The position numbers were made by a program, and so were the translations under genes. Of a stretch of 64,000 bases of DNA, positions 1 to 64,000 are shown in pieces. The notes under the pieces are model-generated. The model did no database searches. It had not been told where the DNA came from and saw only the letters and a list, made by a program, of their open reading frames with translations. The number at the start of each line of letters is the position of its first letter. Position 1 is the stretch's first letter. This stretch comes from Zootoca vivipara (taxonomy: Eukaryota), in NCBI RefSeq assembly GCF_963506605.1, contig NC_083281.1, forward strand, positions 57,784,001 through 57,848,000, written 5' to 3'.

Positions 1-427
1 ACATGCACAAGCCAATAAGACAACAATACAACCCCACACACACAGCATAGAAACTGATATGGCTAATTTGACCCAACAATTCCCAATCCCTCACACACAT
101 GAACAAAATTCACTGCAGCCAACCTAAAGCAACCAACCATGCTCTGGGCTCCTAAATCTCCTGCACCGTCAATGAAAATAAATAAATGAATAAAGAACCT
201 ATCCATGTGATGCTGACACAAAACTTGACACGTACACTTTGCAAAAGAAGGAAATAACACTACCCCTTCTCCCCCTCTCCTCTTCCCCACCCCACCCTAA
301 CAATGCCTACAATAGTATCTCTCACCAAATGCAACTGAACTGTAGAAAAAACTATGAACTGAAAACAGAGGTGCTATAAGTACCTTTGTTATCCATGAAA
401 ATCTCTCAATAAAAAACCATCTTTAAA

Positions 428-579
428 AATGTGATCTATGTCATCACCTGTGAGAGAGGCCCTTCTGAATTCTACACAGGACAAACAGGCCAGTCTCAAC
501 ACAAATGGCAAAAAGATCCAGTACTATAACTCGTGGGCTGAACCAAGACAAAGCATTTTTAACCCATTTTATGTATTAA
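428..579 (+). mobile_element. Penelope-like element GIY-YIG endonuclease relic
   Basis: 428-505 translates to NVIYVITCERGPSEFYTGQTGQSQHK (PLE pattern NVIY..C..C...YIGQT). 535-579 translates to GLNQDKAFLTHFMY* (C-terminal GLN motif). The middle of the domain is deleted. Confidence 0.75.
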
Positions 580-756
580 TTGGATTATAAATGTGAATTA
601 TCACAGTTACTTAGGTACTTGCAACTGCCTTTACTCTTCTGTATTTCACTTCATTTTCACACTGCTTACAATACCCCTCCCTTGCAAACCATGTGTTTCT
701 ACTGTTGCTGTAGATCAGAGTTTTCAAAATTTTATTTTTATTTAACAAAATTTATA

Positions 757-1006
757 CAGTTGAACCTTGGAGCACAAACACCTTGCGATTCAAACGTTTT
801 GGCTCCCAAAAGCTGCAAACCTGGAAGTGAATGTTCCAGTTTGTGAATGTTCTTTGGAACCCGAATGTCCGACGTGACTTCCACGGCTTCCAATTGGCTG
901 CAGGAGCTTCCTGCAGGCAATTGGAAGCCGCACCTTGGTTTCCGAAAATTTTGGAAGTCGAACGGACTTCCGGAACGGATTCTGTTCGACTTCCAAGGTA
1001 CCACTG
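757..1006. mobile_element. Tc1/mariner-type MITE
   Basis: TA flanks (755-756, 1007-1008), imperfect TIRs CAGTTGAACCTTGG / CCAAGGTACCACTG, and internal palindromy. Confidence 0.8.
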
Positions 1007-1057
1007 TATACTGCTTGGTTGCAACAGAACCTCCAAGAAGCTTACAAGAAATAAAAA

Positions 1058-2517
1058 ATAATTAAGAACAAGAAGTTAAAACATTTAAATGGCAACTAAC
1101 ACCAGCAGCAAAGCAAAAAGAGAATAACACATGACACAATATACGTGCCTGGATAGTCTTGCCTAAACAAAAATATTTTAAGCTGGTCCCAAAGAGTACA
1201 GCTAAGGTGCCTGCTGGATGTCAATAGGCAGGGAGTTCAAAATTGTAGATGCTGCATCACTAAAATATTTGTTTCTTTACAAGTGTGGAATGAGTATTGT
1301 GTGGCAGCTGTAACAGTGCCCATTCCATACATCAAAGCAGTCAAGTGGACACCTATAAGGTAAGGTCATCTCACAAGGATAACAAAGGGATACTAAATTT
1401 ACGCCAAATTATGATATAAAGGAAAATTTATTAAAAATGCATTATAGATGGCACCTTACGCCAGCCAAATTGGCAAAAATGTATAAAGGAACAAATAATG
1501 TTGGAGATGCCACAAGGAAACTGGCACATACATCCACATGTGGTGGCAGTGTAAAGACATCACGGTGTTTTGGGAAATGGTTTATAGAGAACTAAAGAAG
1601 ATGTTGATATAATCTTTCAAAAAAAGTCTGGAAATTTTCCTTCTAGGAATGATGGGAGATGATATCCGAGCCAAAGACAGGTGCCTAATGAGTTATGCTA
1701 CAGCAACACCCAGACTACTTGTTGCAAAAGATTGGAAGTCTCAGAGAATACCAAATAAAGAAGATTGGCAACTCAAATTATTAATGTATTACAATATGGC
1801 AACAAAATATGAAGAAGTTAAAGGAATTAAGGAAAATAAAAGAGGGGAAAATTGGAAACTGTTTACAGAGTATATTAAATGCCGGTAGAGAAAACAGATC
1901 TCTTTTCAGCCTTTTAAAAAGCTCAAACAAATGAGTTATAAAAGAAAAATAAATTAAAATAGTAATCTGCAGAGAATTGAAAGGAAAAATATAGCGTAGT
2001 ATAGAGATGGTTGAGAAGTAAAGGGAAAGGGGGGATGGAGGGAGGGCGTAAAAGGCACGGACCACAGGATTTATATTTTGTTTAAATATTTGTTTATATG
2101 TTATTATTTGTTTTTACACTTATATGTTATTATTTCTGTAATTTTTCTGGAAAATTAATAAAACTTGATTTAAAAAAGAAAGAAAGAAAAATAATTAAGA
2201 ACAAGCAGTTAAAACATTTAAATGGCAACTAGCATCAGCAGCAAAGCAAAAAGAGAATAACACATGACACAATATACGTTCCTGGATAGTCTTGCCTAAA
2301 CAAAAATCTTTTAAGCCGGTCCCAAAGAGTACAGCTAAGGTGCCTGCTGGATGTCAATAGGCAGGGAGTTCTAAATTGTAGGTGCTGCCTCACTAAAATA
2401 TTTGATTCTTTACAAGTGTGGAATGAGTATTGTGTGGCAGCTGTAACAGTGCCCATTCCATACATCAAAGCAGTCAAGCGGACACCTATAAGGTAAGGTC
2501 ATCTCACAAGGATAACA
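1058..2517 (+). repeat. ~327-bp direct duplication (1058-1384 and 2191-2517) flanking an L1 fragment
   Basis: Constant offset of 1133 at both ends, no indels, about 11 mismatches by manual comparison. Confidence 0.92.
1385..2190 (+). mobile_element. Degenerate L1-clade LINE 3' fragment
   Basis: Remnants of the ORF2 C-terminus (KMHYRWHLTPAKLAKMY; RCHKETGTYIHMWWQC zinc knuckle; ATPRLLVAKDWK), homologous to the L1 at 25.5 kb. Ends in AATAAA and an A-rich tail. Confidence 0.88.
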
Positions 2518-2522
2518 CTTCA

Positions 2523-6955
<4,433 letters not shown>

Positions 6956-7227
6956 TGCCGGGCTCTCTGCGGGGAGGCAAGGAGGCACGCGAGTGAGCGG
7001 GAGGGGGGCGGCAAGGGGGGGGCGCCTAACGGTGGCTGGGAAAATCCGGCTGCTGGAGGGCCTGCTCGGCAGTTCAGAGCCCCGCGGGACGCGCTGCCAC
7101 TGGACAACACACCGCGCTGAAAGCGGCAGGGGAAAGAGCAGCAGCAGCGCCGCCGCGTCCGCTGGCCCGGCTTCGCTTTGCCTTCGGGATAGAGACGGGG
7201 GCAGAGCCCTGCCAGCCTCAGCCTCAC

Positions 7228-7510
7228 CCTCCGCCGCCGCGCGGCCGCCGCTTCAAGGCCTGACCCTCCACTCGCCGGGCGCCGCCATTGCCCGCCCCAC
7301 AATGCCCCGCGACGGCAGCTGCGACGGCCTCTCCCCGCGCCATAGAGTCCGTCATAGAATGTGGAACAGCGCGGCTCCTAGACCGGCCTTTTGCGGAGGC
7401 GGGATTTCCGGGTTGCCGCCGCCTGGAGGAGGGAAAGGAAAAGCCTCCCACAGGAAACCGCGCAAGGAGATCCCGGACTTCCGCGTAGCTGGAACGGAAG
7501 GCGGCAGAAC
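7228..7510 (-). promoter_or_regulatory. DHX38 CpG-island promoter and probable non-coding exon 1
   Basis: CpG-rich segment with ETS-like CTTCCG/CGGAAG motifs near 7475-7500. Donor GAGG|GTGAGG after 7228 and acceptor ccccgcag| before 6966. Confidence 0.7.
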
Positions 7511-7923
7511 TAGCAATTTTCCTTCAGAAGAGGAGGGGGATGTCGCTCCCTCAGACAGCTGTGAAAGCAGTTCAAGATCATGGACGGGAACGGGGCTAAT
7601 GCAGGGGTGGGGAGCTGGGGGGGGTCTTCATGGCCCTCCAGGTGCTGCCGCAACTTCCAGCAGCCAGCATGGCCAGAGACGAGGATGGGAATTGATGTCC
7701 AACCATCCTCTGCTGGACCGGAAGTTCCCCAGCCATAGGTCATGGAATAGTAGAGTCGGAAGGGGCCGCGGGGGTAATCTAGTCCAAGTGGTGGTGGGTC
7801 GAGACCCGCTTGTGGGTCGCAACAGCAGCGCCACCGCTATGCAAATATGTGGTAAACGATTACAAGATCGGTCCCCAAATGCATGTTCGGTTAAAGGCGG
7901 GTCTAGAGACTGAAAAGGTTGAA

Positions 7924-8037
7924 ACAAAATAAAAAAAAATTGCTTCCAGTAGCACCTTAGAGACCAACTAAGTTTGTCATTGGTATGAGCTTTCATGTGC
8001 ATGCACACTTCTTCAGATACACTGAAACAGAAGTTGA
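7924..8037 (-). mobile_element. Short Penelope-like pLTR insertion (variant A)
   Basis: 17-bp direct repeat AGACTGAAAAGGTTGAA at 7907-7923 and 8038-8054. Homologous to the copies at 8.2, 29.6, 57.4 and 58.8 kb. Confidence 0.85.
7983..8020 (-). ncRNA. Minimal type I hammerhead ribozyme motif
   Basis: Minus strand reads GUAU-CUGAAGA-A-GUGUG CAUG CACAU-GAAA-GC-UC^AUAC. It has the conserved core CUGANGA/GAAA/UH, stem I GUAU:AUAC, a 5-bp stem II with a G.U closing pair, and a palindromic AGCU stem III. Confidence 0.8.
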
Positions 8038-8208
8038 AGACTGAAAAGGTTGAAGACTGCGGGTCTAGGAGACCTACAGCCAGCCGACAGAGGGGCAAAC
8101 GCGAGTCCCGCGCTCTCTAGCCAAAGTGGCTCGGATTGCAGCCGGTTGAGTTTTCAGAGGCCCGAAAATCCCACGCAGCAGAAGGGCCACTCTTACTCTT
8201 TATGTCTA

Positions 8209-8294
8209 AGCAAAATAAAAAAATTCCTTCAGTAGCACCTTAAAAGACCAACTAAGTTTTTATTTTGGTATGAGCTTTCGTGTGCATGCACACT
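8209..8294 (-). mobile_element. Short Penelope-like pLTR insertion (variant B), truncated within the hammerhead core
   Basis: 12-bp direct repeat TCTTTATGTCTA at 8197-8208 and 8295-8306. Retains stem II-GAAAGCUC-AUACC but not CUGA. Confidence 0.85.
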
Positions 8295-9015
8295 TCTTTA
8301 TGTCTAGGGTGACATAACCGGTTGTCCCGGCGACAGACGAGCCTCTTGGCCCGGGGGCGGGGCTTCTCCGGATCCGCCTCCTCCCGCCCTTCCTACGTCG
8401 GCGCCAATTCAGCCCCACCTCACACGGCTGGAGAGTCTGGCGGGGTGACTTACGCTGTTCACGCCCTTGCGAGTCACTCCTTGGCCGGGGGGGGGGGGTT
8501 GTCTGGCGCCTTTTGCGTCCAGCTGCCATCCTTTTATTCTGCATGGGTGTAATTGAGGGTCAATTCCTAGGATAACCTCCCATTCACTGCTGCAAAGCCT
8601 GCATTGGGTGCCAGGGCACAACCCCCTTACCACTGAAAGACAAATACACTGGGTCTTCAAAGGATGCCCCTCTCCCCTCACCAGAGCTCTCAGGACGCTG
8701 CAGATTTACTCCTGGAGCTGGCACCTCTTCAAGCCACGGTCCGAGGGCAGCTGCAGGGGCCTTCACCATGAGAGAACTTCTACCCTTGGGAGGTGCCTAT
8801 GCCTGGCCCTCATGGAGAAGTGAAACAATACCCCCCCCCTTTTAGATTTACTTTTAATAGTTAAAGAGAAGTCCCCACCACCACCACTGGCAATGTTTTT
8901 TAACCTTTTGTATGTTGATCTCCATCATAAAACGTGAAATATGACATTGTCATACCAAATTTAAAAACATAATAAAATAAAAAACAAAATAAACATAACA
9001 AGTTTAAAGAAAAGC

Positions 9016-9021
9016 TTTATT
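9016..9021 (-). terminator. Probable DHODH polyadenylation signal
   Basis: AATAAA on the minus strand followed by U-rich sequence, about 1.6 kb after the gap. Confidence 0.5.
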
Positions 9022-10643
9022 GAAATACCACCCAGAAAAAGATCCACCTTCCTCTGAAGGCAAGGCAGGGAACAAAATCCCACAGCCCCCTCAGAGCAAT
9101 GCTGATCGTGCCCCCATCCTCAGCATCCTAAGTTCAAGAGTGGGGCTCTGGGATGAAACAGAGAAAATATTTCTGCCATACTCCCATTTTCCTTAATTCC
9201 ATCTGAGAGAGACTGAATCACACTGCAGACCTGACTCTGTTGGGTCTCAGCAGATGAGGGGAATTCCTTGACTTTGTCTTGCCTGAGGATATGCACAGAT
9301 CCTAGCCCTCTGTGTTGCTTGATAGTTTCCGATTAAAGAAGCCAGCCCAAGCCTGGCCTACTTGACTTGTGTCAATGTTTGCTCACACTTAGTACCTGCT
9401 GGTCAGCAAAAGTTTGTATTAAGAAGTACACTGTGAAGCTCTTAAGGGAGGCACTTTTTTGTTCCTTGCTGGAAAAACAATGGACCCAGCAGATCTTGAT
9501 GGAAGCCCCCCTGCCCTCATGTAAGGGAAGACGAGGGGGCCAGCAAGACTACGAGCAGAAACATGCTGGATGCTACCACGCTGACCTGGGCAAACAAGCA
9601 TCTCTATGCCCACAGAGTCCCTGCTGTCACACTAAGCCCATGCCAGGAGTCCTCAGAGGCCATGATCTGCACCCACAGCATCCTGCACACTCTGGAATCC
9701 TTGCTCCCTGCACAAAGGAGAAAACAGCACAGAGTGAGTAGATCAGTCTCTGGCCCTGCAGTCTTCTTGGTGCCTAGAAAGATAAAACCTCAACCCAAGC
9801 AAAGTCTGTATTTGCTTAAGATACCAGCTTCCCACTTGGGTCCCCACCTCCCTCCCCAGCTACAAAAGGTAAACAGAAAAGCTTATGCCTGTAGAGCAGA
9901 TCCTTGTACTTTGTAGGGAGGGGACCTGTGACCTGCAGGCGAGTCACAGGAAACCAAGGATGTGAAATACCCACAGGATCAGGACCACTTTCTCCTCTAC
10001 GTAGTACATATTTGATTGTTTGGATAAGACAACAGATGCACAGGTATACAGAATAGAAAGCAAGGTCTGTTATTACTTGTTTTGGGACTACTGTTGTCCC
10101 AGACGTCAATTGCTTTAAAGCTGCCAGGGCTCCATAGACCACAAAATGACACAAAGGAACTGTGGTGGAGATAAGGTAATTTGTCATGATGGAGGTGGAA
10201 AGTAATTTGAGACTGGAGGTAAGGGACAGGTGGAAGAACAAGCAGCAGCAGGGGCTTCCAAGAGAAGATGGGCCAGGGGCCAGGAAGCAGATCTGGAGGA
10301 AAGGCAGGCTGGCTGGCAAGCAGAGTGTGGGAGGAAGAGAAGGAATGGATGTAATAGGCAGAGCCAGAGACAAAGAACATCAAGCAAGGAGGACCAGGTA
10401 CTTGATGTAAAGAGTAACAGAGATCAGCTTCTTGCAGTGTAATTAGAGAGCATACATGCAAAAAGAAGCCTAGCATGACAACCTAGGTGGGAGACAGTTT
10501 TGTGATCTGCTCAGCTCCCTCTACAGCCCAATCTCATGCTAGCAGCAATCTCATTCTGCTGTGCTTTCTGATCAGCATAACTTTGCTTGAATCTGAAGTT
10601 ACATCATAATGTATCTGCAACACACAGCCAGATTGAGGGTCCA

Positions 10644-10780
10644 NNNNNNNNNNNNNNNNNNNNNNNNNNNNNNNNNNNNNNNNNNNNNNNNNNNNNNNNN
10701 NNNNNNNNNNNNNNNNNNNNNNNNNNNNNNNNNNNNNNNNNNNNNNNNNNNNNNNNNNNNNNNNNNNNNNNNNNNNNNNN
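10644..10780. other. Assembly gap (137 N), likely hiding the last DHODH coding exon
   Basis: Exon 8 ends in a donor at 10810, and no C-terminal exon is visible on either side of the gap. Confidence 0.9.
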
Positions 10781-10809
10781 CTGGGAGCTGGGCCTAGCCT
10801 GGCACTCAC

Positions 10810-13800
10810 CTTAACAGAGCCTCCAGCTCCTGTTTCACAACACCCACCACAGGTGGCCCACGGTAGGTGAGGGCAGTGTACATCTGCACCAAGGAGGCCC
10901 CTGCACGGATCTTGTCCAAGGCATCTTGCCCGCTGGAGACTCCACCTACACCAATGATGGGGACCCGTCCTGAGGGGGAAGAAGAGGCTGCTAGTGGGAG
11001 GGATTCTGGTGTCCCTCCTACCTGCACCCCCTCCCTCCCTCCCTCCAACCTCTATCTCCTTACCCTGGGTGAGAGAGTACATCTCGCTGACCAGCTGAGT
11101 GGAGAGGTCTCGCAGGGGAGCTCCGCTTAGACCCCCTACCTCCTCACGAAGAGCTGCACGCAAGGTGCTGGGGCGGCTCACAGTGGTGTTGGTGACCACC
11201 AGTCCATCAACGCCTAACTGGGAAAAAGGGAGCAGTGTCAAGCCTCAGAGCCGCAGCCTCCTCCTATGCGCTGCCCTCCTTCCCACAGTGGTGGCCCAGA
11301 AAGTCTAGCCCCGCCCCATTCTCACTCTTATTTAAAGAAAATTTATGAGACCACTTGATCAAAAATCTACAGTATATATCTCCCAAGCAGCGTACAAATA
11401 TAGCTTAAGCTAAAACACAGATGAAATCCACAGTTCACTAAAAGCAAAGGTATGTAAAGCCACCTCAATTCAAAACAAAGATAAATTCAATAAATACTTA
11501 AAGCCGATATAGGTGACTAAATTACATGTCTGGGTAGGCTTGCAAAAACAAAGGTTTTCCGGCAGAATCCAAGAAGAAGAAGAGTTTGGATTTAAAATCC
11601 CGCTTTATCACTACCCGAAGGAGTCTCAAAGTAGCTAACATTATCCTTTCCCTTCCTCCCCCACAACAAACACCCTGTGAGGTGGGTGGGGATGAGAGAC
11701 TTCAAAGAAGTGTGACTAGGCCAAGGTCACCCAGCAGCTGCATGTGGAGGAGCGGGGACGCGAACCCGGTTCCCCAGATTACGAGTCTACCGCTCTTAAC
11801 CACTACACCACACTGGCTCTCAATATAGTGAGGGTGTCTGCCCAGTATCAAGAAGCAGGAAGTTCCATGTGCTGTTATGCTTACAAGATTGCTTTTGCAA
11901 GGAGTGCAGAGTGGCAGGTGTAAAAGTGCAAGTTCCACTGATGGAAGTGATCAAAGAGGCCCACATGAGGCAAGGTGATCTCTTAAGGGAGCTGCTCTAG
12001 AACAAGGCATAAAAGGACAAACCAACCAGGAATAACTGAGGCATCAGCCAGGCAAAACTACCCCTGCCTGCCCACCCCTGCATCACCTCGGAGACAACAC
12101 TGGCAATGTCCTGCTTGTCTTGGGCTGTGAGGTCTGGAGCAATTTTCACCAGTACAGCCGGCTTGTGCTTGCATGCCAAAGCGTCCCTCTCAGCCAGCAC
12201 CTGCCAAGAAGCACAGAGCCGTCAGCCAAAGATCACGTTCACACTGCCCAGAAGGGCACATGATTACAAGCACAACACGGCTAGGAGAGGGGAACTGCCC
12301 CTGCTATAAACTAGGGACAGAAGCTGAGCTCTGCATAGCAGGAGAGGCTCAGCAGCAGGATCCAAAGGGCAGGTATGGAAGGAGGGGAAGACAGAAGCAG
12401 CCTCCTGTAGGTTCACCACCAACATCTGGAGTCAAGGCTGCTGCACATGTACAAGGTTCTCAATCAGGCACGCATTCAACTCCTGCAGTAGGATGTGTGA
12501 ACAATGTACCAGCAAAACCCTGGCCTTCCTTTGCCAGGCACTTTTTAATAAATGAGAAATGGGAGCAACAGGCTGCTTCTCCTTTGCTCCAATCAGCTGC
12601 TGCCCCCCGCGCAGAGAGCAAGCCCTAAATGTGTGCCAGAGAGCAGCCTGGTTGCTTACTGGAGGGGACCAAGAAGCTAGGTAATGCTCTTGGGGCAAGA
12701 GACCCACCTTGGCCAACAGGAGGCGCAGCTCCGCTTTGCCTTGAAGGGCCCGCAGTCCAGGCGTGTTGGGGCTGGAAATGTTCACCACCAGGTAATCGGC
12801 CAGCGGGCCCAGTACCCGCACACCTGCCACGTAGTCGGCTGCTGCATCCACAGAGGCCTTGTTCTTGCCAAGATTTATTCCAAGAGGCATACCCGCTAGG
12901 AAGGGGGAGTATGCACAAACAGAAGCCACTCAGACAGGGAGGGCGATAGCAAAGACGACTGCCACGTAAGGAATCCCTGATGAGGTGGGCAGACACACAA
13001 GAGATTTCCCTAGGGCCAAGGTGGGCCTGTCAGGGCTGGGCAAAAGGAAGCAGCCACTGGCACTGAGGCAGGCACCGCTCCTAACCAGAGATGCTCTGGG
13101 AAGGGTCCAGGGCAGGATCAAGAAATCCTCCACTAATCAATTGCATGATTATTTGCTCCTTGCCACTCTTCACGCTCCCTGAAAGCTCTTCTCCAGATCT
13201 GACTGCCACAAGCATGTACTAATACAGCAGCAATTGGGTGGGGGAAAGAAGGGAGCAGGGATTTTCCATGGCTCATGGGGTGGGAGGACACAAGCCACCT
13301 CACCTGAGCTGAGCTGAAGCTGAGTTTCTCGTCGGGCTTGAAGTCTGTGCTCCACCACTGCATGCCCGTGGCTGTTGAACCCATACCTAGAAAGTGGTGG
13401 ACACAGCTCAGGTAAATACCACCACCCCTCTCTTCCCCAATACATCACCACCTCCTCCACTGCAGGAGAGGTTTGTCAAAGGCTCACCCTCGCCACCCCC
13501 CTCTGTTCCAGCCTCCTACCTGTTAATAATGGCCTGGTCCTCTGGCAGCCGGAAGACACGGGGCCTAGGGTTCCCCTCTTGGGGCTCTGGGGTGACACTC
13601 CCCACCTCCACAAAGCCAAATCCCATCTTGTAGAGTCCATCTACAGCCTCTCCATGCTTGTCAAAACCAGCAGCCAGGCCAAGAGGGTTCCGAAACCGGC
13701 GCCCAAAGACTTCCACTGCCTGGGAAGCCAATTAAGCACCAGTTAACCAGCAGAAAGCCTTAGGCAGCAGAAGAGACGAGCAAGGCCCCATCCTGTCCCA

Positions 13801-15329
13801 GGAGAGAGAGGGCATGCCAGGCCCACAGGAAGGGATTGGGAGCAGTAGGATGAGAGGCAGGGCCTAAAGCAGGAGCACAGCAGCCTCTGACTGCCAGTCA
13901 TCTGCATAGTTTACGCACCAATGCATCCGAGTCAGCTTGGCTTGAGCAGGGCAGGATCCCCAGAGCAACAAAGCGCACAGCCAGTCTGTGGGCTGTCTCG
14001 GGCCCCACCACTCTCTGCAGGAGTGGCATCAGCTGTGCAGCGTAGAAGTGCTCATCTCCCTTGACCACCAGGTATGAGGTGAAGATCAGGCTGCCCCCAC
14101 CGAGAATCACTGTTGCCTCCTTAAAGCGTCGCTGGGAGAGCAAAGAGAGTGAGATACACCCCCAAGCCTACAGCCCACCCAACCCCTGGAGAACGGGAGG
14201 AGGAAGGTCTACCACCCTGCTCCACCCTAACACACCCACAGAACTTGTCTGGAATATCTGGGTTAAAGCCCCAAGTTGGCTTTGGCTAGACCAGGCCAAG
14301 CTACCCTGCCTCCTCACCCCAATTGGGATAATACTGACTCTAAAATTGAGAAAGCAGCTGGTCCGCATGGGGCACTCTGAAAGGGCCAAACGCAGCAGGA
14401 ATCCTGTTGAAGAGCTGCTGGTACTACCTGGGATGGCCAAAGGGGAGGATTTCAGATGCCACAACACAAGGAAGGCATAGCTTCCAATTACTACTGGCTC
14501 CTGGGAATGACTGGCCGGATCTGACAGGAGGCCTTTTGGTAGAGGAATCTGCCTCAAGCCCTTCAGCAGCTGCATGGCAGGCAGGAGAACCATTGCTGCT
14601 CAGCAAAAGCTGCACCCGCTCAACCTCTGCTTAATTTGGCTGTTGCTCCAGCCTACCCCAAAGGAGCAACACATAATTTGCTCTCACAGCTGCCCACTGG
14701 AGCCCTCCCAGCAACTACGTTAAAGCTGTGCGGTTCACTCAGGAACGGCAAGTACGGTAGCTGCGCACCCCCACCCACCCCAGATTTTTGGACCACCCAG
14801 GTCAGGGTTTCTTGCTCTGACTGGCATCGGCTCCATCCTCTCTCGAAGGCATAATACCTGCCCTGCAAACTTTGCTTAGTCCCTTTCAAGCAGTAAGAGG
14901 AGTTAAGCACAGTAGTGAAGGAGTTGCAACTTTCCCCTTGAAGTGGAGGTTGGTATCCTGGTCCTAGGCAACCCCACAGCTGCATGACTGCATATCGCCC
15001 TACAGCGCATCTAGCCCCGCCTCAAGACAGAAGAATCCACTCTACATTTCTCCATTAGTTGCTTCAAACCAGCAACACGGGTGGGTGGGTACGCGCGCAG
15101 AGCGCTGCGGGAGGCAAATAATTTGCCCATCGAGTATCGCCTGCTCTGACTGGCAAAGGCAGGCCTTCCTCCAGGCTCTCCCCGGCAGAGCAGAGGCTCT
15201 TTCTTCACAGGGTACCTCGACCTGCAAAATGCCTGCTCTGGCACGAAGCTACGGCCCTCCCTTCAGCCCAGCGCCCGCCCACTGTGCGACCTTCCTCACC
15301 CAGAGCGACGCGCCCGCAACTCCTGCCAT
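10810..15329 (-). CDS. DHODH: Dihydroorotate dehydrogenase (quinone), mitochondrial; exons 1-8 visible
   Basis: Exons 15329-15300 ([17 protein letters not shown]|GTGAGG; least certain), 14131-13919, 13719-13520, 13386-13304, 12895-12708, 12200-12087, 11217-11064, 10969-10810. Motifs [42 protein letters not shown]. Confidence 0.96.
11572..11820 (-). mobile_element. tRNA-derived SINE (Squam3-like) with (CTT)n tail
   Basis: Minus-strand head AGCCAGTGTGGTGTAGTGGTTAAGAGCGG...GGTTCGCGT with A/B boxes. Near-identical copy at 30230-30477. Confidence 0.8.
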
Positions 15330-16472
15330 GGCAGCAAAAGGAAGATGCACATGGGTTCCACTTCCGGCAGAGAGCCGGAAACTGCGCTACAAAGAAGCGC
15401 GTTGCACTATAAACACACAAGAGGCAAAACTTCCGTCTTCTTTTATAGTCAATTCCCGAGTTTAGGGGCAGCCTCGATTAGATTCTGCCTTTCCCCCCGA
15501 AATGATCCCAGCAGGGCTGCAGGGGCAGCCGAAAGCCGTGTGCATACCGAGAAGTTGCGTTTCTGAGTATTTAAAAACCGCTCGTATTTCCCATGCAAAA
15601 TAAAACCCTTTTAATTCAACTTCACTCCCTTTGGTCTACTTTGAATAGTTGCCCCTCATTGTTTTTTCGCAATGTTGTGTCGGGTGCTAAGACTTCGCAG
15701 AGTGATATGAAAAGGACATCAACAACGGAAGAAAAATTATGGGCAGCCCGAAGAAGTCCTTATGGAGCCCAGCCCCATATGCAACCGACCCAGAAATCGC
15801 AGGTGGGGCTTTACCCCATCGCCTTCATCTCCAAGTCCCTTCCTCCAGTCAACCAAGCAGGACCCCCGTTCCCCAGGCTGCCCGAGGCAGAGGCGTAGGG
15901 CGCCTTCCTGGAAGGGGCGAGACAGGCCGGACACGAAACGAAGATGTGGACCGAGAGAGGGAGAAACAGCGGTTCCCTTTGATTGGCTGAAGAGGCAACG
16001 CGGGAGCATCTGGCAACTGCTGCAGATGATCCCACCCCCCAGCCGTCGGGGCATCTTGATTCCCCCCCCCTTCTGGTGACTTCGCACGTGCAGCGCAGCT
16101 GCAGCAGCAGCCATCACCCTAGAAACGCCCTGCCAGAGACAGTGTCCCGGTCTCGGCCCTCGTGCTCCGTCCTCTATCCTCCCCAAGTCCGATTTCTCTG
16201 CCTCTGTGGGAACCTGCCCGGCGACTGCCCCCTTGATTTGCCTGGACAAGCAGCGCGACGGCGGGGGGCGAGCTGCCCATAGCCTTCCCTTCCACCCTCT
16301 ACGCTTTGTGGGCCTCCAGGCAGAGGAGCGAGCAGAGAGAGCCCCGCTAGGACCTGGACGGAGCTGAGACTACAGGGTCCCGCGCTCTGAGCCAGCGCTG
16401 CTCTCCGCGCTCCCCCGCCCACCACGTTCTCCTGCCCCGCCCACCGACTACGTCAGGGGAAAGACCCGTTGA
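15330..16472. promoter_or_regulatory. Divergent CpG-island promoter region for DHODH and TERF2
   Basis: CpG-rich. ETS motifs CTTCCGG/CCGGAA near 15360-15380, CCAAT (reverse) near 15982, GC boxes and TACGTCA near 16415-16456. Confidence 0.75.
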
Positions 16473-19400
16473 ATGGCGTCACTTTCGCCGCGCCCCCTTC
16501 CCGGCGTGATGGCGCGCGGGAGAGGGAAGATGGCGGCCGGTAGCCGCGGAGCATCGCCCGAAGGAGCCGCGGAGGTTCGCGAAAAGGCCTTGGAGGAGAC
16601 GGTGAACCGCTGGACCCTCCTCTTCTATGCCCACCGGGCCCTTCAGGCTTTCCGGGCCGGCCGCAGCCAGGACTTTCGCCAGTTGCGGGACGTCATATAC
16701 GGTGGGGAGACCAGTTTGTTTTACGACAGGGCCGTTTGGGGAACATTCGCTCTCGGTTAAATAACTGCAAATGTACTTCCTGCTAAGGAACGTGAATGTA
16801 AATAACTAATAATAGTAATTTTATTAGTTATACCCTGCCCATCTACCTGGGTTTCCTCAGTCACTCTGGGCACATATCAGAACATACTAAAACATCAAAC
16901 ATCAAACATTAAAATTATTACTTATTTGCATTTATATATTACATTTAATAGTCATTAGGTGTTCTCATTTAAGAAAAAATGAACCTAAAGTGACCATATA
17001 ATACAATCTATGTCCCTGGAACGTTTGTCATTTGCCTTTAGAAATTAAGGGAAACGATTTTTAAAGAAAATGCACAAAGTACAACCAACCAACAGCACAG
17101 AACCCAGAAGGAAGGTCTGAAAACAGCGGCTGTGATTCTCAGGAAGATGGTTAGGAATGGATACATGCCCCCTTAACTGAATGCCTCCTAAGCTCATCAC
17201 AGATGGTCAGGAGAAATTGAGTTTAATGAGTTTTGGGTTCGGGCTGTAGTTGAGTGATGGTTTCCAGAAGCCAACTGTTAGGAATGGCCTAGCACCTTTG
17301 GAGTGTAGTTCTAACAAACTCAACTATTGTGCTTTACCATTCATTTTCTTACAGTAATTACTTCCGTGTGTCTATAAATAAAATCTGTACATACTGCATT
17401 TCTTTCCCACAAAACACAGCCCCAGCAAGATACCTCTCCATTAAGACACTAAAAAGCAATGTGTGTGTTTGTGTACATATAGATACTAAAGGATATTGTA
17501 GATAACACACACACACAAGCAAATGCAAAGTGACTCCTGGGCCAAAGGGCATGTTGGGATGAAGTTGGCTGTCTGTATATGGCCAGGGGTACAGGATATG
17601 GGGCAGGGCTTTGGTGCCCTGGCCCAAGCCTCGTTACACCTGGTTTGCTGAACTATCTGATTTTGCTTAGTGGCTGTTTTGACTGTTTTGTTATTCTCCA
17701 GCTGTGCTTGCGCGGCCCCTAGCACTAGAGAAATGCATTGGCATTCAGCTGCGGATTATCCAGTTTCTGTCTAGGATTGAAGAAGATTGGACCATTGATA
17801 CCAAGACCAAGTTAACACCTCTTGAACATGCCCTTGTTCTTTTGGATAAGATGAAGAATGAATTGGACATAGACATTGATGTAATAGAAGAAATAAGAAA
17901 AAAAATAAAGGAAGCAGTAAGTGTTAGCATTTCCTCTTCTGTAGGCACTGATTACTGTTTCTCAGCCTAGTTGGAAAGTATGAGGACAGCTGTCTTAAGT
18001 TTCAAAATGCAGTATTAGGAAATTTTATTTAAGGTGCTAATTCAATGGCAGGATTAACTCTTGCCTGTTTTTCTCCATGCTTAAATTAGACTTTTAAATA
18101 AGTTTACAAAAGTTAATAGAAGCAAGGAGGCAAGATTCTTGTATGATGGGATGAAATGAGAGAGAAATTTATCCTCAAAAGTGCCTGAGTTTATTGGAAC
18201 TCAGCATGTTTTGAAAACTTGTTTCCTTTGGGCGATCCAGGAAAAGTTCCTTGCAAACCATTATTTTGTCTTTCTTCTCCAGGCTGTTATAACCTGTCTA
18301 AAAAACAAAGAATACGAACAAGCCAGCAAGATCTTGAAGAAACACATGTCAAAGGACCCAAGTTCCCAGGTGAGCTTTCAGCAGGTATGAGTTCATGTCG
18401 CAGTTGTTGTTGTTAAAATGTGCCTCTTGTAGGGTCATTTCACTGCAAAGCAGAGTCATGGTTTGTCCTTCCCACATTCTCCAATTCAGTGAGTGTCTTA
18501 AATACTTGAGAGTTTATTGTCCTCCTTACGCAATGAGAAAAATTGCATCCGCAAGCAGCACACGTTGCTACAGATTGTGGTTCACATCTCTAGTCATTAT
18601 TCTTTCATGCATTTGTGACATTACCTATAGTGCTCTTGTGGTTTGGTTTGGTTTGGTTTGGTTTGGTTTGGTTTGTTTAAACTTCTAATGACTGCAAAGT
18701 AGTACTGAAAAACATTTCCCCTTGCTTAGAAATTGAGCTCAGTGTTGCAGAACATCATCCGAGAAAAAAACTTCGCTCATCCAGCCATCTGGAACTTCTC
18801 CTATAAAGCTTTCCAGCAGAGAATACTTCTATATTTAGAAAGCTGCTTGAGTGACTCTGAGCCCTTTCTCCTAGAGGTAAGCAAGGTTGAGATATGGGAT
18901 GTTGTAGTGGGAGTACAGCTCAGTAGTTGAGCATCTGCTTTGCATGCAGAAGGTCCCAAGTTCAATCCCTGGCATCTCTAGGTAGGACTGGGAATGTCCC
19001 CTGCTTGAAACCCTGGAGAGCCACTGTCACTCAATGTGTGGTGATAGGAAACTATATGAACCATTGGTCTGGCTTGGCATAAGGCAGCTTTCTTTCTTCA
19101 TATGTTCCTGTGTGTTGCTGGAGCACTTGAATATCACCCACATTGCTACAGCAGAATTCTTGCCGTCTAAACACTGTGATCAAAAAAGTACATTCAATAC
19201 CTAAGGCTTAAGACAGAAGCCTCCCTGGACAAACTATTATGTGTTTGGGAAATATTTTTTTGTGAAGAACAAAGTGCCCCACTGCAGAACAGCACAGGGC
19301 TCCAATGTCACATTTGACATATATCAAGCTTGTAACCTGACAATGTTTTGGACTAGCAATTCCCAACAGCTCAGCATCATGCGGCTGTGCTGTCTGGGGC

Positions 19401-22400
19401 TTAGGGGAGTTGCAGGTAAAGCATCTTCAGGGCACCAGCTTGGGCATGGCTGCTGTATACAACTAGAAAAAAGAAAATAAAGTAGAGAAGTGTTCTATAG
19501 TAACTGTGTTCACATTCTCTGTTTAAGATGGCAAAAAAGGATTTGGACGAGACGAGGCTCAATCCTTTGGAAATGGCCAGCAAGGAGGAAATGGTGAAAG
19601 AAACCTCAGAGATAGCAGCAGCAGATAAACCTGAATCTGTGGGAAGACCTGATGAGACTTTGGAAGAGCCCAGGCCTGAGGGAGGGTCTAGCAATACAGT
19701 GGAAGAACAGCCAAAGTCTCTTGGGGGAGACCATGAGACAGCCTCAAGGCCTTTGATGGAGGCAAAGGGAGCTGTTTTGGAACTTGCTAAAGTGGTTGAT
19801 GAGTCCCAGGCAGCTTCAAAGCCAGAAGAAGAAACCAGTGGAGCTGCAGAACCTGCTGTGGTTGCTGCTGCCACTGTCTCAGTAGCTTCCAGTGACTCTG
19901 ACAGGTTAGCAGCCTATGACCTCTTAAAGTTTTGACTACCTTTGCCATGCTGGGCAGCTGTTTTGCCATACAAATTCTGGCTCTCAGCACTCAAACTCAA
20001 ATTGTACCTGCTGCCAGGGGAGCAAGGTCTTGGGGGTGAGGTCAACAACATAAATTGGCAAAACTTGTGGAGCAACCTCCTGGTGTTTATTTTGCAGGTG
20101 CTTGCCTAAGAGGATGGGCTCGTATGGGTTTTCTACTCTGAGAGACGCTTTCAAGATGCTGTCCAATTCCCCAGATGCAGATGAAGAGTTTTCAAAACTG
20201 GACAAGTTGGACTGGACTTTTCCCAAGCCATGTTTGGCTTCTGATTTCCACGCAGCCAAGTGCCAAAGGGAGAAGAACCATGCTGCCTCCAGGCCGCACC
20301 CCAGTGAACGCTCAGTGTCCATAAGCACACTGGTTATGGGGTCAGAGAGCTGGAACCCCCCAACTTCCTGCCAGGTTTCATCCAAGAGGCCTGTGGCAAC
20401 TTTGGTTGTCCGGCTTGAACAACCCCAAATACCCACCCAGCCTGATGATACCTCCCAATATCCCAGGTAAGAGGTCATGACTGCTGTGGGGTCTGCTGGG
20501 GAACCGGCACAGCATGAGGCATTTGGTGCAACTTTCACCTTTGTAAAGAATCCATTAGAAGGCCTTCGGCCTCAGCCCAGAAGCTCCAGGGAAGGCAAAG
20601 GTGGTTTGCAGTGGTAGGGTTGCATCGCTGTGCATCTTCTCCCCCAGCTAGTAGAAGCAGGTTGCAAAAGAATCTGGTTCACATACCTTGCCTTTATTTT
20701 TATTACTCAGATTGTAAATGTAGCAGAATTGACAATACGGTCTCTGGCCCTATTAAAGACTGCTAAACAAATTTATTGTGACAGAAACACCTGTGCCAGA
20801 CTCTGCTTTGTCAGATGCCTGGAATGTTAGCTTCAGTTGCCAGACAAAAGGTAGAAAATGTTATTTATCTCCCCCCCTCCCTCCTTCTGTCTGTACCAAG
20901 GATAAGGGTTTGTGTTTCTGCCACCAGCTTTTTGCTCATTTTTAAGCTGCCATAGGTCTCTGCAGTGGTGTCTTTGCTGTGACAAATTAACCTTGCTCCT
21001 TGTCTGATACTTAACCCAGCATCTCCATAATCCTGGTTGTGTGTAACATTAATAGATGCAGCTCAGTCCTGTCTCATCTCCTTGTGGGGTAAGTCTTTCC
21101 TCACTTGTGTTTCTCTGTTCCGTTCAGATTAGCCAAGAGGAGACTGATTTGTTTAGATCAGGCTGAAGAAAAGGAGGTCTGGAGTGATGAGGATGAACTC
21201 TTTGGTAAGCAGCAACTGTTTGAATCTGCCTGCCTGGTTTTGGCATGATCAAGGGTGTTTTGCCCCAAGGCTGCTATTGCAGAAATATAGCGAAGCTACT
21301 CTCAAAATAGCAAAGCTGCCAAGCAGCTGAGGCTCTCCTCTGTGAGTGTCTGAATGTCAGGCCAGGAGCTTTGAGTTCCCATTGTCTGCTCCTTAGAATT
21401 GAGAAGTTAATTGGGGCCTGGTGAAGCAGCTAGTCTCCTGTACACAGTAAGCAGAGGGATTTTGGGGCACAGCTCTTGGATCAGAAAAGTAAAATATTTG
21501 GACTGCCTGCCCCAAGTGCACAGCAGCAGCACTGACAAAATCATTGCCTTTTGCCTCAGACTGGCTTCTTGTTCTGCAGGATGCTCAATTGTAGCTCCAT
21601 GCACTCTTCTAATTAAAGCATCTGTGCAGTTTTGATGGCTTCCCACATTGCATTACCCAGTGACATAACAATGACATGGAGAAAAACATGGCCAGCATGG
21701 CAAGCAAAGAGCACTGTTAACTGCGGTCCTTCAGGAGGCTTGCTTAGGCTATGCACAAACTAGCTAAAGGCAAAACTCTCAGAACCTGGTAAACATCTTG
21801 CAAAACAAAGTGATCAATTTTGTGAACCGTGCTAGAATGAGGTGGCAACTGTGAGTGAACATGGATGGCTGTTTGCCACATAGTTTGGGGTTGCTATATC
21901 TTGAAGAGCAAAAAAGAGGACAGCCTGAGCCATGGCTAGAAGTGCACCCACATACTTCTTTTCCCAGCTTGGGCTGGCAGCAGCAGTGGTGTGTAGAGTT
22001 GGCCAATCAATCACCTCTCCCTATAACCCCGGACATTTCCTTTAAAATGTAAAAATCCCCCTGGATGAGCCTGTTGGCCCCCCAAAAGAGGACATGTCAG
22101 GGATGTCCTGGGTGTATGGCAACCCTAACATAGTTCCATCAGTAGTTGACTGTCTGCACATCATGCCAAGGGCTGGGTGGAATTTGACCACTACCCTGGA
22201 TTTCTGATGAGGTGCAGTAGTGGTAAAACCTCCCAGCTGCTGAGCCAGTAGAAATAACCAGCTTACCGAGTGGTTCCATGCATCCCATAAAGTTTGTAAA
22301 TTAATTTGTGTTTCAGAATCGAAGGAAGAAAGCAGCAGCAGCATCAACACTTCCCTCTTGGATTCTAAAAGGAAGGTAACCAAGCCTAGACCCGGTCTGG

Positions 22401-23218
22401 AACTGAGCACTCCAGTGGGGAGAAATAGACCTGCCTTGACAAGACCCCTCTAAATAGAGGCCAGTTAATGAGGACCCCCTCTCCCCAAATGAAATTCCTA
22501 TTTATGGGAACATAGGAAGCTGCCATATACTGAATCCTGGTCCGTCTACCTCAGTATTGTCTGTGCTACAGGGTTTCAGGCCAGGTGCCTCTTTTGCAGC
22601 TCTACCTGGAGATATCACAGATTTGAAGCTGGGATCTTTTGCATATTCAACCACTGGACTAAGGGGCCTCTCCTAATTAATTAATCAAGGGCCTTGGATA
22701 CCCAAATGTTTCAAAGAAGCCTGGGCAATCTCAGCACATCATATCTGCTATCTTTGATAGCCTCTTCAACCACACTGTAAGGTGGCTGAATTTTATTTTT
22801 ATTACCCACATATTGCAGAAGGAGGACTAAGTGTGGAGAGCGTGCCACCAAGTTGGGTTTAATGTCTTGAAATATGGGCTAGATATTTACCTGCTGTGAG
22901 TCACTGGGCTACATCCCACGTCAGCGGCAATCCTCTGTTAGCAACAGCCATGGACCATCTCCAGAGGGTGGGGTATCTGTCGTTCTGTCATGGGGGCAGG
23001 GGGCAAGTCTTGCAGCACTTGATGGTTGCTCATGAGAGCCTGTGTTCTCTTCTTTCTAGTTCTGGACTTCAGAGGAGTCTCGGTGGATTAAGGAAGGCGT
23101 GAAGAAGTTTGGAGAAGGGAGGTGGAAAGCCATTTCCCAGGCTTTCCCCTTTAAGAACAGGACTCCTGTGGCGATCAAGGACCGATGGCGGACAATGAAG
23201 AATCTGGGGCTCTCGTGA
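16473..23218 (+). CDS. TERF2: Telomeric repeat-binding factor 2 (shelterin)
   Basis: Exons 16473 (or ATG 16509/16530)-16701, 17702-17916, 18283-18369, 18730-18876, 19528-19904, 20098-20466, 21128-21204, 22317-22375, 23060-23218. Contains the TRFH domain (LEETVNRW...FRQLRD, LTPLE), a RAP1-binding motif ([11 protein letters not shown]...FSKLD), WSDEDELF, and the telobox Myb domain (WTSEES...IKDRWRTMK). Confidence 0.95.
18639..18676. repeat. (GGTTT)n microsatellite
   Basis: Directly visible. Confidence 0.9.
18910..19108 (+). mobile_element. tRNA-derived SINE (Squam2-like); related copies near 22509-22660 (-), 32185-32370, 34395-34560, 45385-45570 (-)
   Basis: tRNA-Ala-like head AGCTCAGT...GAGCATCTGCTTTGCATGCAGAAGGTCCCAAGTTCAATCCCTGGCATCTC, then the shared body GAAACCCTGGAGAGCCACTG and tail CATAAGGCAGCTT. 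Confidence 0.72.
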
Positions 23219-25328
23219 ACCTGGGGAATGACCTGGAGGCAAGTGCCTGAGCTCCAGCGCTATGTGGACATAGGGTGGGCCAGAGGTACTTTTGCAGTGT
23301 ATTGCATTGGGCCAGCAGGCTGATGACCACAATCTCTTAGCATCACTAGAGGCTTCTCCCTCTGCTTTCTGACACAGGCTCTCCTCCTCCCTCCATTTTT
23401 TTCCCAATACTGAAAATACAGATTCAACCAACAGAACTTGTGTAAATAATCGGTATGGAAAGTGTGCACGTTTTACAGTATTAAAAAATGTCATTTCAAA
23501 TTTTTATTACTTGTCTTTTAAATGTTACTTTTCACTGTAGGTCTGCTGTGATATTAATAAACTGGTATTATCCCATAATCATCTGGAGTACAAATGCTAT
23601 AAATAAGGTTAAAGTAAAAAGACACAAAGAGGACAACATCATCTTATAGTCTCAAACATTCTAATTTACTTGTGGAATCAACTTATTTCAATTAGTATTA
23701 ATAACATACTATATAAAATCCCACCACACTGCACCAAAATCCAAAGGTTATGCCTCACCTTGAATTAATTTAAAACTAAATGTAATTTTTACTGAAATTG
23801 CAGTGTTGCACATGTTTTTATACCACAAAATATTTCCAGTGTTGGACAATAGACCGCCTTGCTACAGTTGGTAAAGTGTTGAGTTCTTTAGATACTACGT
23901 TTTTATTTGTACCTTGGAACATTGTTAAAATAAAAAGCTATGGAGTGAATTCAATTGTTTATTAGTGCTGTTAGTTCTATGTGAACCAGGGACCAAACAA
24001 CTTGTATTCAAGAACAAGTCCACCATAAATGTATATTTGTCCCCTTAGTGTCATATCCACACCAACATAAGGGGCTTATAGTTGATGTGATGTTGGGATG
24101 GAGTCCTATACCACCTGTGGAAGATTTTGAGTGGAAGTTCTTTAATACTTGCAGACACTGACTTAAAGGGTTTCTTCATCTATATGCCTTTCCAAATTGA
24201 GTCTTCCACTGTTACTTTTACATCATATTCCCATATTGATTTTAGGCTAGACAAGTCCCCAAATTAATTCTGTATTAAGTGACCATAAAATTTTGATACT
24301 ATTTCCTTACCTCAATTACCTAGTGGCACCTTGGATCATTCAAAAGAAGTTGCATGTAATTTAACTATCAGATCCTTTAGTAAATGTTGAATTTGTTGAA
24401 TTTGAAGCCTGTTTAAAGTTAATTCCCATTTTTTGTGCATTTAAAGGTTACTGGTCTTACTCCTGTAAAAAAAAATCACACAGTCTGAAATAACCCAATT
24501 TTACCCTGTTCTTTATTTTAGCTTTTAAAGTATCATCTTTCAGACTGGCCTATGTCTGCAGAGCAGTGAGCAGTGAACAACCTGGGAAGAGTCAACTTCC
24601 ATTTTTTCCGTATCCTCAGTTTAGTTTGTAAATATGGGTTATTCATTTGGGCGATAATTTTAAGGATTAAGGTTTTTGAAAGATAAAGCACATAGCAGAC
24701 CTAGGGCTATTTGTTTTTCTTCCAAATTAATCCATTTCTTACCATCATTCATAATCAAGAAAGCCTGCTGTCTCAATTGGAATTCAACATGGTATACTGA
24801 GAAGTTTGGTAAACCCCTTCATTAAAAAAAGAAAAGAAAAGATTTCATGTGCAACCTTGAAGACTTACCTTGAAAAATGAAACAATTTTACTTTGCCATT
24901 TGGACGTTGGAGAAAAGTAGGGAGGACCTGAAAAAGGGACAGAAAATGGTGAATTAACATATGTACTGCTGCAATAGAGCCTAAAATGGAAAGGTTAAAT
25001 TTGTTCCATTTTTTTTAAAGTCTGTGTTCATTTTTAAAATAATGGGATAATTCAGTTTAGATTCATGGTTCATGATTTTTAGAATTGGCACACCCCCAAG
25101 TCTCCAAATGCAGACTATGACATGTGTGTATTTGAATCAGTGGTGGAAGACTGAAAAACATTGATTTTCCAATGTTTACTCTTAAGCCTGTCACTTCAGA
25201 AAAAGATATTAATTCTTCCATTAATGCACAGGCTGACCCCTTAGGGCCTTTCATCATCACAACAATATCATCTGCATACATTGTCAACAGATGTTCTTCG
25301 CCCTCTCTCGAATATCCTTTTAGATTTG

Positions 25329-28300
25329 TTTTTTTTTTTTTTAAATACATTTTATTCCGATTTTCCAAATTCAACAAATTAACAAAACCAATCTTTTATA
25401 CAAAATCTTATATTCACATCTTTTACCTTGCTCCGCCGAGCTATGACTTCCCCCCCTCCCTTCATGCGGGTTTCTTGTTAATTCCCTTTTTTGCAGTTCC
25501 TTTTTTAACATATTGGTCAATTCGTAAGGTTTATTTTAATCCTGCGAGAGTTTTTAATAATCTACAGTTTTTCTCCATATAGTCCACATATTTACTCCAG
25601 TCCTTTTGAAACCTTGTCTCCCCCTGGTCACGAATCTTGCATGTCAATCTAGCAAGTTCAGCATAGTCCATCATTTTTATCTGCCACTCCACAATTGTAG
25701 GTAATTCCTGTAGTTTCCATTTTTGGGCTAACAAAGTCCTAGCCGCGGTTGTTGCATACATAAACAGTGTTTGATCTTCTTTTCTAATCTCTCCTCCTAT
25801 TATTCCTAACAAAAATGCTTCTGGTTTTTTTGGGAAGGTATATCTAAACATCTTTTTCAATTCATTATATAAACTTTCCCAAAATCTTTTAACTTTTTCG
25901 CATGTCCACCACATATGATAAAATTCACCATCTTTCTCTTTACATTTCCAGCAACTTTTATCACTCATTCTATACATTTTAGCTAACTTAACTGGAGTTA
26001 AATACCATCTGTACATCATCTTATATACATTTTCTTTCAAGGCAGTACATGCTGTAAATCTTAAAGTTTGATTCCATAGTTTCAACCACGCATCATATTC
26101 AATATTATGCCCCAAATCTTTTGCCCATTTAATCATCACTTCTTTTGTCAACTCATCTTTTGTATACCACTCCAACAACAGATCATACATCTTTGTCAAA
26201 AGCTTTGTTTTGCCTTCTAGCACTTCTATTTGAAATTTGGATCTTTTATCCTCAAAACCTATTTTTCTATCTTCTTTAAGCACATCATTTATTTGATGGT
26301 ATTCTATCCATCCTGTTAACACTCCTTTAATGTCCTCAAAAGGTTTTAAACTCCATCCTTTTTCAGTTTTCGTCAAGATTTCCTCATACGTGGCCCGCCT
26401 CTTTTCCATATTTACTTTCTTAACTGTTAATACCTCTGCTGGTGAGACCCACCAGGGTGTTTTAGTCTCTAACAGCCTTTTATTTCTTTCCCACACCTCG
26501 TACAGAGATCTTCTTATCACATGATTCGTAAACCCGGTATGTGATTTCTTTTTGTCATAACATAAATATGCATGCCATCCAAATCTATTGTTAAAACCTT
26601 CCAAATCTAACAAGTCCGTATTCTCTAGAGTTATCCATTCTTTTATCCAACAGATACAGGACGCTTCGTAATAAAGTCTCAAGTCTGGCAGGGCGAATCC
26701 ACCTCTTTCTTTCTTATCTACCAAAATCTTATGTTTTATTCTAGGTTTTCTCCCCTGCCAGACAAATCTTGATAAAATCTTTTGCCACTCTTGGAATTGC
26801 CTCGTACCTTTAACCACAGGTATAGTTTGAAATAGGAATAACATCTTAGGTAATACATTCATTTTTATTGTTGCAATTCTTCCTAAGAATGACATTTTCA
26901 TATTAGTCCATCTTTCCAGGTCTTTCTTTATTTCCTTCCATACTTGTTCGTAATTATCACTGTAAAGATTAATATTCTTTGCTGTCATCCATATTCCCAA
27001 ATATTTTACCTTTTTAGCCACGTCGAGTCCATGTTTTAACTGTAATTCCTGTTTTTCTTCTTTCGACATATTCATTGCCATAACCTTGGTTTTTTGTCTA
27101 TTTAATTTGAATCCTGCCAATTGACCAAATTTCTCCATTACTTCTATAGCTTCTGCAACACTTTCCTTTGGATTTTCCAATGTTAAAACTAAATCATCTG
27201 CGAAGGCTTTCACTTTAAATTGCTTTGCACCTACCTTAATACCTCTAATTGTAGATAGGTCTCTTAATCTGATCAATAATATTTCCAGGACCATGATGAA
27301 CAATAACGGTGATAAAGGGCAACCCTGTCTAGTTCCTTTTGTGATTTCAAAATATTCTGTTAGGGTGTTATTAATTATCAATCTTGCCTTTTGCTCTGAA
27401 TAGATCGCCTCGATCCCATTCACGAATGTATTCTTCCCAACCATTGATTCCAAATTCCTCTTCATGAATTGCCAAGATATATTGTCAAAAGCTTTCTCAG
27501 CATCTACAAACATCAAGACAGCTGGTTTATCTATCTTGGTCTCCAGATATTCTATTACATCTATTATGTGTCTTACATTATCCTTTAGCTGTCTACCAGG
27601 AAGAAAACCAGCCTGATCCTTATGTATTATTTGATTTAAAACTTCTTTCAATCTCTTGGACATTATATCTGCAAAGAGTTTGTAATCATTATTCAATAAT
27701 GAGATTGGTCTATAATTTTTGACTTCTAAGCCATCCGTATCCGGCTTTGGGATCAATGTTATGTATGCCTCTTTCCATGTATTTGGGATCTTTCCCCCCA
27801 ACAGAATATCATTCATCATTTCCTCTAAAACTGGAACCAACAGTTCATTCAGTACTTTATAATATTTCGCCGTTAAACCATCTGGTCCTGGTGCTTTACC
27901 TTGTTTCATTCTCCCTATTGCTTGTTGTACTTCTTGTGTCGTTATCCTGTTATTTAGCTTTTTCCTCTCTTCTTCTGGAATTGGTTTCAATCCATATTTT
28001 CCTAGATACTCACTGATCTTCTTCTCATCTTCTTTCTTTTTGCAATACAAATCCTTATAGAATTTTTGAAAGGTTTTCTTAATCTCCTTTGAATCTTCCG
28101 TCGTTCCTCCCTCTGTTTTAATCTTAGTTATTATGTTCTGATTTTGACGTTTCCTTAACTGCCAAGCCAACAGTTTTCCTGTTTTATTCGCCGATTCGAA
28201 ATTTCTTTGTCTCATTTGTTTTATTTTCCACTCAATCTCCTGATTGATCAACATGGAGAATTGTGTCTGTAACATCTTTATATTATTCTTTATTTGCTGA

Positions 28301-28775
28301 TTCTCGGGTTTATCAATCAGGTTCTTCTCATTTTCCATGAGACATTTCAAAATTTCTTCTTTCTTCCTTTCTTTCGTTTCAGAAAACTGTTTTGCTGTAT
28401 TAGAAAGCCTCTCATCACTGCTTTACTTGCATCCCATACCATATCCAGTCCGGTATCCTTGTATAAATTCCAATGAAAATAGTCTTTCAGGGTCTTCTTA
28501 GCTTTCGAGACCACCTCTTTATCATCAAATAAATCTTCGTTCATTCTCCACCTGAAGGACTTTTGGTCTTTGTTTTTCAATTCCATGAATATAGAGTTAT
28601 GGTCTGACAGTGTACGTGGTATTATCTCTGTTTTACTCACCCTGGGCACTAGTTCCTTGGAGATCCACATGTTATCTATCCTTCCCGAACTCTGATTTGG
28701 TTCTGAGAAGAATGTAAATTGTTTAGTTGTAGGGTGCCTCAGTCTCCAAATATCCACTAGACCCAGGTTTTCTAT
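25329..28775 (-). mobile_element. Young 5'-truncated L1-clade LINE
   Basis: Poly(A) tail (T run from 25329), AATAAA, and a perfect 18-bp TSD AATATCCTTTTAGATTTG at 25311-25328 and 28776-28793. Confidence 0.95.
25531..28757 (-). CDS. L1 ORF2p (partial APE endonuclease, reverse transcriptase, CCHC knuckle), one frameshift near 28350
   Basis: 28757-28347: APE C-terminus (DIWR, GRID, SDH). 28350-25531: 939 aa with KAPGPDG, YRPISLLN, DAEKAFD, GTRQGCPLSP, FADD, KYLGI and CWKC...HMWWTC. Confidence 0.93.
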
Positions 28776-29620
28776 AATATCCTTTTAGATTTGGATTAAG
28801 ACGTAAGATATTAGTGAATGGTTCAAAAGAGAAGGCAAGGAGCAGTGGCGACAAGGGACAACCTTGTTTTGTCCCGTCCCCGTCCCCCCCTCCCCGAGAT
28901 TGCAGTTGCTGAGGAGTCCATGTTATTAATTCTTAGAGTAGCTGAATTATTTGAATAGAGTTTAGCTATTGCTGTAATAAGGTGATTGCCTAGTTGGCAT
29001 GTCTGCAAAATCTTAAGAGATAACACCATTCCAGACCATCAAAGGCTTTGTAAATATCTAAGGAACATAAAGCCAAGAAGAATGGTTTGGTGAGGAATTG
29101 TGAATCACATTCAGCAAACAGTCTTCTTATGGGATTCAAGATATGCCCAAGGGCTATGTTTCGTCTATATGTATTAAATTCCTAATTATTAGATTTAAAT
29201 GTGCAACTAAAATTGAGAAGAATATAATCTGGTCCTGATTCAATAAGGTAATTGGCTCGTATGAGCACACCTGTGCTTCATGCCTGGCTTTAGAAGGACA
29301 GTTATTCTGGATCAACACCTATGTATCAGCGCCTGATTACTCTTGCAAGATGGATAAAGTTGACAAACATAAAAGTGCGAGTAGGTCTTTGTATTTCTTT
29401 AAAAATGTTGCCAAGCCCATCGGGACAAGGGCTCTTATACAATACTTCAGTTAATAGCTTGATCAATTCCTTCTGCAGAATGTTATCTTTTGTTGTGCTT
29501 TCTTTGTTAAAGGTTTGATACCACATCTTCTCACTTAATTTTTTTTCAGGTAAAGGGTTTTTTGAGTTATATAGCTCTTTATAAAACTCCATAAACATAT
29601 TACCAATCTGATTTTAGTCC

Positions 29621-29726
29621 TAGTTACAGGTAGGACTGTAGCCGTGTTGGTCTGCCGTAGTCGAAACAAAATAATTTCCCCCCTTTCCAGTAGCACCTTA
29701 GAGACCAACTAAGTTTGTCATTGGTA
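29621..29726 (-). mobile_element. Short Penelope-like pLTR fragment (variant A) without ribozyme core
   Basis: Matches 7924-7985 and the reverse complement of 57465-57564. Carries the common 3' terminus ...CCTACCTGTAACTA. Confidence 0.85.
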
Positions 29727-30001
29727 AGTCATGAGTGAAAGTGCCATATTTAAGGTGCATATTTAAGGTAATAATTTATGTAAATTGCTTTCTTTTGAGA
29801 GCCCTGGCTAGCATTTTGGAATGTTTATTACCATGTTCATATAATTTTTGACTCACAAAGATTTGCCTATTGTCTCCATATATAACACTTCTAATTCTGA
29901 TCTTTTGTGTTCCAATTTTCTAAGGATTTCATTAGAACCTGTTTCAAAGTGCTCCCCCTCCCAACTTCTGTATTTCATGTTCCTTTAACAGGCGCTGCTC
30001 C

Positions 30002-30146
30002 TAGGGTTGCCAGACTCATTAGAGGACAAGACTTCTGTGCCTTTAATTGCCTTGCTCTCTTTTGAGTCTGGAAACCTTAAAGAGAAACCAGGAGACCCTT
30101 TGTTTCATTTCCAAGCAAATTTCCTCTGTTGAGTCTGGCAACCCTA
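30002..30146. mobile_element. hAT-type MITE
   Basis: TIRs TAGGGTTGCCAGACTCA / TGAGTCTGGCAACCCTA; 8-bp TSD GCTGCTCC at 29994-30001 and 30147-30154. Confidence 0.9.
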
Positions 30147-30229
30147 GCTGCTCCCCATGATAGTTAAGAGGAATCTCCACCAAGCTATTTGGTTTGGCAC
30201 TAGCATTCCAGGCGTTCTGGGGCAGGACA

Positions 30230-30477
30230 AAGAAGAAGAAGAAGAATTTGGATTTGATATCCCGCTTTATCACTACCCGAAGGAGTCTCAAAGCGGCTAA
30301 CATTCTCCTTTCCCTTCCTCCCCTACAACAAACACTCTGTGAGGTGAGTGAGCCTGAGAGACTTCAGAGAAGTGTGACTAGCCCAAGGTCACCCCAGCAG
30401 CTGCATGTGGAGGAGCAGAGACACGAACCCGGTCCCCCAGATTACGAGTCTGCCACTCTTAACCACTACACCACACT
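30230..30477 (-). mobile_element. tRNA-derived SINE (Squam3-like)
   Basis: Same family as 11572-11820, with a (CTT)n tail. Confidence 0.8.
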
Positions 30478-31690
30478 AGTTCTCCCATTGGGGCAGATTG
30501 TTCCTGTCACCACTGTTTCTCCTGTTCTTTTTTTTAGCTGGTGGTACTGCTTGAACTTCAAATGTGTTGTAGGACATGCTCGCTTATGTGAGTCCAAGAA
30601 GTGGCTGGTTGTGTAGCGTGGATGGAGCCAGACACCACATGCAAAATGGGTTGTGGCTGTGCTTTCCCTCTGCCTCACCACCAAAACTACACAGATTTTG
30701 AAAGTGGCTGTCTCCCCCCCCCCCATGAGCAGATCTTATCCCAGAGGGGCCCTTTCTTATCTCAGCTGCTGGGAAAACTTCCTCCTGCAATACACACTTT
30801 GTCCTTCAAGCACCAGCTGCTACAAGCAAGCAGAGTTTGTGCTTTGGGAGAACTTTTGAGTAACAAGGAGACAACAAGGATTTGTGCTGAAGTGGGTGGA
30901 ATGGAATGCAGCCACACTCTGGGCAAAGAAAAAGGCAAACTAGTCAGGGCAGTTTCTTCCCCCAACAAAGGGCTTTAGTAGGAAAGAGATACTATTTAAA
31001 TCGAACTGCAGTCTTGGGACTTCAAATGCAGTATGTGTGAGTTGCAGTAATGAAAGTGTGACCTGCTTACCCTCTAGTATAGCAGATTTGATTGCTCTGT
31101 GCTTTTTGCTGTTGGGTAACCTACCTTCATCTAAGACAGAATAGATATGACCATTTCACGTTGCCTTTTGGCATAAAAACATCAGAAGAGCCCTGCAGCA
31201 GCCGGATGATCTGGTCAAATAAGGGCCCATCTAGTCCAGCACCTGGTTTTCAAAGCAGCCAACCAAATGCCCCAACAGGAAGCCTGCAGCAAAGAGTACC
31301 AGTGTGGTGGTTGAATTAGCCAGAATGTCAGGGACAGGTTCCAGCCAGGTTCAAAGCACTGAGCAGGAAAACTCCCTGGGCCAGCCACTCTCAACCTCAC
31401 AGGGTGGTGGTTATGAAAAAGATGGTGTTGGAGTAACCAGGTATGCCCCCTGGAGATCTTAGGAGGAAAGGTGAGGAATCAATGTTCTGTCTGCCCCTCG
31501 GCTGCCTCCCCTGTACAGGGCCTAGTGCTCTGCTGCTCATCTGCTGCAAGAGGCTTGTGCTTGAAGGAACACTTTACCACTGCCTCCCCTAGCCTCCAGT
31601 TCTCTTGGACTACAGGTTACATCAGCACAACCATCTGAGACTAGGGCTGATGGGAATTGCAGTCCAAGAAGTCTGGCAATCAGCAGGTAG

Positions 31691-35770
<4,080 letters not shown>

Positions 35771-36622
35771 GGCTGCTTCAGAAGGCTATTTATGCCTGGC
35801 TGAAAAGCCAAACTGCTCTCTCCTTGCCACCCTCTTAACACCCGACTCACTAAATACCTGCAAGCAGCAAAGGAGAGCAAGGGCATGTCCACCTGCTGGT
35901 GTGGCTTCATTTTTGGTGGGGGGAGGGGTGTTGGCTGAAAAATCCAAGTATTCTTCCAGAGGAGCCAGAGGGGGTTGGTTGACTTGAAATGAAACTGCCA
36001 CAAGTTAAAATAAACATGACTCAAAATGCAGGAGTCCTGCTGCAACCACAGCATAGGTATGTGAGATTTTTTACATTGATCCAAGAGGTACATTAAGGGC
36101 ATAGTTAGTAAATGGGGGTGCGCATGCAGACACACACAATCTCCTCCACCACCAAACACAAGATTCCTTCCTCTTCCTTTAGAGGCAGCCAGCTTGGAAG
36201 CAAAGGCAGCTGCAGCAGGTAGGAAAAGAGAACTTCTAAGCTTTTGGTTCTCCATGGCTTTGTGAAACACCTCTGGTTCCCTAGCCCAAGCCCAGGGCAA
36301 AATAAAAGAGGCTGTAATGCAATCAGTTCCCTGAACATCAGATGAATCAAGATAATGAAAGGAGAAAAATGAAATAGCTTTACTGTTTCAGAATTGTAGC
36401 TCTGTCCCTAGAACTGCCAGGCCTGCAGCTACATCCCAAAGTTTTGTGACTTGTCTAGTCTCACTGTGGTCATCAGGAGACAGATATTTTGCTGGCAGTT
36501 TAACAACCTACAGTTGCACCTTCCACAGTCTGCATGAAAAGGGGCACAGGCTGGTTGAAAGCCTGCAGCTTCTATCTGAGGAGGGTGGGAAAGTCAGTCT
36601 TTGGGGCTTTCTGCCCTGCCAT

Positions 36623-38891
36623 TTATGTCAGCGTCTCTTCGTGCCGTATGTATTCTCCAATATCCGCTTGGTGAAAAACCACGATCGCCATGGGGTCCAC
36701 TTTACGGCACTCCTGCGTGGACTTGGCTGCCACTCCAAAGCCCTAAGAAAGTCAATTGGAACAAGGCAGGCATTAAGACCTTGGGGGGGGGGCATTGTCT
36801 TAACTTCAAATTCACTCAGGTCCAACCATCCCACCCACCCACTATATGTCACTCACCAGGGGGACGTCAGCCATGGAATACACCACCACACCCTGGTACT
36901 GGGCAGTGCTCTCTGTGATGCGCCCCAAGCCAGACTTCAGTATGTGGTTCCCATAAAGGAAGGACTGCTCTGCCCCAGGCTTCACCCACACTTTGTACTG
37001 CATGAGAAAAAATGAGAGATATCCTCTTTGAGTTGGATTAAATGTACCACTCCACGGGTTCCCTTTCTGTGCTGTCCTTATATTAGCACAATCAAAAACA
37101 ATACCCTCCTTCCCAAGAAACAGCTAGCAGGTCCCCACCCCACACAGCACTACAGGTGTTTTGACATTTTTGGTAGGATAGTGCCCGTCAAATCAATGTT
37201 CCTCTGTGCCATCTTTACCTTGGCATAGGGAGCAAGGTAATCCAGGGCAGTGATGTGGAGTCGGAACTTCTGGCTCTTGGTGAACTTTCCAAAGCAGGTG
37301 CCGAGAGATACCAGATTCTCCCGTGGGATGTTTGTAGCAAGCTTCAGAATCTTCTCACTAAGAAACAGAAAGCAAAGACTTATCATTGGGACTCAGTCTC
37401 ACCAGATTCAGAAGCTCCGAAGTCATAATCAGAGCATCACTGAACCATGCTGTGGCCTGAGGCACACTCCAAGTACCTGCAGCCAGTATTGTGGCTTTTT
37501 GGTCATATGCTTCCACAGGGGAGATTGGAAGCTTTAAGGTACCTAAACCAAATCAGGGATACTGAGATGATGGAAAGGCAAGTTTTGGAATTTAATCCAA
37601 GCAACCCTAAAACAAGCAAGACCTTATAGCCACTCCTGGTGCCCAAATACAATGTGTTGCACTTGCACTGGAAGTAATAAAATGTGCCAAAAGCTGGATC
37701 AGACAAGACAGGAGCTCAGAGTTAAATTATGAGACCAAGTCCCTCCTCTCTGTCCTTCATTTGCATATGAAAGACAGTCCATGAGTACAGCTTCCCTTAG
37801 TTCAGTTCTGCTCCTTTTACATGCTCTTCTGCTGCTAAAAACACAAGGGAAGCAAGATCTCTTTCCCAGCACCTTGCAGCTCTGTAGTGAGAACAAGCAG
37901 CATCTTACAAAAGAAAACAAGCACTTTCCCCCATAGATGCCTCTACTCTTCTCCCCACCCACAGAGACGTGGATACATTCTAGAAGAGGAAGGGAGCCTT
38001 ACACATGTTCAAAGATCCGTGTTATGGATGAAGGTGTTAACATTAATAACATGCCCCAGGGTGAATGTAGGGCCTCCTCACCTGAGGTAATAGACACGGT
38101 CCTTGTGCAGGCGGAAGCAGTAGGCACCATCTGGCCGGTCAACCAGGAGCTGGATGTTCTCACCAATACTTTAAAAGGTTGGAACAAAGACACACACTGT
38201 CAGCCAGTCCCCACAAAACATGAGAACAGCCCTCTTATGCTAGATTTGACCAAAGGCCCAATTAGTTCAGCCTCCTCCTCATGGCAAAAGCAAGTCAAAT
38301 GCCTGCAGGGAGCCGGCAAACGGGTGGAGAACAGCAGTCATTTCTAAGACATACTGCCTCTGTATACGAAGACTTCAATTTTAAACTATTGTACTGACTT
38401 CCCTATAACCCCTGTAATTATTTTTCTGCATTAAAAACAAGACCCATCTAGTTCTCCTGCTGTTGTCTCCCAGCTAGTGGTTTTTACGTGGCAAGGAGAT
38501 TAAGAAGAGCTATTCCACACTGGTACAGTCTGTCTGGGAAGGTGGGTGCCCCCTTCCCCGCAGCAGAGCAAGGGTTGCTGCCTGCCTGTAATGTTGTGAT
38601 TATCCACATCCATTGGAGTAGGCTAGAGGACCTTTGCGGTATCTTTGCGCTTCCATTTTATTTTCTGGGCCAACAGCAAGAGACAGACTTCCTCTCCTCC
38701 ACTGATTTCTCTAATTCCCTCTGGAAGTCCATTGGGTGAGAATCCGGCTATCTTGTGTGAGTGAGTTCCATGGGTTAATCACAAAGCCTAATGAACCCAC
38801 TAGAACACAAGTGCCGCCGCCGCCACCCCGCTTACTATTTGGAGAGCTTCTCGAAGAGCGCGCGCGTTTCTTCCTCCGTGAGGGGCCGCAT
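36623..38891 (-). CDS. NIP7: 60S ribosome subunit biogenesis protein NIP7 (180 aa)
   Basis: Exons 38891-38836, 38168-38082, 37357-37219, 36997-36857, 36742-36623 total 543 nt. [10 protein letters not shown]..., [19 protein letters not shown] domain. Confidence 0.97.
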
Positions 38892-39244
38892 CGCACCTCC
38901 CGAGACAGACGCCGGAGGACCGCGTGGTTCCAATTCAGGGAAGCCTCGGGTCAAAGACGCGAAGCGGAAGTTGCAACATCAAACTAAGTTCGGGTCTCCT
39001 ACACTCATAGGCTCTTCCCCCTCTAGGCCGACACACCAGAAATATGTCTATGGTCACAATAGAGTGCAAGTGATCTTCATGTCGGAGCGTCGTTGCGTGA
39101 CCTCCCGGTTACGTCATACGAACACAGAGGTTTCGGGCAGAGCGGCACCCGGATCTGCCACGGAGGACTAGCCTCCGCCTCTGGCTAGCGCGGCCTCCCG
39201 GTTGCCATAGCGATCACTTCCTGGTCCACGTCGAGGGAGGCCCG
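38892..39244. promoter_or_regulatory. Bidirectional NIP7/COG8 promoter
   Basis: Start codons diverge 353 bp apart. CpG-rich, with ETS GCGGAAGT near 38964, TTACGTCA near 39109, and an RFX X-box-like GTTGCCATAGCGAT at 39201-39214. Confidence 0.85.
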
Positions 39245-42200
39245 ATGGCAGCCCCGGAGCCTTCGGCGGACCTAGAGGAGGCGAGCCTGTTGGCATGGCT
39301 GTTCCGCGGGGCGACCTCGCCGCTGCCTCCGCCCCTGGCGGCGGGGGACGCGGAGCTGGCGACCTACCTGGCGGCGCTGGCGGGGCTGGGCCTGGAGGCC
39401 TTGCGGAGGGAACCCGGCCGGTTGGCGGAGGAGCGAGCCCAGCTCGGGGCGCAGACACGGGCCTTGGCCTTCGCCCACTACAAGACCTTCATCCGCTCCG
39501 CGGAATGCACCGCTGAGACGCGTCGGGGCTTCGGTGGCATCGAGCAGGGCCTCGACCGCCTCTTGGGCCGCCTCCCACCCTTCTCCGAGGCTTGCCGGTG
39601 AGCAGGAGGAGGTGGAGGCCAAGGCTGCCGCCACACTCGCTTTGGGGGCAGGAATAATCCTGGGGCGCCCCACCGTTAACTTATGGAACTCACTGCTATT
39701 GGAATGGGTGGGTTAGAGGGGGCTGGCTGGCTTCCCCTTTTGCTTTTCCTAGCCTAACCTGCTTTCTTCTTCTTTTGCTCCTGCCTCCAGGAACTTCATG
39801 CAGGAGGCTGAACAGATCGCCCAGAACCGCCGTATGAACAGCCTGACCCTGAACCTCCACACAGAGATCCTGGAAGTGCTGGAGATCCCCCAGCTGATGG
39901 ACACCTGCGTCCGCAACAGTTACTACGAGGAGGCCCTGGAGCTGGTGTCCTACGTCCGCCGCCTGGAGAAGAAGCATGCCACCATCCCTGTCATCCAGGT
40001 GCAGACATGTTCTGAGCCTGGCAGGTGCCAGTGCTGCCTTAAGCCATACGGTGATAATAGGTCCCAGCCATTTGCTTCTAGAGTTTCAGGACCTGAGCAA
40101 AAGCTTAGCGAAGAAAGGCCTCTCCAACCCTTTGCATTTGTTTTCTCTGCCATGGCTCACAGAGGCAGAGGTGAGGTGGCTTCTGTGCTGGTTTCCTAAG
40201 TTTGATCCAGGTTGTTTGATTGCCTAAGGATACCTGAGGCCCACAATCCTGGACCATCATGAGCTGTCATGTTTTGCTTGTAGAAGCCAGAATATTTCTG
40301 GATCTGATGCTTCTTCTCTTGTTACTTTTCTTCTTGACTAAGTGCTTATTGCAGCCAGGGTTTGTGCATGTTCTGTAGGGATCTACTTCTTTGACTTTCA
40401 ACAAGAGCAGGGTACAAGCCATTGATCTCTTAAGTGCAATCTGTAAAGCAGGGATAGATAGAAGGTAGACTAATCACTGGACTAATGACTCTTGGCTAAT
40501 GTCTAATTTGCTAGTTGCAGGGATTCTTGTACAGAAAGCTGAGATGAAGCAGGCCCTGTTCTGACCCAGTAAAGCCCTTCTTCCATCTGCAAAGAAGAAT
40601 GCATTCTTAAGGTCACAACACTTTGTTTATTTACCACGTTTATATCCCACTCTTCCTCCCAAAGGAACTCAGAATGACAGCAAGTTATACCTCTTTAAAA
40701 GTTCCCAAAAGTACACATCATTATAAAATGCAGTTACCTCATACCAGGTTTGACTTTGCACTAAGCCCAATATTGTCTACTCTGGAAGCCAGAGTATATC
40801 TAGTATATCAAGCAAGTATATCTGCCACTGACGTGTAGACTCTCTCATAAGTGATCACATGGATGGACCATAAGGACTACAGTATTGAGATCAGCTTGGT
40901 TTGGGTAGCATGGGTAACAAAAGTTTATTTTGTCTCTCTTCTCCTTCCCAGGGCATAGTGGCAGAGGTGCGCCAGTCCACACAGCTCATGCTTACACAGC
41001 TGATCCAGCAGCTTCGCACCAACATTCAGCTGCCAGCCTGCTTGCGCATCATTGGCTACCTTCGCTGCATGGATGTCTTCACTGAGGCTGAGCTACGAAT
41101 TACTTTCCTGCAGGCACGGGACATCTGGCTACGTTCTATCCTTGCTGCTGTTCCTGGTGACGACCCCTATGTGCATATTACCAAGACCATTGAGGCCTGC
41201 CGCGTGCACCTCTTTGACATTGTCACGCAGTACCGTGCCATTTTTGCTGACGAGGAGCCGCTGGTGCCTCCCCCTGGGCAGGACACCCTCAATGAAAGTG
41301 CCATCTTCCATGGGTGGGTCCTGCAGAAGGTCTCCCAGTTCCTGCTGGTGCTTGAGCATGACTTGCAACGTGGTGTGGGCAGCCGCCTTGACTCCCTGCT
41401 GGGCCAGTGCATGTACTTTGGCCTCTCGTTCAGCCGTGTTGGAGCAGACTTCCGGGGCTTGCTCATCCCCATATTTCAGCGGGTGGCACTGGTCACCTTC
41501 AAGAGAGCCATGCAGGAAGCTGTGAACAAATTCCAGGAGGAGATGAACTCCTACACGCTAATCTCTGTGCCGGCTGCTTTGGGCAGCAGCAGCAGCACCA
41601 CCATCCCTGTAGCAGTGGCTCCTTCTGCCCAGCCAGGCACTCTGCAGCCCCCCATGGTGCTGCTAGATTTCCCACCACTCGCCTGCTTCCTCAACAACAT
41701 CCTGGTAGCCTTCAATGACCTGCGCCTCTGCTGCCCTGTGGCTCTTGCCCCAGATGTGGCAGCTACCCTGGAGGATGCACTTGGCCAGGTGGGGCTCTGC
41801 TGCTCATGTGCACCAAGAGGCTGGATTAAAAATGCTCCAGATGTCTAGGTGACAGGACAGAAATTTGCTAGTAGCAGAGTTTTAGCTGCTTGCAGCCTTA
41901 TCTTTAGTCATACTCCTTGGATTTTTCTAGGTTCTTTTCAGCAACTTGGCAGGTCATGTTTGTGAGTTTATGCCTGTTCCCTCCCATGTTGCTGCTGTCT
42001 GTTTGTTCAGGGGTGGGCCTCTGCCTTATTTCAAGAAGCCCTTTGCAAGCAACCAGTTCAGGCATCTGACAACAGCAATCAGTCCCTGCTTTGGGTGGGC
42101 TGGAAGAGAGAGAGAGGAGAGAGAAAGTGGTTGACCTCACCTGTTTTTGCTTCTGAGCCTGCTCTAACCCCACCCATAGTCAGCACATGGCCCCTGCTGG

Positions 42201-43180
42201 ATTGCCTGCCAGGAGGCTGTGGCACTTGAGAGATCAAAGGTTCTCAGTCCCTGCTCTATAAGGTAGTATGTGACATCTTGTCACTCAGCTTCTGGGTGTG
42301 TCCCAGACCGATTAGCTGGGCTTTTATTTTATTTTGATGAGGCTAGCATGCTGAGTAGTACAGTAGTCCCTTCCTTTCACTTGGACACCAAACCAAGAAA
42401 TTCTAGCTTCTCTTTTTCTCTTTACAGGTGACCAAGGTCATTCTGGTTTTCCACCGGGCAGAGGCTGTGGCCTTCAGCAGCCGAGAGCAAGAACTGTTCA
42501 TTCACTTCTGCATGGCATTTCTGGAAGACTTGGTGCCCTACCTCAACCGTTGTCTGCAGCTCCTCTTCCCCCCAGCACAAATTGCACAGGCTTTGGGTAT
42601 GGCTGCTTGAACCCTCTTGGTGGGGAAGGAGCTTGCAGCTGAGCCCTGGCCTGTGGTGGATGAGTGGCTTCTGCTTGTGACTTCGTGAACAGCACATTGG
42701 TGGGGTGGGGTTGCTTGGTGGTGGTCCTTGTAGGCTTGCAAGTCTTTGAAATCGGTGCTCAACAGCTCAGGCTACTGCCAGGGGAAGGGAGAGAGAAAGA
42801 AGAGAATTAGCAGTAGTACAAGGAATGTTCTCTAGCTTAGGGTTGATGTAATATTTTAACTTCTCGTTTAAATATATTTTCTTTTTTTACTGCTAGGTGT
42901 TCCTCCAACACAGCTGCACAAATATGGCAGTCTTGGCTGTGTGGATGAGCAGCTGATTCAGGAGCTCCTGGCCTCAGTCCTGCCAGAGAAAGAGACTGTC
43001 TATCCCTTGTCTGAGGAGAAAAGGCTGACTGAAGAAAGCCTAGCACCTCCTCCATTGGACTTGGAACTCCCTGATGCCAAGCAGGAAGCAGATCCCAGTG
43101 CCCCAGTCCCTGTTCTGGAAGCAGAAGAGAGCAGTGCAGCTTCTGGTGATGCTCTGCTGCTGAGTGCTCCTCTAGAATAG
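39245..43180 (+). CDS. COG8: Conserved oligomeric Golgi complex subunit 8
   Basis: Exons 39245-39597, 39791-39998, 40952-41788, 42428-42596, 42897-43180. LAFAHYKTFI, LEIPQLMDTCVRN, CMYFGLSFSRVGADFRG. Confidence 0.97.
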
Positions 43181-43608
43181 TTTTCACTGGATTTTGCCTG
43201 TTTTCCGGAGTTCCATGATACTTGAACCTTACTGAGGAGGACTCATTCCTGCCATGGGCAGGCACAGCTCTTGGTTTTTGGGTTCTACTTCAGCACTTCA
43301 AGGACAAACTGAGTTGATCTTTCATTGCTCTGGTGGGAAGGAAGTTGGGTGTGGACACTGGGAGGAAGGAATTTTGGTGAAGGTGGATCAGGGTTTGAAT
43401 AAACTTGATTACTTGTTTGGTTCTCTGTGTTGTACCTCAGTATGCTGTACTGTGAAGAGAGTGGGCCCCTGAATCTTCTCTCCTGAGGGTAGTTGCTTTA
43501 GGTATCAGTCAGTACCAGTTTTTTCTAGGCCTCCCCATTCACCAAAAATGCTCGTGTGTCATCCTCATCTTCCTCTCCTCTGGAATTGCCTGATGCCTTA
43601 AGCTGAAG

Positions 43609-43614
43609 AATAAA
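43609..43614 (+). terminator. Probable COG8 polyadenylation signal
   Basis: AATAAA about 430 nt after the stop codon, followed by U/GU-rich sequence. Confidence 0.55.
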
Positions 43615-43838
43615 ATGTGTCTCTGCCAATTTTCCCTTGATGTCTCAGACTAGGTATGAATTTCTTCTTTGGTAAGTCCAACTTGCTGAGTGCAGGAATC
43701 CCAGTGCATCTTACCAACTGCTTTGGGTTGTAGCTGTCCCTTCAGAAGAGGGTAATTACTTTAGTTGGTGCTACTGGAAGAGGAAACCTGCTAGCCAACA
43801 CCAAGATCATCTGCAGTTGAAATCCAAGAAGTGAGGTT

Positions 43839-43839
<1 letters not shown>

Positions 43840-43874
<35 letters not shown>

Positions 43875-44055
43875 TTTATACACTGCCCATCTGGCTGGGT
43901 TTCCCCAGCCACTCTGGGCAGCTTACAGCCTATATAAAGCATAGTAAAACATCAAACATTAAAAACTTCCTGATACAGGGCTGCCTTCAGATGTCTTCTA
44001 AAAGTTATGTAGTTCTTTATCTCTGACATCTGAAGGGAGGGCATTCCACAGGGAG
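43840..44055 (-). mobile_element. L2-type LINE 3' end with (ATT)n tail; shorter related copy near 16805-16910
   Basis: (AAT)n followed by ...GCCCATCTGGCTGGGTTTCCCCAGCCACTCTGGGC...AAACATCAAACATTAAAA, shared between both sites. Confidence 0.7.
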
Positions 44056-44067
44056 AAAAGTTTAGAT

Positions 44068-44203
44068 CAGGCATCCCCAAACTTCGGCCCTCCAGATGTT
44101 TTGGACTACAATTCGCATCATCCCTGACCACTGGTCCTGTTAGCTAGGCATCATGGGAGTTGTAGGCCAAAACATCGGGAGGGATGCAGTTTGGGGATGC
44201 TTG
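44068..44203. mobile_element. hAT/Charlie-type MITE
   Basis: TIRs CAGGCATCCCCAAACT / AGTTTGGGGATGCTTG; 8-bp TSD GTTTAGAT at 44060-44067 and 44204-44211. Confidence 0.9.
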
Positions 44204-44739
44204 GTTTAGATCCTGGTTTGAGCTTCAGTAGATGAGAAATAAACAAATTTAAAACAACAGCTCCATCACTGGGGCAAGTTAAAATGGCCCAGGACAGCAA
44301 GTGAGTGAGATTTTGAATGCTTTTTTGGGGGGGGGGAATATTAAGCAAAGTGGACAGGAGGCAGGGAGAGAAGGGTGGACTGTGGACTGTGTCTAGGAGT
44401 CCTAAAAAGATAGCAGGTAAGTGTGAGGTAGTCTTAATTGGATTAAGTCTGCATAGAAAAGGATAGAACAATTTTTGTCTAGAGAGGTTGGAAAGATTTT
44501 TTCCTCTAGCAGATACCATAGTTGAGGGGTGCATGTGTGTAGAAATGCATCAAGCATTCAGGGCCAAAACTTGCTGGTGTTGACTTTAGCAGCCGGGCTG
44601 AGGTGAAGCAGATGAGCCTGAGGCAGCTGCATCGCTCCCAATGATATGGGGAAAACCTGTCACTTCAAGAGGGATCTTATTCTCCCCTTTGCGACACAAC
44701 TGCATCCTCTTATGGAAGAAGCTGGCCTGAAGCGTCTAC

Positions 44740-44852
44740 AAGGACGCCGCCTGCCACCGGGTGGTGCCGTTCTTTGTTTTCAGAACTACATTTCCCAGCA
44801 TCCACGGGCACTTCCGGTTTCCTCACTTCGCGTGGCTTATCAAGACAGGAAG
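44740..44852 (+). promoter_or_regulatory. Probable PDF promoter and non-coding first exon
   Basis: ZNF143-type motif ACTACATTTCCCAGCATCC near 44786-44804, ETS CACTTCCGG, local CpGs. Donor AAG|GTGAGC after 44852 and acceptor ...GGCAG| at 45720. Confidence 0.65.
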
Positions 44853-45745
44853 GTGAGCGGCCCAATTGAAACTTGAGACTTTGAGTCAGGTAAGGTGCTG
44901 GTTGCGGGTCGGGGACCCATATTTTGAAACCTTCCTCGATGTTAAAATAAATTAGAACGAGCCTCCCTGCAAGTAGAAGCCCAGCAGCAGAGTTCTGGCC
45001 TTTTGTTGACCAAGAGTGCATTGGGAGAGCTGAGTTCAAGTCCTCCGCTCATTCCCATGATGCTCACCGGATGACCTTGGACCCTTCATTCTCCCGCAGC
45101 ATATCCCTACCTCACCGGGTTATTGGGAGAATTAAAATATCGGTGGGAAGGAGCCATGTGAGCTGCTTGGAGGGAAATTAATAGATGGTGATAATATATA
45201 CAACAAAGAGAGGTATCCAAAAAAACTTAATTGGAAGGGGTGCAGAACATTCCGCCTCCTAATTTTGCTGCTGCAAATGCGGGCTGAGAGTTTTGGCAGA
45301 ATCTTAGAACCTTTTTGTTTTGCTTTTGTAGAGACGTCTGCTCTTTCCATCTCTGTAGAGTCACAGGAAGGAACACAGGAAAATGCCATAAGGAGTAGAC
45401 TGATCCTTGGTCCATCTAGCTCAGTACTGGCTATGCTGATGGGCAGTAGCTCTCCAGGGTTTCCTATCAGGTCTCTGTGTGTCTCTTCCAGCCCTTACTT
45501 GGAGACACTGCTGGGTATTGAACCTGGGACCATGTAAAAGCCAAGCAATTGCATTGCCTGAGCTTCAGCCTCCAGCCCTTCCTCTCCCAGTGATTTTAGC
45601 TAGGCCACCCTTTGACTCTATAAACTTTCCCGCAGTAACCCTTGGGAGTGCTTGCACCTGTTGTATTTGCATTATTTTTATTTTCTCATCTTATCTTTAT
45701 TTTATTTGTTCTTTGGGCAGATGGCTTTGTGGCTGAAGCACAATT

Positions 45746-47133
45746 ATGGCAGTATATAGGCTAAGGCCTGGCTTGGCCTGGATGCTGGACAGCCTCCGCT
45801 GGAACAGAGCTTTCCTGGCACGTTTACCATGCAAAAGTTGCAGCCGCACTTGTTTTTCTCCGGCAGAGAAGCAGCGCACCTATTGGCAATATCTGCGGCG
45901 CAAAGTCTTGAAACCTCCCACCCCACCCTACAGCCACGTCTGCCAGGTGGGGGACCCCATTCTGCGCTCCCTGGCTGCCCCCGTGGAGCCCTCACAGATT
46001 GCCAGTGGTGAGGTGCAGACCCTCATCCGTACTTTGGTTCGCGTGATGAGGAAAGAACAATGTGTGGGTCTCAGCGCTCCCCAAGTGGGCGTGCCACTCC
46101 AGATCTTTGTGGCGGAGTTCCCCGAGAGGCTCTTTCATGAGCACACCCCCAGTATGCGCCAGGCTTGCCAGATGGCCCCCTTCCCCCTGCGTGTGGTAGT
46201 GAATCCATCCATGAGGGTGCTGGACTCCCAACTGGTCTCTTTCCCTGAGGGCTGTCAAAGCATCAGTGGATTCTCTGCTTGCGTCCCAAGATACCAAGCC
46301 GTGGCGGTTTCTGGTGAGCAGGCAATGTTATTCCTTGTAGCTTTAACACACTTGGATGAGGTGTGAGTTTTGGAGCTGGTATAGGTGTGTGGCGAGCCTC
46401 AGGTGTTCAAACTTGGCTCTATGTTGATCTTACAGGGTGTTATTAATGCAAAGGGTAATCTACATTATGCATTCCAATTGTGGGAACATAGCTAAATACA
46501 AACTCGTGGCACAAACACCAAACTTCTTTTTCCCACACTGCCTGTCAAAATGCGCATGTTTTAATGCCAAAGCATTTCATCAGTAGCACACTCACATGTT
46601 GCTCTTCTGTTATGTGGTGTGACTGTGGACAAGAGGTGTTGCAAGGGACATTTTATGTATGAAAAACGGAATGGGGAGAGTGGGTGGATCAGGGGCATCA
46701 GTTTCTCCTGCTTACTTACGCTGTCCTGCTGTGGAATATTTCATAAGTCTCACTCTTCTAATTTTTGACAGGACTGAGGGGCACAGCTGGTTTCAATAAG
46801 TGCCAGCAAAAAAGCAGGGACAGGTAGATATTCTCTGGGTGCAGGGAGCCTGCACTGGGCCTACAGCTTGGGGAAAGTTCAGTCAGATGTTCCTTCAAGG
46901 GGAGTGAGTCATTAAGGCATGGCAGGACCCCAGAGCTGCATTTCTCACTGGAGTTCCTCTTTTTCCTTTCCCCAGGTCTGAATGAAGTCGGGGAGCAGTT
47001 TAGCTGGCCGGCAAGTGGCTGGGCAGCCCGTATCATCCAGCATGAGATGGACCATATGCAGGGTGTGTTGTATATTGACAAGATGAACAGCAGGACTTTT
47101 GCGAATCTGCAGTGGGAACAGCTAAACGAGTAA
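45746..47133 (+). CDS. PDF: Peptide deformylase, mitochondrial (241 aa)
   Basis: Exons 45746-46313 and 46976-47133. Motifs [19 protein letters not shown]; Arg-rich N-terminal presequence. Confidence 0.95.
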
Positions 47134-48251
47134 AGCAGGACTGGGCCGGGGGGGGGGGGTAGAGATAGACCGCTTTTTCTCTGCCTGCTGTTTGTAAGTA
47201 CTGTATGTCCAAACCAGTGAAAGGGACAATAGAAAGAGAAGGTGGGCACTTCCAAGGTGAGGGGGGGGTTCAATGATATTTTTACTGTTTGTCATCTTCT
47301 TTACTTTCCCTATTTGTGGCATGAGGAGTGGAAGCTGGGCAGGTAAGCTGGGCATAAGCATGCCCTTCTCCCACCCCACATGGTGCTGCAGGAGTTTAGG
47401 GGGCGGGGGATACTAAGAAAGCAGAAGCAGAAGGGTAGCAATCCAGTATCTTTCAACTACTGCATGGCATTCTCTTGGCCAGTGCACTGTATAGCAGCTT
47501 GAAGGAAAATGGCTTTGTCCAATTTCAGCCAGTGAAAGCTCCAAACAGAGCCCCTCCAAACCAACCCTGAACAACTTGATCATCTACTAATGGGGCCTCT
47601 CTCCAGCAGCTCATGTGGGGGGGAGGGGAAATTCAATAAGAAAAAGCAAGGCTGATCCTGTGAGATGGCCTTCTCCAACTCCTACCTTGACTAGTGAAGT
47701 AGGCTAACATGCGGGAAGGTGGGCAAACACTTGTTAAAAGCAACAGACACCAACTAAAACTTCATAGCAATTCACAATAAAAAGGCATTGACCACCTCTT
47801 CACCTGTAATACCTCGCCATGTTTTACTTCACAACATAATATGTAACTGTATTTTAGTAATGTTTTAAGTTGTCTGTTCTTGCTTCAGTCTTCTGTACAC
47901 CACTTACAGATATTTTTAACAGATTAAGCAGTATAGAAATTAAACAATCAACTCATAATCTGTAAAGAGATTTACAGATTTACAGATTAAGTGCACCCAC
48001 AACCCCCTCCTAGCTAGCTGAATTGTGCACACAGAGCTGCTGCCCTCAACGCTCTAGCGCCTTCAGCTTGTAGGGATATGGATCACATCTGTGGTGTGGG
48101 AAGGAGATAAGACTAAGCAGAACAAAGGAGACTACCTTTTCCTTCATCTCCTGTGGAGAAACTGTGAAACAAATTGTACCATTGTATGTTGCTTGAAAAA
48201 AACCAGCTGAATATATAAGAGACAAATAGTTCCAAACACTATTTTCAACAC

Positions 48252-48257
48252 TTTATT
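48252..48257 (-). terminator. Probable VPS4A polyadenylation signal
   Basis: AATAAA on the minus strand about 1.5 kb after the stop codon, with GU-rich downstream sequence. Confidence 0.55.
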
Positions 48258-49791
48258 CTTCCATAAACTGCCCCTCCCCACACTGGAATCAACTCAAAAT
48301 TATGTACATGTGACAGAAAAGGGGGGCAGGGGGTGTACAGGCCGTTAAACCCCTTGACAGTTAAGAGGTTCTCACAGCTATTCACTTGAATTTCTAGAGA
48401 CCAAGAGCTCCCGCCCACCCCTACATGCCTTCCTCAGTAGTACTAAGACAAGAAGACTAAAGCACAGGAAAGTAGCTTTAGTGGCAGAGAAAGGTGGATT
48501 TGTTGAATTAGGAATCGGCAGTTACCTTCAGGGAAGCAAAAACCCTGCTGTGAGTAGAAGCCTATGCTTGAGCATTGTCAGCCTCCTCCACTTGTGGCAC
48601 AAGAGCCATTGCCTAGAGCCAATGGGGTGGAATAAATGAGTCCTTTGCCTCCCCATGGCATGGATTTTTAAAAAACACACTCTAGAGCCCCAGATTGCAG
48701 CAGAGACACCCCAGCAGAGGCCCAACCATGAGCAAAAGAGCCATGGGGGAGTAATGGTGGGCAGATCTCCTACATGTTGCTGCTGCAAAGGCAGCTCCAT
48801 CTCCTTTGCAGGACTTTGCCAGCATCTGTGTGCTGACAGGTGCCCAGTTTGCATTCCTTAGTACGTCACCTCTTGTGCCACAGCTGGAAGAGCAAAGACG
48901 TCATCCCTTTCTGAGAAGCAGCAGGCTTGCTGGGTTGAGCCACAGTGCCAGGATAAGGCTGAGGGGCTTGGAGCTGCAGCCCTCCTCATCTCTGCTCTGC
49001 TCCCCTGCTTTTTCTGTGCCACACATGCAAAACGCTACAAAGCTGAAGGGCAACAAATTCTGCACCACACAGCATCCTGTGGGGCAGAGCACATTTTCAG
49101 ATACCGTACCTCAAGCCATGCAACAGATCAGGCCTTGGCAAAGTAAGCTTCTTGGACAGCACTTCCAACATGAGTACCTCAACTCCAGGAGAGAGCTGAG
49201 CATTAGTTAAGCCTTGGAGTGGACTTCTCACTGGGAGAGCTTCCTGCCACTTTGGCTGAGCCAGAAGAAGGTCACACTCTTCAAAGTACGGCTCAAGCTT
49301 GGAAGTGCAGCATTTCAGATTTCAGGGAGTAAGCAATGGCCTTAGGTGAAGCCAGTTCGGTTTTCTCTTCGGGGTGGCACCAGGTGTTGCTTCCACAGGA
49401 GCTGGAAGGGGTCTCAGGAAAAAAGGGTTGCGGTATAGTGGAAGTTTCGGATTGTTTTTATTTGTATATAAACAAGCCAAGCAGCGTTAAAGGGGGGGGG
49501 GAATGAAAGAGCAACCATGAAGGCAGGGGTGTCTGGATGGGGAAAAACCAGAGCGGGCTGGGCTCAGCCTTCTCCCCTTTGTGTCCATCTCCCAGAGTAG
49601 CAATGGAGGCCGTGTCACCTCATCCTCTTCCTTCCCCAGCCAAACGGGTGCTCCAAGCAGAGACAGATTCAGTAGTAAGCTGGATGCTAACCTCTGCTTG
49701 GCACAGTCCACTGTCAGCACAAAGGGCCTTGTCTACACACACGTCCGTGGTAAAATGCCCCCCATCACCGCTGCTCCCCAGAGACACAGCG

Positions 49792-58127
<8,336 letters not shown>

Positions 58128-58500
58128 CGCATCTCCTCCCGCTGGGGCTGGGGCGGCGGCTGTTGCTGCTGCGGCTGCCGAGGCTGCTGGGCTTTGGTTC
58201 CCTCCTCCGGGCTGGTACGAGGCGGCCACCGGGAGCCCCGCTGAGGAGAGTCGGGCCGATTTCTGGGCTGCCGCCTGCAGGCCGCACCGGGAACAGCAGC
58301 AGGCGAGGCGGAGGCGGAGAGGAGGGGAAAGGGAGGCCCGAGGAACCGCGACGCCATTCGGGGGCGGGAGTGAGGAAGAGCCCGGAGGTGGTCCGCCCTT
58401 GCCGCCTCCCACGAACCCCTTTCTCAGGAGGCCGCCCGGGCTCTCCCTTCTTCTCTTCGGCTTCCGGGTTGTCTTTGCTCCCCGCTCCTCAGGGGCTGAA
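58128..58500 (-). promoter_or_regulatory. VPS4A CpG-island promoter and 5' UTR
   Basis: Very CpG-rich, with ETS CCGGAAG (minus) near 58461-58467 and GC boxes. Confidence 0.8.
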
Positions 58501-58825
58501 TGATGGCTGAGTTATGGCTGTATTTGCATTATCAAATTTGCCGGGAGTCTCCTTTTCTGACCTTTTGCTTAGCGTAGCAGGAAACGCTTCTAAACACCAG
58601 TTGCTGGGAATTGCATGTGCAGAAAGTGCTTATGTGCCCAGGTGCTTTTTGTGGGCTTCCCCTAAAGGCATCTTGTTGGTCATTGAGCTTTGCAACTCTT
58701 TTTTTCCCCTTTTCCCTACAGGCAAATGCCTAGCAGTAGATGGATGTTAATCTGAGAGCCACTTTCTCCTGCTGAAATACTTGAACATCAGTAGCACAAC
58801 TTGCTATTTCACAACCACTGTCAAG

Positions 58826-59013
58826 ACCAACTAAGTTTTTATTTTGGTATGAGCTTTCGTGTGCATGCACACTTCTTCAGATACCTAAGATACTTAAGTG
58901 TGCATGCACACGAAAGCTCATACCAAAATAAAAACTTAGTTGGTCTTTAAGGTGCTACTGAAGGATTTTTTTTTATTTTGCTTCGACTAAGACAAACACA
59001 GCTACCTACCTGT
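58826..59013 (+). mobile_element. Penelope-like pLTR insertion with inverted 5' copy (variant B)
   Basis: 13-bp TSD AACCACTGTCAAG at 58813-58825 and 59014-59026. Perfect 52-bp inverted repeat at 58823-58874 / 58896-58947. Confidence 0.88.
58846..58885 (-). ncRNA. Minimal type I hammerhead ribozyme motif (intact)
   Basis: Minus strand reads GGUAU-CUGAAGA-A-GUGUG CAUG CACAC-GAAA-GC-UC^AUACC: 5-bp stem I, 5-bp stem II, palindromic stem III. Confidence 0.85.
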
Positions 59014-59639
59014 AACCACTGTCAAGTTACTATAAATCCCATTCCAAACCAAGTCCCTGTGTTTTGTCTCAACATTTTAAACTTGCCAGATTATTTTTAA
59101 CTCTTGAGATACGTGAACATGATTACGCTGATACTTTGTGTTTGGGGCACAAATAGTTTATTTTGTAGGTAGTTGCCTCCTTGGGTTTACAGTACTTCCA
59201 AAAAGCGGAAGAATTAACAGACCTTTATTTCCTTTAGTGCGAAACTGAGGGAAACTGTGGCTTTGTGGTCTGGTTGCATTCAGGGTTTGAGCTACCAGGT
59301 GGAAACACCACGAAACTCGGAAAAACATGCTTCTGAATTACAAGTGCACAGATTTAGTTGGTGTTTGAAAACAAGGAGCCTAATGTGACACAAGTCAGCA
59401 CCTTATTATAAGATGGCAGTGGATGCACTGGACCGTTGCCTTGCCTCGGTAATGGACTGGATGAGAGCCAACGAACTGAAGCTCAATTCCACATAAGACT
59501 GAGGCACTATTAGTGGGTAACCCCCCCCCCCTAGACTGGATGGCTGGGAAGTTGCCTGCTCTTGATGAGGTTACACTTCCTCTGAAGGAGCAGGTATGTA
59601 GCTTGGGGGTACGGTACTTCCAGATCTTTTACTGTCAGG

Positions 59640-60216
59640 CAAGGGCGTACCCACCATGCGGCAAGTTAGGGCAGCTGCCCTACTCTAGAAGCAGGGCTGG
59701 TGGGCAGAGGCGGAGCACAGCCCGGCGGAGCGCGAGTTCGCCATTCCCGCCGCACCGCGCCGCACCCTCCCTCCAGCTCCCCGGCGCGCCCTCAGGCAAG
59801 GCCAAGCGCGGCGGGGAACCAGGGAGCGCGGCGCGGTGGGCGGAAACGCCGAACTCGCGCTCCGCTGGGCTGGGCTCCGCCTCCGCCCACCAGCCCTGCT
59901 GCTAGGGAGGGGCACAGCCCGGCGGAGCGCGAGTTCGCCGTTCCCGCCCGCCGCGCTGCGCCCTCCCTCCAGCTCCCCGTCGCGCCCTCTGGCAAGGCCA
60001 AGCGCGGCGGGGAACCAGAGAGCGCGGCGGGCGGGAACGCTGAACTCGCGCTCCGCTGGGCTGGGCTCCGCCTCCGCCTACCAGCCCTGCTGCTAGGGAG
60101 GGGCACAGCCCAGTGGAGCGCGAGTTCGCCGTTCCCGCCCACTTTGTGGCCCCTCCCCTTCCGTGCCTTGGCCCCTCCCCTTGCCCCCCCTAGTTTTGAT
60201 CCTGGGTACGCCCATG
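59640..60216. mobile_element. GC-rich non-autonomous hAT element with internal ~195-bp tandem units
   Basis: 8-bp TSD CTGTCAGG at 59632-59639 and 60217-60224. TIRs CAAGGGCGTACCCA / TGGGTACGCCCATG. Units start near 59715, 59912 and 60103. Confidence 0.88.
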
Positions 60217-60560
60217 CTGTCAGGTGAAGCTCAGGTGGCCTCAGTGGCATGGAGCCATCAGTTTCAGCTGGTGGCCCAGCTGTTTCCCTATCTGGACAGG
60301 GATAGCTTAACTACTGTTGTCTATGCTCTGGTAACCTTTAGGTTAGACTACTGCAATGTTATGTGTAGGGCTGCCTCTGAAGATGGTTCAGAAACTTCAG
60401 CTGGTGCAGAACTTGGCAACGAGGTTGCTCACTAGGGCAAGTGGTTTGAGCATATTACACTGATCCTAGTTCGACTGCACTGGCTGCCAATTAGCTTCCA
60501 GGTCTAATTCAAAGTGCTGGTTTTGCCCTATAAAGCCTTAAATGTCTCAGGACCATAATA

Positions 60561-60970
60561 CAGTCATACCTCAGTTTAAGTACGCCTCAGTTTGAGTACT
60601 TTCAGTTTAAGTACTCCGTGGACCGTCTGGAACAGATTAATCCACTTTCCATTACTTTCTATGGGAAAGTTCGCTTCAGGTTAAGTACGCTTCAGGTTAA
60701 GTACGGACTTCCAGAACCAATTACACTCATACTTCGGGTTAAGTATGCTTCAGGTTGAGTACTCCGCAGACTCGTCTGGAACTGATCAATCCACTTGCCA
60801 TTACTTTCAATGGGAAAGTTCGCTTCAGGTTAAGTACACTTCAGTTTAAGTACTCCGTGGACCGTTTGGAACGGATTAATCCACTTTCCATTACTCTCAA
60901 TGGGAAAGTTCGCTTCAGGTTAAGTACAGACTTCCAGAACCAATTGTGTACTTAAACCGAGGTACCACTG
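60561..60970. mobile_element. Tc1/mariner-type MITE with internal tandem repeats
   Basis: TA flanks (60559-60560, 60971-60972); TIRs CAGTCATACCTCAGTTTAAGTAC / GTACTTAAACCGAGGTACCACTG. Confidence 0.85.
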
Positions 60971-62169
60971 TACCTCAAGGACCGCCTCTTCCCATATGAA
61001 CCTACCCAGATGCTGACATCTTCTGAGGCCCTTCTTTGTGTTCCTCCTCCACGAGAGGTCAGAATGGACATGAACAGGCGTTTTCTGCAGTGTCTCCCCA
61101 TTTGTGGAATGCTCTTCCTTGGGAGGTGTTGCTGGTGCCTTCATTATACATATTTAGGCACTGGGTGTAAATGTTCCTGTTCAACCAGGCTTTTGATTAA
61201 CATCGTATAAGTCTCTAAAATTGGGGGGGGGAGGTTTATTGGTTTGTGGTTTTTTGTTCCTGTTTTTATTATGTATTTTGTGTTTTATCTTGCATTTATG
61301 TTGTGAACCGCCCTGAGATTTACAGATGAAGTATGGTTATACAAATTTAATTTTAATTAAAAATAAAATAAAAATATGTTCCAGTCAGCTGACTACTCCA
61401 ACAAAGTTTCTGGTGTCAGAGGTTTCTGGTTCAGGATTATCAGAATATCTAGAGCAGTTCCCGTAAAGTGGGGGGGGGGGAGAGAGAGGAAAGGTCGCAA
61501 TACATTTGGGTTTTTTAGTTTAGGGGGGAAACGGAAATCAAATGGAGTGCGTGTTGTTTTCTCTTGCAGAATCCAATTCAATTCAATGAAGCCGAATGTG
61601 ATAAGATTCAGAACTGACAAAAATAACTTATTCACACATGTCACACCACACTGTTCAGCTATGGAGTCTTATTTCACAAGATAGTGTGACCCCGAACTTG
61701 GATGGCTTTAAAAAGGGATTAAACCAATTCATGAAAGGGCTATCAAAGGCTGCTAAGTTATGATGGCTGCATTCCACCTCCACTGTCGGGAGGCAGCATG
61801 CCATTTTCTGGGAATCCCAAGCAGGGAGAGCACTGTTGCATTCAGGTCTTGCTTGCAGGCTTCCCACTAAGGCATGCGGTTGACCACTGTGAGTACAGAT
61901 GCTGGGCTAGATAGGGCTTTTGGTCTTAGCCAGCAGGGCTTTTCTGATGTTCTTAAAACTTGCATTGCCCTGGAAGGATGTATTGAAGGAGGAGATTCTG
62001 TAGAGTTAAAGCAGGTGGGAAGGAAGAAGGGTGCCCCCTCCCCTTTTCAGAACTTGCTACCTTATCTGTGTCTGTGACCTTAACCATTAGGTCATTTCCT
62101 TTTAAGTTACTCTGGAAAACTAACATATATTTTTGAAGTCTATGTTTTCCCACAAAGACACAAGCCAAT

Positions 62170-64000
62170 GAATTAAAACTAAAAGCATAAACACCTTTAT
62201 TATGCACAACATAAAGGTTACAGTCACCCTTAAGTCACATTTCCATTGTAATGTACAATACTATACAGTTAGCATGTAACTCAAGGGCTGGAGGGTATCC
62301 ATGTATTCTCTAGAGAGAGCACATTCCTTTGCTTGTGAAGACCATACACTGCCCACACCACCACTTGTTTTATCTGGATTTGGTAACCTGGAGACTCCCA
62401 ACATTTGAAATTAAAAACTCAGGAAAAAAAGAATTTGTTCTTGTATAAATACCATTTACAAAGAATACAAAAATAAAGTCAGTTGTACATTTTGGATTGA
62501 TTGTGGCAGTGTTACTGGTTGTGCCTCAATACCCAAGGTTAGATTCTATCAAACACATAGCTGCCAAGTTATCCCTTTTTTAAAGGGATTTTCCCTTATG
62601 CTGAATAGGCTTCCTTGTGAGAAAAGGAAAAACTTGGCAGCTATGATCAAACAGTGTGCACACAAACAGAAGCACAAACAGACCTTACGCGGGATAAACA
62701 AAAACATTTATTTGTAGTGGTTTCTGTGCAGATTTCTTGAAGAGATCTTTCAAGAAGTCTCATCTTTGGCACTTGGGGCCTTAAAGTTGCATTTGCCCAA
62801 ACTGTAAACTCCTGACTGATTTCTATAGCAGATGGGGAACCCCAAAACAGGAAAACCCCAGCTGCAGAACAAAGGAAACAGACAATGTAGGGGGGGTTGC
62901 TGATGAGGGAATAAAATTGCCATCGAAAAAATATTACTTTTGAAAGAATCAGGAACCACCATCCTTTTACACAAACACACAATCTAGTCACTGGGATAAA
63001 AAGGTAAAGGAACCCCTGACCATTAGGTCCAGTCGTGACCGACTCTGGGGTTGCGCGCTCATCTCGCATTATTGGCCGAGGGAGCCGGCGTATAGCTTCC
63101 AGGTCATGTGGCCAGCATGACAAAGCCGCTTCTGGCAAACCAGAGCAGCACATGGAAATGCCGTTTACCTTCCCGCTGTAGCGGTTCCTATTTATCTACT
63201 TGCATTTTGACGTGCTTTCGAACTGCTAGGTGGGCAGGAGCTGGGACCGACCAACGGGAGCTCACCCCGTCACAGGGATTCGAACCGCTGACCTTCTGAT
63301 CAGCAAGCCCTAGGCTCAGTGGTTTAACCACAGCGCCACCTGGGTCCCTAGTCACTGGGATAGCAAAGTGCAACTCCATAGGGAATTTGATCGTGTGCTC
63401 CATGCCCCAATGCTGAAGGGTCAGGAGCAGATGAGGGCCAGGCAATGAAGGCAAAGGTTGTACAGACCAAACACCTGTCGTTTTATTGCGCACTGCTTGG
63501 TGTCCAGATCACAGAAGCGGTTAGCGTGGCCCCCGCCCCAGCTATGGGAACCAGGCCTGGTATGGGGGGGGGAAAACAGAGTGCTATACAACTTTGAGGG
63601 AAAGTGCTATTAAAAAGGAAGTGTTCAGAGTGGGAACTGCAGGACTACCTGGGCTTTTAAAAAAATTGTTTTTAAAAGCTCATCATGGTGTTTTTTTTTT
63701 TGTAAGGTCACCTTTCACTGTGATACCAAAGCACCATTTTAAAAAGTTCTGTTAAGGCCAGCCAGAGTATCTTCTGTTTATGACTGTGTGTGTTTGGAGT
63801 TTCCAAACACACATAGCAGCATCTGGTGCTGTCCTCCATGGCACAACAGTCACGGTGCAGGTTTTGGTGCAAAACACAAGTGTTGGCAACCACCAGAATA
63901 ACACTGAATAAAAACTGGAAAACCCAAGTCCATTACAAGAGGTTAAGAAGCCATTTCTGCTCAGAGCGTGCCACTAACCCCAAGTACAGCCTTGGTTTGC
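62170..64000 (-). other. Possible distal 3' UTR of the next minus-strand gene (SNTB2 expected from mammalian synteny)
   Basis: AATAAA on the minus strand at 62196-62201 with UTR-like AU-rich sequence. No coding sequence is present, so identity is inference only. Confidence 0.3.
62999..63347 (+). mobile_element. Sauria SINE, full length
   Basis: 15-bp TSD CTAGTCACTGGGATA at 62984-62998 and 63348-63362. Confidence 0.92.

What the first reader, a model, noticed from the sequence alone, without database searches (positions are those of the whole stretch)
7924..8037. Family of tiny Penelope-derived insertions carrying a minimal hammerhead ribozyme
Seen: five homologous 85-190 bp insertions (7924-8037, 8209-8294, 29621-29726, 57408-57562, 58826-59013) in two sequence variants, four with 12-17 bp TSDs. 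The copy here folds on the minus strand as stem I GUAU / CUGAAGA / extra A / stem II GUGUG-CAUG-CACAU / GAAA / palindromic AGCU / cleavage C^AUAC (predicted cut between 7987 and 7986). Known: PLE pLTRs contain minimal type I hammerheads with a palindromic stem III that cleave mainly as dimers. Inference: an abundant non-coding, retrozyme-like PLE derivative. Five copies in 64 kb imply a high genomic copy number. I cannot tell whether this family is already catalogued.
Basis: partly seen in the sequence, partly recalled or inferred. Interest (0 to 1): 0.8.

Follow-up and report, generated by a model that had tools for sequence, protein, structure and literature searches.

The report
Truncated Penelope retroelement ends with hammerhead
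The five short insertions are real, dead, 5'-truncated end pieces of a very abundant Penelope-like retrotransposon of a lizard-type genome, two of them still carrying the family's minimal hammerhead ribozyme motif; this is a clean example of a published kind of element, not a new one.

Summary
Five loci (7924-8037, 8209-8294, 29611-29726, 57404-57566, 58826-59013) belong to one repeat family in two sequence variants. Three have exact target-site duplications (TSDs) of 17, 12 and 13 bp; one has only 6 bp and one has none.

A minimal-hammerhead descriptor finds exactly two motifs in the 64 kb, both in this family, and none in 300 shuffles.

The anatomy is that of Penelope-like element (PLE) insertions:
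- every arm has a different 5' end;
- there are two alternative 3' ends about 45 nt apart, which matches the PLE "tail";
- two loci are head-to-head inverted pairs with the tail on one arm only;
- the ribozyme has the published PLE min-HHR features: an extra base after A9, G10.1-C11.1, a palindromic AGCU and no loop 3.

Reads show a very high copy number, transcription on both strands inside other transcripts, no read ends piled at the cut site and no well-supported circle junction. Other copies extend further 5'.

"Penelope-derived and abundant" is therefore supported. "Retrozyme-like" is not: the copies are not in tandem, the HHR is not canonical and no circles were seen. I could not link the family to an RT/GIY-YIG ORF. 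Earlier notes of this scan describe the same kind of element elsewhere in this genome. Known kind, low interest.

The parts
7924..8037 (-). Copy A, variant 1: 114-bp insertion. It runs from 17 nt upstream of the hammerhead to the short 3' end.
   Evidence: bounded by the 17-bp TSD
7907..7923 (.). TSD of copy A, left copy (AGACTGAAAAGGTTGAA). The right copy is at 8038-8054.
7983..8020 (-). Minimal type I hammerhead motif of copy A. Helix I is 4 bp and there is a bulged A after A9. Helix II is 5 bp, with G.U at 10.1-11.1 from CpG decay. AGCU is palindromic with no loop 3. Predicted cut is between 7987 and 7986.
   Evidence: family majority has C at 11.1 (7995 A>G in about 85% of reads)
8209..8294 (-). 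Copy B, variant 2: 86-bp insertion, 5'-truncated at the bulged A, so it lacks the CUGAAGA box. Short 3' end. 12-bp TSD at 8197-8208 / 8295-8306.
29611..29726 (-). Copy C, variant 1: starts 1 nt 3' of the predicted cleavage site and runs to the long 3' end (with tail). No hammerhead, no TSD.
57404..57466 (-). Copy D, arm 1 (inverted arm): 5'-truncated downstream of the cut site, short 3' end without tail.
57467..57566 (+). Copy D, arm 2: 5'-truncated 2 nt after the cut site, long 3' end with tail. Head-to-head with arm 1. Only a 6-bp TSD (ACTAAC).
58826..58886 (-). Copy E, arm 1, variant 2: intact hammerhead motif at 58846-58885 (helix I 5 bp, G10.1-C11.1). This arm ends at the left edge of the insertion after only about 21 nt of post-cleavage sequence, far short of the usual 3' ends.
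58887..59013 (+). Copy E, arm 2, variant 2: 5'-truncated inside the CUGAAGA box, long 3' end with tail. 13-bp TSD at 58813-58825 / 59014-59026.

Best explanation
These are dead-on-arrival, 5'-truncated insertions of the 3'-terminal part of a Penelope-like retrotransposon (PLE).

**How the insertions arose (inferred from the published PLE mechanism)**
- The family's sense strand is the window's minus strand for copies A, B and C.
- The PLE enzyme nicks the target. It starts reverse transcription inside the element RNA at one of two sites about 45 nt apart, roughly 66 and 111 nt downstream of the hammerhead cut site. This gives copies without or with the 'tail'.
- It then copies towards the RNA 5' end and usually stops early.
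- When both target strands are used as primers, a head-to-head inverted pair results (copies D and E).

**The ribozyme**
- The hammerhead is the minimal PLE type. It has no helix III of its own, only a palindromic AGCU, so it could cleave only when paired with a second copy or helped by the element's protein.
- In these solitary, decayed copies it is a passenger motif with no role at the loci. This last step is inference.
For: **Shown**
- One family, five loci.
- All seven arms have different 5' ends. There are only two classes of 3' end: short in A, B and D1, and long (+42-48 nt) in C, D2 and E2.
- Reads from other copies run on into the same tail sequence with 0.95 agreement.
- D and E are inverted head-to-head pairs with the tail on one arm only. 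This is the layout Craig et al. 2021 describe for PLEs.
- Frangieh et al. 2024 explain that layout by two internal RT start sites and extension of both target strands.
- TSDs of variable length: 12, 13 and 17 bp.
- The min-HHR descriptor gives 2 hits against 0 in 300 shuffles.
- The motif has the bulged base between 9 and 10.1, G10.1-C11.1 and palindromic 15.2-16.2. Cervera & de la Pena give these as PLE min-HHR traits that were not part of their descriptor, and report such motifs in turtle and snakes.
- The Anolis Poseidon hammerhead in that paper's supplement has the same architecture with a different sequence.
- The RNA downstream of the cut site folds with a GUUGGUCU/AGACCAAC stem whose AC-rich 3' strand lies in the tail. 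This recalls the AC-rich stem-loop where PAc starts reverse transcription.
- Other copies extend further 5' with a conserved sequence (loose ends behind 8034, agreement 0.7-0.86).

**Leads only**
- Earlier notes of this scan report intact Neptune-type PLEs in the same genome.
Against: - No RT/GIY-YIG ORF is physically linked to any copy in the window. The only RT ORF (25531-28350, minus strand) continues an L1-type endonuclease remnant.
- The autonomous parent of this exact family was not seen by me.
- The tail here is 42-48 nt, a little longer than the published 30-40 bp.
- Most family members seem to end near the 5' edge of the hammerhead (depth falls after 8020; diverse loose ends at 8020 and just past the 5' edge of helix I in reads overhanging copy B at 8298). 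That could instead mean a discrete non-autonomous unit.
- Self-cleavage is untested.
Confidence: 0.8

Rival explanations
1. A self-sustaining non-autonomous mini-element, SINE-like or retrozyme-like. It would be a unit of about 130-180 nt running from the hammerhead's 5' edge to the RT start site. It would be transcribed on its own and copied in trans by PLE enzyme, possibly through cleaved or circular RNA.
For: - Very high copy number.
- Depth drops to about 5-15% upstream of the hammerhead. Loose ends with low agreement at 8020, and just past the 5' edge of helix I in reads overhanging copy B at 8298, suggest many copies end there.
- Two subfamilies have shared diagnostic changes.
- Copies C and D2 start 1-2 nt from the predicted cut site.
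- A few low-depth head-to-tail joints appear in contigs (table 5c).
- Li et al. 2026 show that vertebrate retrozymes derive from PLE pLTRs.
Against: - There are no tandem copies in the window.
- No two of the seven arms end at the 5' edge of the hammerhead: E1 ends 1 nt before helix I, and the only 5' ends shared within 1 nt are those of B and E2, inside the ribozyme.
- The only promoter-like sequence seen (TATATATAA in the loose-end consensus) lies upstream of the common 5' end, so the short copies would not carry it (inference).
- RNA reads come from both strands, and 97-98% of them run on into unrelated sequence. This fits passive transcription.
- No read ends pile at the cut site and no back-joint lies there.
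- The HHR is the minimal type, not the canonical retrozyme type.
Confidence: 0.15
2. An unrelated SINE, or a fold-back DNA transposon, that carries a hammerhead-like string by chance.
For: - Rfam hammerhead models give no hit even at E<=10.
- D and E look like fold-back elements with TSDs.
- No stem covariation is visible between the two variants.
Against: - The descriptor gives 0 hits in 300 shuffles against 2 in the family.
- The motif also has the three PLE-specific traits that were not in my core pattern's logic: the bulge, G10.1-C11.1 and the palindromic helix III.
- The same sequence occurs as single arms in A, B and C.
- TSD length varies from 12 to 17 bp, unlike DNA transposons.
- There is no tRNA, 7SL or 5S head and no poly(A).
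Confidence: 0.03

Closest known systems
Minimal hammerheads (min-HHR) of metazoan Penelope-like elements (Cervera & de la Pena 2014, PMC4209133)
   Same: - CUGANGA...GAAA...UH core.
- Helix I of 4-5 bp.
- One unpaired base between A9 and 10.1.
- G10.1-C11.1.
- Palindromic 15.2-16.2 with no loop 3, which implies action as a dimer.
- Mostly dispersed single motifs from truncated PLEs; reported in reptiles (turtle, snakes).
   Different: - Helix II is 5-6 bp here, against 7-8 bp in the Schistosoma families.
- This exact sequence was not found in any searchable paper.
- Activity is untested.
Poseidon_Ac (PAc) of Anolis carolinensis (Frangieh et al. 2024, PMC11167929)
   Same: - Hammerhead of the same architecture: CUGAGGA-U-helix II-GAAA-CG-UC^.
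- Two internal RT start sites give an optional tail.
- Both target strands are extended.
- No RNA-seq read ends at the cut site, as here.
   Different: - The sequences are unrelated.
- In PAc the ORF starts inside the hammerhead. Here no frame is conserved downstream of it.
- RT starts lie about 66 and 111 nt after the cut site here, against about 85-92 nt in PAc.
- The tail is about 45 nt here, against 30-40.
Metazoan non-LTR retrozymes (Cervera & de la Pena 2020, PMC7229834; Li et al. 2026 preprint)
   Same: - Non-coding, carry a type I hammerhead and are related to PLE pLTRs.
- Abundant.
- TSDs longer than 4 bp.
   Different: - Retrozymes are head-to-tail tandem repeats with canonical HHRs and give circRNAs of 170-400 nt.
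- Here the copies are dispersed or inverted, the HHR is minimal and no circle junction is seen.

Membership tests
Penelope-like element (PLE) insertion | Hammerhead core CUGANGA / GAAA / UH with helices I and II | tested here: met
   Descriptor script: 7983-8020(-) and 58846-58885(-); 0 hits in 300 shuffles.
Penelope-like element (PLE) insertion | PLE min-HHR traits: unpaired base between 9 and 10.1, G10.1-C11.1, palindromic 15.2-16.2 without loop 3 | tested here: met
   - Bulged A and AGCU are present in both motifs.
- G-C is present in variant 2 and in about 85% of family reads (7995 A>G).
- Copy A has G.U at a decayed CpG.
- Criteria taken from PMC4209133.
Penelope-like element (PLE) insertion | Strong 5' truncation with a fixed 3' end region | tested here: met
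   Seven arms have seven different 5' ends and two classes of 3' end.
Penelope-like element (PLE) insertion | Optional 30-40 bp 'tail', often at one end only | tested here: met
   An extension of 42-48 nt is present in C, D2 and E2 and absent in A, B and D1. It is one-sided in the inverted pair D; in E the arm without a tail stops much earlier. Other copies' reads continue into it. It is slightly longer than published.
Penelope-like element (PLE) insertion | Inverted 5'-truncated copy adjacent at the 5' end | tested here: met
   Loci D (57404-57566) and E (58826-59013). Many 'opposite strands' joints in reads.
Penelope-like element (PLE) insertion | Physical link to an ORF with telomerase-like RT and GIY-YIG endonuclease | not testable with these tools
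   - No PLE ORF lies in the window. The only RT ORF is L1-like.
- The rest of the genome is not searchable here.
- Exact-pattern scans of metagenome and viral contigs gave 0 hits.
Penelope-like element (PLE) insertion | Self-cleavage of the hammerhead | tested here: inconclusive
   Two RNA runs show no pile of read ends at 7986/7987 and flat depth across it. Standard libraries capture such ends poorly, and the same negative was reported for PAc.
Metazoan non-LTR retrozyme | Head-to-tail tandem repeats of 150-450 bp, each with an HHR | tested here: not met
   No tandem copy in the window. Only rare low-depth head-to-tail joints in contigs.
Metazoan non-LTR retrozyme | Canonical type I HHR with loop 1-loop 2 contacts and a short helix III hairpin | tested here: not met
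   Helix I is 4-5 bp with no pairing beyond it in copy A, and there is no helix III hairpin. No Rfam hammerhead hit at E<=10.
Metazoan non-LTR retrozyme | Unit-length circular RNA | tested here: inconclusive
   No back-joint at the cut site among the listed joints in two RNA runs. Only about 6% of each run was read, and these are not circRNA libraries.
Pol III SINE | tRNA/7SL/5S-derived head and LINE-type or A-rich tail | tested here: not met
   No Rfam hit over copies A and B. No A-rich 3' end.

The most novel reading that the evidence does not exclude
The short pieces may not be mere truncation debris. They could be a discrete, still-amplifying PLE-dependent mini-retroposon. In that reading, the 5' end is set by a transcription start just upstream of the hammerhead or by ribozyme cleavage (copies C and D2 begin 1-2 nt from the cut site). 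The 3' stem-loop would be the only signal the PLE enzyme needs. That would make it a PLE-driven analogue of a SINE in an amniote, at roughly 1e4-1e5 copies.
Probability: 0.15. Interest if true: 0.5.

Novelty: new member of a known kind. Interest (0 to 1): 0.2.

Why it matters
It matters little beyond annotation. These pieces should be masked as Penelope-type repeats and not read as functional ribozymes in the DHODH/DHX38 interval.

The family is a tidy natural illustration of three published PLE features: two RT start sites (the tail), priming from both target strands, and the dimer-dependent minimal hammerhead. Its very high copy number makes it usable for a genome-wide test of whether 5' ends cluster at the cleavage site. 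That test would bear on the open question of whether PLE hammerheads cut in vivo.

Tried and rejected
- **Rfam cmscan.** I ran it at gathering threshold on the whole window and at E<=10 on 7880-8320 and 58780-59040. There was no hammerhead hit. The microRNA-like hits at locus E only reflect its long inverted repeat.
- **ORF continuing from the hammerhead, as in Anolis PAc.** Variant 1 is open in one frame, but variant 2 has stops in all frames and the T-run length varies from 18 to 20 nt. I rejected the idea and spent no large protein search on it.
- **PLE ORF in the window.** The 939-aa RVT_1 ORF at 25531-28350(-) follows an L1-type endonuclease remnant, so it is a LINE.
- **Exact-pattern scans.** Two metagenome-contig scans and one viral-contig scan for the hammerhead and for the conserved downstream block gave 0 hits.
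- **Full-text search** for the hammerhead string: 0 papers.
- **Supplement of the 2014 paper:** not held.
- **Scan notebook by sequence:** blank, which means nothing.
- **RNAcofold of the dimer**. The minimal region folds into helices I and II as a monomer (-6.1 and -10.1 kcal/mol). The dimer MFE pairs the palindromic helix II between molecules. AGCU/AGCU alone is only -3.9 kcal/mol, and the true dimer hammerhead is not nested. The calculation neither supports nor refutes activity.
- **Stem covariation between variants:** none beyond C/U at 11.1, which is uninformative.

Full report
**1. What is there**

I oriented all arms on the strand that carries the hammerhead and aligned them. This gives seven arms:
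- A (7924-8037, minus)
- B (8209-8294, minus)
- C (29611-29726, minus)
- D1/D2 (57404-57466 minus, 57467-57566 plus)
- E1/E2 (58826-58886 minus, 58887-59013 plus)

Variant 1 (A, C, D) and variant 2 (B, E) differ by a block just after the hammerhead (CCAATGACAAAC against CCAAAATAAAAAC) and a few other positions.

Exact target-site duplications flank A (17 bp), B (12 bp) and E (13 bp). D has only 6 exact bases and C has none. The coordinates are otherwise accurate to the base.

**2. The hammerhead**

On the minus strand, 8020->7983 reads GUAU CUGAAGA A GUGUG CAUG CACAU GAAA GC UC^AUAC.

I wrote a descriptor with these requirements:
- helix I of at least 4 bp;
- the CUGANGA box;
- an optional single bulge;
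- helix II of at least 4 bp;
- GAAA, a complementary 15.2/16.2 pair, then U and H.

It finds two hits in 64 kb on both strands, in A and E1, and none in 300 dinucleotide-preserving shuffles.

Rfam's hammerhead models do not report the motif even at E<=10. I take this to reflect the missing helix III hairpin; that reason is my inference.

Copy A has U at 11.1 (a G.U pair). Variant 2 has C, and so do about 85% of reads from the family (7995 A>G). The U is therefore a CpG decay of this copy. The neighbouring G12 is lost in about 12% of reads (7994 C>T), which is again CpG decay. B and E2 are truncated inside the ribozyme. C and D lack it.

**3. What kind of element**

The published diagnostic traits of PLE minimal hammerheads are all present (Cervera & de la Pena 2014, PMC4209133):
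- G10.1-C11.1;
- palindromic 15.2-16.2;
- a short helix I.

That paper also reports such motifs in turtle and snakes. The Anolis Poseidon element has the same architecture with an unrelated sequence: CUGAGGA-U-helix II-GAAA-CG-UC^ (supplement of PMC11167929).

Independently of the ribozyme, the insertion anatomy is that of PLEs:
- All seven 5' ends differ.
- The 3' ends fall in two classes. The short class ends at ...AUUUUGU(UUC), about 66 nt after the cut site (A, B, D1). The long class is 42-48 nt longer and ends at ...CCUACCUGUAAC(UAGGACUA) (C, D2, E2).
- D and E are head-to-head inverted pairs in which only one arm has the extension.

Craig et al. 2021 list exactly these features as PLE hallmarks (PMC8557442): high 5' truncation, an adjacent inverted truncated copy, and a 30-40 bp tail often at one end. 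Frangieh et al. 2024 explain them by two internal reverse-transcription start sites and by cleavage and extension of both target strands (PMC11167929).

The RNA downstream of the cut site is predicted to pair GUUGGUCU with AGACCAAC, and the AC-rich 3' strand lies in the tail. This is at least reminiscent of the AC-rich stem-loop where the Anolis enzyme starts. That resemblance is an inference.

**4. Reads** (two RNA raw-read runs and two contig sets of the same organism, laid on 7800-8400)

- *Copy number.* 7,072 contig records of one run match at 90% or better. Summed depth is about 1e6 on the element against 9-30 on the flanks. The tool warns that this is not a copy number. Five loci per 64 kb extrapolate to the same order, 1e4-1e5 (inference).
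- *Transcription.* Thousands of RNA reads match, on both strands and with no consistent bias. 97-98% of them run on into unrelated sequence, and the flanks of this locus have zero RNA depth. The reads therefore come from other copies embedded in host transcripts. This locus is silent in these samples.
- *Cleavage.* No place where molecules begin or end is reported. Depth is flat across 7986/7987. The listed joints are mostly 'opposite strands', meaning inverted pairs elsewhere. Only a few low-depth head-to-tail joints appear, mainly in contigs, and none is at the cut site. This does not exclude cleavage: the same negative was published for the Anolis element, whose ribozyme needs the element's protein in vitro.
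- *Extent of the family.* Reads overhanging the short 3' ends of A and B continue into the tail sequence (agreement 0.95). Reads overhanging A's 5' end at 8034 continue with a conserved sequence that contains TATATATAA about 22-24 nt upstream of helix I (agreement 0.7-0.86). Longer copies therefore exist.
- *5' ends.* Depth drops to roughly 5-15% beyond the hammerhead. Low-agreement loose ends sit at 8020, and just past the 5' edge of helix I in reads overhanging copy B at 8298. This suggests that many copies end at the hammerhead's 5' edge.

**5. Interpretation**

The best-supported reading is that these are dead, 5'-truncated insertions of the 3'-terminal part of a PLE. The part comprises the end of the pLTR with the hammerhead, plus the stretch up to the RT start sites. 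I put confidence in this reading at about 0.8.

The hammerhead is a passenger in these copies. It has no helix III of its own and could act only with a second copy or with the element's protein. At locus E the 60-nt inverted arms would in any case fold into a hairpin instead.

The main rival is a discrete non-autonomous mini-retroposon, at about 0.15. It is kept alive by the apparent excess of copies ending at the hammerhead's 5' edge, and by two arms (C, D2) that begin 1-2 nt from the cut site.

'Retrozyme-like' fails the defining tests of PMC7229834. There are no tandem repeats, the hammerhead is not canonical and no circles are seen.

**6. What I could not do**

I could not link the family to an RT/GIY-YIG ORF.
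- The window's only RT ORF is an L1-like LINE.
- No frame is conserved downstream of the hammerhead.
- Public contig collections hold no exact match.
- No searchable paper holds the motif string.

Earlier notes of this scan describe the same kind of short Penelope hammerhead pieces elsewhere in this genome. They call the genome a lacertid-type lizard. They also describe intact Neptune-type PLEs there. I treat these as leads. My independent results agree with their verdict that this is a known kind of element.

**7. Verdict**

This is a new member of a known kind, with interest 0.2.

Noticed in passing
window 25531-28757 (-): A long LINE remnant. A 939-aa ORF carries an RVT_1 domain (E 5e-41). 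It is preceded, in another frame, by the C-terminal part of an L1-type AP endonuclease. It lies about 850 bp downstream (minus strand) of copy C but is unrelated to it.
   Followed up: partly
window 58826-59013: Locus E is a near-perfect inverted repeat with arms of about 60 nt each. Rfam microRNA-precursor models score it at E 1e-7 to 1e-10 but far below their gathering scores. This is a hairpin artefact of a head-to-head insertion, not a miRNA gene.
   Followed up: partly
window 7907-7923 / 8032-8054: At copy A the target ends in GGTTGAA. This matches the element's own sequence at the short RT start (UUCGAC/UUCAAC on the sense strand) and also the first bases of the insertion's 5' end. It suggests microhomology at both junctions.
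   Followed up: no
loose ends behind 8034 (other copies of the family, not this window): Longer family members carry TATATATAA about 22-24 nt upstream of helix I, and the stretch just before helix I (CUUCUGUUUCAG) looks like a 3' splice site. In Drosophila virilis Penelope an intron ends at the 5' edge of helix I (PMC4209133). Either feature could explain a common 5' end.
   Followed up: no
window 10534-11241 (-), 40901-41848 (+), 45746-46366 (+), 18909-18980 (+): Host context: exon-sized ORFs with DHO_dh, Dor1 (COG8-like) and peptide deformylase domains, and a tRNA-like sequence (39.7 bits) that may be a tRNA-derived SINE head. This is consistent with a vertebrate DHODH-COG8-PDF neighbourhood.
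   Followed up: partly
window 7983-8294: Copies A and B lie 170 bp apart in the same orientation. B keeps GAAA and the cut site but lacks the CUGAAGA box. Another note of this scan (s1-849442) proposes a split hammerhead. RNA depth between them is zero in two runs.
   Followed up: partly
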